A DNA stretch of 64,000 nucleotides from an uncultured Ignavibacteriota bacterium (GCA_947085405.1 CAMTWO010000014.1:48130-112129), one strand, 5' to 3'; shown: positions 1-64,000, numbered from the stretch's first letter. Program-made: numbers and translations. The notes: generated by a model not told the origin, from the sequence alone.

Positions 1-965
1 TCTACTTCCTTTGTTATAGCATTTCTAATTTCTTGAATTTGTTCGGTGTTTAGAATTCCTTTTTCGATTAGATGAGCCTCAAATTTTGGAATCGGATCGC
101 GCACTTTATCTTTTTCAAGTTCTTCAGCCGAACGGTATTTTCTTTGATCATCGGATGAAGAGTGTGGTAAAAGTCGGACTACATCCGATTCGATAAGTGC
201 AGGTCCTTGCCCTCTTCTGGCTTTTGCAACTGCGTCAAGTGCCGCTTCATAGACTTCGAAGAAATCGGTTCCATCCACAAAATATCTATTCAATCCTTTG
301 AAACCTTCGGTGAGTGTGAATATCGAACCCGTTGCCATTTGTTCGGCAAGTGGAACTGATATCGCATATTTATTATTTTGGATGTGAAAGATTACCGGAA
401 ACTTTTCGCGTGTCGACCAGTTTAACGCTTCCCAGAATTCACCTTCACTCGTAGTTCCTTCACCCGATGAAACATAAACTACTTCATCGGTTCCCTCTTT
501 TACAGCACCCATTGCAGTTCCTACTGCCTGTAAAAACTGTGTGCCGGTGCAACTTGATTGAGAAGGGATTCTTAATTTTTTATTCCCCCAATGGCAGGGC
601 ATTGCTCTGCCACCGGAACCGCCGGCTTCAGCCCGATGCAGGGCTTCTAATAAAATTCCTTTCGGAGTTTCGCCGAATCCTAAATTAAATGCAATATCCC
701 GATAATACGGAAAAGCCCAGTCGTGAGATGACTTCATTGCTTTTGCAATAGCAATCTGTGCCGCCTCGTGCCCTGGTGCGCCGATGTGAAAAAATTGTTT
801 CCCTTGTTTTAACAATGTTAACTGTTTCTCATCTAATTTTCTTGATAAAACCATCAACCTGTAAATTTCTTTCAATTCATCGTTAGATAAATTAGTTGCA
901 GATTTTATTTTATACATTGGAAGTTCTTCTGATTTTATTATGTCAATATTTTTTCTTGGAGACAT
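1..965 (-). CDS. 2-oxoacid (probably branched-chain) dehydrogenase E1 alpha-type subunit, 5' part; runs off the window start
   Basis: Not in the ORF track because it is truncated. Manual translation from ATG at 965 gives MSPRKNID...LLKQGKQFFHIGAPGHEAAQ...GEGTTSEGEFWEALNW...IQNNKYAISVP...VRLLPHSSSDDQRKYR...DPIPKF, which has the TPP-binding motif and HSxSDD loop. Lies downstream of lipB and lpdA. Confidence 0.9.
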   Translation of the reverse strand, partial: MSPRKNIDIIKSEELPMYKIKSATNLSNDELKEIYRLMVLSRKLDEKQLTLLKQGKQFFHIGAPGHEAAQIAIAKAMKSSHDWAFPYYRDIAFNLGFGETPKGILLEALHRAEAGGSGGRAMPCHWGNKKLRIPSQSSCTGTQFLQAVGTAMGAVKEGTDEVVYVSSGEGTTSEGEFWEALNWSTREKFPVIFHIQNNKYAISVPLAEQMATGSIFTLTEGFKGLNRYFVDGTDFFEVYEAALDAVAKARRGQGPALIESDVVRLLPHSSSDDQRKYRSAEELEKDKVRDPIPKFEAHLIEKGILNTEQIQEIRNAITKEV

Positions 966-1680
966 TTATATATTCCTTTTCTTTCAATTGACGAATCTGT
1001 TCTGTTATTGATTTAAAAAAATCTTCTTTTTCGAGTATCAATATATTAACTTCGAATACTTTTTCAAAGTTCTTTATGATTGAATGATTGATTTCAGAAA
1101 TATCGACTGCCCGATTCAACACTTGTTGAAGCGATGTTACACCTTTATGAAATATACCACACGGAATGATGCGGTCAAAATATGATAAATCGGTGTTCAC
1201 GTTAAAAGCAAAACCGTGCATCGTAATCCAGCGGCTGATTTTGACTCCGATAGCTGCAATTTTATTATTGCCAACCCAGACACCAGTCATACCATCGGAA
1301 CGCGTTCCGTGAATTTGAAAGTCCTTCAGAGTTAAAATTAAAACTTCTTCGATATCGCGTAAGTATTTGTGTGTATCTAAATAATAGTTGTTTAAATCTA
1401 AAATCGGATATCCGACTATTTGACCGGGACCGTGATAAGTGATATCACCGCCACGGTCATTAAAATAAACTTCAGCACCAGTTGTCCGTAATTCTTCTTC
1501 ACTCGCTAAAAGGTGATTTCCGTTTCCACTTTTACCGATTGTATAAACGTGGTTGTGTTCGTTCAATAAAAGAATATCAGGAATTTTATTTTCAGCGCGC
1601 AACTCAAAAAGCTGTTTTTGCAAATCCCAGATTTCTTTGTAATCCGTGCGACCAAGGTATGTTGATATAAGCTGAGTCAT
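943..1680 (-). CDS. lipB: Lipoyl(octanoyl) transferase
   Basis: Motifs EHNHVYTIGK, DRGGDITYHGPGQ, KIAAIG, HGFAFNV, IIPCGI. Confidence 0.95.
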   Translation of the reverse strand: MTQLISTYLGRTDYKEIWDLQKQLFELRAENKIPDILLLNEHNHVYTIGKSGNGNHLLASEEELRTTGAEVYFNDRGGDITYHGPGQIVGYPILDLNNYYLDTHKYLRDIEEVLILTLKDFQIHGTRSDGMTGVWVGNNKIAAIGVKISRWITMHGFAFNVNTDLSYFDRIIPCGIFHKGVTSLQQVLNRAVDISEINHSIIKNFEKVFEVNILILEKEDFFKSITEQIRQLKEKEYINVSKKKY

Positions 1681-1687
1681 CTATTTT

Positions 1688-1787
1688 TAAAATCCGAAGC
1701 ACTAAATCCGAATGTTTAGGATTTTGTCCGCCGCAGGCGGATTAGAATTTATTTAGAGATTCGAGATTCGAATTTAGTATTTATTAT
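1688..1787. repeat. Degenerate heptamer-periodic inverted element with a central TCCGCC-N3-GGCGGA hairpin
   Basis: aaatccgaagcactaaatccgaa ... gtccgccgcaggcggatt ... atttagagattcgagattcgaatttag. Confidence 0.6.
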
Positions 1788-3182
1788 TCAAATATGTATT
1801 GCTTCACCCATTGCATTCGCCGCGGCTTCCATCACTGCTTCCGAAAGTGTCGGATGTGCGTGAACTGTTTTGATTAACTCGTGAGCAGTCGTGTCCAATG
1901 TTTTTGCGACTCCAAGTTCTGCAATCATCTCAGTTGCATCGCTTCCTAAAATATGTGCACCTAAAAGTCCGCCGTATTTTGCATCGAAGATTAATTTTAC
2001 TAATCCATCGGTTTCACCGATTGCACGTGCTTTACCGCTCGCGGCAAATGGGAAACGACCAATCTTTAATTCATAACCTTGCTCGATGGCTTTATCTTCA
2101 GTCAACCCGATACTTGCAACTTGCGGCTGGCAATAAGTGCAGCCGGGTATATTTTCGTAATCCACAACCGGCGGATTTTTTCCGGCTATCGTTTCAACAC
2201 AGGTTATTCCCTCTGCTGAAGCAACGTGAGCAAGCATGGGTGGACCAATTATATCACCGATAGCGTAAATACCATCGACGTTCGTTTTGTAATATTCATC
2301 TACTTTAATAAAGCTCTTTTCATATTTAATTCCGATTTCATCCAAGCCGATATTCTCAACATTTCCTTGCACACCGATAGCCATCAGGGTAACATCGCCC
2401 GCGATTTCTTTCGATCCATCTTTTGTTGAAACCGAAAGTCTTACGTTATCGCCTACAACAACTTTTTCTACTTTTGTCTCGGTGAAAATTTCTATGCCTG
2501 CTTTCTTCAAGTTGCTTTCTAAAAGTTTTGTAATTTCCTTATCTTCGATCGGAAGGATACTCGGCATCATCTCAACGAGAGTTACTTTAGTCCCGAAAGT
2601 ATTATAAAAATATGCAAACTCAACTCCGATAGCCCCGGCGCCGATAATCAGCATCGACTTTGGCGGTTCTTGCAAAATCATGGCTTCGGAACTGGATATA
2701 ATTTTCTTACGGTCGATTTCAACACCGGGGATTGAACGCGGTCGCGCACCCGTCGCGATTATTATTTGCTTCGACTCGATGGTTTCTACCGGTTTACCCT
2801 CTTTACTTACTTCAATCTTACCTTTGCCGTTGATCTTACCATATCCAGAAATCAAATCAATTTTATGTTTCTTAAAAAGGTACTCGACACCTTTCGAATT
2901 GCGTAGCGCCACGTCGCGGCTGCGTTTGATTATTTTTTTGAAATCGAATTGAAGATTCTCATAACTAATCCCAAATTCGTTAGCGTGTTTAAAATGATTG
3001 TAGATTTCAGCATTCTTCAGAAGTGCTTTTGTTGGTATGCAGCCCCAGTTTAGGCATACACCGCCTAATTTATCTTTTTCTATCACGACAGTTTTCAAAC
3101 CTAATTGTGCAGCGCGGATTGCAGCAACATAACCACCCGGACCTCCGCCAATTATTGCAATATCGTATTTTTTATTTTCCAT
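1788..3182 (-). CDS. lpdA: Dihydrolipoyl dehydrogenase (E3)
   Basis: GGGPGGYVAA FAD motif, GGVCLNWGCIP redox disulfide, HAHPTLSE C-terminal motif. Confidence 0.97.
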   Translation of the reverse strand: MENKKYDIAIIGGGPGGYVAAIRAAQLGLKTVVIEKDKLGGVCLNWGCIPTKALLKNAEIYNHFKHANEFGISYENLQFDFKKIIKRSRDVALRNSKGVEYLFKKHKIDLISGYGKINGKGKIEVSKEGKPVETIESKQIIIATGARPRSIPGVEIDRKKIISSSEAMILQEPPKSMLIIGAGAIGVEFAYFYNTFGTKVTLVEMMPSILPIEDKEITKLLESNLKKAGIEIFTETKVEKVVVGDNVRLSVSTKDGSKEIAGDVTLMAIGVQGNVENIGLDEIGIKYEKSFIKVDEYYKTNVDGIYAIGDIIGPPMLAHVASAEGITCVETIAGKNPPVVDYENIPGCTYCQPQVASIGLTEDKAIEQGYELKIGRFPFAASGKARAIGETDGLVKLIFDAKYGGLLGAHILGSDATEMIAELGVAKTLDTTAHELIKTVHAHPTLSEAVMEAAANAMGEAIHI

Positions 3183-3232
3183 ATTTTCTTGTTATGATGT
3201 TTTTTAGAGATAAATGGTTCAAAGTTTAAGAA

Positions 3233-3261
3233 AATATATGAAACAAGGGTTTGAAAAGCAA
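3233..3261 (-). promoter_or_regulatory. Putative sigma70-type promoter of the lpdA-lipB-E1 operon
   Basis: Minus strand reads TTGCTT-17 bp-TATATT. Confidence 0.5.
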
Positions 3262-3331
3262 AGGGAGATAATAAAATAGTAGGTAGTAAGTAGTAGTTAA
3301 TAACGTTACGCAAGCGTGTGATTCTTGCATA

Positions 3332-3510
3332 GAAATACGAAATCCTAATATCGAAAATCGAGACAAATCCTAATCACGAATTCCTGCCCGCCGCTTCGCT
3401 TTGGCAGGCGGGTCGAAATCACAATTAATTGGGCTATTTGTGGCGTCTTGATCATTAGAGTTTCGGATTTGTTTATGATTTAGTGCTTCGGATTTCGAGC
3501 TTTCGTATCG
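3332..3510. repeat. Heptamer-periodic inverted element containing a GC-rich hairpin
   Basis: aaatacgaaatcctaatatcgaaaatcga ... cctgcccgccgcttcgctttggcaggcggg ... gtttcggatttgtttatgatttagtgcttcggatttcga. The right arm contains the reverse complement of aaatccgaagcactaaatc near 1690. Confidence 0.6.
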
Positions 3511-3682
3511 AGAAATAAAGCCATTCGTAAAATCAGTTAATAACAAGAGAGAAAAACTGATCCTAAAAAACCACTACTTCTTCCCGTTGCTTCTCTCCAT
3601 ATTTCTTTTATATTGTATGCAAATTCTTAAGTATTAATTCATAACTTTAATCATTAATTCTAACACCATAAGGAAACCTATT

Positions 3683-4990
3683 ATGGCAGAAGCTGCAACT
3701 AAACCAAAACAAACATTTTCGCAAACACTCAAAACTTTTCCAAAAGTTTATTGGGTGGTCATTGTGATGGAATTTTTTGAACGCGGCTCATACTACGGAA
3801 TGATGAGCATACTTTCCGTTTATATGACCGATCAATTATTATTCAGTAAAGAGAGTGTCGGCGTAATCAAAAGCACAATCCAACCGCTGCTCTATATTTT
3901 ACCTATACTCGCCGGAGCGATTGGAGATAGGTTCGGCTACCGCAGAACGCTTATTTTTGCATTTTCATTTTTAGGATTGGGATATTTTCTTGTCAGTCAA
4001 TCAACCGACTATGCACTCGTCTTTGCAAGTTTAGTGATTATGGGAATCGGAGCTGGCGCTTTTAAACCAATGATATCCGGAACAATCGCACGAACTACTA
4101 CCGAACAAAACAGCACACTCGGCTTCGGAATATTTTACTGGTCGATTAACTTCGGGGCATTTTTATTCCCACTAATTCTCGTACCGTATATTAAAAATGC
4201 ATTCGGCTGGGAATACGTTATGGTCGCATCGGCTATCGGCACTGCTTCGATGTTGATTCCCACCATTTTTATGTACAAAGAACCGCCTAAACCTGCAAGC
4301 ACTAAAACTCTTCCTGAAGTTCTCAAAGGTATGATAATGGTCTTGACAGACGTAAAGTTTATAGGATTGATTGTTATCTATTCCGGTTTCTGGATTCTCT
4401 ATTTTCAAATGTTCGATTCCGTTTTGTGGTATGTAAAAGATTATGTTGATGCTACAGCATTGAATAATTTTGTCAATTCAACTTTTGCGGCAATCGGAAT
4501 AAATATGAACTGGCGGTTTGATGTCGAACACGTAACCGTAATAAATGCCGGAACTATTATTTTCCTGCAAATGGTGGTTTCCAATATTGTTAAGAACACA
4601 AAGGCGCTGCCAACAATGATTGTGGGTATTACGATGGGAACCATTGGAATGGCTATCCTCGCAATCTCAGCGAACATCTGGGTATTCATTGCTGGTATTA
4701 CAATATTTTCAATAGGTGAAATGACTGCGCATCCCAAATTCATCAGTTATGTTGGATTAATTGCACCGCCTGATAAGAAAGCGACTTATTTAGGATACGC
4801 TTTTCTGTATGGTGTGATTGGATCATCTATCGGCGGAATATTAGGTGCAAATATGTATGTTCATTTTGTAGATAATTTGAAAGACCCGCAAACACTTTGG
4901 ATACTGTTTAGTTTGATCGGTGTTGCAACTATTATCGGATTGTTATTTTACAATAAATTCGTTGCACCTAAATTAGGGCATAGTCATTAA
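3683..4990 (+). CDS. MFS transporter, POT/peptide-transporter-like
   Basis: About 12 hydrophobic segments; EFFERGSYYG matches the POT ExxERFxYYG motif; GAIGDRFGYRR matches MFS motif A. Confidence 0.85.
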   Translation: MAEAATKPKQTFSQTLKTFPKVYWVVIVMEFFERGSYYGMMSILSVYMTDQLLFSKESVGVIKSTIQPLLYILPILAGAIGDRFGYRRTLIFAFSFLGLGYFLVSQSTDYALVFASLVIMGIGAGAFKPMISGTIARTTTEQNSTLGFGIFYWSINFGAFLFPLILVPYIKNAFGWEYVMVASAIGTASMLIPTIFMYKEPPKPASTKTLPEVLKGMIMVLTDVKFIGLIVIYSGFWILYFQMFDSVLWYVKDYVDATALNNFVNSTFAAIGINMNWRFDVEHVTVINAGTIIFLQMVVSNIVKNTKALPTMIVGITMGTIGMAILAISANIWVFIAGITIFSIGEMTAHPKFISYVGLIAPPDKKATYLGYAFLYGVIGSSIGGILGANMYVHFVDNLKDPQTLWILFSLIGVATIIGLLFYNKFVAPKLGHSH

Positions 4991-5023
4991 GATTCAATTT
5001 CGAAATTAGAAGCACGAAATTCT

Positions 5024-5060
5024 AAATCCCCTTTGTTGAGAAATGAAGGGGATTTTTTTT
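5024..5060 (+). terminator. Intrinsic terminator between convergent genes
   Basis: Stem aaatcccctt/aaggggattt followed by a T-tract. Confidence 0.65.
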
Positions 5061-5069
5061 ATAGCGTAG

Positions 5070-6407
5070 TCATCTGACATCGTCAATAATAATAAAATTT
5101 GTTTTTCCTGTCCTCACGTGAACCACCTCATCGCGTAAACGGAAACCGCCGTCGGATGACTCAGTGGATAAATTGTACTTTCCGGGGGATAAATTCAATC
5201 GCGCGAGTTGAATCTCTGCGGGTAGCGTTTGCCATGTACGCGTATCTGCTTGTTCTGTTGCTCCCATAAATAAATCAATAGCAATACTTCCAAGCAGGTT
5301 TCTTCCTTTTTTGTCTGAATCTTTATTTAATTCCTTCTTCATCTTTTCGGAAGCTAAAAATTTCAACAAAGCTCGACCTCCACTTTTCAGATATATCAAT
5401 GCTAAGCGGTCTTCAAGAGTTTTTTCAGCAATCGCTGTTATGTTCTCAGCGAGGTGTGTGGTTGTTGTAATTGTATCAGTGAGGGAGGTTGCAGTAACAT
5501 TATATGTTCGGATTAGTTTGTGTCTGGATAAAAATTTAGGAAGAGCAACTTGGAATGTATGTATTATACCCGCAGAATCGGGAACACTCAAAGTCGGCCT
5601 TATTTCGGTTTTAACTGGTCCCTTACCCGAATAAATTATCGTGAGGATACTTCCTTCAACGCTTGGAGTATATGGCTTACCGCCTAAAATTTTATAAATA
5701 TCTGCTTCATCATTAAAACCCATCAGGGTGGCAGTTCTTACAAGGTCATCCAGAAGACTGGCTGGAGCCGAAGTTCCGTATTCTGTTAGATAATTTTTGT
5801 ATGTTTCGTAAGAATTTCTATAGGAGATGAAAGCATCGTTTATTTCACCGCTTGATTCGTATAAAGCTCCCGCGATGTACCTAATAAAAGCATCTTCTTG
5901 ATATCTGTTTTTTCCTTCATACTGTTTTGAATATTCACGAAGTTTTTGGTCAACTTTACGAGCTTCAACTAAAGCTTCGTCTGTGAGACCTTTATCAGAA
6001 AAATTAAGCGCCAAGAAAACGTTTACCAGAACCTTTTCAAAATCTTCGCCCTCATAAGGCAGAACATTATCATTTAGCAGAAAGGATAATGCGTGTTGGG
6101 AGATGCTTTGTGTGTAAAGGTCATCAATCTCTTTTTCAGCCGAGAATAAATAAGGATTGCTTGAATCAGGAAGGCCGGCGTAGTGGAATAAAAGACCTAT
6201 GTCGAGTTTGTACAACACAGAGCTTTTTTCGCCGTAAACTGATTTATTTTTTTTAATTAACTCAATTGCTGGCAGGTATTCGCCCCTTGAAATTTTTTCT
6301 TCAAGCTCTCGCTGAAGTTGGATTGAGCTCGAGCATGAAATGATTGAAAATAAAAGTGCCGAGGCAATCAACCCCAACACTTTCTTTTCAAAAAAAACAT
6401 TGGTCAT
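5070..6407 (-). CDS. COG3014-like TPR lipoprotein
   Basis: Lipobox IISC; YEGEDFEK..N.FLAL, ALVEARK and EQADTRTWQTLP are typical of this family; adjacent to lpoB. Confidence 0.75.
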   Translation of the reverse strand: MTNVFFEKKVLGLIASALLFSIISCSSSIQLQRELEEKISRGEYLPAIELIKKNKSVYGEKSSVLYKLDIGLLFHYAGLPDSSNPYLFSAEKEIDDLYTQSISQHALSFLLNDNVLPYEGEDFEKVLVNVFLALNFSDKGLTDEALVEARKVDQKLREYSKQYEGKNRYQEDAFIRYIAGALYESSGEINDAFISYRNSYETYKNYLTEYGTSAPASLLDDLVRTATLMGFNDEADIYKILGGKPYTPSVEGSILTIIYSGKGPVKTEIRPTLSVPDSAGIIHTFQVALPKFLSRHKLIRTYNVTATSLTDTITTTTHLAENITAIAEKTLEDRLALIYLKSGGRALLKFLASEKMKKELNKDSDKKGRNLLGSIAIDLFMGATEQADTRTWQTLPAEIQLARLNLSPGKYNLSTESSDGGFRLRDEVVHVRTGKTNFIIIDDVR

Positions 6408-6418
6408 TATTAATCAGC

Positions 6419-7030
6419 TTAAAATTTTGACCGGCTTTGCGAAACGACCTTTTTAATTTTCTTTTCACCGACCCATGCTTTACGGTTTGTTTCGATGTTC
6501 ACCAATTCTAAATTTACCTGATAGTACTTTACTTTTACACCACCCGATTGGTCTAAAATAGTTGTAATGTCTCCGCGCAGCATAAAATCGGCGCCCGCCT
6601 CTTTCTGGAATTTCTTCATGCTTTCGTCAGATGCAAATTCCTGTTGGTCTGTACGCTCATCGCGAACTTCCTGACGTTCTTCTTTGTTGGCTACAAAATT
6701 TACTCGCCCCGAATTAATAAGTTCTCGTTCAAGATTTTTTATAAAGGGAATAGTTGGGATATGCTCGCTGGAACGGTTTTTTACCGTACCCACTATAACA
6801 TCGGGTTGTCTTTTTTTCTCTCCTTTAAATTCACCTACCCATGGTCTGGAGAGTACGTCTGCAATCATCTCTTCAGCAACGAGTCGTGAATCTGTATCGT
6901 TCCAGTCGCCGCTTAAGTCTATTGTAGTGGAGGGATCAACCCTTTCAACTGTTTTCGACGGACCGCAACCTCCGATGATAATGAGCGATAGCATTAAAAG
7001 CGTAATTAAAAATAATTCTGTTAATTTCAT
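6419..7030 (-). CDS. lpoB: Penicillin-binding protein activator LpoB-family lipoprotein
   Basis: Lipobox IGGC; DLSGDWNDTD, NRSSEHI, GADFMLRG, YYQVNLELV..W. Confidence 0.8.
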   Translation of the reverse strand: MKLTELFLITLLMLSLIIIGGCGPSKTVERVDPSTTIDLSGDWNDTDSRLVAEEMIADVLSRPWVGEFKGEKKRQPDVIVGTVKNRSSEHIPTIPFIKNLERELINSGRVNFVANKEERQEVRDERTDQQEFASDESMKKFQKEAGADFMLRGDITTILDQSGGVKVKYYQVNLELVNIETNRKAWVGEKKIKKVVSQSRSKF

Positions 7031-7141
7031 AAAAATCTCCTTTTTATGTTAAAATTTACACTATAATATATAGTCTTTAATTAATAAAACCAAATCCTAA
7101 AAGATGTTTTTCAATTACATTTGGTCTTTATTTTTTTGATA

Positions 7142-7300
7142 CTATCTCACAAGTAAAAGTTTTTTAGTTTGTGTAAACGAGCCAACTTGCAATGGTTCGG
7201 TTGAACTCACCACAAGTCGATAAAAATAAACACCGCTCGACAATTTCGACCCATCAAAAATTACTTAGTGTTTTCCCACTTCTCGTTTCTCGTTGGCAAG
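7142..7300 (-). pseudogene. Remnant T9SS type-A C-terminal sorting domain with an in-frame stop
   Basis: Minus-strand translation LANEKREVGKH*VIFDGSKLSSGVYFYRLVVSSTEPLQVGSFTQTKKLLLVR* is close to the tail of the 8722-12900 protein (LVNEKREAGKHQVIFDGAKLSSGMYVYRL). Confidence 0.8.
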
Positions 7301-7410
7301 CGGTGCCTTCTGTACTTGGCTGTCATTGTATTTACAGACCTACACATTACATAAAATTAACCAGGTACCGTTCAATTTCACAAAGAAAATCGGTATTTTT
7401 ATATTATTTA

Positions 7411-7935
7411 TTAAAGCATGCGTATCATAAGTTGAATCGAAAACGCTTTCTTTTGTAGATCCAAAGCTGGAGCAATTCTAATATTATGGAAAAATGAAGT
7501 TTCACTCTTACCTTTAATGTGTTGTTCGTAGATTTCCGCCGACTTTGTGATAGAATTATTGCCCAATATCTCCAATGTTAGTGCTGGCACGAAGAGAGCC
7601 GCTCCAACAATGTAAAATACAGTCGTATTCGTTTTTTCGCCTTCTCTTTTACCCATGTCGGTGCCAAGCCCCCAGCCAATCGCGAAGCCGGCAGGAATAC
7701 CTAAAACAAGAGCAACTGTTTTCATCGTTTTTCCAGAATTGTATTTTGACAGCGCCGGTTCGTAGAACGAGATGGCAGACTCATATCCTTCATCACCCAA
7801 ATCATTCCATGAGGCACCATTCCAATATTTATTCTGTTCTTTATCATATTTGAAATCCCGCTGTGCTACCACAGTGACTGGCCATATCAGGGAGATAACC
7901 AAAGCCAATATTGTGAAACAAAGAATCGCTTTCAT
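7411..7935 (-). CDS. Hypothetical exported membrane protein
   Basis: Signal peptide, two Gly-rich hydrophobic helices and a beta-strand-like tail; AGGAG RBS. Confidence 0.65.
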   Translation of the reverse strand: MKAILCFTILALVISLIWPVTVVAQRDFKYDKEQNKYWNGASWNDLGDEGYESAISFYEPALSKYNSGKTMKTVALVLGIPAGFAIGWGLGTDMGKREGEKTNTTVFYIVGAALFVPALTLEILGNNSITKSAEIYEQHIKGKSETSFFHNIRIAPALDLQKKAFSIQLMIRML

Positions 7936-7986
7936 TTTTTAACTCCTTATGTTGTTGATATTTTTATATTTCTGTTTCGTACTCTC

Positions 7987-8661
7987 TTAGAAATAATAAT
8001 TTAAAGAAATTGCTGAATATGTATAACTTAAATTTAGAGTAAGATCCAGGATTTGTTTTTCTGTAACAGTTCTATAATCTCCAATTATTGGATCATATAC
8101 CTTAACATCTTCTGTTTGCTTATCCTCATAATTTAAAAGTAAAACACGGAGACCGAATTCACCGCCTAAACTAAAATTGTTACTGAAAAAGTACTCTGTT
8201 CTAAAACCTGATTTAAATCCCCACATACTCAGTTTATCTGTAAATTTTTCTATTCCGACTTCCTCTTTCTGGTCAACAGTAATTATTGGTTTTGATATTT
8301 CAGCCATTAAGTAGGATTTAACGTCGTTCTTTCTAATTATACAATATTTCACACCGACAAGAGGGTTGTACATACTTATTGAAGCGTCCGATTTTTCATG
8401 TTTATCCTCTAAACGATTGATATTATAATCCCATCGGGTTTCTGTTAACTCTGCGGAGATTCCAAGACGTATATAATCTAAGCCGAAGTATATTTGAAAA
8501 TCGTTAGCAGTTTTGTAACCAAACGTTCCACCTGATATCCCTAAAAACTCCGGTTTAACGCCAAACATAAATTGACCGACCGGAGGTTCTTCAGTTTGGC
8601 TGATTAAAATTCCGCTATGCAGCACTGTCGCTGCAATCAAAATAAACATAATGTTTTTCAT
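7987..8661 (-). CDS. Outer-membrane beta-barrel protein
   Basis: Signal peptide, amphipathic strands, C-terminal aromatic beta-signal (ISLNYYF). Confidence 0.75.
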   Translation of the reverse strand: MKNIMFILIAATVLHSGILISQTEEPPVGQFMFGVKPEFLGISGGTFGYKTANDFQIYFGLDYIRLGISAELTETRWDYNINRLEDKHEKSDASISMYNPLVGVKYCIIRKNDVKSYLMAEISKPIITVDQKEEVGIEKFTDKLSMWGFKSGFRTEYFFSNNFSLGGEFGLRVLLLNYEDKQTEDVKVYDPIIGDYRTVTEKQILDLTLNLSYTYSAISLNYYF

Positions 8662-8721
8662 TGTAGCTCTCCTTTAATTTAATATTTTGGATTTAGTGAT
8701 TTATTTTAAAAAATATTTTCC

Positions 8722-11700
8722 TTATTTTAAGATTAAAAGTTTTTTCGAGTTTATAAAATTTGCAGCTTGGAGCCGGTAAACATACATACCACTCGATAAT
8801 TTTGCACCATCGAAAATTACTTGGTGTTTTCCCGCTTCTCGTTTCTCATTTACTAATATTGCGACTTCTTGCCCTAGAACATTGTACACCTTCAGAGTTA
8901 CGTGCGATGCTTTTGGCAACTCGTATCGTATTGTTGTGCTGGGGTTGAATGGGTTTGGGTAGTTTTGACCTAAAACGAATTTTTTCGGCATACTTGATTT
9001 ACTTAGAAAATTTAGGCTGATTGAAGAATTCATATTGTGAATCTGAGTAAATCCGTCTGTGCAGAGTAATATCTCCCTCCCATCTATTATGAGTGATGCA
9101 TTGTTGAACTTTTCATTAAATTCCCAATCGATTGTTACGGGCAATTCAGTCGAGGTAATTAATATTGGAAACACGAGTGTTTTTCCATCCTCCACAAATT
9201 CCACCCTCCGGTTTGATGCGAAGCGTGCATCAAATGAGCCAGCGGGCGGTAGTGGTGGTAATTCATATAAATCAACAAGAATGGGTTCTCGCGATATATA
9301 CAACACTTGCTTATTACCTCGTGCATCCTCGATAAGCAATTTCCCAGCATCCTGGAATATTGATGTTTGCGATAGTTTATTTGTTCCTCCACCACCTGAT
9401 GAGTTGAGGAATAATTGTCCGTCCATAGATACTTTGACCCAGTAGGCGCAACCCGGCTTGATTGTATCAGCAATATAATACCCTGCATAGTAGCCATAAA
9501 AGTCCGACCTAATGATGTTGTCGGGTAACGTTACAATTGAGTTTTTAAGTATGGGAAATGTGGTTGAGCCAATGAGGTTCCAGCCTGTTTTTACAAAAAT
9601 TGTATCGCTCAGAACAGGGTATCCTACATATGTTATTTCTGAAACTCCGGTCTTATTCCAGTAACCGATACGACGTTTCATTGTATCCGTAAGAATATAG
9701 TAGCCATCGAAACTGAAGAGACTTTTCTTAATATATGGACAGAGAACATCTACAGGAAGGGAAATCATTTGCCAGCCCGTTCGATAGGTTGCTGAAATTA
9801 GCTGCATTCCCTCGCCACCAGTTCCAGTTCCTATAAGGTTTATAGTATCTGTTGAGGGTTTACCATTGTGCGTGAATATGATGCTTCCGAGTTTTCTACC
9901 AGCACTTAAAGGAGCGAAGGTTATTACAAATGTTGCACTTCTTCCTGGATAAATTGATGCTTGGATAGGTGAGACAAGAAAGTTAGAATTGTCTGCCTGA
10001 ACATTACTGATGTTCAATAAACCGGAGCCTGTATTTTCTATGACTAAGTTCTTTGTTGACCGACAAGAAACTTCCAAGGTGTCGAATAACAACGACATTG
10101 TGGATGAAAAGAAACCAGGAAATTGCCGGTACTTGAGTGTCATATAACTGTAACCTTCTTGCCAGTTTTTGTACCCAGTGATGTAAACATTCCCCGATGG
10201 ATCAATAATTAAGTCACTTGGTTCATACCAATTACTTCCTAATTCATCATATTGGGTAACCCATTGCTCGACACCTGAATTATTATATTTGATTATTATA
10301 TATTTATGGGAATGGCTCATTCCTGCAATATACACACTACCTGATACATCTACAGCAAGCTTGCTTGGTTCATAAATTCCATTATATCTGGCAACCCACT
10401 GTTGAACACCTGCATTGTTGTATTTGATTGTTGCTAAACTCCCTATGTCGGATTGACTATAACCCGACACAAACACATTTCCAATTGCATCAACACCAAT
10501 AGCGTACGATTTATCTATGTAATTATATGGTCCATTATAAAGGGCAACCCACTGTTGGACACCTGAACTGTTGTATTTGATTGTTGTATAATCCCATACA
10601 GTCAATGCTCCAACATAACTATAACCTGTCACATAGACATTCCCAAAGTCATCGACACTCATATCATATACATTATCTTGATCGTTACCAATTCCATTAT
10701 AGCGGGCAATCCACTGTTGGACTCCTGCTGAGTTGTATTTGATCGTGGCATAATCGTAGTTCGAACCCAAACCCGCACTTTGTCCCGTCACATACACATT
10801 ACCCAACTCATCAACATGAAGGTCTTTTGTTATGTCATGACCATTCCCTGTTCCATTGTATCGAGCGACCCACTGCTGGACTCCTGATGAATTGTATTTA
10901 ACTGTGACGTAATCAAGGCCCGTGCCTGAACCGTTACTAGATCCCGTCACATAGACATTACCCGATCCATCAATGGTAAGGGCGGTTGCATAGTCCTCAG
11001 AATTTCCCGTTCCATTGTAGCGAGCGACCCAGTGTTGGGCACCAAAACTGTTATATTTTATTGTCGCATAATCATAGTTTGTGCTTGATCCATAACTATA
11101 TCCAGTTACATACACATTCCCTAATGCATCCACGACAATGGAACTTGCCCCATCCGTACCATTCCCCGGTCCGTTATATCGGGCAACCCATTGCTCGACG
11201 CCTTCACTGTTATATTTGATAGTGATATAGTCCTCATTACCACGACCTGTCACATATACATTCCCTGCAACATCTATACAGAGTGCATATCCAAAATCCT
11301 CACTGTAAGAATAACCATATGCATTGTATCGAGCATGCCATTGTTCAACACCCGAACTGTCGTATTTAATTGTTGCAAAGTCAGAGTTTGTGCGTGATCC
11401 CAAACTTATTCCTGTTGCGTACACATTCCCAAATGTATCGACATGGAGGTCAGTCGCAACGTCATCACCTCCTATACCATGATATCGGGCGATCCACTGT
11501 TGGATACCTGAACTATTATATTTGATGGTTACATAATCATTTTTTGTATTTATGTCATAACTATATCCTGTTATGTACACATTACTTGATACATCTACAT
11601 AGAGATCAACTACGATGTCATCTTCAGTCTCCGTTCCATTATATTGAGCGATCCACTGTTGGATACCCGAACTATTATATTTGATTGTTACATAATTATT

Positions 11701-12900
11701 TTTCGTATATAAATCATAACTAAATCCTGATACGTACACATTACCCGATGCATCTACATGTATTTCAGTTGACACGTCATCACCATGTCCTGTCCCGTTG
11801 TATATAGCAACCCACTGTCGGATACCTGAACTGCTATATTTAATAGTTGTGTAATCCTGTTTTGTGCCTCTATCGTAAGTACTACCCGTCACATACACAT
11901 TACCCAATGCATCTACATAAAGGGCTGTCGCTTTGTCAATACCACTCCAAAGTCCATTATATCTGGCAACCCACTGCTCGACTCCTGAACTGTTATATTT
12001 AATTGTCGCATAGTCATAATTATAAGGATCAGACGAATCAGATCCACTATATCCTGTCACATACACATTCCCAGATGTATCTATGCCTAAGGCAGACACC
12101 TCATCATCTCCGCCATTCCCCCCGTATCGGACGACCCACTGTTCTACACCAGAATTGTTATATTTAATTGTTAAATAATCATTTTTTGTACTTATGTCAT
12201 AGCTATATCCCGTAACGTACACGCTACCCAATGCATCGACCTTCATGGATACTATTTTGTCAGTACCATTTCCTGGTCCATTGTATCGTGAAACCCATTG
12301 CTCTACACCAGAACTGTTATATTTTATCGTTGCATAGTCATAGCCGGTGCTTGACCCTTGACTCAATCCTGCCACATACACATTCCCAGATGTATCTATA
12401 GATAAGGCAACTACCTCGTCATCACCATTTCCTGGTCCATTGTAGCTGGAAACCCATACAACAGCTCCTGTACTGTTATACTTAATTGTTAGAAAATCAT
12501 TTCCCGTACCAATACCACAGCTTGAACCACCTACGTACACGTTACCTTGCCCGTCAACTGCAATGGAATATGCAGAATCGGAGGAGGAATTCATACCAGA
12601 AGAGTAGAGTGCTTCCCATTCCAGTTCAATAGGTTTACCAAGCGTTGAGCTTTGTTGAATCGGATAGCTTTGTGTGTCAGTCTCTTTCATAAATTGTTGT
12701 GCCATCGCTGAGTGGTGTGCCTCCAATTGCCGCATACCTCGTGGGTGCCGAGGTGCATAACTGTCTTGCGATAGCATTTGTGCTCTTTCTTCTCTCGGTT
12801 GTTCAACTTGACTGTTCACCTTCCTCTCCTGTATCTGGCTTATCAAAATGCCATTCTGCAGCAATGTCGCTGCAATCAAAAATATTATAATGTTTTTCAT
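8722..12900 (-). CDS. SBBP-repeat beta-propeller surface protein with Ig-like (ASH/choice-of-anchor-like) domain and T9SS sorting domain
   Basis: 16 repeats of about 54 aa (D..GNVYVTG...DY.TIKYNSSG..QW.ARYNG); IENTGSGLLNIS Ig-like domain; C-terminal QNYPNPFNPSTTI...G.Y.YRL...KKLLILK. Confidence 0.9.
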   Translation of the reverse strand: MKNIIIFLIAATLLQNGILISQIQERKVNSQVEQPREERAQMLSQDSYAPRHPRGMRQLEAHHSAMAQQFMKETDTQSYPIQQSSTLGKPIELEWEALYSSGMNSSSDSAYSIAVDGQGNVYVGGSSCGIGTGNDFLTIKYNSTGAVVWVSSYNGPGNGDDEVVALSIDTSGNVYVAGLSQGSSTGYDYATIKYNSSGVEQWVSRYNGPGNGTDKIVSMKVDALGSVYVTGYSYDISTKNDYLTIKYNNSGVEQWVVRYGGNGGDDEVSALGIDTSGNVYVTGYSGSDSSDPYNYDYATIKYNSSGVEQWVARYNGLWSGIDKATALYVDALGNVYVTGSTYDRGTKQDYTTIKYSSSGIRQWVAIYNGTGHGDDVSTEIHVDASGNVYVSGFSYDLYTKNNYVTIKYNSSGIQQWIAQYNGTETEDDIVVDLYVDVSSNVYITGYSYDINTKNDYVTIKYNSSGIQQWIARYHGIGGDDVATDLHVDTFGNVYATGISLGSRTNSDFATIKYDSSGVEQWHARYNAYGYSYSEDFGYALCIDVAGNVYVTGRGNEDYITIKYNSEGVEQWVARYNGPGNGTDGASSIVVDALGNVYVTGYSYGSSTNYDYATIKYNSFGAQHWVARYNGTGNSEDYATALTIDGSGNVYVTGSSNGSGTGLDYVTVKYNSSGVQQWVARYNGTGNGHDITKDLHVDELGNVYVTGQSAGLGSNYDYATIKYNSAGVQQWIARYNGIGNDQDNVYDMSVDDFGNVYVTGYSYVGALTVWDYTTIKYNSSGVQQWVALYNGPYNYIDKSYAIGVDAIGNVFVSGYSQSDIGSLATIKYNNAGVQQWVARYNGIYEPSKLAVDVSGSVYIAGMSHSHKYIIIKYNNSGVEQWVTQYDELGSNWYEPSDLIIDPSGNVYITGYKNWQEGYSYMTLKYRQFPGFFSSTMSLLFDTLEVSCRSTKNLVIENTGSGLLNISNVQADNSNFLVSPIQASIYPGRSATFVITFAPLSAGRKLGSIIFTHNGKPSTDTINLIGTGTGGEGMQLISATYRTGWQMISLPVDVLCPYIKKSLFSFDGYYILTDTMKRRIGYWNKTGVSEITYVGYPVLSDTIFVKTGWNLIGSTTFPILKNSIVTLPDNIIRSDFYGYYAGYYIADTIKPGCAYWVKVSMDGQLFLNSSGGGGTNKLSQTSIFQDAGKLLIEDARGNKQVLYISREPILVDLYELPPLPPAGSFDARFASNRRVEFVEDGKTLVFPILITSTELPVTIDWEFNEKFNNASLIIDGREILLCTDGFTQIHNMNSSISLNFLSKSSMPKKFVLGQNYPNPFNPSTTIRYELPKASHVTLKVYNVLGQEVAILVNEKREAGKHQVIFDGAKLSSGMYVYRLQAANFINSKKLLILK

Positions 12901-12982
12901 TGTAACTCTCCTTTAATTTAATATTTTATATTTAGTGATTTAATTGTTTTCCATTTTCTTAATGTGTGAGTTTGCGTAAACA

Positions 12983-13150
12983 TCATCTCAACAATAAAAA
13001 TTTTCTAGTTTGCGTAAATTTATCAGTGACTAAACGATAAAAATAAATACCGCCGCCATAAGGTCCGTTGGTTTGCACCCATTGACCCTTCGTGCTGCCT
13101 GTTAATAATGCAAGCACAATTACAATCTTAATATAACTTCGAATAAACAT
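12983..13150 (-). pseudogene. 55-aa internally deleted T9SS cargo gene: signal peptide joined to the last strands of a sorting domain
   Basis: MFIRSYIKIVIVLALLTGSTKG-QWVQTNGPYGG-GIYFYRLVTDKFTQTRKFLLLR; start ATG at 13150 after GAGGAG. Confidence 0.7.
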
Positions 13151-13151
13151 A

Positions 13152-13712
13152 TTATTTGCTCCTCTCTTGTTTTTTATCTTTTTGTTCATGTTTAAATTTA
13201 TAATAATATCGTTGGGCATGTATCGCACCAACTAATGTTCCGCCTATTCCACCTAAAGACGCAGAAGCAAGTGTAGCTAATGCTGCCCCCGCGGCTGCAA
13301 TGCCCCCATCATGACCCCCACCCGCTTCAAATGGGTTTATAAAAACTATTCCTAATAAGAGCCCACCCACCATTCCATAACCCAAACCTTTTAGTGCACC
13401 TAAAAAATGATTTTTAGCGACTACTGTTTTAACATCTTTTATATGGACGGTATTTTTAATATTCGATTTTTGATCAATCCATTTAGCAGTATCGTTCTCA
13501 ATTCTAAAATTGTAGCCGTAGTATTCTGTACTGTCGGATACAATTATACATACCGTCTCGCCCGATAATTCGTCGTTAATTTCCGAGTAGATAAAATCAG
13601 TTTTCGGTGATTCATACGGTGTAACTAAATAAGTTGATGAACAACCAATTAACTGAAAACTTATTGATATTAATGTTATAAATACCAAGTACCTATTATT
13701 AAATATTTTCAT
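13152..13712 (-). CDS. Hypothetical lipoprotein with glycine-zipper-like C-terminal hairpin
   Basis: Lipobox LIGC; GLGYGMVGG...LGGIGGTLVGA. Confidence 0.7.
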   Translation of the reverse strand: MKIFNNRYLVFITLISISFQLIGCSSTYLVTPYESPKTDFIYSEINDELSGETVCIIVSDSTEYYGYNFRIENDTAKWIDQKSNIKNTVHIKDVKTVVAKNHFLGALKGLGYGMVGGLLLGIVFINPFEAGGGHDGGIAAAGAALATLASASLGGIGGTLVGAIHAQRYYYKFKHEQKDKKQERSK

Positions 13713-13720
13713 ATAAGCTC

Positions 13721-15007
13721 CTACTCTATTTCATAAATATTTATCTTAACTCCAATAGTAAAAGAAATTTGACCCGCTAAACCATCCCACTCTGTGGATA
13801 ATGGTAATTTTTCGGTTGCCATTTTATGTATTCCGTTATAACAAATTGTTAAATCGAACATCCAACTCGGTAAATAGGATGGTAAATATATATACGATAC
13901 ATTTATTGCCCATGAAGGTTTGCTGAAATTTTGAGAAACGGTATGCTTGAAGCTTTTTTGTTTTATATCGTTGATATATTCTTCGCGAAGTAAATCTGCT
14001 TTCTCGAAAAAACTCATATAACGTATTTCACCACCGATAGCAAGACAATAGAAACCTTCGTCACTGTCTGGATTTAAGACTGTTACATAGCGAGTTCCGA
14101 TACCGAATGAAAAAAATCGGAGCCATGACTTTTGCGGAATCTCCTTCACCACTTCATAGTCAAGTGAACTTAACATTGTAGTAGTAACATAATCGAGTTT
14201 AGGTTTTCCGTCATACCAGCCGTATTCAGCAAATCCTAAGATTTGAAATCTATGTTCAATAAATATACCTCCATAAAGTCTTGGCAGTAATCCGGTTTCA
14301 TATTCATGGTTTTCGCCGGAGAATGTTGTTCCGGCACCAAACGAAAACCCCAGATACCAGAATGAATTTCCCGACCGATCTTCAATATAGATTGGTTCAT
14401 AATAATTTCGGGTTGGTGCATCCGCTTTCAACTTTGGGACTGGTTCAACAAATATTTTTTGAGGGGGGATTATATTTACACGTTGAGCGGTTAATGTATC
14501 TTGTGTCTGCCCTTCTTTTTGAAACTCTGTTTTTGTAGTATCTCTTAACGACTGTAACGTTACCCTTGGCAAGGGTTTCAGCTCTACATCGCGATAGTAT
14601 GATGTGTCGGATTTGGGAATATCTTTAATAATTTTTTCTATATATTCTTCCTCCTTCTTGGCAATAGTTGATTCCTCAGAATCTTCGCTATCTGAAAATA
14701 AATTTGTAAAAAAGCTCGAAAGGCATCCTGAAAAACATGATCCTAAGAATGTGTCTGCTTCATCACCAGATTCGGTTGGAGTAGTTCTGGTAGTAGTTCC
14801 GGTTTTGGGTACACGTGTTGTCTTTGGCTCTTCCCTTCGTGTTCTCTTAGTTGTGTCTCTTTGTTGTAAGTATTCCATACCCATCCCACTCTCATTAATG
14901 GAAATTTCAATGATAAACGGTTTATTTTCTCGCTCGGTACAAATAGCTTTGTTAGCAAGCATTATCATAAAGCTAAGAGCGAAGGCAAAATAAAAATAGT
15001 TACTCAT
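13721..15007 (-). CDS. Hypothetical exported protein with disordered N-terminus and C-terminal beta-barrel (paralogue A)
   Basis: Signal peptide, Thr/Arg-rich linker, amphipathic strands; homologous to 15036-16493. Confidence 0.7.
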   Translation of the reverse strand: MSNYFYFAFALSFMIMLANKAICTERENKPFIIEISINESGMGMEYLQQRDTTKRTRREEPKTTRVPKTGTTTRTTPTESGDEADTFLGSCFSGCLSSFFTNLFSDSEDSEESTIAKKEEEYIEKIIKDIPKSDTSYYRDVELKPLPRVTLQSLRDTTKTEFQKEGQTQDTLTAQRVNIIPPQKIFVEPVPKLKADAPTRNYYEPIYIEDRSGNSFWYLGFSFGAGTTFSGENHEYETGLLPRLYGGIFIEHRFQILGFAEYGWYDGKPKLDYVTTTMLSSLDYEVVKEIPQKSWLRFFSFGIGTRYVTVLNPDSDEGFYCLAIGGEIRYMSFFEKADLLREEYINDIKQKSFKHTVSQNFSKPSWAINVSYIYLPSYLPSWMFDLTICYNGIHKMATEKLPLSTEWDGLAGQISFTIGVKINIYEIE

Positions 15008-15035
15008 TTTAAATTCTCCTTATCATTACTATTAC

Positions 15036-16493
15036 TTATTTAGTGAAATCATAAAGTTTAAATTTTATTGATAAACCTAAATTGAAAAATCCCTTATATT
15101 CAATATTATCCATCGAAAGTGGTTCTATTTTTGATGGGTTGTTCGATACGATTAATGACGCAAGATTTAGTTCGACCCACCAAAACGATTCAGATGAAGG
15201 GATAAACGTGAGCATCCCTTCGATAGAAAATGCTGTTTTCCAAAAACTACTTGAAACTTTATATTGATTCAAAGATTGAAAAACACTATTGAAAAATTTT
15301 TCTTCATCGATGTCGGCAGTTTCAGAAAACTTCATATACTGAACCGCTCCACCTATACCCCAGCCGAAATATTCTTTGTCGCCCCAACCGCTGAATGATC
15401 CAATGTATTTTGCTCCAAAACCATAAGCTTCTGTTTGTAATGATATTTTTTGAGGATTCTTAAAAATTGAATCCACATCCCGATTTGGATATCTTGTCGT
15501 TATGATATAATTATGTCTTGGGCTCCCTCCATACCAACCGAAGTGAGTAAATAAATTGATTTCAAAATCACCATAAAGAATTACACCGGCTGAGGCACGT
15601 AAATTTAAACCACCATTATATTCAGATTCTTCAAAGGCAGAGGGAATACTATAAGCAGTATTAATTCCTAAACAAAATCGCGACCATTCCAAATTAAAAA
15701 CGTTTTGTGAACTTATTGGTTCGTATTGACGTGTTGGTTTCTTTGTTAGTATCTCTGATTTTTCAGTATCTCGTAACGGTTGGAATGTTATAATAGGTTC
15801 GGGTTTCAGCTCTACTTCGGTATGTAATAATGTGTCCGCTATGGGAATTTCTTTAATAATTAGTTGTTTTGATCTTTCATCTTTGACAGCGATAGATTGT
15901 TCCGTAGAATCTTTTTTCATTTGGTTCAAATCCCAAGCATACGCTGGTTTAAAATCGGATACTCTGCCTATAGTTACGTTATTGACACGCGAAGATTCTG
16001 ATCCGGCAGGAGAGAAAATTTGCGACGGAGAATCTTCCCGGAATTTCTTTTGTACTTTATAGTTACGAGATATTGTATCTGATCCTCCAAAATCAACAGG
16101 TTTAATATCGGCAGGCATAACGGTGGGTTCATTTTTGACAGCAGAATTTGAGGAAGAAATACTAAACAAGTCGCCAATAAATGAAATACAATTAATGAAG
16201 GAAATACAGCTTGAGAGAAAACTGTCGTCTTCTTTCGCGGTGGCTGTAGTAGGATAATCTTTATTCCCAGGTTCTGATTTAGGAACTCGTGTCGTTGTAG
16301 TTTTTGGTTCTTCCCGAGGCCGTCTGTTTGTTGTATCCCTCTGCTGTAAGAATAAAATATCCAACTCAAAATCATTAATGGAAGTTTCGAGAAGGAATGA
16401 ATTATTTTCTCGCTCATTGCCAATGGCTTTATAATCAGCAAATACAATCAAGAAGATAAGAGCGAATGCAAAATAAAGAACAAAGGTTCTCAT
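15036..16493 (-). CDS. Hypothetical exported protein with C-terminal beta-barrel (paralogue B)
   Basis: Shares LQQRDTT..REEPKTT.RVPK, D.FL.SC...C.S, VELKP.P..T.Q.LRDT, GWY.G.P and EPLS/LPLS blocks with 13721-15007. Confidence 0.7.
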   Translation of the reverse strand: MRTFVLYFAFALIFLIVFADYKAIGNERENNSFLLETSINDFELDILFLQQRDTTNRRPREEPKTTTTRVPKSEPGNKDYPTTATAKEDDSFLSSCISFINCISFIGDLFSISSSNSAVKNEPTVMPADIKPVDFGGSDTISRNYKVQKKFREDSPSQIFSPAGSESSRVNNVTIGRVSDFKPAYAWDLNQMKKDSTEQSIAVKDERSKQLIIKEIPIADTLLHTEVELKPEPIITFQPLRDTEKSEILTKKPTRQYEPISSQNVFNLEWSRFCLGINTAYSIPSAFEESEYNGGLNLRASAGVILYGDFEINLFTHFGWYGGSPRHNYIITTRYPNRDVDSIFKNPQKISLQTEAYGFGAKYIGSFSGWGDKEYFGWGIGGAVQYMKFSETADIDEEKFFNSVFQSLNQYKVSSSFWKTAFSIEGMLTFIPSSESFWWVELNLASLIVSNNPSKIEPLSMDNIEYKGFFNLGLSIKFKLYDFTK

Positions 16494-16511
16494 TTTAAAT
16501 TCTCCTAATTA

Positions 16512-17762
16512 TTATTTCGTATGTAATTTGTCCAAATCTATTTCATTCAATAATTTGTCTAAAAAATCATTTCGCGTATTAAAATTATACTCCTTTGCCG
16601 CATTAGCAGAACCTTTGATATTTCCTGCATACCATCCCATACCGAAGAAACCCAGAGCAGATGCGAGTCCGTAACTTTCATTCCGAACAGCATCATAACC
16701 AGCCCAGAAAAGAAGCCCGTTAACAATAATTGAAGCAATTCCGGTTGCGGTACGGTTTGAATAAAGGTAACCTGCGCCGGGAACAACTGCAGATAATGCA
16801 CCCGCGAGCCATGGTTGGCGTGTGGATAAAGAGTAAACTGTAGTGAGTGAATCGCAAAGTGTTTTTGATATTTTTCCTCTATCGGACAAAGAATCCACTT
16901 TGGTAAAGAATTTTACAGCTTCATCCCAGTAAAATAATCGTGCATAGGAAAGTCCGATACAGAACTGAAGTTCATTATATAAAGGATTTTCAATGTTGAT
17001 TCCACTCCATTCAAATGTTGAAATTGCTTTTTGAAATTTCTTTTGGTAGTAGTAAGTTTTACCAAGCAATATTTCCATCTCAGATTTTATGAATTGATTA
17101 CTACTGAAAGATTGACGGTTCTCCTTCAGGAATTGCTCATATCCCAAGTAATCTGCATCGTAATAGTAGCATAATCCGATCTTTCGGAGATATTCAAGTT
17201 TCTTTAATGAATCAGTCGTATTAAATTGCAAACGCATGAATTCAGTTAACGCACGATAGTAATCCTTTTTCGAAAAAAGATATTCTGCAAATTGTTCGTC
17301 AATGCTATCCTGAAATACAGATATTGCGTTATCCTTTGGTAAGGGATAAACCGGAGATAAATTATCTTTTACATCTAATCCGTTATCAGGTTCATGACCC
17401 AATGGGAATGTGGTATTTGGTGGATCATACCATCTCAATCCACCTTCAATTTTTCTTTTTGGATAGAGATATAATTCATGTCCACACCGTAACACTCGTT
17501 CAAGCGTGCCTATGTATGCCTGGTATATTGGCTGTGTGCGAAACAATATTTTTGAATACTGTGAACAGGAGGGATACATTGGGCAAGTATTTCCACCTTT
17601 GATAGGAGAGAGAAAATTTTGATAAAAATCTAAAAAAAAATTGGAACCGCTTCCATATATTTCAACAGTGGGTAAATCCGTTTCCCCATTTTGACAAAAG
17701 GAAATGCCATAAAAAGTGACAACTAAAAACAGTATAAGAAAATATTTATTTATTTTGTTCAT
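16512..17762 (-). CDS. Exported protein with YidD-like Cys domain, TPR repeats and a C-terminal TM2-like hairpin
   Basis: FYQNFLSPIKGGNTCPMYPSCSQYS...ERVLRCG (YidD-like); TPR helices; AGALSAVVPGAGYLY (TM2-like). Start at 17762 preferred. Confidence 0.7.
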   Translation of the reverse strand: MNKINKYFLILFLVVTFYGISFCQNGETDLPTVEIYGSGSNFFLDFYQNFLSPIKGGNTCPMYPSCSQYSKILFRTQPIYQAYIGTLERVLRCGHELYLYPKRKIEGGLRWYDPPNTTFPLGHEPDNGLDVKDNLSPVYPLPKDNAISVFQDSIDEQFAEYLFSKKDYYRALTEFMRLQFNTTDSLKKLEYLRKIGLCYYYDADYLGYEQFLKENRQSFSSNQFIKSEMEILLGKTYYYQKKFQKAISTFEWSGINIENPLYNELQFCIGLSYARLFYWDEAVKFFTKVDSLSDRGKISKTLCDSLTTVYSLSTRQPWLAGALSAVVPGAGYLYSNRTATGIASIIVNGLLFWAGYDAVRNESYGLASALGFFGMGWYAGNIKGSANAAKEYNFNTRNDFLDKLLNEIDLDKLHTK

Positions 17763-18366
17763 TTTGTTGACCGAGACTCTGTTTATAAAAATCAACTGCT
17801 TTATTCAGATTTCCAGTGAGAGAACTATGTTTCGAGTAGCCAATTCCTCCGATGACCGCACCCAAAGTAACACCTGGAAACCAATACCATGTTTCAATAT
17901 AGCTGCCACTTTTATGTTCATCTAACTTCACCCAAGTTGTTGGGAGAACGTATCCAGCAACGACAGTAATACCGCCAACAATCATTAGAATTGTTCCCGT
18001 ACTCCTTTTTCTGTAAGCGTTCTCAACCATCTCCACTGCCTTTAGGTTTTGACTCATCGCTTTTTTGATATTAACACCGTCATTGCCAACCGAATGCATT
18101 TCGCCACGATACCTAAATTGCTCAGACGACAGTAATTCGATATTATCGTTGCTGTCATTGATATTCTTTTGGAAAATAATTTTCTGTTTGTTTGTGTCGG
18201 AAACTTGATATGTGGATGTATCTTTTTGTTGGGAATCATTGAAGATAATTTTATCCTGTCCAATAAGGGATAACGATCCCAAAATTGTTACCACTAGATA
18301 TATTGTTACGATAATTGGGAAGGATATTTTTTTTGTGAAATTTATATTAAATTCTTTCGCATTCAT
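17746..18366 (-). CDS. Hypothetical exported membrane protein
   Basis: N-terminal hydrophobic segment and two Gly-rich helices followed by AVDFYKQ; same architecture as 7411-7935. Start at 18366 preferred. Confidence 0.6.
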   Translation of the reverse strand: MNAKEFNINFTKKISFPIIVTIYLVVTILGSLSLIGQDKIIFNDSQQKDTSTYQVSDTNKQKIIFQKNINDSNDNIELLSSEQFRYRGEMHSVGNDGVNIKKAMSQNLKAVEMVENAYRKRSTGTILMIVGGITVVAGYVLPTTWVKLDEHKSGSYIETWYWFPGVTLGAVIGGIGYSKHSSLTGNLNKAVDFYKQSLGQQNEQNK

Positions 18367-18394
18367 TTTCTTACTTCCATCTAAAAATATTAAT

Positions 18395-19078
18395 TTATTT
18401 ACGTTCAGATAAATATATTGCCAATTGAGTAATAATCTCTTTCGAGCATTCACCAATCGCTTCCCCCATACTTTTTTCTAAATTTTTTGTTGTATTACTA
18501 TAATCATCTACTTTAAGGACATGTTTGGAGACACTTTTTCGCCATACTTCTTCATTCCCTTTAAGAAGAATTCCTGTGAGTTGGATATCAGTTGTGGCTT
18601 CAACATCAACGCTGGAGGCAATAGCAGCACCAAGAATTCCACCGATGCAAGCTTGTGTCTGTTGTGCTTTTTGTTCATTTAAGACAACATGAAATTGATT
18701 TAAAGTGCTTCTGAAGACATAATTATCATTAGCCGGTGCTCCATCAAGAATTTGTGTAAATAGTGCTGAATTGTAAAATGCCTTCTTCATGTGTTTATCT
18801 ATTTCTGGTAGTAGCGGTATCTTATAATTTTCGTCGCCAAGAATCAGTATTCCAGCTTCCCCCATTGCACATGCCCCTGGTTTTTGACCCTTTTGATCTA
18901 TTTCATTCCGTCCGTCAACGACTGGTACGTAACCCAAAGTCCCAAATTTTTCCACAACAGTGAACCCGGTTGGTTTCATTTCGGGTAGAACAGTAAATTG
19001 TCGTGGTCCACATCCTATTGCTGCAATACATATAACAAGTATCCATAAAATGAAAAATATTTTGCTAATCTTAAACAT
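18395..19078 (-). CDS. Hypothetical lipoprotein (YajG-like fold by resemblance)
   Basis: Lipobox AIGC; VVDGRN motif; GGILGAAIA; GGAGG RBS before the ATG at 19078. Confidence 0.65.
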   Translation of the reverse strand: MFKISKIFFILWILVICIAAIGCGPRQFTVLPEMKPTGFTVVEKFGTLGYVPVVDGRNEIDQKGQKPGACAMGEAGILILGDENYKIPLLPEIDKHMKKAFYNSALFTQILDGAPANDNYVFRSTLNQFHVVLNEQKAQQTQACIGGILGAAIASSVDVEATTDIQLTGILLKGNEEVWRKSVSKHVLKVDDYSNTTKNLEKSMGEAIGECSKEIITQLAIYLSERK

Positions 19079-19118
19079 GACATCCTCCATAATTTGTTAT
19101 TAGTTTATTTTATATTAC

Positions 19119-19991
19119 TTAAAAGTTGTATGCAAAGCCGATCCATGGGATGAAAGGAAAATATTCAATACGTGAACCTAATGGATGTATTAACCCGAAA
19201 TCACCCGCTACTTTATCACCGAAAAATCGAAGCCCAAATGATATAAATTGTATATCGGAATCTGGTGGTATCCAATTTTCTGAAATTAATTTCAGGCTGT
19301 TTGATAATCTCAACTCGCCACCTAAAAGTAATATCGGTTTATTTGTTAGCTCCCCGCGTGCAAATCCCCACCCAAGTCCACCAGTAAATGAGGCTTTTTC
19401 ATTTCCATAAGTGCCAACACCATAAACTATACCGAATCCACCAAAGTTTTCTATGGTGGAATTAATGTATAATACACCACCCGCTATATCGAGATTATCA
19501 GTATGTATTGGTGTGATTTTAGGTGCAAGATACAAAATCTGAAGCGGTGCTCCGGGGAAAAGCGATATTCCACCTGCAAGCGAAACGACATCGGCTATGC
19601 CGATGGCAAGCATTGGGAAAAATATTTCGTAAACAGAAAAGTAACCGTGCCCCGATCGGAGTGAGCGGGCAGTCGGTCCAAAAAATAATCGCGTATTATT
19701 CGGGTCCATACGATAATACTCTCCGCCAATAACTTCTCCCGCCAGTTTTTCGATTCTGGATATTTGATTTTTTGGTATCGTCATACTTAATCCTGAAAAT
19801 GTGTTAAAACTGACCGAATCTCCATGATCATATTCGATAAATCCGACGAGTTCGGAACCATCGTTTAGAATAATGCGCTGAACTTTTTCATTCTTTTTCT
19901 CAATCTGTTGCTCATTCCCTTTTTCTTGACTTCTCGTGTGAACCTGTAAAAACAATAACATTGAAAGTATAATTAATAATAACTTGTTCAT
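19119..19991 (-). CDS. Hypothetical outer-membrane protein (small beta N-domain plus barrel)
   Basis: Signal peptide; IILNDGSELVG N-domain; DPNNTRLFFGPTARSL; C-terminal WIGFAYNF. Confidence 0.7.
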   Translation of the reverse strand: MNKLLLIILSMLLFLQVHTRSQEKGNEQQIEKKNEKVQRIILNDGSELVGFIEYDHGDSVSFNTFSGLSMTIPKNQISRIEKLAGEVIGGEYYRMDPNNTRLFFGPTARSLRSGHGYFSVYEIFFPMLAIGIADVVSLAGGISLFPGAPLQILYLAPKITPIHTDNLDIAGGVLYINSTIENFGGFGIVYGVGTYGNEKASFTGGLGWGFARGELTNKPILLLGGELRLSNSLKLISENWIPPDSDIQFISFGLRFFGDKVAGDFGLIHPLGSRIEYFPFIPWIGFAYNF

Positions 19992-20016
19992 TGCTATACC
20001 CTTTCTTTTTTATGAG

Positions 20017-21030
20017 TTAGTAAAAGAAATATTTTAAACCAATGTTGACGTCAAATCTATTTAAACTTTCTTTTCCAAGATCGGCTGTTTTACCATTAAC
20101 TTTGAAATTAGATACAGTGCCTAATAGGTATAAAATATCTAAACCGGCTGCCCAGTTTGGGTCTAATTTGAAATCAAGTCCTACTAAACCTGAAAGCGCA
20201 AATGCCGATCCTTCGATTTCTACTGATTTATTTGGTAACTTCCAGTCATCAGAATACGTAGCAAGTCCCAAAATTCCGCTGGCATAAAGCAATATACTTT
20301 CACTCAAAAATTTTCTTTGTGCCAAACCTACACCATACATTGCTATTGATATATTATTTTCCATTTTACCTACACCGAGTATGTTCCCTGTTTCTATGTC
20401 GTATACAACCACACCGTCAACAGAATTAGAAGTCATAAAACGCGAGAAATGGAAACATATTCCATATTCTTCTCCAAAGAAATATGTAAAATTGGCGGCT
20501 ATATTATATCCACTTTTTAATTTTTCTATATAACTCTTGAAATCTGCTGGAACGTTACCAGAGACTTCCGCAGTGCGATAACTGTAGCCACCCTCTACAT
20601 TTATACGAAATTTTGGCTCATCTGTGGATTCAACAACAGGTTCATAGTATTTTTGAGGGGTTGATCGTTTTGGGGTTTGATCCCATACAACTTTAGGTTT
20701 GGCTGGTTTATCGGTTTGTGCCTTGGAAGAATCTACTTTTGGAGGAGGTAATTGTTGAGTTTTCTTTATTGTTTCATTCGTTGATTTGGTGAAATCAATC
20801 GCACCCGGTATGCCATATCTCAATATGGTTTTTATTTGGTTTGTTTTAAATGTAAAAGTACTCCCTGCTCGAGTTTGGATGGTTACTTGTTCACCTGGTA
20901 AGATTTCGGTTATTTTTCCAACTACTCTATTGCCTTCTAATAAAACGACAATATCCTTGAATTCATCCTCTTGTGCGTAAAGAATTTGGAGAGTAAGTAA
21001 GAAGATTGTTAAAATAATTCGATAGCTCAT
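20017..21030 (-). CDS. Outer-membrane beta-barrel protein with N-terminal small beta domain and Pro/Lys linker
   Basis: Signal peptide; DIVVLLEGNRVVGKI; GGYSYRTA...LKSG; C-terminal NIGLKYFFY. Confidence 0.75.
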   Translation of the reverse strand: MSYRIILTIFLLTLQILYAQEDEFKDIVVLLEGNRVVGKITEILPGEQVTIQTRAGSTFTFKTNQIKTILRYGIPGAIDFTKSTNETIKKTQQLPPPKVDSSKAQTDKPAKPKVVWDQTPKRSTPQKYYEPVVESTDEPKFRINVEGGYSYRTAEVSGNVPADFKSYIEKLKSGYNIAANFTYFFGEEYGICFHFSRFMTSNSVDGVVVYDIETGNILGVGKMENNISIAMYGVGLAQRKFLSESILLYASGILGLATYSDDWKLPNKSVEIEGSAFALSGLVGLDFKLDPNWAAGLDILYLLGTVSNFKVNGKTADLGKESLNRFDVNIGLKYFFY

Positions 21031-21318
21031 TACAATTGCTCCTTTCTATTTTATTGGTCTAAAATATTGAAACATCCGAAAAATGCTCTTAACGAATTGA
21101 GCTCTATTTTAAAAATATTTAATTTCTTATTAACAGAACTTATAACCGCTTGACAAGTAGAATATAGAATATCTGTCTATAATTTTTCCTGTCAATCAGT
21201 TGTCATATTTATATATAAAAAAAACTATGAATTTCCATACTTCAAACCTGCCCCCCAGCAAATGAAAAATATCTATCCAAATGCACAGATAATATAGAAT
21301 CCTAATAATTTAAAAGCA

Positions 21319-21372
21319 AATCCATCATTCCATTAATCCACTACTCCATTTATCCAATAATCCATCTCTCCC
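21319..21372. repeat. Degenerate octamer tandem repeat
   Basis: ccatcatt ccattaat ccactact ccatttat ccaataat ccatctct. Confidence 0.6.
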
Positions 21373-21394
21373 TTTCTCCGCATCACCGCTTCAT

Positions 21395-21423
21395 TTGACT
21401 TCTTCACAAAAAAGCCTTATCTT
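21395..21423 (+). promoter_or_regulatory. Putative sigma70 promoter of the fur-feo operon
   Basis: TTGACT-17 bp-TATCTT. Confidence 0.6.
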
Positions 21424-21445
21424 TATTTAGAATAATTCTAAATAA
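21423..21445. promoter_or_regulatory. Perfect 11-1-11 palindromic operator (Fur-family/ICE-like box)
   Basis: TTATTTAGAAT-A-ATTCTAAATAA lies between the -10 box and the regulator start codon. Confidence 0.8.
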
Positions 21446-21449
21446 GAAA

Positions 21450-21890
21450 ATGAGTAATAATTTAACTTCCGACATACTGAAGAAATACATAAAGGAAAAG
21501 AAACTCCGTTCCACACCTGAACGCGAGCGTATTTTGAACGAAGTTATGAAACTCGACCGCCATTTTACCACAGAAGATTTATTCGGAATCTTAAAGAAAA
21601 AGAAAGAAAAATTTGTATTAGCCACTATCTATAACACACTCGACCTTTTCGTTTCAGCAGGAATTCTCACAAAATATCGTTTAGGAGCCGAGCGATCATA
21701 CTACGAGAGAGCCATAGACAAGCCGGGACATCACCACCTGATTTGTTTAGATTGCGGAAATATAATCGAGTTTGTCGCTGATACATTATCCGATTACGAA
21801 TTGAAAATAGCAAAACAGAATAACTTCCACGTCCAAAATTCAACACATCAAATTTTTGGAATTTGTATAAAATGCCAGAAGGAAAAATAA
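21450..21890 (+). CDS. fur: Fur-family transcriptional repressor
   Basis: RSTPERERIL, HFTTEDL, ATIYNTLDLF, HHHLICLDCG and C-terminal CIKC. Confidence 0.9.
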   Translation: MSNNLTSDILKKYIKEKKLRSTPERERILNEVMKLDRHFTTEDLFGILKKKKEKFVLATIYNTLDLFVSAGILTKYRLGAERSYYERAIDKPGHHHLICLDCGNIIEFVADTLSDYELKIAKQNNFHVQNSTHQIFGICIKCQKEK

Positions 21891-21892
21891 CG

Positions 21893-22129
21893 ATGACCCC
21901 GAAAAGCCATATCCCTCTATCAAAAGTAAAAAAAGGCAACATAGTCAGGATTATAACACTCCCCGATGGTTTAGCACGAACCCAATTAATTCGTTTCGGA
22001 ATTGTGGAAGGTGATTTAGTGAAATGTTTGGAACACCTTCCCGGCGGCACAATTGTAATTCAAAAAAACCGACAGGAAATTGCACTCGGTTCGAAGCTAT
22101 CACACAAAATAATTGTAAACATAAATTAA
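21893..22129 (+). CDS. feoA: Ferrous iron transport protein A
   Basis: IPLSKVKKG...LIRFGIVEG...IALG; immediately upstream of feoB. Start at MTPKS preferred. Confidence 0.88.
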   Translation: MTPKSHIPLSKVKKGNIVRIITLPDGLARTQLIRFGIVEGDLVKCLEHLPGGTIVIQKNRQEIALGSKLSHKIIVNIN

Positions 22130-22130
22130 A

Positions 22131-24005
22131 ATGCCGACTAACGAAATTAATCATCTCGAGCATCATACACACATCGAAAAATCTCCAATCATTTCCGACA
22201 GTGCAAATCCAAAATTAGTTCTTGTCGGTAATCCAAACGTTGGCAAGTCGGTTGTCTTCAACTATCTCAGCGGTATTTATGTAGATGTATCAAATTTTCC
22301 CGGAACTACTGTCGAAATCACCAAAGGTAAATATCTTCATTACGAAGTTTACGACACACCCGGCATTTACGGTGTGTCCTCCTTCAACGACGAAGAACGG
22401 GTTGCCCGTGATATTATACTCGAAGCCGATTTCATAATTAACATTGTGGATGGTGTGCACATCGAGCGCGACCTCTTCCTAACTCAACAATTAATTGATA
22501 TGGGAAAACGAATCGTTGTAGTAATCAACTTTATGGATGAAATTAAAAAGCACCACATCAAGATTGATACTGCACAACTCGAAAAATTACTCGACGTCCC
22601 TATCGTTACAGCCACAGCCATTAAAAAAGAAGGTTTGAAAGAACTTGAACAGCTAATCGGCAAAGCGCGGCAGGGAAAACAAAGCAAAGACTTGCACTTG
22701 AAGCTCCATAATATGCTGAACTCTGTCGGTTCACAAGCTGAAGCGTTGCTTGTTTTAGAAGGAGATGAATATACAGCAAACAAACACGGAATAAAACCTT
22801 TGGAACAACGCGAACAATTATACATCGATAGACGTAATCGTGTTAACAATATCGTAAATCAAGTAATCGAAGATGCATCTGTCAGAAAACATATCACCTC
22901 GTTAATCGGCCGCTGGTCGCTCAACACTATAACCGGAATTCCAATTCTTCTCGGTGTTTTATATATCGCATATCTTTTCATCGGGAAACTTGTTGCACAG
23001 GATTTAGTTGGTTTTACCGAATCATATTTCGGAAATGAACTTTGGGAAACTTGGATTCGCTCCGCTGTTTCTGATTTCATCACTCCAACCTCCTTCCTGG
23101 GAACGGTCTTGATTGGCGAGTTCGGAGTTCTTACGATGACTATTACATACTTATTGTTTCTCTTGTTTCCGCTTGTGTTTGCTTTTTACATAACACTTTC
23201 GTTTTTGGAAGACACCGGATATTTGCCGCGACTTGCTACGATGGTTGATAGAAGTATGAATTTTTTAGGATTGAATGGACGAGCAATCATTCCGATGATA
23301 TTAGGATTTGGATGCGTTTCAGCCGCTACAATCACTACCCGTTTACTCGCAAGCGAACGTGAGAAAACTATCGCAACAGCAATTCTGCAATTTGCAATTC
23401 CCTGCTCGGCTCAACTTGCGGTAATCACAGCACTTTTGATGGGAGCCGGATTCAAAGCTCTATTGATATATGTCTTTGTAATCGTTTTGGTGTTCATTGT
23501 TATCGGAACGATATTGAACAAAATATTGAAAGGTGAATCAACTCCTTTGTTAATCGACCTGCCACCGATACGCGTTCCGAGAATGAATAATGTTTTACAA
23601 AAAACCAGTGTGCGAACTTTTTCGTTTATGAAAGAAGCCACACCCTGGTTCTTTTTCGGCGCCGCGGTTATTGGCACGATGGAGGCAACCGGTTTGCTGC
23701 AAGTTTGGCAAAAAGCACTCTCACCTTTTACAGAACATTGGCTTAAACTCCCTCCCGAAGCGACAACAGCTTTCGTAATGGGGCTTGTGCGCCGCGACTT
23801 TGGAGCCGCCGGACTTTATGATATCGCAATGAATCCAATGCAAACAGTCGTTGCATTAGTTACAATTACACTCTTTGTTCCGTGTATTACTTCCATTTTA
23901 ATAATGTATAAAGAGCGCGGTTGGAAAACTGCTACGATAATCTGGATTGGAACTTGGATTGGTTCGTTCACAATCGGTGGTATCGTCGCTCAAATTATTG
24001 TATAG
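22131..24005 (+). CDS. feoB: Ferrous iron transporter B
   Basis: GNPNVGKS, NFPGTTVE, DTPG, NFMD G-motifs; LEDTGYLPR, GFGC, IPCSAQ and FVPC membrane motifs. Confidence 0.95.
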   Translation: MPTNEINHLEHHTHIEKSPIISDSANPKLVLVGNPNVGKSVVFNYLSGIYVDVSNFPGTTVEITKGKYLHYEVYDTPGIYGVSSFNDEERVARDIILEADFIINIVDGVHIERDLFLTQQLIDMGKRIVVVINFMDEIKKHHIKIDTAQLEKLLDVPIVTATAIKKEGLKELEQLIGKARQGKQSKDLHLKLHNMLNSVGSQAEALLVLEGDEYTANKHGIKPLEQREQLYIDRRNRVNNIVNQVIEDASVRKHITSLIGRWSLNTITGIPILLGVLYIAYLFIGKLVAQDLVGFTESYFGNELWETWIRSAVSDFITPTSFLGTVLIGEFGVLTMTITYLLFLLFPLVFAFYITLSFLEDTGYLPRLATMVDRSMNFLGLNGRAIIPMILGFGCVSAATITTRLLASEREKTIATAILQFAIPCSAQLAVITALLMGAGFKALLIYVFVIVLVFIVIGTILNKILKGESTPLLIDLPPIRVPRMNNVLQKTSVRTFSFMKEATPWFFFGAAVIGTMEATGLLQVWQKALSPFTEHWLKLPPEATTAFVMGLVRRDFGAAGLYDIAMNPMQTVVALVTITLFVPCITSILIMYKERGWKTATIIWIGTWIGSFTIGGIVAQIIV

Positions 24006-24009
24006 ATAT

Positions 24010-24219
24010 ATGAATCAATCATTAACCGAAAAATTAAATCCGCCTTCCGCCTACGGCGGAGTGGACGAAACTCGCAGTTGTCCTACTTGCAAGTTCGTTA
24101 TCGAAAATCCATTTGTAGAAAAATGCCCGCGATGTTTTACTGAATTGCAGAAACTTGAAGTCGGTTGCTCAGCTTGTGCCCACAAAGCACAATGTTCATT
24201 TTTTTACATCAAAAAATAA
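24010..24219 (+). CDS. Small Cys-rich protein (69 aa) downstream of feoB
   Basis: CPTC...CPRC...GCSACAHKAQC; ATG at 24010, just after the feoB stop. Confidence 0.7.
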   Translation: MNQSLTEKLNPPSAYGGVDETRSCPTCKFVIENPFVEKCPRCFTELQKLEVGCSACAHKAQCSFFYIKK

Positions 24220-24247
24220 TTATAATAATAAATGGAGACTTTAGTAT

Positions 24248-24760
24248 ATGACAACTATGGTAAATGTTTTTGACCGCATCGACACTTATCTGACGCACTG
24301 GATGGCAAAGCAGGGAATTCGCCTTTTGCGAATAAGTATCGGTGTCATTTTTTTCTGGTTCGGCATGCTGAAATTTTTCCCGGGAATTAGCCCGGCGGAA
24401 GACTTCGCCGCCCAAACAATAGAATTGTTAACTCTTGGCAGCATTCCCGCCACGACGGCAGTGTTTTTACTCGCTGTGTGGGAGGTTTTAATCGGTCTTG
24501 GTTTGATCTTCGGTGTGTTCATGCGCGCAACGCTGTTTCTGCTGTTCACGCAGATGCTCGGTACGGTTACGCCTCTGTTCCTTCTGCCGCACGAGGTGTT
24601 CACTCATTTCCCGTACGCACTCACGTTGAAAGGACAATACATCATCAAGAATATTGTGGTCGTCAGTGCGGCGCTTGTCATCGGAGCAACGGTGAGGGGA
24701 GGTAAGCTTATTGCTGAACCGCACCACATCGTAAACCAACCGCCTAACAAGGAAAAATAA
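24248..24760 (+). CDS. DoxX/DUF417 (YkgB/RclC-like) membrane protein
   Basis: LLRISIGVIFFWFGMLKFFP, EVLIG, GQYIIKN. Confidence 0.8.
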   Translation: MTTMVNVFDRIDTYLTHWMAKQGIRLLRISIGVIFFWFGMLKFFPGISPAEDFAAQTIELLTLGSIPATTAVFLLAVWEVLIGLGLIFGVFMRATLFLLFTQMLGTVTPLFLLPHEVFTHFPYALTLKGQYIIKNIVVVSAALVIGATVRGGKLIAEPHHIVNQPPNKEK

Positions 24761-24819
24761 AAACTTTGATTTATGACAACCTCACTATAAATAATTAATT
24801 CAAAAAAAAGGAAAAACAA

Positions 24820-26052
24820 ATGAGTGAAATAATAAATAACAGTAGAAAACGAGTTGATCAACTCAAAAAACTTATACTTGATATGCATAAAGGTATAAGT
24901 GTAGAAGAAACAAGTAAAAATCTCTCGAAACTTATGGGCAGCGTTCCTTACGGTGAAGTTGTACAAGCCGAGCAGGAATTAATAAACGAAGGTTTATCGC
25001 AGGAAGAAGTATTAAAGTTCTGTGACATTCACACCGAAGCCCTAAAAGGAAAAATCGATGTCACATCTGCCCGAACTGCGCCCGTGGGGCATCCCATTGA
25101 TACTATGATTAAAGAAAATGCTGAAGTAAACAAAGAAATAAACAAGCTGAAAGATATTTTTACAAAAGTAGAATCGATGGAAGCATCGGTGGATGCAAGC
25201 AAATTATTATTTGAGATACGCTTTGCTTTCAATTCTTTAATGGATATTGAAAAGCATTATGTAAGAAAAGAGAATCTTATATTCCCCTATCTTGAAAAAT
25301 ATAACATTACCGGTCCGCCCACAGTAATGTGGGGAAAACACGATGAAGTAAGAGAATTTCTTAAATCTGCACAGAAAATTTTTAAAGAAAGTAACACGGC
25401 AATCGCAGAAGAACTTAACGGCTATATTGAGTTTATATTTAAACCTACCTTAAAAGCCATCGAGGAAATGATTTATAAAGAAGAGCAAATTCTTTTCCCA
25501 ATGTGTCTTGATGCATTCACGGAAATCGACTGGGTTGAAATTTATAATCAGAGTGATGAAATAGGATATTGCCTTTATTCTCCAAAAGTAAAGTGGACCA
25601 CTTCAATTGAAGGATACGTTGAACCAAAGAATATCGGTTCGGGGAAAATTCATCTATCAACAGGTTCTTTTTCTCTCGAGGAATTAGAAGCGCTTTTCAA
25701 CAGTCTCCCAGTTGATATTACGTTTGTTGATAAAGACGACCGCGTTAAATTTTTCTCACACGGAGAAGATAGAATATTCGAAAGAAACAAAGCTATACTT
25801 GAAAGAAAAATACAGTTTTGTCATCCTCCAAAAAGTGTGCACATAGTTGAACAGATTGTTAATGATTTCAAGTCCGGCAAACAAGATTCGGCAAAGTTCT
25901 GGATTAACTTCAAAAATAAATATGTTCATATAGCATACTATGCCGTAAGAGGAAAAAATAATGAATATCTTGGGACTCTGGAAGTAACTCAGGATATTAA
26001 ACAGTATAAAGATTTAGAAGACGAACGAAGGTTATTAACTTATGATAAATAG
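24820..26052 (+). CDS. DUF438 / hemerythrin-like / PAS domain protein
   Basis: EQELI, FCDIH, GHPIDT, HYVRKENLIFP, VMWGKHDEVR, EMIYKEEQILFP; PAS part LPVDITFVD...CHPPKS...GTLEVTQD. Confidence 0.88.
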   Translation: MSEIINNSRKRVDQLKKLILDMHKGISVEETSKNLSKLMGSVPYGEVVQAEQELINEGLSQEEVLKFCDIHTEALKGKIDVTSARTAPVGHPIDTMIKENAEVNKEINKLKDIFTKVESMEASVDASKLLFEIRFAFNSLMDIEKHYVRKENLIFPYLEKYNITGPPTVMWGKHDEVREFLKSAQKIFKESNTAIAEELNGYIEFIFKPTLKAIEEMIYKEEQILFPMCLDAFTEIDWVEIYNQSDEIGYCLYSPKVKWTTSIEGYVEPKNIGSGKIHLSTGSFSLEELEALFNSLPVDITFVDKDDRVKFFSHGEDRIFERNKAILERKIQFCHPPKSVHIVEQIVNDFKSGKQDSAKFWINFKNKYVHIAYYAVRGKNNEYLGTLEVTQDIKQYKDLEDERRLLTYDK

Positions 26053-26602
26053 TAAGGAAATGAAAATGAACAGCAACAATAATTTACACATAACACCGCA
26101 AACCATTATTGCGGATTTATTAAACACTTATCCGCAGCTTGAAGATAAGCTCATCGAAATAGCACCAGTATTCAAGAAGTTAAAAAATCCAATCTTGCGT
26201 AGAACAATCGCAAAAGTAACATCACTCAAACAGGCGGCAACAATCGGAAATATTGCTTTACCTATGCTCATAAATGAGTTACGAAAAGCTGTTGGACAGG
26301 AACTGACAGATATAACAGATAATAAATCTCCAGGAGCTATTTCAAAACCTGATTGGGTAAGCGAAGAAAATGTGAAACTGATTTACGACGCAAGAGAAGA
26401 CCTCGAAAACGGAGTCCATCCTGTTTCTAATGTGGTTAGAGATATTGAAACAATTACTGGTAATGGTATTTATCTTCTGATAACCCCATTTATTCCATTA
26501 CCATTAATCGACATTGTTAACAAAAAAGGATTTCTGACATATTCAGAAAAAATAGAAGAAAACAAATTTTACACATTTATTAAAAAAGACTTGAGTCTAT
26601 AA
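26042..26602 (+). CDS. DUF1858-domain protein
   Basis: ITPQT.IADLL..YPQL...FKKLKNPILR.T; C-terminal HPV...PFIPLPLI (DUF2249-like). Confidence 0.75.
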   Translation: MINSKEMKMNSNNNLHITPQTIIADLLNTYPQLEDKLIEIAPVFKKLKNPILRRTIAKVTSLKQAATIGNIALPMLINELRKAVGQELTDITDNKSPGAISKPDWVSEENVKLIYDAREDLENGVHPVSNVVRDIETITGNGIYLLITPFIPLPLIDIVNKKGFLTYSEKIEENKFYTFIKKDLSL

Positions 26603-26645
26603 TTCTTAAACAACAAATTATTTCAACAAACAAAGGAAACGTTAT

Positions 26646-27833
26646 ATGAAAAATATATTATCAATTACACTTTTATTAACACTTGGTTCTATAATGTCGT
26701 ATTCACAAGAACCAACTACGAGCATCGGAGGTTACGGTGAACTTCACATCAATGTTCCTGAAGGTTCGGGGAAAAAGGAAGCCGACTTCCACCGCTTCAT
26801 AATTTATTTAGGCCACAATTTCAACGAGAAGTGGTCACTAATGTCTGAACTTGAAATTGAACACGCAGGCAAAGAAGTTGAATTGGAGCAGGCGTATTTA
26901 GAATATCGATACTCGAAAGCATTGGGATTTCGTGCAGGTGTACTGTTGCAGCCGCTTGGCATCATCAATCCATACCACGAACCACCAATGTTTTTTGGCG
27001 TTGAACGCCCCAATTTTGAAAAAAGCATAATCCCAACAACTTGGTGGGAAAACGGAATTGGAGTTTTTGGTCATATTACTGATGAGGTAAATTACACTGC
27101 ACAAATAACTTCCGGTCTTCGCGCTGATGGTTTTACTGCAAAAGACGGGATACGCGGTGGAAGACAGAAAGCAATCGAGAGTTTTTCTGAAAATCCCTCT
27201 TTCATCGGAAATATAAACTACATACCAATACCCGAATTAAAAATCGGCGGCGGGGTGTTCTTTGGAAACTCAGTTCCGGCAAACGACAAACGTTCCGGTA
27301 AAATTGATGCAGACGGCTTTGTAAGTTTGGGCGTTGGGCATTTGCAATACAAGCGAAATCAATTTGAATTTAAAGCCGAGTATGCTTTCGTGAACATCGC
27401 AGATGCAGATAAAATAAACCGTGCATACCCGACAATCACGGAAAAAACCGTTAATCAAAAGATAGTAAATATCAGCGGCGATACTCTGACAATTCCTACA
27501 ATACAAAAAACATCTACACCAAATAATGTAGCGAGTATGATGAACGGATTCCTGATTGAGGGGGCATACAATTTCCTGCCTTGTTTAGTCGAAACATCAG
27601 AAGAACTTTGGGCATTCGCTCGTTTGGAAAAATACAACACACAAGCAGAGATGCCTGCCGGTTTCGTTGCCGATAATAAATATAACCGCACCGAAATTAC
27701 TTTTGGGTTGAGTTATAAACCGGTTTATAATGCGGTAGTGAAAGCCGATTTGCAAATGTTCGGTAACGAGAAAGATGGTTTCAGTAATAATCTCAAACAA
27801 TTTAATTTCGGAATAGGATACTATTTCTTTTAA
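26646..27833 (+). CDS. Outer-membrane porin (OprO/P-like family)
   Basis: Signal peptide; GGYGELH, DFHRF, ELEIEH, VELEQAY, HEPPMFFGVERP, IIPTTW; C-terminal FGIGYYFF. Confidence 0.8.
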   Translation: MKNILSITLLLTLGSIMSYSQEPTTSIGGYGELHINVPEGSGKKEADFHRFIIYLGHNFNEKWSLMSELEIEHAGKEVELEQAYLEYRYSKALGFRAGVLLQPLGIINPYHEPPMFFGVERPNFEKSIIPTTWWENGIGVFGHITDEVNYTAQITSGLRADGFTAKDGIRGGRQKAIESFSENPSFIGNINYIPIPELKIGGGVFFGNSVPANDKRSGKIDADGFVSLGVGHLQYKRNQFEFKAEYAFVNIADADKINRAYPTITEKTVNQKIVNISGDTLTIPTIQKTSTPNNVASMMNGFLIEGAYNFLPCLVETSEELWAFARLEKYNTQAEMPAGFVADNKYNRTEITFGLSYKPVYNAVVKADLQMFGNEKDGFSNNLKQFNFGIGYYFF

Positions 27834-28376
27834 ATGAAATTTTCAATCCAAATATTTTTAGCGTTCCTGGCTTGGGGGGTAGTTTATCCCCAAACCAAGA
27901 TTTTTGAGAAAGCCGCTGCATCCCTAAAAACTTATTTCGGCGATTCAGTTGAAGTCGTATCACACGTATTTAGATTTTCTGAAGAAGAAAAATTAAAAAT
28001 ACAGCAGGTTCAGAAGTCCAAAACCAATATCGATTCTATTTCTTTGTTTATATGCACAGGTGCCGGAATAAGATTAGGATATGGAGTAGTAGATAATGTG
28101 AAAGGAAAATCGCAACCGATAAGTTATCTAACTGTAATTGATACTTCAGGAGATGTTGTTGATGTGAATATACTCGTTTACCGTGAATCGCACGGGGGTG
28201 AGGTCCAGAACGAAAGTTTCCGCCGGCAATTTCGTGGGAAAAACTATCGGAATATAATTGAAATCGGTAAAGATATTAAAAGTATAAGCGGCGCCACAAT
28301 TTCTTCGCGCTCCGTTACTGGGGGCGTGAATAATATTTTAAGAATTTTTGAAATTATAAAACCATCATTGAAGTAA
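27834..28376 (+). CDS. Exported FMN-binding protein (ApbE flavinylation substrate)
   Basis: Signal peptide; YRESHGGEV; ISGATISS carries the [S/T]GA[S/T] flavinylation motif. Confidence 0.88.
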   Translation: MKFSIQIFLAFLAWGVVYPQTKIFEKAAASLKTYFGDSVEVVSHVFRFSEEEKLKIQQVQKSKTNIDSISLFICTGAGIRLGYGVVDNVKGKSQPISYLTVIDTSGDVVDVNILVYRESHGGEVQNESFRRQFRGKNYRNIIEIGKDIKSISGATISSRSVTGGVNNILRIFEIIKPSLK

Positions 28377-28877
28377 GTGATGAATAACAATTTTTCTCTA
28401 AGACAATCAGATTTTAATCTGAAAATTTTGATTACAGCTTTCCTGATTCTTCTAACATCCGGATATGGTATCGGATTACTTTTAGTTGAGCATAAGACAG
28501 CACTAAAGCCAAGCGGCATCACTGAAGAATACAAAGGTACGAACGAAGACTCGCAAGCCGATGTTATCAAATATCCTCGAAGTAAAAACGAGTTGTTCAT
28601 ATTGTTGCATAACCACATAATATCGCTTTCGCTCATCTTTTTTATCATCGGATTTATATTTTATTTCAGCTCATTAGTATCGAGTCGACTTAAAACTTTT
28701 TTAATACTTGAGCCGTTCATCAGCATAGCGATTACATTTTCTGGAATCTGGCTTTTGTGGGGAACATCCGAATTGTTTTCGTGGATTGTTTTGGTATCAG
28801 GAATTATGATGGGTTTATCTTATGCAGCAATGGTGATTTTAATACTAATAGAGTTATGGATATTAAAGACAAAATAA
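28377..28877 (+). CDS. Uncharacterised 4-TM inner-membrane protein with an HxH motif
   Basis: Four hydrophobic helices; LLHNHII; abuts the FMN-binding gene and overlaps apbE. Confidence 0.7.
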   Translation: MMNNNFSLRQSDFNLKILITAFLILLTSGYGIGLLLVEHKTALKPSGITEEYKGTNEDSQADVIKYPRSKNELFILLHNHIISLSLIFFIIGFIFYFSSLVSSRLKTFLILEPFISIAITFSGIWLLWGTSELFSWIVLVSGIMMGLSYAAMVILILIELWILKTK

Positions 28878-29884
28878 ATATTTTTAACAGACGGGATTTT
28901 CTGAAGTTAAGCGGAATTATTTTAGCGGGTAAATTAATCCTTCCTTCTAAAATATTTCCAATAATGAAACAGCCGCATAAGGTTTTGCGGTCAACATTTA
29001 CAATGGGTAGCATTGTTACAGTGGAAGCATACTGTGATGATAAAGTATTGTGTAACCTTGCAATCGATCAAGCATTCGACGAAATGAAAACCGTTGAAAT
29101 GTTGATGAGTGTATTCGATGCTTCAAGTCAAGTTTCGTTCATTAATAAGCTCGCTTACAGAGAAGCAGTTAAAGTTGATGGACGGATAATCGAGATAATG
29201 AAGTATGCACAAGAAATTTCACAACGAACAGGTGGCTATTTCGATATAACCGTTGAACCGTTGATGAAACTTTACGGTTTCAGAAGTGATGATGAGATTA
29301 AAGAAATGCCATCCGACAAAAAGTTACAGGAAGTCCTTTCCGCTGTTGGTATGGAAAACATTGTAATTAATGAAAATGAATCATCTATATTCCTGAATAA
29401 TTCCAAAACTAAAATTGATTTCGGCGGAATTGCAGTTGGTTATGCAATTGATAAAGCAGTTTCAATTTTAAAATCGCACGGAATTGAATCGGCATTGATC
29501 AATCACAGCGGCGATATTTACGCGATCGGTTCTCCGCCGGATGAAACCTCCTGGAATATCGGTATCATTGATCCGGCAAATCAAAGCGAAATAGTTGCTA
29601 CTATAAATCTAAAAGATGAAGCTCTTGCTACATCGGGCAATTATAGTAACTTCGTAATGATAGATGAAAGTAGGGTGGGACACATTTTGAATCCCAAAAA
29701 AGGGAAGATTGAAGAAAAATTTTTAAATATTTCTGTAGCCGCCCCAAAAGCTGTTGAAGCCGATGCTCTTACTACAGGACTTTTTGTTTTTGATATTGAA
29801 AAAGCCAATTCTTTTTTAAAGTTAAACGAAAATCTGAAATACATTGCGGTTTTGAGGAATGGTAATATCGTAAAGAATTATTAA
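28856..29884 (+). CDS. apbE: FAD:protein FMN transferase with a Tat-type signal
   Basis: NRRDFLK twin-arginine leader; TMGS, FDITV.PL, IDFGGIAVGYAID, GDI, ATSGNY, HILNPK, ADALTT. Start at 28856. Confidence 0.92.
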   Translation: MDIKDKINIFNRRDFLKLSGIILAGKLILPSKIFPIMKQPHKVLRSTFTMGSIVTVEAYCDDKVLCNLAIDQAFDEMKTVEMLMSVFDASSQVSFINKLAYREAVKVDGRIIEIMKYAQEISQRTGGYFDITVEPLMKLYGFRSDDEIKEMPSDKKLQEVLSAVGMENIVINENESSIFLNNSKTKIDFGGIAVGYAIDKAVSILKSHGIESALINHSGDIYAIGSPPDETSWNIGIIDPANQSEIVATINLKDEALATSGNYSNFVMIDESRVGHILNPKKGKIEEKFLNISVAAPKAVEADALTTGLFVFDIEKANSFLKLNENLKYIAVLRNGNIVKNY

Positions 29885-29911
29885 CAATTCGCAATACCAA
29901 AAAAATATCTC

Positions 29912-29940
29912 TTGACTATTATCTAAATTTATTTTATAAT
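29912..29940 (+). promoter_or_regulatory. Near-consensus sigma70 promoter of the DUF59 gene
   Basis: TTGACT-17 bp-TATAAT. Confidence 0.7.
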
Positions 29941-29966
29941 TGCATCAACATTTTTAAAAAAAAATT

Positions 29967-30287
29967 ATGAGCGAAGATAAAGCATCAATCGTTACAGAAG
30001 CTGAAGTTTATGAAGCACTCAGAGAGTGCTACGATCCGGAAATTCCGGTGAACGTCGTTGACTTAGGTTTGATTTACGATGTGAAAATAATAGATGATTG
30101 GGTTGGTATTAAAATGTCGTTAACTGCACCGGGATGTCCTGCACACACGTGGATTTCTCAAAACATCCGCAACCGGATATTGCAAATGCCCGGCATTAAA
30201 GACGCCGATGTCAGGATTGTTTGGGAACCTTTATGGAACCCCAGTTTGATGTCGGAAGAAGCTAAGAAAATTTTAGGAATGCCTTAA
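29967..30287 (+). CDS. Metal-sulfur cluster assembly factor (DUF59/SufT-like)
   Basis: YDPEIPVNVVDLGLIY, LTAPGCP, VWEPLW...MSEEAK. Confidence 0.9.
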   Translation: MSEDKASIVTEAEVYEALRECYDPEIPVNVVDLGLIYDVKIIDDWVGIKMSLTAPGCPAHTWISQNIRNRILQMPGIKDADVRIVWEPLWNPSLMSEEAKKILGMP

Positions 30288-30402
30288 TCTAAATACAAGC
30301 CCGATGGATCCCATTTTTAGAACGTTTTACGTTCTTAATGGGTGGGGATACGCCACCGCCTCCCGGCTATCCTTTAACAATTCGTCGGGCTTCCCCTTTT
30401 TT
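30273..30402 (+). ncRNA. Candidate structured RNA / repeat, copy 1
   Basis: Outer stem aagcccgatgga/ttcgtcgggctt (G-U pairs on the + strand), two inner hairpins, 3' CCCCTTTTTT. Confidence 0.45.
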
Positions 30403-30445
30403 GTGCGTTCGTCACTTAAGAAATTTAGATAGTGCATATTGAGTA

Positions 30446-30554
30446 TTAGGAATGCCTTAATTTAAAAACAAGCCCGATGAATCCCATTTTGGGGTGGGGA
30501 TACACGATCGCCTCTCAGTTATCCTTTAACAATTCGTCGGGCTTCCCCTTTTTT
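30446..30554 (+). ncRNA. Candidate structured RNA / repeat, copy 2
   Basis: Same stems as copy 1, with a shorter first inner hairpin and a varied second loop. Confidence 0.45.
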
Positions 30555-31647
30555 ACACGTTGAATCTGAAAAATACAACATCCCCGTCCTCAATCGAATA
30601 ATCCTTGCCGTGAATGTGTAGTAGCCCTTTTTCTCTTAATGCCGCATCAGACCCAACGGCAATTAATTCTTTCAACTTTATTACTTCTGCTTTAATAAAC
30701 CCTTTTTCAAAATCGGTGTGAATTTTACCGGCTGCTTTTGGCGCTTTTGTTCCCTTCTTAACTGTCCATGCACGCAACTCTTTTTCGTTGTGTGTGTAGA
30801 AAGTAATTAGATCCAACAACCAATATCCTTCCTTGATTACTTTATCCAAACTTGATTCAGAGATGCCTAAATCTTTCAAAAATTTTTCGCGTTCATCATA
30901 ATTTAAATCAGCGATTTCTGCCTCCATTTCGCCGTCAACGACCATTACTTTCGATCCGCGATGGACTGCTAACTGTTCTACAATTTTTAAGAAGTCGTTA
31001 CCTTTAGTTAATCCCTCTTCATCAACATTTGCAATAAACATAACCGGTTTTGCCGTTAATAGATGAAGATGACATGCAAGCTCTTTTTCTTCATCATCCA
31101 AATTTAACATTCTTGCAAGTTTGCCTTCCCCCAAATGATTTTTTAATTTCTGACAGACTTCAATCGCATGCCTCACCTTTTTATCGCCGGATTTTGATTG
31201 ACGTTCTAACTCTTGAAGATTTTTCTGAACAGTTTCGATATCTTTCAATATTAATTCTGTTTCAACAATTTCGATATCTCTTCGGGGATCGACACTTCCG
31301 TAGGTGTGAACAACATTCTCACCTTCGAAACACCGAACAACATGTGCAATCGCATCGACTTCGCGGATATGAGCCAGAAATTGATTTCCTAATCCCTCTC
31401 CCTTGTTTGCTCCTTTAACTAATCCTGCTATATCTACAAACTCGATCGTTGTTGGAATAACTTTAGGGGGTTTGAAGATTTTTGCAAGGATAGTTAATCG
31501 CTCATCGGGGACAGTAACAACACCTGAGTGCGGTTCCTTCGTAGTGAATGGAAAATTTCCAACTGCCGAATTAGCTGAAGTAATTGCATTAAAGATTGTA
31601 GATTTACCAACATTTGGTAACCCTACTATTCCACAATTAAAGCCCAT
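30553..31647 (-). CDS. ychF: Redox-regulated ATPase YchF
   Basis: GIVGLPNVGKST, DIAGLVKGA, AGKIHTDFEKGFI, DGDVVFFRFNV. Start MGFNC at 31647. Confidence 0.95.
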   Translation of the reverse strand: MGFNCGIVGLPNVGKSTIFNAITSANSAVGNFPFTTKEPHSGVVTVPDERLTILAKIFKPPKVIPTTIEFVDIAGLVKGANKGEGLGNQFLAHIREVDAIAHVVRCFEGENVVHTYGSVDPRRDIEIVETELILKDIETVQKNLQELERQSKSGDKKVRHAIEVCQKLKNHLGEGKLARMLNLDDEEKELACHLHLLTAKPVMFIANVDEEGLTKGNDFLKIVEQLAVHRGSKVMVVDGEMEAEIADLNYDEREKFLKDLGISESSLDKVIKEGYWLLDLITFYTHNEKELRAWTVKKGTKAPKAAGKIHTDFEKGFIKAEVIKLKELIAVGSDAALREKGLLHIHGKDYSIEDGDVVFFRFNV

Positions 31648-31649
31648 GA

Positions 31650-31740
31650 TAGATTTATGATTTATGATTTTTGATTGATGACCTATAACTAACAACTTTA
31701 ACTGATAACTGATAACTAAAAACTATAACTTAAAAACTGA
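31650..31740. repeat. Heptamer tandem repeats
   Basis: gatttat gatttat gattttt gatt; aactgat aactgat aactaaa aactat. Confidence 0.6.
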
Positions 31741-31766
31741 TCTGCCCTTCGACAATTTCATAAATT

Positions 31767-32870
31767 TTATTTTCCGGGTTGGAAGTTTCTTACTTCTTCT
31801 AAAATTGTATCAACGATATCTTCTTCCTTCACCTTTTTTATCATCTCACCTTTCCGATATAAAATTGCTACACCTTTTCCAGCCGCAATACCGATGTCGG
31901 CTTCGCTTGCCTCGCCGGGACCGTTAACCACACAACCGAGGACAGCTATTTTGATTGGCTTCTTTTCTCCCGCTAACTTTTCTTCAAGTTGTTTAACGAT
32001 GCTGAATAAATCAACTTCCAAGCGACCACACGTAGGGCAGGCAATCAACTCAACATTTCGAGACGCCAAACTTAATGAGCGGAGAATTTCTTTTCCAACT
32101 TCAATCTCTTTGACGGGATCGTCTGTAAGAGAAACACGAATCGTATCGCCGATTCCTTCGGCTAATAAAGTTCCAATTCCAACGGCTGATTTTATTGTTC
32201 CAATTTTTGTTGTGCCAGCTTCTGTAACACCCAAATGAAGCGGTATATCAGTCTTTGCAGAAATCAACCTGTAAGCTTCTATCATCAACTTCACGTCTGT
32301 CGATTTAACAGATATAACTAAATCCTTGAAGTTGAACTCGTCACAAATTTCAACATGTCGCATTGCGCTCTCGAACAAAGCTTCGGCAGTCGGGTAACCG
32401 AATTTATTCAAAATATCTTCTTCAAGCGAGCCTGAGTTAACTCCGATGCGTATCGGAATTCCTTTTCCGGCTGCAGCTTCCAAAACTTGTTTTATCCTAT
32501 CCTTCGAGCCAATATTCCCTGGATTGATGCGAACTTTTGCAACCCCCGCTTCGATTGCTTGTAAAGCAAAAACATGGTTGAAATGTATATCAGCAACAAC
32601 GGGTATTGGGGATTTCATAACAATCTTCGGCATTGCCTCGGCTGCCTCTTTATCGTTGACTGTAACACGGATAATATCGCAGCCGGCTTCGGTTGCATCA
32701 ATGATTTGTTTGACAGTAGCATTAACATCGCCCGTTTTAGTTTTCGTCATCGTTTGCACCGAGATTGGTGCGTTGCCGCCAACAAGCACGCCGCCGACAT
32801 TCACTTGCCGTGTGTGTCTGCGAATTCCAACTTTGTATGTAGGATGAGGATTTTGTTCAGATGAGGACAT
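31767..32870 (-). CDS. ispG: (E)-4-hydroxy-3-methylbut-2-enyl-diphosphate synthase
   Basis: VADIHF, RINPGN, RIGVNSGSL, HLGVTEAG, GDTIRVSL, CPTCGR, GCVVNGPGE. Confidence 0.97.
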   Translation of the reverse strand: MSSSEQNPHPTYKVGIRRHTRQVNVGGVLVGGNAPISVQTMTKTKTGDVNATVKQIIDATEAGCDIIRVTVNDKEAAEAMPKIVMKSPIPVVADIHFNHVFALQAIEAGVAKVRINPGNIGSKDRIKQVLEAAAGKGIPIRIGVNSGSLEEDILNKFGYPTAEALFESAMRHVEICDEFNFKDLVISVKSTDVKLMIEAYRLISAKTDIPLHLGVTEAGTTKIGTIKSAVGIGTLLAEGIGDTIRVSLTDDPVKEIEVGKEILRSLSLASRNVELIACPTCGRLEVDLFSIVKQLEEKLAGEKKPIKIAVLGCVVNGPGEASEADIGIAAGKGVAILYRKGEMIKKVKEEDIVDTILEEVRNFQPGK

Positions 32871-32930
32871 AAGAATTTTTGATTTTATGATTTCGGATCT
32901 AATTCGAGTTTTGATTTTAGGATTTTGGAC

Positions 32931-33842
32931 TTATTTTAGTTTTTTACTTGCTTCAAAAAGGATTTGTTTTTCTTTTTCAGAAAGATTTTGATAACCTTCT
33001 TTACTTATCTTATCGAGAATTTCATCAACTCTTTGTTGTAACACATTTTGATTTTCTTCGATATCAAAAAATTTGGCATCGCTGATTGTGTCGTGTTCTT
33101 TTTTTGTAGCGGTTGTATATCTTCCTGGCTTTTGATAAATGCTGATGAACTTTTCCCAAAAGCTCATTAGTTTGTATCTTTTAGAATCTATTATGATGAG
33201 AATAAAACCAACAGCAGCGCCACCTAAATGAGCAAAATGTGCGATGCCGTCTTGTGTACCGGTTATTCCTGCATATAGCTCAACAGCCATGAATATCATC
33301 ACAAAATATTTCGCTTTAATTGGGATGAAAAAATAAAGGAAAATCGGGCGATTCGGAAAAATTATCCCGAAGGCAAGCAAGATTCCGTAAACAGCACCCG
33401 ATGCCCCAACCGTAGGACCGCCTTGTCCGAATAAAGGACCTAACAACAGATTTGAGATACCGGCACCGATTCCACAAGCAAGATAAAATAGAAGGAATTT
33501 TTTTGAGCCCCAATTATTTTCGAGCTCCATCCCAAACATCCAGAGTGCAAACATATTAAATAATAAGTGCATAAAACCGGCATGCATAAACATGTAAGTA
33601 AACAACTGCCAGAATTGGAACGTAGGCATTTCGGGGACATCTGTAAATAACGGATACAGAGCAAAGGTAGATTCAATGATATAAGCAAATGAATAATCGC
33701 CAATCCTGAATAATCCGAAGAAACCGGCAAATAAAAATATGCTAATATTGATAAGCAGTAACGCTTTGATTACAGGCGGGAAAAATCGGAAGCCGCCAAA
33801 AAGCGACGGCCGTTGATAGTTATATGTTTGGTGATAAGACAA
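32931..33842 (-). CDS. Rhomboid-family intramembrane serine protease
   Basis: HLLFNM, GASGA, AHFAHLGG; C-terminal VDEILDKIS..G...LS..EK domain. Confidence 0.92.
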   Translation of the reverse strand: MSYHQTYNYQRPSLFGGFRFFPPVIKALLLINISIFLFAGFFGLFRIGDYSFAYIIESTFALYPLFTDVPEMPTFQFWQLFTYMFMHAGFMHLLFNMFALWMFGMELENNWGSKKFLLFYLACGIGAGISNLLLGPLFGQGGPTVGASGAVYGILLAFGIIFPNRPIFLYFFIPIKAKYFVMIFMAVELYAGITGTQDGIAHFAHLGGAAVGFILIIIDSKRYKLMSFWEKFISIYQKPGRYTTATKKEHDTISDAKFFDIEENQNVLQQRVDEILDKISKEGYQNLSEKEKQILFEASKKLK

Positions 33843-33921
33843 GTTAATAGTTAATGGTCAATGGTTAATAGTCAATAGTCAATTAGCAATTAGAAATTAG
33901 AAATTAGAAATTGACAATTAG
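33843..33921. repeat. Heptamer tandem repeats
   Basis: gttaata gttaatg gtcaatg gttaata gtcaata gtcaatt; aattaga repeated three times. Confidence 0.7.
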
Positions 33922-35124
33922 CTATTGACAATTAGAAAGTGCGGCAACGCCGGGTAAGATTTTACCTTCTAAAAATTCGAGTGAGGCGCCACCACCGGTA
34001 GAAACGTGCGATACAGCTTTCTCAAGACCGGCTTTTGCAATCGCTGCAGCCGAGTCGCCGCCGCCGATAATCGTAATGGCACCTGTTTTTGTTACACTTG
34101 CCAACGCTGTTGCAACAGCGTTAGTTCCTACTGCAAAATTATCCATTTCAAATACACCCATCGGTCCATTCCAAACAATCGTTTTGGATGCAGCGATAAC
34201 ATCGGTGAATAGTTTTACAGTTTCAGGACCTATATCAAGTCCCTGCCAACCTGGTTCGATGTTATCAACTTTCACAGTTTTCTTTTGAGCGGCGTTATCA
34301 AATTTGTCGGCAACTACACAATCGACAGGAAGTAAAAATTTAATATTGCGTTTTGAAACTTCGTTCAACAACGATTTTGCTAAATCAATTTTGTCTTGTT
34401 CGAGCAGTGAATCGCCAATTTCCAAACCTTTTGCTTTGTAAAAAGTGTATGCCATTCCACCGCCGACAATCAATGTATCAACTCTATTCAACAGATTTTG
34501 AATTACATCAATTTTGCCTGAAACTTTTGCACCGCCTAAAATAGCCGTGAAAGGGCGAACAGGATTTTCGAGTGCCTTTCCTAAATAATCAAGCTCTTTT
34601 TTCATCAGGTAGCCCGCAACCGCAGGTTTGATAAAACGGGTTACTCCTTCGGTTGAAGCGTGAGCACGATGCGCACTACCGAATGCGTCGTTCACATAAA
34701 CATCGCCTAATGAAGCTAACTCTCTTGCAAAATTTTCATCGTTGGCTTCTTCTTCGTTATGGTAACGAAGATTTTCTAACAACAAGCATTCGCCGTCCTT
34801 CAAACTTGCAACAGCGGATTTTGCAAGTTCACCGATACAATCAGAAGCAAACTTTACTCCTATACCTAAAAGTTCTGAAGTACGTTTGGCAACCGGTGCA
34901 AGTGAAAACTCCGGTTTGGGTTTGCCCTTCGGTCGGCCCAAGTGGCTCATCAAAATTGCTTTACCACCATCGGCTAAAATTTTCTTGATAGTCGGGAGAG
35001 ATTCTACAATCCTCGTATCGTCAGTAACCATTCCGTTTTCCATCGGGACGTTGAAATCAACACGAATCAAAACTCGTTTCGATTTTACCTGTATATCATC
35101 AATCGTCATTTTATTCATGTTCAT
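33922..35124 (-). CDS. pgk: Phosphoglycerate kinase
   Basis: [43 protein letters not shown]. Confidence 0.98.
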
Positions 35125-35132
35125 TTCCTTAA

Positions 35133-36143
<1,011 letters not shown>

Positions 36144-36168
36144 TTAGTTATTGTTTAAATTTGATACA

Positions 36169-36197
36169 AATTTATGAAGAAATGGGTAGAAAGGCAA
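36169..36197 (-). promoter_or_regulatory. Putative gap-pgk promoter
   Basis: Minus strand reads TTGCCT-17 bp-TAAATT. Confidence 0.45.
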
Positions 36198-36381
36198 ATA
36201 ATAGATTTTAGATTTGGGATTTAGGAAACAGGATAAAATTTTTATACTGCACTTTTTAATTTCTATGAGTGCGAAAAAAAGGAAAGGGTATATGGAATCG
36301 AATGTCCTCTTTTGATTTTGCACACTATGTACTTGCTGAACTTGTAGTAGAGGTACTTTGGCAAACTCTTTATCCTCCTCT

Positions 36382-36460
36382 CCGGTGGTTGCCGAGCTTG
36401 CCGAAGCAACCGTTATCTGAACTCACCAGAAATGGCGTTTCGACACGCTCAACGCCCGGA
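36382..36460. repeat. Degenerate palindromic repeat element
   Basis: ccggtggttgccgagcttgccgaagcaacc ... ggcgtttcgacacgctcaacgcccgg; the two arms are imperfectly complementary. Confidence 0.5.
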
Positions 36461-36553
36461 TTGGATTCTGAATTCTTGTTACCGCCAATGCCGCACCCAA
36501 TTTGACAAGTTCTATAACGTCAACCCAATATTTACAATTTCGCATTAGGCGGA

Positions 36554-37981
36554 TTAAAACGAGCGATAGCGTTTTATCTTTCCATTAATAACAGCAATCA
36601 GAATATCGAGGTCAAATGGTTTCGTTATATAATCATCCACACCAAGTTGGAAACCTGAACGCATTACTAATCCATCTTGCAAAGCACTCATGAATATGAA
36701 AGGAGTTTTTCTCAGGTATGGAATTTCCTGTACCGAGGAAAAGAACTTGAAACCATCCAAGTCCCCCTGCGGAAACATTATATCGCATAGTATCAGGTCA
36801 AATGCGCTACTATTCAGTTTTTCAAATGCACTCTCAATATCAAGAGCCGTAGTAACATCGAATCCGTTTTCTCTTAATGTATCTTCAAGTATTTGCAGCA
36901 AGATATCATCATCGTCAACCACAAGAATACTCCCGTTGCTTTTACTTTTTTTGAAACTTGATTTAATGAGAGATTCGACCTGTGATTTTTGGTCGTCAGT
37001 TATATGAAATCGTTTCCGGACATCGTCTAACTTTTTTTTATTTTTTAAAGTGATTTCACCCGCAAGTATTCTCTTTTGAACATGAGCGATATACAACTCA
37101 AGCCGTACGTCAGATTCAATTTTGAAATGTTCATCAAAAGTAAGTTCAAGTAATTCTTTCAACCGCATCATTTTTTTTGCACCTTCAACGGAAGGTTGTC
37201 CGTCTGTATAATTTTCGCGCATTTGTTCGTGATAGAGTGCGATTCTTGCCTCTTTTGTTTCCGGTATTTTTATTCCCAAAATTTCAAGCTTGTCGTCGTA
37301 CTCCCTCGATATTTGTTCCAACCGACGGAGGAAAGATTTTTCCATTTTACCGTGAAGTTCTTCTCTTATCTCTTTTATTGCCCTATTATTTTCGGCTACC
37401 AAAGCATCATATTTTTGTTGAAATTTTTTCTTTTCCGCTTCTATCACCGCTTCAGCATCTGCCTGGATTCGTTTTTTCTCATCTGCGATTTGAGTTTGAA
37501 ACATTGTCTCGAATTCCCGCTCGAGTAATTGAAGAACAGCGTTCCTGTTTTTTTCGAATTGTTTGAGTGTTTGTGCAGCATTTCGCTCAGCATTGTGAAG
37601 TTCCTGTGTGAATTTTTCTTTATACTCGTTTTCTATCTCGTTACGAATCGTTTGTTCAGAAGGAACAACGATATTGTTTATCTGTTGAACCGTTTGAACA
37701 GGTTTTTCGGTTTTTACGATATGGCTATCATCAACCTTATTTTTTTTAATAAGGTGTGGGTTATCTTCCAAATATTGTATTCGTTCTTCAAAAGCTTTCA
37801 GGTATGGATTCAAGGGCTCCCATTCTTTTGCCTCTGTTAAAAATTCTCTGGCTTTGACAAGATTTCCATTTTTTATAGAAGCATCAACCTGCCTAAGACA
37901 TTGATGAAATTTTTGAGTAACCTCAGTGGAACTCATCCCTGCATTGGATTGCCCCGTTTGCATATTTTTATTTTCATTCAC
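36554..37981 (-). CDS. Response regulator with C-terminal receiver and long N-terminal coiled-coil
   Basis: ILVVDDD, LILCDIMFP, DGF, PFIFMSA, GVDDYITKPF; Glu/Lys-rich N-terminal region of about 340 aa. Confidence 0.85.
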   Translation of the reverse strand: MNENKNMQTGQSNAGMSSTEVTQKFHQCLRQVDASIKNGNLVKAREFLTEAKEWEPLNPYLKAFEERIQYLEDNPHLIKKNKVDDSHIVKTEKPVQTVQQINNIVVPSEQTIRNEIENEYKEKFTQELHNAERNAAQTLKQFEKNRNAVLQLLEREFETMFQTQIADEKKRIQADAEAVIEAEKKKFQQKYDALVAENNRAIKEIREELHGKMEKSFLRRLEQISREYDDKLEILGIKIPETKEARIALYHEQMRENYTDGQPSVEGAKKMMRLKELLELTFDEHFKIESDVRLELYIAHVQKRILAGEITLKNKKKLDDVRKRFHITDDQKSQVESLIKSSFKKSKSNGSILVVDDDDILLQILEDTLRENGFDVTTALDIESAFEKLNSSAFDLILCDIMFPQGDLDGFKFFSSVQEIPYLRKTPFIFMSALQDGLVMRSGFQLGVDDYITKPFDLDILIAVINGKIKRYRSF

Positions 37982-38002
37982 GATTTTGTTTGTCTATTAG
38001 TT

Positions 38003-40204
38003 CTACTTTTTTATCGAGCCAGATGAAAGTCCTTGCGATGACAAAAGCACAAGTCGGCCGGCTTGTTGTACTTTAACCCAATATCCTTTTCCCGGATAAA
38101 TAGTATCGGTCGGAAAGTATTGTTCTTGATATTCGTAAAATTTACTTTTTATGATACCGCTCGGTAAACTAATAATAGCTGAAACCGGTAGAGGCACCGA
38201 TAAAGAACCAATAATGTTCCATCCCGTGCTGACTGCGACCGTGTCTAATAATTTCGACAAGCCCGTTATTTCAATTGGAGAACCAGACCCAAATTTTATC
38301 CAATATCCGATTCCATCATTAAGCGAGTCGCGCACATTATAATTTGTCGAGTCGTATGAAAATGCCTTTGATATTGCATTCGGAAAAAGGACATTCAGCG
38401 AAGCATTATTAACTGATAGCGGAACTGAAAGAAGATTCCATCCATTATTTACCTGAATAGTGAGCATAGTTGAATTCCCTGTGGTGAACTTCCAGTGGGG
38501 TGAGTACGCACTTGACCCTGCAGCATTTTTTGCCCGCACACGCCAATAATATGTAGCCGACTGTAATAATCCTTCAACTCGATACGTCGTTACAGATAGA
38601 GTTGAGTCGTTTATTAGTCTGCTTACGAATAGTGAATCAGTGGATAACTGCAAATGGTAAAACAATGCTGACGAGGATTCATTCCAGTTTAAATTCAAAA
38701 TTCTTGGTTGGTCTGTAACGCCGTTTGTGGGTGAGAGTAACGTGGGAACAGCAGGCAAAGTTGTCAGGCTTAAGTTTTTTCGCCCATAGACAGAAATTTT
38801 AGTAGAATCCTTTGTGCAGGGAAGGCCCGCAGAGTCGCGTAAAAAATTTGTCCAGTGCGTTAAAGTTACATTGAATTTTCCCCCCGGGAAATCAGGATTT
38901 GTTTCTGATTTATTGTAAGCTACTGGAGTAAGAACAAATTTAGCTGCATACCACGATACAGCGACAGGATCAGTTGAGGCGAGCAGAACTTTAGTATTCA
39001 CGACATAATCCGGAGTTGTATTCCCTGCTCGTGATGTCCACGCTGCATCAACTATAGAGAGCCGTGGATACGTTACTGCCATAATTCTCGAGACAAGTGC
39101 ATACTGGTTGAAAAGATAATTATAGTGCATTGATTCCCATCCACCGTATCGTTCATTTTGCCATTCAGTTGACATCACACCTATCCAATTTTTTACAGCT
39201 TCAGTTGCACCCGACATACCATGATGCTTCAGAACTGGAAAATTAATCAGACACAGCCGAGACGAATCGTACCTCGCTGCAAGAGAGTCCCAAATACCAT
39301 ATCGGAGAGAAATTAAATATTTACCTGATAAAGAACGAAATTTGGGATAAGATATTTTTGTAGAAGGTTCATATATATAGCAATCATTGTAGTTTCCTTG
39401 ATTGTATTCGACACCAGCTTTATACATTAAGTTCTTCCAATCTTGTAAATATACAGGATACCCTTTTGCTCGGAATGTACTCACAACGTTCACGATAGAC
39501 TGGGCTGGGTCTTCCGAATTATTATCATTCTGGTCGATATAATATCCCTGCGTGTTATCGGCTACGATGATTTCACCTGTAAATCCTGTCGGATGTTTGA
39601 GTATCTGCCAGATCAAACCTTTGATGCGGTCGGTGCTTGTAACCACTTTCCCAGTCCACTGAAAATTCCCCTTTATTATTACAACGTTGTTTGAACCCAC
39701 AATTCCATTCGGATGCGCAGTAGTTTTATGTATGGGTATTCCTTTTGCAGCAAGCATTAAACAAAGAGTATCCATCGCAGGATCAACCAAACACGAATCG
39801 GGTACAGTAGCATTTCCAGCGGCAAGTGAACCTTTGGTGGCGGGGATAGAATCCAAGACAAATACTTTCGAAATTGGATTGGGAACTTCCCAGACTGGAG
39901 GACGAATTACATTTGCTGAACCTGCTGTAGAATCACCCGGTAGCGATACTGTGAACCAGATAATTCCACTGATTACAATAACCAAAGGAGATACTTTAAC
40001 AAATTTTCGTAGTAAGATACTTCCGGTAAAAAATGTTGCCAGTGCAAGTATCCAATTGAAGGCGAGTGGTATTGCCGCTTGTTGGCAGGGGTATGCAAGC
40101 CGTTTGGGATTTTCGCCGCTTCTGATGAGAAGCCAAAGCAGAGAGACAAAACCAACAAACCAATATTTTTTATTAGATTTACTTAAATGTCTGTGTATTT
40201 TCAT
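38003..40204 (-). CDS. DUF362-domain protein with FN3-like domain and paired GWN/GYW.K repeats; no sorting domain
   Basis: VVIIKGN, NFPVLKHHGMSGATEAVKNWIG, LASTDPVA; PTLLSP.NG...YYWRVRAKN; GWNLLSVP/GYWIK twice. Confidence 0.8.
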   Translation of the reverse strand: MKIHRHLSKSNKKYWFVGFVSLLWLLIRSGENPKRLAYPCQQAAIPLAFNWILALATFFTGSILLRKFVKVSPLVIVISGIIWFTVSLPGDSTAGSANVIRPPVWEVPNPISKVFVLDSIPATKGSLAAGNATVPDSCLVDPAMDTLCLMLAAKGIPIHKTTAHPNGIVGSNNVVIIKGNFQWTGKVVTSTDRIKGLIWQILKHPTGFTGEIIVADNTQGYYIDQNDNNSEDPAQSIVNVVSTFRAKGYPVYLQDWKNLMYKAGVEYNQGNYNDCYIYEPSTKISYPKFRSLSGKYLISLRYGIWDSLAARYDSSRLCLINFPVLKHHGMSGATEAVKNWIGVMSTEWQNERYGGWESMHYNYLFNQYALVSRIMAVTYPRLSIVDAAWTSRAGNTTPDYVVNTKVLLASTDPVAVSWYAAKFVLTPVAYNKSETNPDFPGGKFNVTLTHWTNFLRDSAGLPCTKDSTKISVYGRKNLSLTTLPAVPTLLSPTNGVTDQPRILNLNWNESSSALFYHLQLSTDSLFVSRLINDSTLSVTTYRVEGLLQSATYYWRVRAKNAAGSSAYSPHWKFTTGNSTMLTIQVNNGWNLLSVPLSVNNASLNVLFPNAISKAFSYDSTNYNVRDSLNDGIGYWIKFGSGSPIEITGLSKLLDTVAVSTGWNIIGSLSVPLPVSAIISLPSGIIKSKFYEYQEQYFPTDTIYPGKGYWVKVQQAGRLVLLSSQGLSSGSIKK

Positions 40205-40233
40205 TACGCCACGTATAGTTCATTTTCTAATTT

Positions 40234-40262
40234 ATAATAGCAATTATTCTGAACATATTCAA
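40234..40262 (-). promoter_or_regulatory. Putative promoter of the DUF362 gene at 38003-40204
   Basis: TTGAAT-17 bp-TATTAT; near-identical copy at 42360-42388. Confidence 0.6.
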
Positions 40263-40281
40263 CTATAATTTTAATAACTTT

Positions 40282-42330
40282 TTATTTTATCAGCAGCATC
40301 TTACGCACTTCAACATCATTTCCACTAAAAAGCTTGTAGTAATACATTCCATTCGATAAGTTGCCTGCGTTGAAATGCACAGCATACATTCTGCCAACTT
40401 CACCATAGCCATCGAACAATGTCGCAACCTCCTGCCCGATTAAATTATAAACTTTCAGCGTCGTGTAACTGGATTTTCCAAGACTAAAGATAATCGTTGT
40501 CGTCGGATTAAATGGATTGGGATAATTCTGATGCAACTTAAAGATAGATGGGGTAACATATACCGCTTTTACTTCGGTGGGATTAAAGTACACAGTAACG
40601 TGAGATGAGTAATGAACAAGTCCGTCATTATCTTGTTGCATTAGTCGATAATGATAAGTCCCTTGTAAATAAATAGTAGTGTCGATAAAGGTATAAGTTT
40701 TAGGCTCCAAGGTTGTTCCATGTCCAGGAACAAAACTATTGGCGACTGTTGTAAATTCAGTTTCGTTATCCATACGTCGCTCCACAAAAAAGCCGTAATT
40801 ATTGGTCTCACTGAGAGTGGACCAAGTAATGGTAATGCCATCACTTGTAGAATTTAACTCAGCATTCAGTGAAACAAGTTGTATAGGTAAATCCGGTAAG
40901 TTTTCCCGTCCATACACAGAAATTTTAGTGGGATCTTTCGTGCAGGACAATCCTGCAGAGTCGCGTAAATAATTGGACCAGTTCGTCAAAGTTATATTGT
41001 ATTTTCCACCCGGAAAATCCGGATTTGTTTCAGGCGGATTCGATGCGATAGGTGTGAGGATGAATTTTGCAGCATACCATGACACCGCAACAGGATCAGT
41101 AGAAGCAAGCAGTACTTTAGTATTCACGACATAATCCGGATTTGCATTCCCTAATGCTGATGTCCAAGTAGCATCAACTATTGAAAGCCGCGGATATGTT
41201 ACAGCCATTATTCTAGAGACGAGAGCATACTGGGAGAAAAGATAATTGTCGTGCATTGAAGTCCACCCGCCATATCGTTCATTTGGCCATGCTGTAGTCA
41301 TAACACCAATCCAATTTTTAACAGCTTCAGTCGCACCCGACATACCGTGATGCTTAAGAACTGGAAAATTAATCAGACACAGACGTGACGAATCGTATTT
41401 CGCTGCAAGAGAGTCCCAAATACCGTAACGTAAAGAAATTAAATACTTACCCGATGAAGAACGAAACTTCGGGTATGATATTTTTGTCAGAGGTTCATAA
41501 ATATAGCAGTCGTTGTAATCTCCCTGATTGTACTCCAGACCGTCAACGTAATTCAGATTTTTCCAATCCCGTAAATATACGGGATAACCTTTTGCTCGGA
41601 ATGTATTTACGACATTGACGATAGATTGGTTTGGGTCTTCGGAGTTATTATCATCCTGGTCTATCGAATATCCCTGTGTATTGTCGCATACGAGAATTTC
41701 GCCGGTGAACCCGTCTGGATGGTTCAAAATTTGCCAGATCAATCCCTTTATCCGGTCAGTGCTCGTGCCGACTTTACCGCTCCATTGAAAATTTCCTTTG
41801 ATTATCACAACATTGTTTGAACCTACAATTCCAGCCGGATGAATTGAGGTCTGGTGGAGATAAACACCTCTCAGTTGAAGCATTAAACAAAGAGTATCAA
41901 TGGCGGGATCAATCAGACACGAATCCGGAACTGTTGCATCGCCAGCAGCAAGGGAACCTTTAGTGGCAGGGATAGAATCTAACACAAATACTTTTGAGAT
42001 TGGATTCGGAACTTCCCAGACTGGTGTGTAAAATACCTTTTTTAAACCGGCTGTAGAATCACCCGGCAGCGACACTGTGAACCAGAGAATTCCACTTATG
42101 AAAATAACTAAAGGAGATGCTTTCACAAATTTTCGTAATAAAATACTTCCAGTAAAAAATGTTGCCAGCGCAAGTATCCAATTAAAAGCAAGTGGTAATG
42201 CCGCTTGTTGACAAGGGTATGCAAGCCGTTTGGGATTCTCGCCGCTTCTGATGAAAAGCCAAAGAAGAGCGAAAAAACCAACGAACCAAAATTTTCCTCT
42301 AAACTTAGGTAACTGTCGGTGCATGGTCAT
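40282..42330 (-). CDS. DUF362-domain protein with T9SS type-A sorting domain
   Basis: Same DUF362 core; LPIQLVSL...W.T.SE.NNYGF.VER; C-terminal QNYPNPFNPTT...GMYYYKL...KMLLIK. Confidence 0.85.
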   Translation of the reverse strand: MTMHRQLPKFRGKFWFVGFFALLWLFIRSGENPKRLAYPCQQAALPLAFNWILALATFFTGSILLRKFVKASPLVIFISGILWFTVSLPGDSTAGLKKVFYTPVWEVPNPISKVFVLDSIPATKGSLAAGDATVPDSCLIDPAIDTLCLMLQLRGVYLHQTSIHPAGIVGSNNVVIIKGNFQWSGKVGTSTDRIKGLIWQILNHPDGFTGEILVCDNTQGYSIDQDDNNSEDPNQSIVNVVNTFRAKGYPVYLRDWKNLNYVDGLEYNQGDYNDCYIYEPLTKISYPKFRSSSGKYLISLRYGIWDSLAAKYDSSRLCLINFPVLKHHGMSGATEAVKNWIGVMTTAWPNERYGGWTSMHDNYLFSQYALVSRIMAVTYPRLSIVDATWTSALGNANPDYVVNTKVLLASTDPVAVSWYAAKFILTPIASNPPETNPDFPGGKYNITLTNWSNYLRDSAGLSCTKDPTKISVYGRENLPDLPIQLVSLNAELNSTSDGITITWSTLSETNNYGFFVERRMDNETEFTTVANSFVPGHGTTLEPKTYTFIDTTIYLQGTYHYRLMQQDNDGLVHYSSHVTVYFNPTEVKAVYVTPSIFKLHQNYPNPFNPTTTIIFSLGKSSYTTLKVYNLIGQEVATLFDGYGEVGRMYAVHFNAGNLSNGMYYYKLFSGNDVEVRKMLLIK

Positions 42331-42359
42331 TATGCCACTTATTGTTTATCTTTGCGTTC

Positions 42360-42388
42360 ATTATAGCAAATATTCTGAACATATTCAA
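42360..42388 (-). promoter_or_regulatory. Putative promoter of the DUF362 gene at 40282-42330
   Basis: TTGAAT-17 bp-TATAAT. Confidence 0.65.
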
Positions 42389-42597
42389 CTATCCAACAAT
42401 CGCCTTTGAACGCCTTACCTTCAGCAATATCTAATTTTCCGGCAGTGCTGTTGTGCAGTTACATCCTTTTTGATAACTTTGATGGAATCAATATTCAAAT
42501 TTATTTTTTGGGAACCACCCGTCTTCCTGTTTAACCAAATCAAGGAAGCAATGTGTGTGAAAGATTTTTATGAAATATTTGATTATATTTTTACAAG

Positions 42598-42978
42598 ATG
42601 AAATTCAAAAACAACAAAATAATCGTAATTGGCGATAAGGTACTTATCGCAGCCGAAAGTGATAAAGATAAAACCGAACACGGCTTATACTTGCCACCAA
42701 CCGTAAAGGAAAAAGAAAAAGTTCAAAGCGGTTATATCGTAAAAGTTGGTCCCGGCTATCCGGTTCCAAATCCTCAATTTATCGATCAAGAGCCGTGGTC
42801 AACAACTCCAAAAGACCCTGTAAAATATATACCGCTTCAAGCTGAAGAAGGCGACTACGCAATCTTCATCAAAGAGCAAGCAATAGAGATTGAATACGAA
42901 TCGAAAAAATATTTGATTGTTCCACAGTCAGCAATACTTGTTCTGATTCGGCATACACCAAATTTTGAATTCTCTTAA
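42598..42978 (+). CDS. Co-chaperonin GroES-family protein (no adjacent groEL)
   Basis: GDKVLI, GLYLPP..KEK, G.IVKVGPG, EIEYE..KYLIV. Confidence 0.85.
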   Translation: MKFKNNKIIVIGDKVLIAAESDKDKTEHGLYLPPTVKEKEKVQSGYIVKVGPGYPVPNPQFIDQEPWSTTPKDPVKYIPLQAEEGDYAIFIKEQAIEIEYESKKYLIVPQSAILVLIRHTPNFEFS

Positions 42979-42998
42979 TAAATTGAAAGGATAATAAT

Positions 42999-44009
42999 AT
43001 GCGACTATTAGGTCGTTCGGGTTTAAAAGTTTCTGAGTTATGTTTCGGGACTATGACATTCGGAGGTTCGGGTTACTGGAAAAACGTCGGCACTACACAG
43101 CAGCAAGAAGCTGATGAGTTAGTGAACATCGCTATCGATTCGGGAATAAATTTTTTCGATACTGCTGATATTTATTCAGACGGACAATCGGAAGAAATAT
43201 TAGGAAAGGCACTTGGCAAAAAACGGAAAGAAATTATTCTTGCTACAAAAGTTTTCGGAAGAATGGGAAAAGGTCCGAACGATATCGGTCTATCGCGCCA
43301 TCATATTGTCGAAGCATGCAATGCAAGTTTAAAACGACTCGGAACCGATTACATCGATCTCTATCAGGTTCACAATTTTGACCACCTCACACCGTTAGAT
43401 GAATCACTCACCGCTCTTGATGATTTAGTACAACAAGGAAAAGTCCGTTACATCGGATGTTCGAACTACGCCGGTTGGCAATTAATGAAAGCGCTTGCGA
43501 TTTCGGAAAAATATAATTTAGAAAAATTTATCACGCTGCAATCTTACTACTCGTTAGTTGCACGGGAATTAGAATTTGAACTCGTGCCTTTATGTCTAGA
43601 TCAAGGTCTCGGTATTTTACCGTGGAGTCCGTTAGCGGGTGGATTTTTAACTGGCAAGTATCGCCGAGGCAAGCCACGCCCTGATTCGGCTCGCCGCAGT
43701 GTCGCTGAAAAACAGTTTCTCCAGTTTGATGAAGAGAAGGGATTTGATATTGTAGATGAATTGGAAAGAATAGCGATAAACCATAACGGTACAATCACTC
43801 AAGCAGCGATAAATTATTTACTCCGAAAGCCGGGAGTCAGTTCGGTAGTTATTGGTGCACGAAATAAAGAACAACTTTCCGATTTACTGAAAACTACAGA
43901 GTGGGAAATGACTCTCGCAGAAGTTCAACGATTGGATGAAATTAGTAAGCCGCCTCGGATTTATCCATACTGGATGCAAGAATTTGCACGACGCGATTTA
44001 GGATTTTAG
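42999..44009 (+). CDS. Aldo/keto reductase
   Basis: LGRSGLKVSELCFGTMTFG, DTADIY, SLKRLGTDYIDLYQVH, PWSPLAGG. Confidence 0.95.
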   Translation: MRLLGRSGLKVSELCFGTMTFGGSGYWKNVGTTQQQEADELVNIAIDSGINFFDTADIYSDGQSEEILGKALGKKRKEIILATKVFGRMGKGPNDIGLSRHHIVEACNASLKRLGTDYIDLYQVHNFDHLTPLDESLTALDDLVQQGKVRYIGCSNYAGWQLMKALAISEKYNLEKFITLQSYYSLVARELEFELVPLCLDQGLGILPWSPLAGGFLTGKYRRGKPRPDSARRSVAEKQFLQFDEEKGFDIVDELERIAINHNGTITQAAINYLLRKPGVSSVVIGARNKEQLSDLLKTTEWEMTLAEVQRLDEISKPPRIYPYWMQEFARRDLGF

Positions 44010-44028
44010 ACCCTTCAATTAATAGACA

Positions 44029-44349
44029 GTGTGATAATACCGAACTCACCCTTGCCAAAGGCATCCCTTTGGGAAAATCCCCGCCTGCCTCAGCGATTTC
44101 GCAAAGGCGGGCAGCCCTCTCTTACGAAGAGAGGGACTTGCTGAATCTGATTTCAATTCTTGAGGTTGAGGTTGACTAAAAAGTCATTGCGATCCCGACT
44201 TCAGTCGGGAGAAGCAATCTCAATGTGTCGTTTTTCAATTGTATTGAGAGATTGCTTCGTCGTCCGTCAGCTGACGGACTCCTCGCAATGACAATTTGCT
44301 TACTTTTTGGTCAGCCTCGTCGGGGGATGAGTTCCTACAGTTATCACAC
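44029..44349. repeat. Nested miniature palindromic elements
   Basis: Concentric inverted repeats gtgtgataa/ttatcacac, gaactca/tgagttc, gaggttgactaaaaagt/actttttggtcagcctc, gtcattgcga/tcgcaatgac, gaagcaatctc/gagattgcttc. Confidence 0.75.
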
Positions 44350-44412
44350 GACCTGTAAAACTCGGGGCAAGTTTTGAATTTTGTCCCGAAAGGTCGGGAT
44401 TGGATTTTTTTT

Positions 44413-45435
44413 TCAACGCGTTTGACTTCTCTTCAAAAGCCATATAAAAATGGGGGCGCCGATAAATGCTGTAACTGTCCCAACAGGAATTTCAGCCGGA
44501 GAGATTAACGTGCGTGCTATTGTATCGACAACAACAAGTAAAATAGCACCAAGCAGAAACGAAACTGGAATTAATATCCGGTGGTCAGCACCAAATATCA
44601 TCCGCGAAATATGTGGAATAATCAAGCCAACAAATCCTATAATTCCACTCAATGAAACAACCAGTCCGGTAATAAGTGATGCCAAGCCATAAGAAATTCG
44701 TTTAAATTTTTCGACTTCAACTCCGAGAGATTGAGCAGTCTCGTCGCCAGTTGCTATCAGGTTATATTTTCTGGAATTTAAATAAATTACGACGATAGCG
44801 ATAAGAACAACCGGTGCAACGACCAGAAAAGAATTCATATCTGCCGATGATAGGTTTCCCATCAACCACAAAAAAGCCCCACGGACCTCCTGATGTCTGA
44901 TAACCATTACCAACAAAATCATTGCATTAAAAAAGGCACCCACCATTATTCCGGTTAGAAGCAATGTTGTAGGATCAAGCCTGCCGTGCTTTTCAGAAAC
45001 AAAATATACCACCATAATTACAACCAACGAACCGAGGAAAGCAGAAGCGGGAACACTTATGATGCTGAAACCGAGTCCGAAACTTATTGCCAGCACGGCG
45101 CCTAATGTCCCTCCGCTCGACACACCAAGTATAAAAGGTTCGGCTAACGGATTTCTAAGTATTGCCTGAAACACAACACCTGCAACCGAAAGCCCGCCAC
45201 CCACAATAATCGCCAGCAAAATTCTAGGCAGCCGTAGCTCGAATAAGATAGTGCTGTATTCTTCTGCAATTTTTCCACCAACCAAAAAATTTAATATTTG
45301 GCTTAATGGAATAGCTACAGTTCCGACTGAAATCGAAAAAATAGAAACTAATAAAAGTGTAAAGAGAAGTAAACTTGAAAGTTGGATTGTTTTTTTTAAA
45401 GTAATGAACGACCGGTTCACTTCAAAAGCTTCCAC
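44413..45435 (-). CDS. FecCD/BtuC-family ABC transporter permease (iron-chelate or cobalamin)
   Basis: LRLPRILLA, QAILRNPLAEP, GDETAQSLG, IGFVGLIIPH, GAPIFIWL. Confidence 0.92.
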   Translation of the reverse strand: MEAFEVNRSFITLKKTIQLSSLLLFTLLLVSIFSISVGTVAIPLSQILNFLVGGKIAEEYSTILFELRLPRILLAIIVGGGLSVAGVVFQAILRNPLAEPFILGVSSGGTLGAVLAISFGLGFSIISVPASAFLGSLVVIMVVYFVSEKHGRLDPTTLLLTGIMVGAFFNAMILLVMVIRHQEVRGAFLWLMGNLSSADMNSFLVVAPVVLIAIVVIYLNSRKYNLIATGDETAQSLGVEVEKFKRISYGLASLITGLVVSLSGIIGFVGLIIPHISRMIFGADHRILIPVSFLLGAILLVVVDTIARTLISPAEIPVGTVTAFIGAPIFIWLLKRSQTR

Positions 45436-46406
45436 ATTGATTTTACTAAATCGGGAATCCCTATATTTGCGGCGGCAGAAATAAAATGAACAGAGTCAAA
45501 TTTCTTGGGAGAGAACTTTATTTTTTTAATTTTTTTCATCAATGCTTCATCGGCTAAATCAGTTTTAGTGATAACAACCATCTGAGGTTTTTTTAACATA
45601 TCTTTATTGAACAACTTGATTTCTTTCTGGAGCATTTCCAATGCCTTTTTAGGGTCTTCGTCCGTGCATTCTATGAGATACACAAGTACACGCGTTCGTT
45701 CGATGTGACGGAGAAATTGAATGCCAAGCCCCTTTCCCAAATGCGCTCCTTCGATCAGTCCCGGCATATCCGCAACAACAAAACTTTTCGATTCCTTGTA
45801 GCGTACGATGCCGAGATTAGGAACGAGCGTCGTAAAAGGATAATCGGCAATTTTGGGTTTTGCTGCCGATATTACCGAAATCAAAGTCGATTTCCCCGCA
45901 TTTGGCAAACCTACCAAACCGACATCGGCAATCAATTTAAGTTCAAGCTCAAGGTGTTTTTCTTCACCCTCTCTCCCAGGTTCAGCATAGCGGGGAGCTT
46001 GATTTGTGGGTGTAGCAAATTCACTATTACCCCTTCCACCTTTTCCACCGCGTGCAATAATTACTTCCTCCTTATCGTCAATTATATCAAAGAGAACTTC
46101 TCCAGTGTCAACATCTTTTATCAAAGTACCGCATGGTACGCGAACGATAATATCATCACCATCTTTACCAGATTTATTTGAGGTTTTACCGTTCTCACCG
46201 TTTTGGGCTTCGTATTTTTTTTTATATCTAAAATCGAGTAGAGTATTCAAATGACGGTCAGCCCGTAAAATTACAGTTCCCCCCTTACCACCTTGTCCGC
46301 CGTCAGGTCCGCCCTTTGGTACATATTTCTCTCTCCTGAAACTAACCATTCCTTTACCGCCGTGTCCTGATTTGACAAATATTTTAGCATAATCAATAAA
46401 TTGCAT
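45417..46406 (-). CDS. obgE: GTPase ObgE
   Basis: FRREKYVPKGGPDGG, GLPNAGKST, DYPFTTL, DMPGLI, FLRHIERT. Confidence 0.97.
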   Translation of the reverse strand: MQFIDYAKIFVKSGHGGKGMVSFRREKYVPKGGPDGGQGGKGGTVILRADRHLNTLLDFRYKKKYEAQNGENGKTSNKSGKDGDDIIVRVPCGTLIKDVDTGEVLFDIIDDKEEVIIARGGKGGRGNSEFATPTNQAPRYAEPGREGEEKHLELELKLIADVGLVGLPNAGKSTLISVISAAKPKIADYPFTTLVPNLGIVRYKESKSFVVADMPGLIEGAHLGKGLGIQFLRHIERTRVLVYLIECTDEDPKKALEMLQKEIKLFNKDMLKKPQMVVITKTDLADEALMKKIKKIKFSPKKFDSVHFISAAANIGIPDLVKSMWKLLK

Positions 46407-46408
46407 AT

Positions 46409-47575
46409 CTATTTTCCTTTTCTAGTGAAGAAGCGGTTGTAGGTTATTTCGGTAAATCGTGTGGCTTCGGGTGAATACAAATCGACCTCATTCAAAATAT
46501 ATATTTCATCAACATATTTCGATGCTTCTTTCCACGAGGTCATGTTGTTTATATCTGTAACTGCATCTGAAAAATCTTTTTCGTTTTTCCTGAAAATTTT
46601 CTTGATGAATCGTTTACGTTCTTCATCATCGAAAAATTTTTCCAGTGGAGGTAATTGAAGTTTTGCAGATGGTTGATCCGACATCGAATCGTTTTTTTCG
46701 ACCGCTTCCGATTCATCTATAGTGATGCTAACAACCGGCGAATCTTTAAGTGGTGCTGTTACAGGTATTTCAGCAGGAATTTTTTGCAGAGTGTTTTCGA
46801 ATTCAAATCCATCGTAAGTTTTCCGCAAATCTTCAAGCAATATGCACAATTCATCAAACGAAATTTCGTTCACATTTCTTTGCAGTTCGATTTGTAATCT
46901 ATCCACAACCCTTCGCATCCCTTTATCGTCAAATAATTTAATGAGTCCTTTAGTTGCAACTGTTGATTTAGTTTCTCTATTACCGTGATTAATAAAATCA
47001 TAAATAGCTAAAGTTATTTGAGCTAACTGATAACCGTCCTTGCGGCGGATGAATTCACGATCGCATTTCCAAATCAGCGATTGAAATTCATTTATAGTCA
47101 TCAGCTTAATATTTTTTTCTTGAATGATGCGAACGATCAAATCCTTTAAATATTCATAGACGCTAAAATTTCGCAGCGCCTTAAGTATTACATCAGATGA
47201 TACTTGGGTGGTATTATCGAAGATGAAACTTCGCAAAGTCCATTGCGGCCTCATTAGATAATTAAGTAATAAATGAATTGCATCGTGAACTAATTCCAAA
47301 TATTCATGCCGGTTAAAAGAATAATTGAGTACAAGTATCGAATTCATCCGGTTTTGTAAACTAATGACTTCCGGATGTGAAAAATCGAACCTGCTGTTCA
47401 CGAAATTGTTTCGCAATTCGTCCTGAAGCTTTTGCTCAACATCCACTCGTATCATATTTCTCAACGGAAGTGGTATCTCGGCAGCTAAAACTTCTTTTAA
47501 CGATATCCTTTCAGCACTACCTATCGTGCGGATAAGCGTTAGCTTGTTTAGTCGGTCTATCTCTTTCTCATACAC
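46409..47575 (-). CDS. Hypothetical protein
   Basis: 388-aa ORF tightly packed in the operon; no motif recognised. Confidence 0.75.
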   Translation of the reverse strand: MYEKEIDRLNKLTLIRTIGSAERISLKEVLAAEIPLPLRNMIRVDVEQKLQDELRNNFVNSRFDFSHPEVISLQNRMNSILVLNYSFNRHEYLELVHDAIHLLLNYLMRPQWTLRSFIFDNTTQVSSDVILKALRNFSVYEYLKDLIVRIIQEKNIKLMTINEFQSLIWKCDREFIRRKDGYQLAQITLAIYDFINHGNRETKSTVATKGLIKLFDDKGMRRVVDRLQIELQRNVNEISFDELCILLEDLRKTYDGFEFENTLQKIPAEIPVTAPLKDSPVVSITIDESEAVEKNDSMSDQPSAKLQLPPLEKFFDDEERKRFIKKIFRKNEKDFSDAVTDINNMTSWKEASKYVDEIYILNEVDLYSPEATRFTEITYNRFFTRKGK

Positions 47576-47576
47576 G

Positions 47577-50500
47577 TTAGTTTGAACCCCTTTTTATTAT
47601 TGATTTTACACGGTCTATTTCTTTTTGAGCGCCTGCTTTAAATGTCGCATCAATGCCGGGGCGGTCAATTATTTGCTGATACATTGATAGAGCTTGATCG
47701 TATTTTTCCATCCGCTCGTATGATTGTCCTGCCATATAAAACGACGTAGCAGTCCAATCGACTTTTTTGTTTTGAATAACTAAGTATGGAACTTTTAGAA
47801 ATTCTAAAATTCCTTGTTGATAATCGCCTTTGTAATAATATGTTTCACCGAGGTTGTAACGAATTTCAGCTTCATAATCGCTGCCCGCTTCATCGAGTAA
47901 GTTTTGAAAATGCATCACTGCTTGATCGTAGTATCCGAGGCGCGTATATAAGATGCCAATCTTTATACGCTGTTCGGTAATAGATGCATCCTTCGGATAA
48001 CGCTCAATAAAATTGCGCGCCATTTTCAGAGCAGCATCGTTGAGTTTAGTTGCCTCGTAGGCTTCAATCAGGTTGACCATTGCATATCTCAGAATTTCAC
48101 CCTCTTTGTCGGGATTATCTACAATTTGCTGGTAATATTTTATTGCTTCAGCATATTTCTCACCGTTGAAATTTATATTACCTAAAGCAAGGAATACACG
48201 TGGAATTGCATCGGAGTTCGAGTACTTCTTCAGAACCGATTCATATTTCTTAATTGCCTCTGTATTATTTTTATTTAGTTCCAGAATCCTGCCTAAATAA
48301 TATTCCGACAGCGGCGCATAACGCGTTCCATCGTAATCGTCAGCAATATCTGTAAATATTTTTTTCGCAGCTGTATAATCTTGCTTCCGAAAATAGATCA
48401 ATGCTTTTTCAAATTCCATCTCTGCTAAATTCTCAACACTCTTCTTATAATTTTTTGAAAATTCTAATATCAGTGGTTGTGCACTTTTTAAATCGTCAAT
48501 GCGTAATTTAGATACTATCATTTTAGATAGATAATATTTTTTATCATCCTCGTTTATAGCTGAAACAAGCAGAGCGCTATATTGTTGTGAAGCTTCTAAA
48601 TAACGTTCAGTTTGAAAAAGCAGATCGGCAATTTCGCGATTAGCCAGAACCGAACCTAACTTACCCGCAAGTTTATAGTAAGCTGCGGCAGCATCGGTAA
48701 CTCCTTGATTTTTCATTATGTTACCGAGAGCTATATAAACTTCAACATTTGTTTCAGCGTTTGGTTCTGATAACAAGTACTCCCGATATAAAGAAATTGC
48801 TTTTTGCGGCTCACCCTTAAGGTCGTATGCCTTGGCTAAAAATAATTTGTAATTTATTTGTTCGGCAAACGGATTTTTCGCGTCTGATTCAATCCGGTTT
48901 TTTATAAAATAAATTGCTTCATCATACTTAATAGATTCAATCAGTGATTTTACATATTGTTCAATTGTTTCTTGGGCAATCTCTGTGTAGTAATATTCTT
49001 CTTCTATTTTTTTAAAAACTTTTACGGCTTCTTCAGGTTTGCCATTCTTCAGCAAGATGTCGCCAAGAAGTTTCAAACCGCTCACGGTGTAAGTTCCGTT
49101 TGGATATTCTTCAGTTTGATTTTTTAGAAATGCTATCGCCGAATCCATTTTGCCAGATTGAAAATAAATTTTAGCGGCTTGCATCATAGCATATTCTTCG
49201 GATTCAGATGTTGAACGATTCTTAATAATCAGATTAGTAACTGTCAAGGCATCGGAAAGTTTATTCGTCTGAAGATATTGTTCGATTAGAAGTTTATAAA
49301 CTTCGGTTATAAAAATTGACTTTGAAGAAGTTGAAATAAATTCGTTCAACAATTTTTCGGCTTCTTCAGGTTTAGCCGATCTCAATTTAAAACTCAAAAG
49401 ATTGAAAGCTGCTTCCTGTGAGTTTTTATCGTTGGGAAAAAGTTTTATAAATTCAGAATAATAATTTTGTGCTAAATCCGATTTAGTTGTGGAATTTACC
49501 GTTGCACGCTCGGCAGCAGTCGCACGATTATAGTATGCGATTGGTAAGTTCGTTCCTGTAATTTTCGCTTCAATTGCGGATGAATATTGTTCTACCGCCG
49601 ATTGATAATCTTTTAGATCATCGAAGTAAACCTGAGCTAAATTAAAAGCAAGTTCAGCACGATTCTTCCCAATTAAAAAATCGCCGAGTAGTTTAGCAAT
49701 TTTATCGAGTCCGCTTTTGTAATTCTTATTTTCATAAATCAAAATTCTATCTAAGTTTTCTTTTGCTGCTAATGCTTCACGATCCGACGGGTAATTTTTT
49801 AAAATTTCTTCAAAAGTTCTCGATGCGGCAGCATAATTCCCGGCTTGCGAATAACTCTCACCTATTTTTAATTTAATCGAACTCAATTTATAACTATGCG
49901 GTTTTGCCTGCAGCGCCTCTTCATAATAAATTATTGCCCGATCATAATCGTTGAGACGATCTTTAACTAAATCGCCAATTCGGATCAGTGCATCTTGTGT
50001 CCCTTCACCATCAGGATATTTTTCCAAATATCTTTTGCAATATTCCACCGAAAGAGTAACATTACCTAACATTTCAGCAGCTATAGATGCACGAGCATAA
50101 GCTTGTGGTTTATACTCATCAGAAGTAGAATTTATAACTTGATTAAAAGAGTTTATTGCAGCTTTGTGGTTTTTTAATCCCTCAAAAGATGTGCCGCTTA
50201 AAAATAACGCTTGATTTATTTTTTCGCTCTTGGGAAAAATTTTAATAAATTTTTCAAACTGTTCCGATGAATTTTTAAAGTCGTTTGATTTGTAATAAGC
50301 AATACCAATTTCCAAAGAAGCTTTTTCTTTTACAGTACTATCTATATTTTTTTCAGCCACCGTTTTTTTATAATACTCCACTGCTTTATTATAATCGCCG
50401 GCGTTAGAGGATGACAAACCAAGTTCTAAATTTGCTAAACCAGCGGCAGGAGTTCCTTTGTAATCCACCGATATTTTGCTAAAAAGTTTATCAGCTTCTT

Positions 50501-51188
50501 CATACTGTCCCGTCAAATGGTATATTCTACCTAATAGCAGCATTCCATCAGTCCGATATTTCGAAGTTCCATCTGCAACAGTTTTAACTTCACGCTTTGC
50601 TAAATCGATATTTCCTTCATCGAAGAACAACTCAGCGAGCGATAAACGTGCAGCCGGTACAAAATCGGAGGAACCGTAATCTTGCAAAATTACGCGTAAA
50701 TTCTTTCGCGCATTTACAACATCGGAAACAGTGCGAAAATATTTTGCCGACAATAACAATGCTTCAGGGGCAAGTGGACTTCGTGGATGGAACACGCGAA
50801 CTCGCTCGAATGCCAAAGCTGCTTCGCGATAATTTTCTAAAGCGACGTATGATTCGCCCACTTTAAACCAAGCTTCAGCCGCTTTGTTATGATCGGTATA
50901 TGTGAGTGCAAAATTTTGAAAAGCCACACGGGCATCCTCATAACGTTTTAGTTTGGATAGCGCCATGCCAATGTAAAATCGTGCCTCAATACTTTGATTA
51001 CTTGCGGGATACGAGTTAACAAAATTTTTAAACTGGTCGAGCGCCAAATCTGTTAATCCGTCTTTATATAAATTTACAGCAAGTTTGAACTCAGCACTTT
51101 CTTTCGTCTCTTGCGACACAGAACCGGCAATCAGAATCAAATTCAAAATTATCGGCACTATAATATATTTTATTATTCTCAATATCAT
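47577..51188 (-). CDS. Exported tetratricopeptide-repeat protein
   Basis: Signal peptide and many TPR units of the A...F......YP.S type. Confidence 0.88.
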   Translation of the reverse strand: MILRIIKYIIVPIILNLILIAGSVSQETKESAEFKLAVNLYKDGLTDLALDQFKNFVNSYPASNQSIEARFYIGMALSKLKRYEDARVAFQNFALTYTDHNKAAEAWFKVGESYVALENYREAALAFERVRVFHPRSPLAPEALLLSAKYFRTVSDVVNARKNLRVILQDYGSSDFVPAARLSLAELFFDEGNIDLAKREVKTVADGTSKYRTDGMLLLGRIYHLTGQYEEADKLFSKISVDYKGTPAAGLANLELGLSSSNAGDYNKAVEYYKKTVAEKNIDSTVKEKASLEIGIAYYKSNDFKNSSEQFEKFIKIFPKSEKINQALFLSGTSFEGLKNHKAAINSFNQVINSTSDEYKPQAYARASIAAEMLGNVTLSVEYCKRYLEKYPDGEGTQDALIRIGDLVKDRLNDYDRAIIYYEEALQAKPHSYKLSSIKLKIGESYSQAGNYAAASRTFEEILKNYPSDREALAAKENLDRILIYENKNYKSGLDKIAKLLGDFLIGKNRAELAFNLAQVYFDDLKDYQSAVEQYSSAIEAKITGTNLPIAYYNRATAAERATVNSTTKSDLAQNYYSEFIKLFPNDKNSQEAAFNLLSFKLRSAKPEEAEKLLNEFISTSSKSIFITEVYKLLIEQYLQTNKLSDALTVTNLIIKNRSTSESEEYAMMQAAKIYFQSGKMDSAIAFLKNQTEEYPNGTYTVSGLKLLGDILLKNGKPEEAVKVFKKIEEEYYYTEIAQETIEQYVKSLIESIKYDEAIYFIKNRIESDAKNPFAEQINYKLFLAKAYDLKGEPQKAISLYREYLLSEPNAETNVEVYIALGNIMKNQGVTDAAAAYYKLAGKLGSVLANREIADLLFQTERYLEASQQYSALLVSAINEDDKKYYLSKMIVSKLRIDDLKSAQPLILEFSKNYKKSVENLAEMEFEKALIYFRKQDYTAAKKIFTDIADDYDGTRYAPLSEYYLGRILELNKNNTEAIKKYESVLKKYSNSDAIPRVFLALGNINFNGEKYAEAIKYYQQIVDNPDKEGEILRYAMVNLIEAYEATKLNDAALKMARNFIERYPKDASITEQRIKIGILYTRLGYYDQAVMHFQNLLDEAGSDYEAEIRYNLGETYYYKGDYQQGILEFLKVPYLVIQNKKVDWTATSFYMAGQSYERMEKYDQALSMYQQIIDRPGIDATFKAGAQKEIDRVKSIIKRGSN

Positions 51189-51199
51189 ACAACAAATGC

Positions 51200-51670
51200 T
51201 TAACTCTGCTTTAACAAATTTCCTATTTTTGTATTATTATCAATCTCGTAATTTTTGACCCAACTTAAATCTTCAATAAATTTGTGCAAATTTGCAAAAC
51301 TATCTTGACTGTTTTGTAAGAAAGTTGTTCTAAAAAATATTCTCTTCTCTTCGGATAAACGACCGCAAATAAATTCCAAATCTTGTTTCATCTTTTCAAT
51401 CTTGGCTTGATATTCTAACAGCAATTTATCTCTATTTTCCGGTTGATCAGTCCGTTTGATTGATTTCAGAGCATTATGTAAAAATTTCGCCGTAAAAATA
51501 ATATTACTTAGTTCCCACTGCAAACCATACTCGACGGAACAATCGAAAATATCAAGAATAACATCCGGATAATTAAATTTCCTATTCGAATAGGATTCTA
51601 TATCAAATATTAGTTTTTGATTTGAAGCATTCACACTATCTATTTTTTTCTTCTTAATATAATCCAACAT
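51200..51670 (-). CDS. Hypothetical protein
   Basis: 156-aa helical ORF in the operon between uvrC and the TPR gene. Confidence 0.65.
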   Translation of the reverse strand: MLDYIKKKKIDSVNASNQKLIFDIESYSNRKFNYPDVILDIFDCSVEYGLQWELSNIIFTAKFLHNALKSIKRTDQPENRDKLLLEYQAKIEKMKQDLEFICGRLSEEKRIFFRTTFLQNSQDSFANLHKFIEDLSWVKNYEIDNNTKIGNLLKQS

Positions 51671-51700
51671 TTGCCAATTTGCAAAATTTGGGGGTTTCCC

Positions 51701-53611
51701 CTATTCGGCATATTCCTGATTTTTTAAGTCTTCACCCTCGTTTATGAAATATTCCTTTATTTTCTCTGCAACCTTCTCACCCACGATTTCGGATAACTGT
51801 TCTCGTGAAGCAAATTTTACACCTTGTACCGAACCAAACGTCTCAAGTAATTCTTTAGCTTTCTTTTTACCGACACCTTTTATCAAATCCAATTCGGTCT
51901 GTAATGTTCTTTTCGTTCTTAATTTTCTGTGATACGCTACGGCAAACCGGTGCGCCTCATCCCGGATTCGCTGAAGGAGTTTCAAGCTCACTGAGGTTTT
52001 GAGTATCGATTGCGGTTCAGATAAATTCGGAAAATATATCTCCTCTAATTTCTTCGCCAAACCTATAACAGGAATATTTTCGAATTTCGAATTTCTTATT
52101 TCGAATTTCTTAATAACCTCTACTGCGCTCGATAGCTGCCCTTTGCCACCATCTACCATAATTAAATCGGGAAGTTTTTCTCCCTCCTCGATCAATCGGG
52201 AATACCGCCGTTGCACAACTTCGCGCATACTTGCAAAATCGTCAGGACCTGTAACTGTCTTAATTTTAAATCGTTTATACTCGCTCTTTTTCGGTTTTCC
52301 GTTTTCAAATACCACAAGCGATGCTGCTGAATCTGCTCCTTGAATATTCGAAATATCGAAACATTCGATCCTGTGGGGTAATTTTGGCAAGCGTAAATCT
52401 TTTTGAAGGAGTTCTAATATTTTCGGAATTTTCTCTCCTCGTTTCAACTTTTGAATTTTTAAATCATCGAGAAGATATTTGGCATTCGCCTGACACATTG
52501 TAACAAGTTTGGCTTTGTCGCCAATTTTAGGAACGATGATTGAAACTTTTGATTGCCGTTTTTCTGAAAGCCATTGTTCTATTGTTTCTGTTTCTTCAAT
52601 TTTACATGGAAGAAATATTTCTTTTGGATAATAATCTGCTTCCAAATAATAATTTCGTAGGAACTGCGATATTATTTCAGCTTCAGGTTTATCTGCAACA
52701 CCGCTCATGTATAAATGCTGTCTGCCTATTAATTTCCCATCCCTGATTTTAAAAACAACTCCGCAAGCGTCATCCTCTTCAACAGCCACCGATAAAATAT
52801 CCCTGTCGAGTAAGTCGGTATCAATAATTTTTTGGCGATCACTGTAATTTCTCAAACCACGAATTTTATCCCGAACTGCAGCAGCGCCTTCAAAATTCAT
52901 AGCTTCAGCTTCGGCAAGCATTTGTTTTTCAAGATTGGATATTAAGCCGGATGTTTTTCCGCGTAATACCTGTGCTACTTCGTCAATCATTGCAGTGTAT
53001 TGCTGCCGAGTTACAAGTCCTTCGCAGGGTCCCTCGCATTTTTTTATGTGATAATCGAGGCATACACGTATTTTCTTTTTGCGGATAGTATCGTCATTGA
53101 TATGATAATTGCAGGAACGAACTTTGAACACATCGCGTATCATTTTTAAAGATGCGCGCATATTTTTCGCATCGGTAAACGGTCCGAAATATTTAGAACC
53201 ATCGTGAATAATTCGGCGGGTAACAAAAACACGAGGGAATGGCTCGTTCGTTATAACAACGTATGGAAAACTTTTATCGTCCTTCAAAAAAATATTATAA
53301 CGGGGTTTGAATTTTTTTATGAGAGTAGCTTCGAGAATTAATGCCTCGACTTCAGAATCAGTTACAATAATTTCTACATCGGCGGCTTTCGATATCATCG
53401 ATTCGGTTTTGATATCTAAACTTCGCGATTTGTGAAAATACTGCCTTACCCTGCTGCGTAAGTTTTTAGCTTTACCCACATATAATATTTTGCCTTCATC
53501 GTTTTTAAACTGATATATCCCCGGTTTATCAGGCAGGTTGGAAAGTTTTTCTGGGAGGGAGATGAACTGTGGGGCGATTTTAAAAATTAACTTGGGTTCT
53601 TCATCCATCAT
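51701..53611 (-). CDS. uvrC: Excinuclease ABC subunit C
   Basis: GIY-YIG domain (PGIY...YVGKAKNLR), IECFDISN, DDFASM, DGGKGQL, RDEAHRFA, C-terminal HhH. Confidence 0.97.
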   Translation of the reverse strand: MMDEEPKLIFKIAPQFISLPEKLSNLPDKPGIYQFKNDEGKILYVGKAKNLRSRVRQYFHKSRSLDIKTESMISKAADVEIIVTDSEVEALILEATLIKKFKPRYNIFLKDDKSFPYVVITNEPFPRVFVTRRIIHDGSKYFGPFTDAKNMRASLKMIRDVFKVRSCNYHINDDTIRKKKIRVCLDYHIKKCEGPCEGLVTRQQYTAMIDEVAQVLRGKTSGLISNLEKQMLAEAEAMNFEGAAAVRDKIRGLRNYSDRQKIIDTDLLDRDILSVAVEEDDACGVVFKIRDGKLIGRQHLYMSGVADKPEAEIISQFLRNYYLEADYYPKEIFLPCKIEETETIEQWLSEKRQSKVSIIVPKIGDKAKLVTMCQANAKYLLDDLKIQKLKRGEKIPKILELLQKDLRLPKLPHRIECFDISNIQGADSAASLVVFENGKPKKSEYKRFKIKTVTGPDDFASMREVVQRRYSRLIEEGEKLPDLIMVDGGKGQLSSAVEVIKKFEIRNSKFENIPVIGLAKKLEEIYFPNLSEPQSILKTSVSLKLLQRIRDEAHRFAVAYHRKLRTKRTLQTELDLIKGVGKKKAKELLETFGSVQGVKFASREQLSEIVGEKVAEKIKEYFINEGEDLKNQEYAE

Positions 53612-53621
53612 AAATATTGCT

Positions 53622-53790
53622 TCACCAAATTCTTTTTACTCTATAAAGGTCAAAGGCAGAATCGTGGCTGACAATTGTCATCTTTTCTGACATTAGCCGA
53701 ACTTTCTATCAGATGTTTAGAATTTGAACCTAATGTTTTATCTCCATTTACAAACCAAATAAAACAGTGAGTATCTAATAAAATATTCAT
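53622..53790 (-). pseudogene. VapC/PIN toxin pseudogene (internal deletion and frameshift)
   Basis: One frame gives MNILLDTHCFIWFVNGDKTLGSNSKHLIES (PIN N-terminus); the shifted frame gives EKMTIVSHDSAFDLYRVKRIW* (PIN C-terminus). ATGA overlap with the upstream antitoxin. Confidence 0.8.
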
Positions 53791-53954
53791 TTCATGTATT
53801 CCTCAAAATCTTTTAATGGTTCATCAAAGTCAGATGAAGTAATAAAATATTTTTTGTGACTACCGAATTTGGGCGTCTTTTTCTTTTTAGATTTTTTATT
53901 TTTATCTATTATAAAATCGATAAAATTAATGTAAAATAAAGGCATATTATTCAT
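53787..53954 (-). pseudogene. DUF2281-like antitoxin, probably internally shortened
   Basis: MNNMPLFYINFIDFIIDK...PKFGS....DFDEPLKDFEEYMK; lacks the usual N-terminal LP..L..EV segment. Confidence 0.6.
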
Positions 53955-54016
53955 TATTTTTTTCCTTTTCAAATATACAGACAAATTATAAAGAATATTT
54001 TTAACATTCTCAAATA

Positions 54017-54430
54017 TTATTTTTTTTGGCTCAATTCAATTAAAACTCCGTTTGCAGATTTGGGATGGATAAAGGCAATTAACTTTCCACCGGCGCCGAC
54101 TTTCGGTTTTTCATCTATCAACCGGACTCCCTCTTGCTTCAGACGTGAAAGCTCTTTCTCAATATCATCAACTTCAAAAGAGAGATGGTGAATACCTTCT
54201 CCGCGTTTCTCAAGAAATTTTGAGATTGGAGAATCAGCTGATGTCGGCTCTAATAATTCGATGTGAACTCCCGATACATCTAAAAAAGCAAGATTTACTT
54301 TTTGCTCTTCGACAGTTTCGAAGTGAACTTCTTCCTGATTAAAAAATTTTTTAAAATTATCAACCGATTCTTTTAAATTATTTACAGCAATGCCGATATG
54401 CGAAATATTTGTGAACATTGATTTATCCAT
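54017..54430 (-). CDS. mce: Methylmalonyl-CoA epimerase
   Basis: HIGIAV, EEQKV, IELLEP, GEGIHH, FIHPKSANGVLIEL. Confidence 0.92.
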   Translation of the reverse strand: MDKSMFTNISHIGIAVNNLKESVDNFKKFFNQEEVHFETVEEQKVNLAFLDVSGVHIELLEPTSADSPISKFLEKRGEGIHHLSFEVDDIEKELSRLKQEGVRLIDEKPKVGAGGKLIAFIHPKSANGVLIELSQKK

Positions 54431-54444
54431 TGTTATTCTTTTTA

Positions 54445-54473
54445 AATATATAAAAAGGGATTGAGAGGAGCAA
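54445..54473 (-). promoter_or_regulatory. Putative mce promoter
   Basis: Minus strand reads TTGCTC-17 bp-TATATT. Confidence 0.5.
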
Positions 54474-54560
54474 GAGAGAGTTGGTATTTTAGATTTTTGA
54501 GTTTAGATTTTTGATTTATAGTTTAGATTGGTAATTGGGGCTTGTGGAATACAGGAATAA

Positions 54561-54656
54561 AATAATAGAACACGGAAATACGCGGATTCAACGGATATAC
54601 ACGGATTGTTATCTGTGATAATCCGTTTCATCAGCGTTCATCTGTGTTCTATTGTT
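54561..54656. repeat. Inverted element built from 9-10 bp periodic ACGGAT/ATCCGT units
   Basis: aataatagaacacggaaatacgcggattcaacggatatacacggat ... atctgtgataatccgtttcatcagcgttcatctgtgttctattgtt. Confidence 0.7.
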
Positions 54657-54679
54657 ACTTCCACTATTCCACTATTATT

Positions 54680-56218
54680 TCACATCCACAAATTCCTATC
54701 GAGTGTTCGGTATTGAATTGCCTCGCTAATGTGTTCCGGTCTAATGTTTTCTGAACCTGCAAGGTCGGCAATTGTGCGGGAAACTTTTAATATTCTATCA
54801 TAAGCACGCGCGGATAACCCTAACTTTGTAATCGCCATTTTTAAAAGCTCTTCACCATCCGAATTGATTTGGCAAAACTCTTTTATATCTTTCGACTGCA
54901 TATCGGAATTTGCATACATACCTTTGCGTCCCGCAAAACGTTTCATCTGAATTTTACGTGCCTCAATAACCCGATCCCGGACTTTCGCGGATGACTCGCC
55001 CGAAGTTTTGCTGGACAAGTCCTTATACTTAACTGCAGGCACTTCGATATGTAAATCAATTCTATCGAGCAGCGGACCGGATATTTTTGCCATATACTTT
55101 TGAATCTGCATTTGCGAGCAAGTGCATTCTTTCGCCGGGTCGGTGTAATAGCCGCACGGACATGGATTCATAGAACAAACGAGCATAAAATTAGCGGGAA
55201 ACTCAAGCGTCATCTTTGAGCGACTAACAGTTATCCTTCCATCTTCCAATGGCTGCCGTAGGACTTCCAATACATTACGCGCAAATTCAGGCAGTTCATC
55301 GAGGAACAGCACGCCGTGATGAGCAAGCGATATTTCGCCCGGACGCGGAATTGTTCCACCACCAACGAGCGCACTATCGGATATTGTATGATGCGGCGAA
55401 CGATAAGGGCGCGTTGCAACGAGCGCCGAGTTCGGCGGCAACACTCCTGCTACGGAATGTATCTTCGTTGTCTCGATTGCTTCCTCAAATGTCATAGGTG
55501 GTAAAATTGTCGGAAGTCGTTTTGCCAACATTGTTTTTCCTGAACCGGGGGGACCAATCATAATTATATTGTGAGCACCCGCAGCAGCAACTTCCAAAGC
55601 TCGCTTTACATTTTCCTGACCTTTTACATCGGCAAAATCAATCGTGTATTGCTTCTCCTGAGCAAACACTTCATCCATATCAATCTTGAATGGTTTTAAC
55701 AACTCGTATTCTCCATTCAAAAAATCTACAGTTTCACTCAAACTCGTCATAGGATAGACTTCGATACCTTCGACCATTGCCGCTTCTTTGGCGTTTTCTT
55801 TTGGAAGTATCATCCCTCTCAAATTATTTTTTTTAGCTTCTACGGCAATTGGCAAAATGCCATGAACCGGTCGCAGTGTTCCATCGAGGGCAAGTTCACC
55901 TAAAATTATAAAATCTTTTAAGAGTTCCGATTTGATATTCTCGGTTGCAGTTAGTATTCCAATTGCTATGGGTAAGTCGTAGGACGATCCTTCCTTCTTA
56001 ATATCGGCGGGAGCTAAATTAACGGTGATGCGTAAATGAGGAAGTTGGATGTTTGAATTTTTAATTGCTGCTATTACTCGTTCTCGACTCTCTTTAACCG
56101 CATTGTCGGGTAAACCAACAACGACGAAACTTTGTAACCCTTTTTCGAGATTAGTTTCGACCTGCACTATGTGTGCATTAATCCCATAGGTTGCACTGCT
56201 GAGAACTTGCGAAAGCAT
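54680..56218 (-). CDS. comM: YifB/ComM Mg-chelatase-like AAA+ ATPase
   Basis: VGLPDNAVKESRERV, NLAPAD..KEG, GPPGSGKTMLA, PHHT, LFLDELPEF, NPCPCG, SGPLLDRID. Start MLSQV at 56218. Confidence 0.93.
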   Translation of the reverse strand: MLSQVLSSATYGINAHIVQVETNLEKGLQSFVVVGLPDNAVKESRERVIAAIKNSNIQLPHLRITVNLAPADIKKEGSSYDLPIAIGILTATENIKSELLKDFIILGELALDGTLRPVHGILPIAVEAKKNNLRGMILPKENAKEAAMVEGIEVYPMTSLSETVDFLNGEYELLKPFKIDMDEVFAQEKQYTIDFADVKGQENVKRALEVAAAGAHNIIMIGPPGSGKTMLAKRLPTILPPMTFEEAIETTKIHSVAGVLPPNSALVATRPYRSPHHTISDSALVGGGTIPRPGEISLAHHGVLFLDELPEFARNVLEVLRQPLEDGRITVSRSKMTLEFPANFMLVCSMNPCPCGYYTDPAKECTCSQMQIQKYMAKISGPLLDRIDLHIEVPAVKYKDLSSKTSGESSAKVRDRVIEARKIQMKRFAGRKGMYANSDMQSKDIKEFCQINSDGEELLKMAITKLGLSARAYDRILKVSRTIADLAGSENIRPEHISEAIQYRTLDRNLWM

Positions 56219-56280
56219 ATTTTCCCTCGATTTTAATTTGATAGAATATAAGGAAGGATTTGTAAAAAACAAAAAACTGA

Positions 56281-56532
56281 CTTGGTAAGTAAGTCGGAGT
56301 TGAAATCTCTACGAGTCTTCTCTACGAGACCGTAGGTCGACTCGATAGAGTCGTAGACCGACCTAACATCAAGTTATAAACAAATATGCTTGAGATGAAT
56401 AAGGGCAGGCATCGAATTAAAATATTACTGCGGGCTTTGCGTTCGTAGTTTATCCCGCCGACACCTGTCCGCTCGACGATTCGCCTTCGGCGAAGAGTCT
56501 TCGACCATCTTTCTGGCGGAATGGCGGGATTA
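56281..56532. repeat. Two nested palindromic elements
   Basis: tctacgagtc...gactcgatagagtcgtaga; atcccgcc...tccgc...ttcgccttcggcgaa...ggcgga...ggcgggat. Confidence 0.55.
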
Positions 56533-56548
56533 ACAGAAGTTGTGTTTA

Positions 56549-56881
56549 TTATCTTCTAATAATCTCAATTACTTTTTCAATAATCAAATTCAATTTATTC
56601 ACATTGAGCTGACCAACTTTATATAACACAATCTCACTGTCTGCTGTAAAAATACGATTAGGTCTGACATTACTTACTTGTTTAAGCCCTCCTATTTCAA
56701 AGTCATCATCTTCAAGCAAAATTGCATAGTTGTCTCTGATAGTTTGGCTGGTTATCTGACAAAGGATCAAGTCATCACCTTCCAAAACCGACAGAACCAA
56801 GGCAGGGCGTCTTTTGGCTTGAGTTAAATCAGAAAAAGGAAAAGGAACAACAACGACGTCGCCTTTTACAAATCTTTCCAA
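56549..56881 (-). CDS. PemK/MazF-family type II toxin
   Basis: GDVVVVPFPFSD...KRRPALV...ITS. Confidence 0.92.
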   Translation of the reverse strand: MERFVKGDVVVVPFPFSDLTQAKRRPALVLSVLEGDDLILCQITSQTIRDNYAILLEDDDFEIGGLKQVSNVRPNRIFTADSEIVLYKVGQLNVNKLNLIIEKVIEIIRR

Positions 56882-57060
56882 GCTTCATCCTCTTTAGGTT
56901 GCAACCAATCTTTTTTGAGTGAGGTCTCACTCGCGATTGCAGTTTCTATACGTTCTTTGATTATCTTTGTCTTTAGAAATTGAATAAAATCTATCACCTC
57001 GTCAAGAAACTGCTCAGGAATATGTTCAATCTCATAGATTAATATTTCCTTTTTAATCAT
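56866..57060 (-). CDS. DUF2281-family antitoxin
   Basis: IPEQFLDEVIDFIQFLK...ASETSLKKDW...EDEAWKDL; overlaps the toxin start. Confidence 0.85.
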   Translation of the reverse strand: MIKKEILIYEIEHIPEQFLDEVIDFIQFLKTKIIKERIETAIASETSLKKDWLQPKEDEAWKDL

Positions 57061-57115
57061 CTTTCACCTCTTTGATATAAATAATAACACTTTCTCGAAT
57101 ATAAATTAAAGCATT

Positions 57116-58453
57116 TCAGTTTAACTTTTTCAATTCACTTACAAACAAATCCATCTCTCCCTTTGTCCTTTTTTCAGTAACTGCTATCAAAAGACCGGTA
57201 TCTTTTGAGTCGAATTGTTTTAAGTCGAGACCGGGCAAAATTCCTTTATCAGATAATAACTTAATAATTTCAGCAGCAGGTTTTGGTGTATCGACTACAA
57301 ATTCACGGAAAATAGGTCCATTAAACCTCAACCGAAAACCGGGAATCTCTACGATGGCAGAAGCTAAATACTGGGCTTTCTGCAAACAAAGATTTGCTAC
57401 TTCTTGAATTCCGCTTTTTCCTAAAAGCGCCAAATAAATTGTAGCAGTCAACATCATCAGTCCCTGATTTGTGCAGATGTTCGACGTTGCTTTCTCACGT
57501 CGTATATGCTGTTCACGTGTTTGAACAGTTAACACGAATCCACGTTGTCCGTCGGTGTCAACTGTGATTCCTGAAATTCTGCCGGGCATTTTACGCAGTA
57601 AAAATTCCTTTGCAGCAAAAATGCCTAAATAAGGTCCACCGAAATTTTGCGGACATCCAAAAACCTGACCTTCGCCTACTACAATGTCGGCACCGTATTC
57701 ACCTGGCGGAGTTAATATACCGAGTGAAATCGGATCGACAGACACGATGTATAAAGCACCTCCCGCATGCGTCAGGTTGCCGATCTCGTCAACATCTTCA
57801 AAGCAGCCATAAAAATTCGGGTGTTGAACAATTACCGCAGCAGTTTTTTCCGAAATATGGGTTTTTAATTTATCCGGAAGAACTGATCCACGACTCGATA
57901 CAACTTCGTTAATTACTATATCTTGCCCTTCGCAGTATGTTCGTATAATTTTCAGATAATGAGGATGAATTTTACCGGCTATTATTATTTCATTACGTCC
58001 CGTGTGGTTTACCGCAAGCAGCGCCGCCTCGCCTAATGCTGAACCTCCATCATACATCGAAGCGTTTGCAACATCCATCCCGGTAAGCCGGCATACCATA
58101 GTTTGATATTCATAAATCGCTTGCAGCGTTCCCTGACTTACTTCGGCCTGATAGGGAGTGTAAGCTGTATAAAATTCAGATCGACTTGTAATAGCGGCTA
58201 TCGCAGAGGGTATAAAATGATCGTATGAACCTCCACCTAAAAAAGATACTATTTTATCCGACGATTTATTCATCGACTCTAAATTTCGAAGTTCGTTTAT
58301 AACTTCAAATTCAGATAATTTTTGAGGAATATTTATTTTCCCCTTCATTCGAATTTCAGTTGGAACTGCTTTCAATAATTCTTCAAAACTTGCAACTCCA
58401 ATTGCTTTTAGCATCTCTTGCCGATCAGTGTCGGTGCTTGGTATGTATGACAT
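57116..58453 (-). CDS. gcvPA: Glycine dehydrogenase (decarboxylating) subunit 1
   Basis: YTAYTPYQAEVSQGTLQ, NASMYDG, GGPYLG, REQHIRREKATSNICTNQ. Confidence 0.96.
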   Translation of the reverse strand: MSYIPSTDTDRQEMLKAIGVASFEELLKAVPTEIRMKGKINIPQKLSEFEVINELRNLESMNKSSDKIVSFLGGGSYDHFIPSAIAAITSRSEFYTAYTPYQAEVSQGTLQAIYEYQTMVCRLTGMDVANASMYDGGSALGEAALLAVNHTGRNEIIIAGKIHPHYLKIIRTYCEGQDIVINEVVSSRGSVLPDKLKTHISEKTAAVIVQHPNFYGCFEDVDEIGNLTHAGGALYIVSVDPISLGILTPPGEYGADIVVGEGQVFGCPQNFGGPYLGIFAAKEFLLRKMPGRISGITVDTDGQRGFVLTVQTREQHIRREKATSNICTNQGLMMLTATIYLALLGKSGIQEVANLCLQKAQYLASAIVEIPGFRLRFNGPIFREFVVDTPKPAAEIIKLLSDKGILPGLDLKQFDSKDTGLLIAVTEKRTKGEMDLFVSELKKLN

Positions 58454-58455
58454 TT

Positions 58456-58620
58456 ATAATTTAGGATTTAGGATTTATGATTTTAGTTTTTAGGCCAATA
58501 ATTAAGTTTAAAAAATAGTTATTGGTTTTAGTTAATTAGTTGCTGGTTGTAGTTTATTGGTTTCGTCAACGAAAAACCATAATTCTACTACCTACTAATT
58601 ACTACTTACTACTTATTTTC
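58456..58620. repeat. Heptamer tandem repeats
   Basis: atttagg atttagg atttatg; tagttat/tagttgc/tagttta units; ctactac ctactaa ttactac ttactac. Confidence 0.55.
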
Positions 58621-58645
58621 TTCTTACTCTTCACGTACAAAAAAA

Positions 58646-59026
58646 TTAGTGCCCCACAAGTGCTCTATAGCTTTCGCTATCGAGCAAAGTTGCAACTTCG
58701 GTTGAATTTGATAATTTGATTTTTACCATCCAACCACCTTTATAAGGTTCTGAATTAACTAATTCGGGCTGCGATTCTAATTCACTATTAACTTCTACGA
58801 CTACACCTGTTAACGGTGAGAACAAATCGGATACTGCTTTAACAGCTTCGATAGTTCCGAAGATATCACCGACTTTTACTTCTTTACCGACTGTTGGTAA
58901 CTCGACGAATACTACATCGCCTAATTCGCCTTGTGCATAATCAGTAACGCCGATTGTTCCGGTGTCGCCTTCGAGTGAAAGCCATTCGTGATCTTTAGTG
59001 TACTTTAAATTTTCTGGAAATATCAT
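58646..59026 (-). CDS. gcvH: Glycine cleavage system H protein
   Basis: YTKDHEW, GVTDYAQ.ELGD, IEAVKAVSD (lipoyl Lys), PY..GW. Confidence 0.97.
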   Translation of the reverse strand: MIFPENLKYTKDHEWLSLEGDTGTIGVTDYAQGELGDVVFVELPTVGKEVKVGDIFGTIEAVKAVSDLFSPLTGVVVEVNSELESQPELVNSEPYKGGWMVKIKLSNSTEVATLLDSESYRALVGH

Positions 59027-59046
59027 TTGAGTATTGTCCTTAAATT

Positions 59047-60390
59047 TTATTTTGTATTGAATTCAGTATTTTCGATAAAAGAGGTATCAAACTTCCCTTC
59101 TCTAAAAAGAGGATGCTGCATTACTTTTTTGTGGAAAGGAATTGTTGTGTGTATTCCTTCAATAGTAAATTCTTCTAATGCGGCTGCCATTTTATTGATG
59201 GCGCTTTCGCGCGATGAACCATACACTACAAGTTTGGCAATCAACGAATCATAATTAGGCGGTACTCTGTATCCTGCATAACAATGAGTATCTACACGGA
59301 CGCCAAATCCACCGGGCAGATGAAAACTTTTTATTTCTCCGGGCGAAGGTCTGAAGTTATGTTCCGGGTCTTCGGCATTTATACGGCACTCGATTGCATG
59401 CCCGCTTGGTTTAATTAGTTTCTTATCTAATTTTGCCCCCGCAGCAACTCGTATTTGCATCTTGATTAAATCTCTGCCTGTTATTTCTTCAGTAACAGGA
59501 TGCTCGACCTGTATGCGTGTATTCATTTCCATAAAATAATAATTATGGTATTTATCGACGAGAAATTCGACTGTACCGGCGCCTTCATAATTTACGCTCA
59601 GCGCCCCTTTGATAGCAGCAGCACCCATTTTTTGCCGCAACTCGTCGTTAATAAATGGGGATGGCGATTCTTCAACTAATTTTTGATGACGACGTTGAAT
59701 TGAACAATCCCGTTCGTTAAGATGGATTGCATTTCCATATTGGTCGCCGAAAACTTGTATCTCGATATGATGCGGCTGCTCGATATATTTTTCGATGTAA
59801 ACACCGGCATCTCCAAAAGCAGCTTCAGCTTCGGTCGATGCCATAACAAAGTTTTTTTCAAAATCGTTTTCTTCGCGGACGATTCGCATCCCTTTACCGC
59901 CGCCGCCGGCAACTGCTTTTATAATCACAGGGAAACCTATTCCTCGTGCAATATCTATCGCATCGGTAACATCTTTTACAATACCATCGCTGCCGGGGAT
60001 TACAGGCACGCCGGCATTTTTCATCGTTTCTTTAGCTAATGCTTTGTTCCCCATCGATGATATAGCTTCAGCGCTCGGTCCGATGAATTTCATTCCCGAT
60101 GATGTGCAAATTTCGGCAAAGGAGGCATTTTCGGCAAGGAAACCGTAACCGGGATGAATCGCCTCGGCGCCTGTTATTTCGGCGGCAGCTATTATCCGGG
60201 GAATGTTCAGATAACTTTGCTTACTGAGCGGTGGGCCGATACACACAGCTTCGTCGGCAAATTTTACATGCAGGGAATCTCTATCTGCTTCAGAATAAAC
60301 TGCTACCGATCTTATTCCTAACTCGCGGCAAACTCTTATTACCCGGAGAGCAATCTCTCCTCGATTAGCTATTAAAATTTTCTTAAACAA
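59047..60390 (-). CDS. accC: Acetyl-CoA carboxylase biotin carboxylase
   Basis: [46 protein letters not shown]. Confidence 0.97.
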
Positions 60391-60407
60391 TTATGCCCTC
60401 TCGTTCG

Positions 60408-60887
60408 TTAAGATGGGTCAATGAGAAAAAGGACTTGGTTATACTCGACCGGTTGTGCATTCTCAGCAATAATTTTTACAATCTTGCCGGAGAATTCAGA
60501 TTCGATTTCGTTCATCAATTTCATCGCTTCGATTATGCACAGCACATCGCCTTTGTTAATCGTTTTGCCTACTTCGACATACGAATCTGCATCGGGTGAA
60601 GGTGCGCGGTAGAAAGTTCCGACTATCGGCGACTTGATCTCGAGGTATTTTTTTTCAATAACTGCCGGTGCGGGTGGTAGAGGCGGCGCAGTGCTGACGG
60701 AAGTTTGCCTCTCCTGAACAGCGGGGGCAATTGATTGCACATACTGCTGCGGAGCTGGCGCCATCATACCGCTGTTTTGCGAATGGCGGGCAACCCGGAT
60801 TTTTAATCCTTCTTCTTCGATTTCAATTTCGTCAACGTTTGACTCAGCTAATATTTTTGTTATTTTTTTAAGATAATTTAAATCCAT
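60408..60887 (-). CDS. accB: Biotin carboxyl carrier protein
   Basis: [13 protein letters not shown] and the EAMKLMNEI biotinylation motif. Confidence 0.97.
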
Positions 60888-60915
60888 CGTTTCTCCATTG
60901 ATGGTTAATATATTT

Positions 60916-61482
60916 CTATTTTGATTTTACACGTTCTAAATAATTGCCTGTCCGTGTATCGACTTTTATTAAATCGTTTTCGTTAATGAATAAGGGAACG
61001 TTCACCATAGCGCCCGATTCAACTTTTGCGGGTTTAGTGCCCCCGGTTGCTGTGTCGCCTTTGAGACCCGGTCCCGTTTCGACAATTTTTAATTCTACAG
61101 TAATCGGAAGTTCAACTGCAATAATATCGTTACCGTTGAATAATATTTCTATATTTTCGCTGTCTTTTAAAAATTTTCCAGCTTCACCTACATTTTCATC
61201 GGGAACTGATATTTGATCGTAGGTTTCTTGGTCCATACACATATAACCTGAGCCATCGTGATACAGATACTGGAATTGTTTTCTTTCGATGCGAATAATG
61301 TCTATGGCTTCGCCAGCCCGCCATCTATTTTCAATTACCTTACCGCTTTTTAAGTTTTTTAATTTAGTCCGTACAAAAGCCCGCCAATTACCCGGATTTA
61401 CATGCTGAAATTCTATTACAGTCCACAGCTCATTATCCATACGTATCGTTAGTCCGGTTCTAAAATCTGATGTTGTTGGCAT
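60916..61482 (-). CDS. efp: Elongation factor P
   Basis: [36 protein letters not shown]. Confidence 0.95.
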
Positions 61483-61546
61483 ATATTAATGTTAATACCT
61501 TCTTTTTACATTGTTTTGAGGAATATTGATTACTAAAATCGTGAAA

Positions 61547-61575
61547 AATATAAGCAGATTGCTTAAGAAAGTCAA
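61547..61575 (-). promoter_or_regulatory. Putative promoter of the efp-accBC-gcvH operon
   Basis: Minus strand reads TTGACT-17 bp-TATATT. Confidence 0.55.
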
Positions 61576-61857
61576 GGATTTAGAGGATGGCTGTTTTTTT
61601 AAGTTTTGGGTTTGGATATAGTTTACAGCTTCAATGTGTAAACAGACACCAACCATTTTCAACAATTTTAGCAAATTGGTCAGGTTAAGTTTTGTAAATT
61701 AAATTTGGCGATTTCTACTTTACCTACCTACGTTAGATTTGAGGGCTTACGAGCTATGGCACAGATGGTCAAACCTCCTGTATATTGGAACGTAGCCTCC
61801 TTTTTAAATACTCGCAACAGAGGATGAAAGTAAACTTCAATTTTTACACTCATATTA

Positions 61858-64000
61858 CTATTTTTTATCTAATAATTTTCTAATTACGGTAAGTATTTCG
61901 CTAGCTCTGTAAGGTTTTTGTACAAAATACTCAACACCCGCTTCTAACATTCCTGATTTCTGAGCAGGGTCGAAGAATCCACTTGCCAAAATAATTTGTA
62001 CATTTGGATTAACCTTTTTCATCTGAAGAAAAGCCTCGAAACCCCCGAGTTTAGGGAGGCCCAAATCGGAGAGAACGACTGCTATTTCATTTTGATGTTT
62101 GCGATACATTTCGATAGCTTCTTCGCCGTCGAGAGCCGATAAAACCCGATAGCCCTTCAGTGTAAGTTGAGCTTTCACTACTTCCTGAAGCATTTCTTCA
62201 TCTTCAACAAAAAGTATTGTTTCGGTCCCTCCTGATATTGGTGTTTGAATTTCTTCTTCCACTTTTTCCTGTAATTCTTCTTGAACTTGAAGTGGGAAGT
62301 ATAGATTAAAAGTTGTACCAACACCTAATTCGCTTTGAACATCGATAAAACCGCGATGGCTTTTCACCACACCATAAACGACAGCAAGTCCTAAACCTGT
62401 ACCTTTACCTTGTTCTTTTGTTGTAAAGAATGGTTCAAAAATCCGTGTAATTGTTTCATCGTCCATACCGTCGCCATTATCCGTTACACTCACACAAGCA
62501 TATTCATCATCAATTGCATCCGGTATTTTTTTTCTTAATTCATCACCCGAAACTTTTTTGGTTGCAAAAGTAATTTTTCCATAATGTCCGTTTGCTGTTT
62601 TGGAAAAAATTGCATCGCGGGCGTTTACAGAAAGGTTAAGAATTGCCTGATGTATCTGGTTGTGGTCGGCAATGATGTTTGCCAATGTTCCATCAAGATT
62701 AACTGAAAATGTAATAGTCTTGGGGAATGTTTCGTTCAGCATTTTTACAAGCTCTTGTATTGAGTCGTTTATATTAACCGGTTCAATTACTATGTTTGTT
62801 TTTCTGGCAAATGTAAGAATTTGTTTAACCAATCCAGCGCCTCTGTGTACGGCTTTTGTAATAGCATCCATACTTAGTTTAATTTTCGCAGGGTTCGCAA
62901 CGCCATCCTCGAGCAACGATGTGTATCCCAGAATAATACCTAATATGTTATTGAAATCGTGGGCAATACCGCCGGCAAGTGTTCCAATGCTTTCTAACTT
63001 TTGCGTTTGGCGTATTTGATCTTCAAGTTTCTTTATATCGGAGACATCAGCAAAAATAGCATAAATACCGACACACTTTCCTTCAATCATGATAGGATAA
63101 CCTGTGATGATCATATCTAAGCGTGTACCATCTTTACTTTTTCTGACCGACGATAGCCGGACCAATCCAACCTGTATCGCTTTGGTTGAAAATGAAAGTG
63201 ATTCTTTTACTAATTCTTCAGGAACAATCAGATTGGTTAAAGATTTACCTTTTATTTCTTCGAGTGAATATTGGAAAATCTTTTCGAATGCGTTATTCAC
63301 ATTCATCACACGGTCGTTAGTATCTAAGAATGCAATACCGGTAGGAGAGTTTTCAAACAACTGTGTAAAATATAAGGTTTGTAACTTCAGAGCCTCTTCA
63401 GCTTTCTTTCGCTCGGTGATGTCGTCGGCTGACGCGATGATTACATCCTGCCCAAAGTATGTGCCGCGGACCAGACGTACTTCTTTGGGGAAAATTTCGC
63501 CATTCGCGCGCTTGCCCCAGAACTCAAATCGCTGGGGCTCGCCGGCAAAAGCGAGCTCAACCATTTTACCCACTTTATTCAGGTCGTTTCTACCTGGCGC
63601 TGACACAAACAAAGGCGTCTTACCGATCAGCGTTTCACGCGAATACCCATACATACGTTCGGCGGTGGAGTTGACATCTAGAAAACGACCTTCGTGATCT
63701 TGTACGTATATCGCCTCGCCGACGCCATTGAACAACCCGCGATAGCTTGCTTCATTGGCGGCTAAAGCCACCTCGGCTTTTTTACGTTCGGTGATGTCTT
63801 TTTGTATAGCTAAAAATCCGATAATGTTTTGCTTCTCATCCGTTACCGGGTTCACCGCAACTTCCACATTTATTAATTTACCATCCTTGGTTTTATTAAT
63901 CAGTTCCATTTCTACAACTTGTTTATTCAGAAGAGTTTGCCAGAAGGCTTCATACTCTTGCTGTTTCATTATACCGCTTTTAAGAATTCTGGGAGTTGCT
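61858..64000 (-). CDS. Multi-PAS hybrid sensor histidine kinase/response regulator; 5' end lies outside the window
   Basis: The frame is open to the window edge (ATPRILKSG, typical of PAS); PAS/PAC repeats, AHDFNN H-box, [25 protein letters not shown]-terminal receiver. Confidence 0.93.

Follow-up and report, generated by a model that had tools for sequence, protein, structure and literature searches.

The window (the whole stretch of 64,000 nucleotides analyzed here, from an uncultured Ignavibacteriota bacterium) contains, between positions 21450 and 30287, twelve co-oriented ORFs on the plus strand, identified by ORF calling over the window, that are separated by gaps of 0 to 82 nt or overlap. 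The sequence-only reading had described this run as a Fur-headed operon with small gaps or overlaps; all twelve ORFs are in place, and the first gene is the only Fur-family gene of the genome and is located behind a Fur box. The locus consists of the following features:

21395..21423, plus strand: promoter-like site (TTGACT, 17 nt, TATCTT; 9 of 12 consensus matches), immediately 5' of the Fur box
21425..21443, no strand assigned: Fur box, 19-bp palindrome ATTTAGAATAATTCTAAAT, ending 7 nt 5' of the fur ATG
21450..21890, plus strand: Fur-family regulator (PF01475, 98.2 bits, cut-off 23.1)
21863..22129, plus strand: FeoA (PF04023, 45.2 bits)
22131..24005, plus strand: FeoB ferrous-iron transporter (TIGR00437, 370.2 bits, cut-off 315.65; FeoB_N, Gate and FeoB_C domains)
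24010..24219, plus strand: small Cys-rich protein, 3' of feoB (ORF 23947-24219, probable start 24010)
24248-24760, plus strand: DoxX-like protein (Pfam DoxX)
24820-26052, plus strand: DUF438-hemerythrin-PAS_10 protein (Pfam)
26042-26602, plus strand: DUF1858 protein (Pfam)
26646..27833, plus strand: outer-membrane porin, beta-barrel (signal peptide, C-terminal YYFF, structural model)
27834..28376, plus strand: FMN_bind protein, RnfG-like, exported and N-terminally anchored (PF04205, 40.2 bits, cut-off 22)
28377..28877, plus strand: inner-membrane protein with four transmembrane helices (4-TM), Aq_1264_TM family (PF27139; precomputed Pfam, Atlas)
28856..29884, plus strand: ApbE flavin transferase (PF02424, 247 bits, cut-off 25.6; ORF from 28757, probable start 28856)
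29967..30287, plus strand: DUF59 (SufT-like) Fe-S assembly protein (PF01883, 65.7 bits)

The family calls made earlier (Fur, FeoA, FeoB, DoxX, DUF438/hemerythrin/PAS_10, DUF1858, FMN_bind, ApbE and DUF59) are upheld by Pfam and NCBIfam. Assignment to FeoAB follows from the FeoB equivalog score above the cut-off together with the FeoA domain encoded upstream; this is the sole full FeoB of the genome. Searches of Pfam and NCBIfam yielded no family match for the small Cys-rich protein, homologs of which are encoded 3' of feoB in loci L001, L072, L075, L078 and L079. At the distal end of the run, the DUF59 gene follows the ApbE gene in the same five loci as well as in L051 and L073, and its product scores below the respective equivalog cut-offs (TIGR02945, 106.2 against 143.4; TIGR03406, 107.3 against 202.6). 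The DUF59 gene possibly has its own promoter, given a promoter-like TTGACT-17-TATAAT sequence at 29912-29940; the overall yield of the consensus scan was not above that of shuffles, so that this and the site upstream of the Fur box are leads only.

Within the run, the genes for the DoxX, DUF438 and DUF1858 proteins are a lineage-specific insertion that lies outside the conserved system. The block (24248..26602) is missing from the 93%-identical locus L001; DUF438 is found in 4 of the 81 genomes of the window's order, with no homolog in the four genomes of the same genus; and elsewhere the DUF438-DUF1858 pair stands without Feo. These distributions do not support the suggestion that DUF438 and DUF1858 handle iron or Fe-S clusters for the system.

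The four genes downstream of this block, encoding the porin, the FMN_bind protein, the 4-TM protein and ApbE, are a conserved, uncharacterized set, hereafter the module, of which the first three genes form the trio. The frames of the trio abut without a gap and those of the 4-TM protein and ApbE overlap by 22 nt; the arrangement reported earlier, including the SGAT motif of the FMN-binding protein and the Tat signal of ApbE, was recovered in motifs and frames alike. Across the phylum, the 4-TM gene is present in 44 of 401 genomes; of 42 loci, 38 keep the trio genes side by side and 19 have ApbE next to them. The order of the trio and its abutting or overlapping frames are kept across families of 20-35% identity, among unrelated flanking genes, and the FMN_bind and 4-TM proteins fall into two diverged subfamilies (~20% identity), both of them Feo-linked. 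An iron transporter adjoins the trio in 11 loci, namely FeoB in 9 and an FTR1-FtrD fusion in 2 (L051 and L073); all 11 belong to the window's own order and are thus kin rather than independent cases. In 28 of the 42 loci, there is no iron transporter within ~9.5 kb of the trio. Other neighbors of the module include ferritin (L053 and L060), HmuY-like proteins (L060 and L077) and a TonB receptor (L077).

The Fur box of the window matches the Fur-box consensus of Riemerella anatipestifer at 18 of the 18 non-central positions, with zero mismatches. According to excerpts of the original report, this consensus is a prediction derived from promoters regulated by Fur and by iron, four fragments of which were bound by R. 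anatipestifer Fur in EMSA (PMC5609570). The site at 21425-21443 is the sole perfect TTTAGA-N5-TCTAAA in the window's genome, which has a single Fur-family gene (one PF01475 match) and shows no genome-wide enrichment of the box (27 sites with at least 11 of 12 matches, against 48 for a control pattern). The regulator itself scores below the cut-offs of the NCBIfam Fur, PerR and Zur equivalogs, so that its metal specificity is not assignable by sequence. Under the criterion of at least 11 of 12 arm matches no more than 120 nt upstream of the gene concerned, 26 of 35 related loci have the box ahead of the module (its first gene) or of fur and the other 9 lack it, compared with 9 of 452 other genes; in a recount that included five extra loci, 11 other genes had the box, in 9 of the 11 cases within the module's own intergenic region. 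In the named loci of Flavobacteriaceae, the box is found no more than 200 nt upstream of the porin gene in 27 of 30. It also precedes the module where feo sits elsewhere: of the five genomes examined in which the trio is not linked to feo, four (G337, G173, G377 and G020) have this box at a fur-feoB operon of its own location. The fur-feoB operons preceded by the box include those of loci L127-L130. In the subfamily-B loci L072, L075 and L078, feoA is preceded by a palindrome other than this box. The porin gene of the window lacks a box of its own (score 9 of 12), so that transcription of the module would here have to read through ~5 kb from the fur promoter. The proposed co-occurrence of the module with feo and fur thus holds in part: iron genes accompany it in several lineages and the Fur box is shared even apart from feo, whereas the 28 loci without a transporter do not conform. 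An occurrence of the module independent of iron genes, which the sequence-only reading had named as evidence against itself, is literally what is observed in those 28 loci, with the Fur box remaining.

Conceivably, ApbE and the FMN_bind protein could be a functional pair that has the porin, the 4-TM protein and Feo as neighbors by descent only, with no function in common. The kinship of most Feo-linked loci would be compatible with such a history, as would the fact that contact among the three trio proteins is something that we infer; it is hardly reconcilable with the retention of trio order and frames at 20-35% identity between unrelated flanks, or with a single operator common to the trio and fur-feo, and we consider it extremely improbable. 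The reading that we prefer, with about as much confidence as doubt, is that of a Fur-repressed iron-acquisition operon in which the module most likely reduces ferric iron for import. The earlier proposal of reductive iron uptake is retained with respect to Fur control, the ApbE/FMN_bind pair and the iron-related neighborhood, and given up with respect to the membership of DoxX, DUF438 and DUF1858.

The FMN_bind protein has an N-terminal hydrophobic segment, and its SGAT motif occupies residues 152-155; G153, A154, T155 and S157 (G-A-T-x-S) are invariant in 40 of 40 homologs, and FMN is predicted from this motif to be carried on Thr155. The family profile matches the RnfG chains 9eri_G (1.6e-13) and 7zc6_G, and the protein does not reach the NCBIfam RnfG/NqrC equivalogs (42.3 against 205, 34.2 against 102 and 16.9 against 144). 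In ApbE, the Met at 28856 is followed by RRDFLK, a twin-arginine motif; the protein falls short of the E. coli equivalog NF007774 (135 against 498). With one ApbE gene and one FMN_bind gene in the genome, the two are a dedicated pair. No partner of a known type is apparent, as noted earlier: Rnf, Nqr, NosR, MsrQ and PepSY domains are absent from the operon in Pfam searches, and NqrB/RnfD (PF03116) has no match in the entire, 99.95% complete genome.

The porin has no Pfam match, and Porin_O_P (PF07396) gives no hit even at E<=10; this domain is carried by 14-100% of the members of neighboring Atlas clusters. The AlphaFold2 model is a beta-barrel (pLDDT 87.9) for which Foldseek retrieves OmpT, OmpM1, OmpF and OprP (probability 1.00, E 3e-12 to 2.5e-10), and, judging from the model, the protein is distantly OprO/OprP-like, with a fold of the trimeric-porin type. 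Among the sixteen invariant columns in the alignment of 36 homologs are E68, E72, E81 and H111. The three acidic residues would suit a cation channel and so lend something to a different assignment of roles, in which the porin admits Fe(II) and the flavoprotein maintains iron in the periplasm in its reduced state, or scavenges oxidants, so that Fe(II) reaches FeoB under micro-oxic conditions, external Fe(III) not being mobilized. This scheme shares Fur control and Feo linkage with the ferric-reduction reading, is not separable from it by computation and requires the same putative electron input; we rate it as rather improbable.

The 4-TM protein is modeled by AF2 as a four-helix membrane bundle (pLDDT 96). 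It belongs to PF27139, a family without known function, according to precomputed Pfam annotation of an identical protein and of 8 of 8 hits; 84-99% of the members of Atlas clusters of its relatives carry this domain, and its homologs make up 337 representative clusters at E<=0.001. The only conserved polar site is an HxH, whose H78 and H80 are the sole invariant residues of the protein (83 homologs) and lie at a depth of about one third of the membrane, counted from its periplasmic side. Neither sequence nor fold searches revealed a likeness to known haem or quinone proteins or to membrane cytochromes, and, with this lone polar site, an electron-donor role for the 4-TM protein is a guess. The similarity to CopD is weak and non-significant (E 2.4); combined with a PCuAC copper-chaperone-like gene that ends the module in four loci (L062, L064, L065 and L066), it brings to mind the reduction of another metal, for example of Cu(II) to Cu(I), or a periplasmic reductase of general metal range, recruited to iron in some cases only. 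The four loci come from one genus and so count as one event, they too have a Fur box before ApbE, and the remaining informative neighbors all concern iron, which makes a role in other metals very unlikely.

Distant proteobacterial homologs of the 4-TM protein are encoded in hydrogenase-maturation and cytochrome c clusters, and thus the Aq_1264_TM family is not tied to iron as such. Much as flavodoxin replaces ferredoxin, the flavoprotein and the 4-TM protein might, under starvation, replace a haem or Fe-S periplasmic carrier in a respiratory or repair pathway, with no reduction of iron for uptake. Control by a Fur box in a module that mostly is not beside an iron transporter (the 28 loci) would suit such a substitution, as would the adjacency of the Pseudomonadota 4-TM homologs to c-type cytochromes, and exchange of flavinylated and cytochrome modules is on record in the main text of a published survey (PMC8238504). 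Nevertheless, the clusters encode no terminal oxidoreductase, the informative neighbors are iron importers or iron stores, and 38 of the 42 loci pair the flavoprotein with a dedicated porin by translational coupling; hence we regard iron sparing as unlikely.

Under the preferred reading of ferric reduction for import, low iron would cause the single Fur to leave the promoter-overlapping box, and the operon would be transcribed; we infer that its expression in this organism is iron-responsive. The conserved core would be a three-part envelope module comprising the porin, the anchored FMN_bind protein facing the periplasm and the 4-TM protein. The porin would admit an iron species, and Tat-exported ApbE would attach FMN to Thr155 of the FMN_bind protein. 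The 4-TM protein may couple the flavoprotein to a membrane electron source, the simplest candidate being quinol oxidized at the periplasmic face, and the reduced flavin would then convert free or chelated Fe(III) to Fe(II). The latter would be imported across the inner membrane by FeoAB, with FeoB as the Fe(II) transporter, or, in some relatives, by the FTR1-FtrD permease; the DUF59 protein might act at a later step, in cytoplasmic Fe-S assembly.

Among the known systems, RnfG and NqrC share with the FMN_bind protein the fold and a covalent FMN site, which is predicted here, but the equivalog scores are far under the cut-offs and the genome is devoid of NqrB/RnfD. The flavin-based extracellular electron transfer system of Listeria (PplA, FmnB, EetA/EetB and Ndh2) likewise combines a transferase of the ApbE type with an extracytosolic FMN carrier, and small membrane proteins not known to bind a cofactor link the quinone pool to the flavoprotein; unlike the system in the window, it is Gram-positive, has no porin, employs a dedicated NADH dehydrogenase and quinone, and is respiratory rather than assimilatory. 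The MtrCAB porin-cytochrome conduits resemble the proposed system in that genes for an outer-membrane barrel and for a periplasmic electron carrier with iron as its substrate occur together; the barrel in the window is, in contrast, modeled as general-porin-like and is probably too narrow to sheath a protein, and its carrier is a flavoprotein instead of a multihaem cytochrome. The 4-TM protein also differs from the DUF4405/FezC cytochromes (10.1101/2024.03.13.584918) in that it is not a DUF4405 protein.

The R. anatipestifer ApbE cluster RAYM_04481-04506 is induced by iron restriction and is annotated, in excerpts of the report, as encoding a TonB-dependent receptor, two hypothetical proteins, a 'nitric oxide synthase' and ApbE, the latter being listed as iron-regulated and not as Fur-regulated (PMC5609570). 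Compared by annotation, this cluster resembles the window in the Fur-box consensus of the organism and in the inclusion of an outer-membrane protein gene, and differs in the TonB-dependent receptor and the 'nitric oxide synthase'.

The closest precedent is a survey (Meheust et al. 2021, PMC8238504) in which flavinylation gene clusters were linked to the reduction and assimilation of iron. Its main text describes PepSY-like, MsrQ-like, DsbD/DUF3570, NQR/RNF-like and P19-FTR1 clusters with five transmembrane components (PF12801, PF01794, PF03929/PF16357, PF02683, and PF03116 with PF00175); 'FeoB' and 'porin' have 0 occurrences in that main text, and the supplementary tables may list such clusters. 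The features in common are extracytosolic ApbE, a signal-bearing substrate with (predicted) flavinylation, an iron transporter within five genes and the proposed reduction of Fe(III) for uptake. The differences are that none of the five transmembrane classes is found among the twelve proteins at E<=0.01, that a protein of the Aq_1264_TM family, with one HxH, takes the place of the partner, and that a dedicated porin is present, with FeoAB as the transporter. Tentatively, and with more doubt than confidence, we suggest that the trio is a self-contained, iron-free, envelope-spanning ferric reductase in which the 4-TM protein would be a sixth, hitherto unrecognized type of membrane partner that feeds electrons to proteins flavinylated by ApbE, oxidizing quinol at a cofactor site near the periplasmic face, possibly formed by dimerization as reported for FezC, and the porin would selectively admit the iron species that undergoes reduction. 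In that case, reductive iron uptake by this Fur-controlled path would be widespread among Bacteroidota. Because flavinylated proteins for iron reduction and assimilation are already in print in that survey, the earlier statement that no characterized system is known is valid for this composition and not for the general idea. We place the operon among the flavinylation-linked iron-assimilation clusters, as a variant with a composition of its own.

The twelve open reading frames (ORFs) spanning positions 21450-30287 all lie on the plus strand, overlapping or spaced by 0-82 nt, and their products include members of the Fur, FeoA, FeoB, DoxX-like, DUF438-hemerythrin-PAS_10, DUF1858, FMN_bind, ApbE and DUF59 families (Pfam, NCBIfam), with FeoB scoring 370 bits against the NCBIfam TIGR00437 cut-off of 315.65. 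Reading of the ORFs and the Pfam and NCBIfam matches confirm the gene set described in the sequence-only reading, including the SGAT motif (residues 152-155 of the FMN_bind protein) and the twin-arginine signal of ApbE. The genes on which the argument turns are the following.

24010-24219, plus strand: small Cys-rich protein (about 69 aa; four Cys pairs), 3' of feoB
24248-26602, plus strand: DoxX-like, DUF438-hemerythrin-PAS_10 and DUF1858 genes, flanked by the small Cys-rich gene and the porin gene
26646-27833, plus strand: porin
27834-28376, plus strand: FMN_bind protein
28377-28877, plus strand: protein with four transmembrane helices (4-TM protein)

The last three genes (hereafter the trio), often together with ApbE, form the conserved core. 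In a profile search for the 4-TM protein, 44 of 401 genomes of the window's phylum gave a match. Of the 43 matches outside the window's own genome, 42 were taken with about 19 kb of surrounding sequence (the other is a contig-end fragment of 32 residues), and these loci were searched with the window's twelve proteins. The trio is adjacent in 38 of the 42 loci, the other four being a contig end (L055), two loci with divergent, partial homologs in other contexts (L076 and L081) and L060, in which a DUF6607 gene replaces that of the porin 5' of the FMN_bind and 4-TM genes. ApbE adjoins the trio in 19 of the 42 loci. FeoB is encoded within the cluster in nine loci and a FTR1-FtrD fusion permease in two more (L051 and L073); the 11 loci with a linked transporter are all from the window's own order, which accounts for 14 of the matching genomes, and two of the other three loci from this order end with the contig just before the porin. 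In the remaining 28 of the 42 loci, the trio is embedded among unrelated housekeeping genes, the exceptions with respect to iron being ferritin genes in L053 and, downstream, in L060, and a divergent gene for a type IX-secreted (T9SS) HmuY-like protein, with a Fur box in front, in L060. The expected co-occurrence of the module with feo and fur thus holds for part of the loci only, and the physical separation of the trio from iron transporters in two thirds of them counts against an iron-related function.

For the porin itself, Pfam returned nothing up to E<=10; AlphaFold2 predicts a beta-barrel (pLDDT 87.9), and this model matches the general porins OmpT, OmpM1, OmpF and OprP (Foldseek E-values from 3e-12 to 2.5e-10), and its Atlas neighbors carry the Porin_O_P domain. 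The small Cys-rich protein, likewise without a family match in Pfam and NCBIfam, has homologs 3' of feoB in L001, L072, L075, L078 and L079 and may be a FeoC-like accessory protein.

Comparison with L001, a 93%-identical relative, delineates what does not belong to this core. The L001 cluster consists of genes for Fur, FeoA, FeoB, the Cys-rich protein, porin, FMN_bind, 4-TM, ApbE and DUF59, and lacks the DoxX, DUF438 and DUF1858 genes. A DUF438 homolog was found in only four of the 81 genomes of the order, the window's own included, and in none of the four genomes of the same genus, and the DUF438-DUF1858 pair is conserved elsewhere without Feo or module genes (four of four loci). The gene order in L001, the rarity of DUF438 and the stand-alone pair rule out all twelve genes as a single conserved unit; judged from these comparisons, the DoxX, DUF438 and DUF1858 genes are an insertion into the operon, outside the conserved system. 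For a hemerythrin-PAS protein inside an iron operon, sensing of oxygen, NO or iron are possibilities. At the distal end of the operon, the 82-nt gap 5' of the DUF59 gene contains the best sigma-70-like match of the region (29912-29940; TTGACT-17 nt-TATAAT, 11 of 12 positions), and this gene may have its own promoter, judging by this match; the promoter scan as a whole showed no enrichment (30 sites found, 29.5 expected from shuffled sequences). Directly upstream of the operon, the minus strand (18395-21030) encodes three proteins with signal peptides, of 231, 290 and 337 aa, and in the largest the C-terminal half resembles a beta-barrel.

The palindrome ATTTAGAATAATTCTAAAT at 21425-21443, of the form TTTAGA-N5-TCTAAA, lies just past a promoter-like site and ends 7 bases before the fur start codon. 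The same palindrome is found in related loci 5' of fur where fur leads the cluster, 5' of the porin gene where the trio stands alone, and, as a clear AT-rich box, 5' of ApbE in four GC-rich loci (L062, L064, L065 and L066). When a box was required to match at least 11 of the 12 arm positions and to lie no more than 120 nt upstream of a gene, it was detected upstream of the first gene of the module in 26 of 35 loci, compared to 9 of the 452 other genes of the same loci, a difference the significance of which (Fisher test) is overstated because related loci are not independent; nine of the 35 loci have no box. These loci span many families, and their flanks are otherwise unrelated. The count leaves aside five loci in which crude gene calling missed the 4-TM ORF; with these included, 11 other genes have a box, and nine of the 11 are divergent neighbors that use the module's own intergenic region. 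Five genomes in which the trio is unlinked from feo were examined as well: in four (G337, G173, G377 and G020), the best FeoB ortholog is encoded in a separate fur-feoB operon with the same box 5' of fur, and in the fifth (G219), fur is separated from feoB and no box was seen 5' of fur.

The predicted Fur box of Riemerella anatipestifer is the same 19-mer except for the central base, and purified Fur of this bacterium bound four promoter fragments containing the box in EMSA (PMC5609570); the window's box shows no mismatches to the R. anatipestifer consensus over the 18 non-central positions. The same study reports that an R. anatipestifer ApbE gene and its neighbors (RAYM_04481 to 04506) are induced under iron restriction. 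Of 30 named trio-bearing loci of Flavobacteriaceae, 27 have such a box no more than 200 nt 5' of the porin gene. Taken together, these sites make control of the module by Fur very probable. In the window, there is no box 5' of the porin gene, so that control relies on read-through across the inserted genes. No genome-wide enrichment of the box was found in the window's own genome; the closest second copy (C3:69130; L112 5131-5147), with one arm mismatch, occupies the 3' end of a chloramphenicol-acetyltransferase-like gene, with a catalase gene upstream and, after about 40 nt, a small Lys-rich ORF; it is not located at an iron gene. In three loci of one of the two diverged FMN_bind/4-TM subfamilies (L072, L075 and L078), which have no adjacent fur, a palindrome of the GGACTAA-N-TTAGTCC type is located about 60 nt 5' of feoA and may be a variant operator.

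The pairing of ApbE with the FMN_bind protein proposed earlier is supported. The window's genome (99.95% complete) encodes a single ApbE, a single FMN_bind protein and a single Fur-family protein, all within the operon, and no homolog of NqrB or RnfD. Residues G153, A154, T155 and S157 are invariant in 40 homologs of the FMN_bind protein. The family profile retrieves RnfG chains from the PDB (9eri_G, 1.6e-13; 7zc6_G), yet the scores of the window's protein with the NCBIfam RnfG and NqrC models fall far below the cut-offs; by these profile comparisons, its fold resembles that of RnfG, but it belongs to neither the Rnf nor the Nqr complex. In all likelihood, Thr155 is flavinylated by the ApbE of the operon, as predicted from the motif.

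The 4-TM protein belongs to a recent Pfam family, Aq_1264_TM (PF27139; precomputed annotation of the identical protein and Atlas names), with 337 representative clusters at 50% identity and E<=0.001. The only invariant residues among 83 aligned members are His78 and His80. No similarity to known redox membrane proteins was detected by sequence or fold: hits in Pfam up to E<=10 amounted to noise (CopD, 2.4; SirB, 4; DUF2085, 5.4), the family profile matched no PDB sequence at E<=1, the model had no Foldseek match in the PDB at E<=0.001, and a wide VIA-align search retrieved nothing beyond generic four-helix bundles (best Z 9.2, where helical bundles need a higher value to be meaningful). A search for fused forms of at least 325 aa found none, which counts as weak evidence, and complex prediction from alignments for the 4-TM and FMN_bind proteins gave 0.00 in both runs, which speaks neither for nor against contact. 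Applying the positive-inside rule to the sequence and the model helices, we read both termini as cytoplasmic; with this topology, the HxH motif would lie in helix 2, 8-10 residues from its periplasmic end. A single conserved site near the outer face makes quinol oxidation at this face likelier than electron transfer across the whole membrane. Formation of the cofactor site through dimerization, as reported for FezC (10.1101/2024.03.13.584918), would be an option. Homologs of about 250 aa, matched over helices 2-4 only, were detected in 96 of 401 genomes of Pseudomonadota. Among 30 of these loci (L082-L111), eight have the homolog between HybE-like and HupK-like [NiFe]-hydrogenase maturation genes, in about eight, tandem copies precede c-type cytochromes, and six have it between yceD and a transglycosylase gene; therefore, the 4-TM family as such is not iron-specific, and once a role is established for it, its remote homologs in hydrogenase and cytochrome c clusters would be annotated as well.

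Gene content, Fur box and neighbors all suggest that the module serves to acquire iron when it is scarce. Besides the separation of the trio from transporters, points against this reading are the nine loci without a box, the different palindrome of L072, L075 and L078, the reliance on read-through in the window, the lack of genome-wide enrichment of the box and the settings of the homologs in Pseudomonadota. So is the single genus represented by the four GC-rich loci, in which a PCuAC-like gene follows the module (ApbE, porin, FMN_bind and 4-TM, in this order). In the simplest scheme consistent with gene content, box and neighbors, an iron species would enter through the porin; Thr155 of the membrane-anchored periplasmic protein would be flavinylated by ApbE; the flavin would be reduced via the 4-TM partner, the weakest link of the scheme; and the reduced flavin would convert Fe(III) to Fe(II) for FeoB or, in some relatives, for FTR1-FtrD. 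We consider the mechanism as a whole to be evenly poised between right and wrong. The original proposal of reductive iron uptake is partly supported: the neighbors and the box speak for a link to iron and for Fur control, and the invariant motif for the ApbE-FMN_bind pair; the DoxX, DUF438 and DUF1858 genes are not part of the system.

To our knowledge, the origin of the Fe(II) that is imported by FeoB in Gram-negative bacteria is still poorly understood, and a conserved module under Fur control that brings its own porin, flavoprotein and membrane protein would provide a concrete, testable candidate for its source. The trio is found behind Fur boxes in cultured marine Flavobacteriaceae (Maribacter, Gillisia, Algibacter and Tamlana), and therefore genetics and biochemistry are feasible.

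Clusters of ApbE genes co-located with iron transporters have been described, and a role in iron reduction and assimilation has been proposed for them (Meheust et al. 2021, PMC8238504). Pfam families delimit the five transmembrane classes in that work, and none of those families is represented among the proteins of the window's operon; the terms 'FeoB' and 'porin' are absent from its main text, and the supplementary tables may list such clusters as unassigned. A literature search retrieved no paper on PF27139 or Aq_1264, nor any that combines ApbE, FeoB, porin and Fur, and among the publications that name both ApbE and FeoB, only the Riemerella study (PMC5609570) is relevant. Thus, flavinylation-linked iron assimilation has already been published, and the searched literature contains neither this composition nor the 4-TM partner, the porin or the evidence for a regulon.
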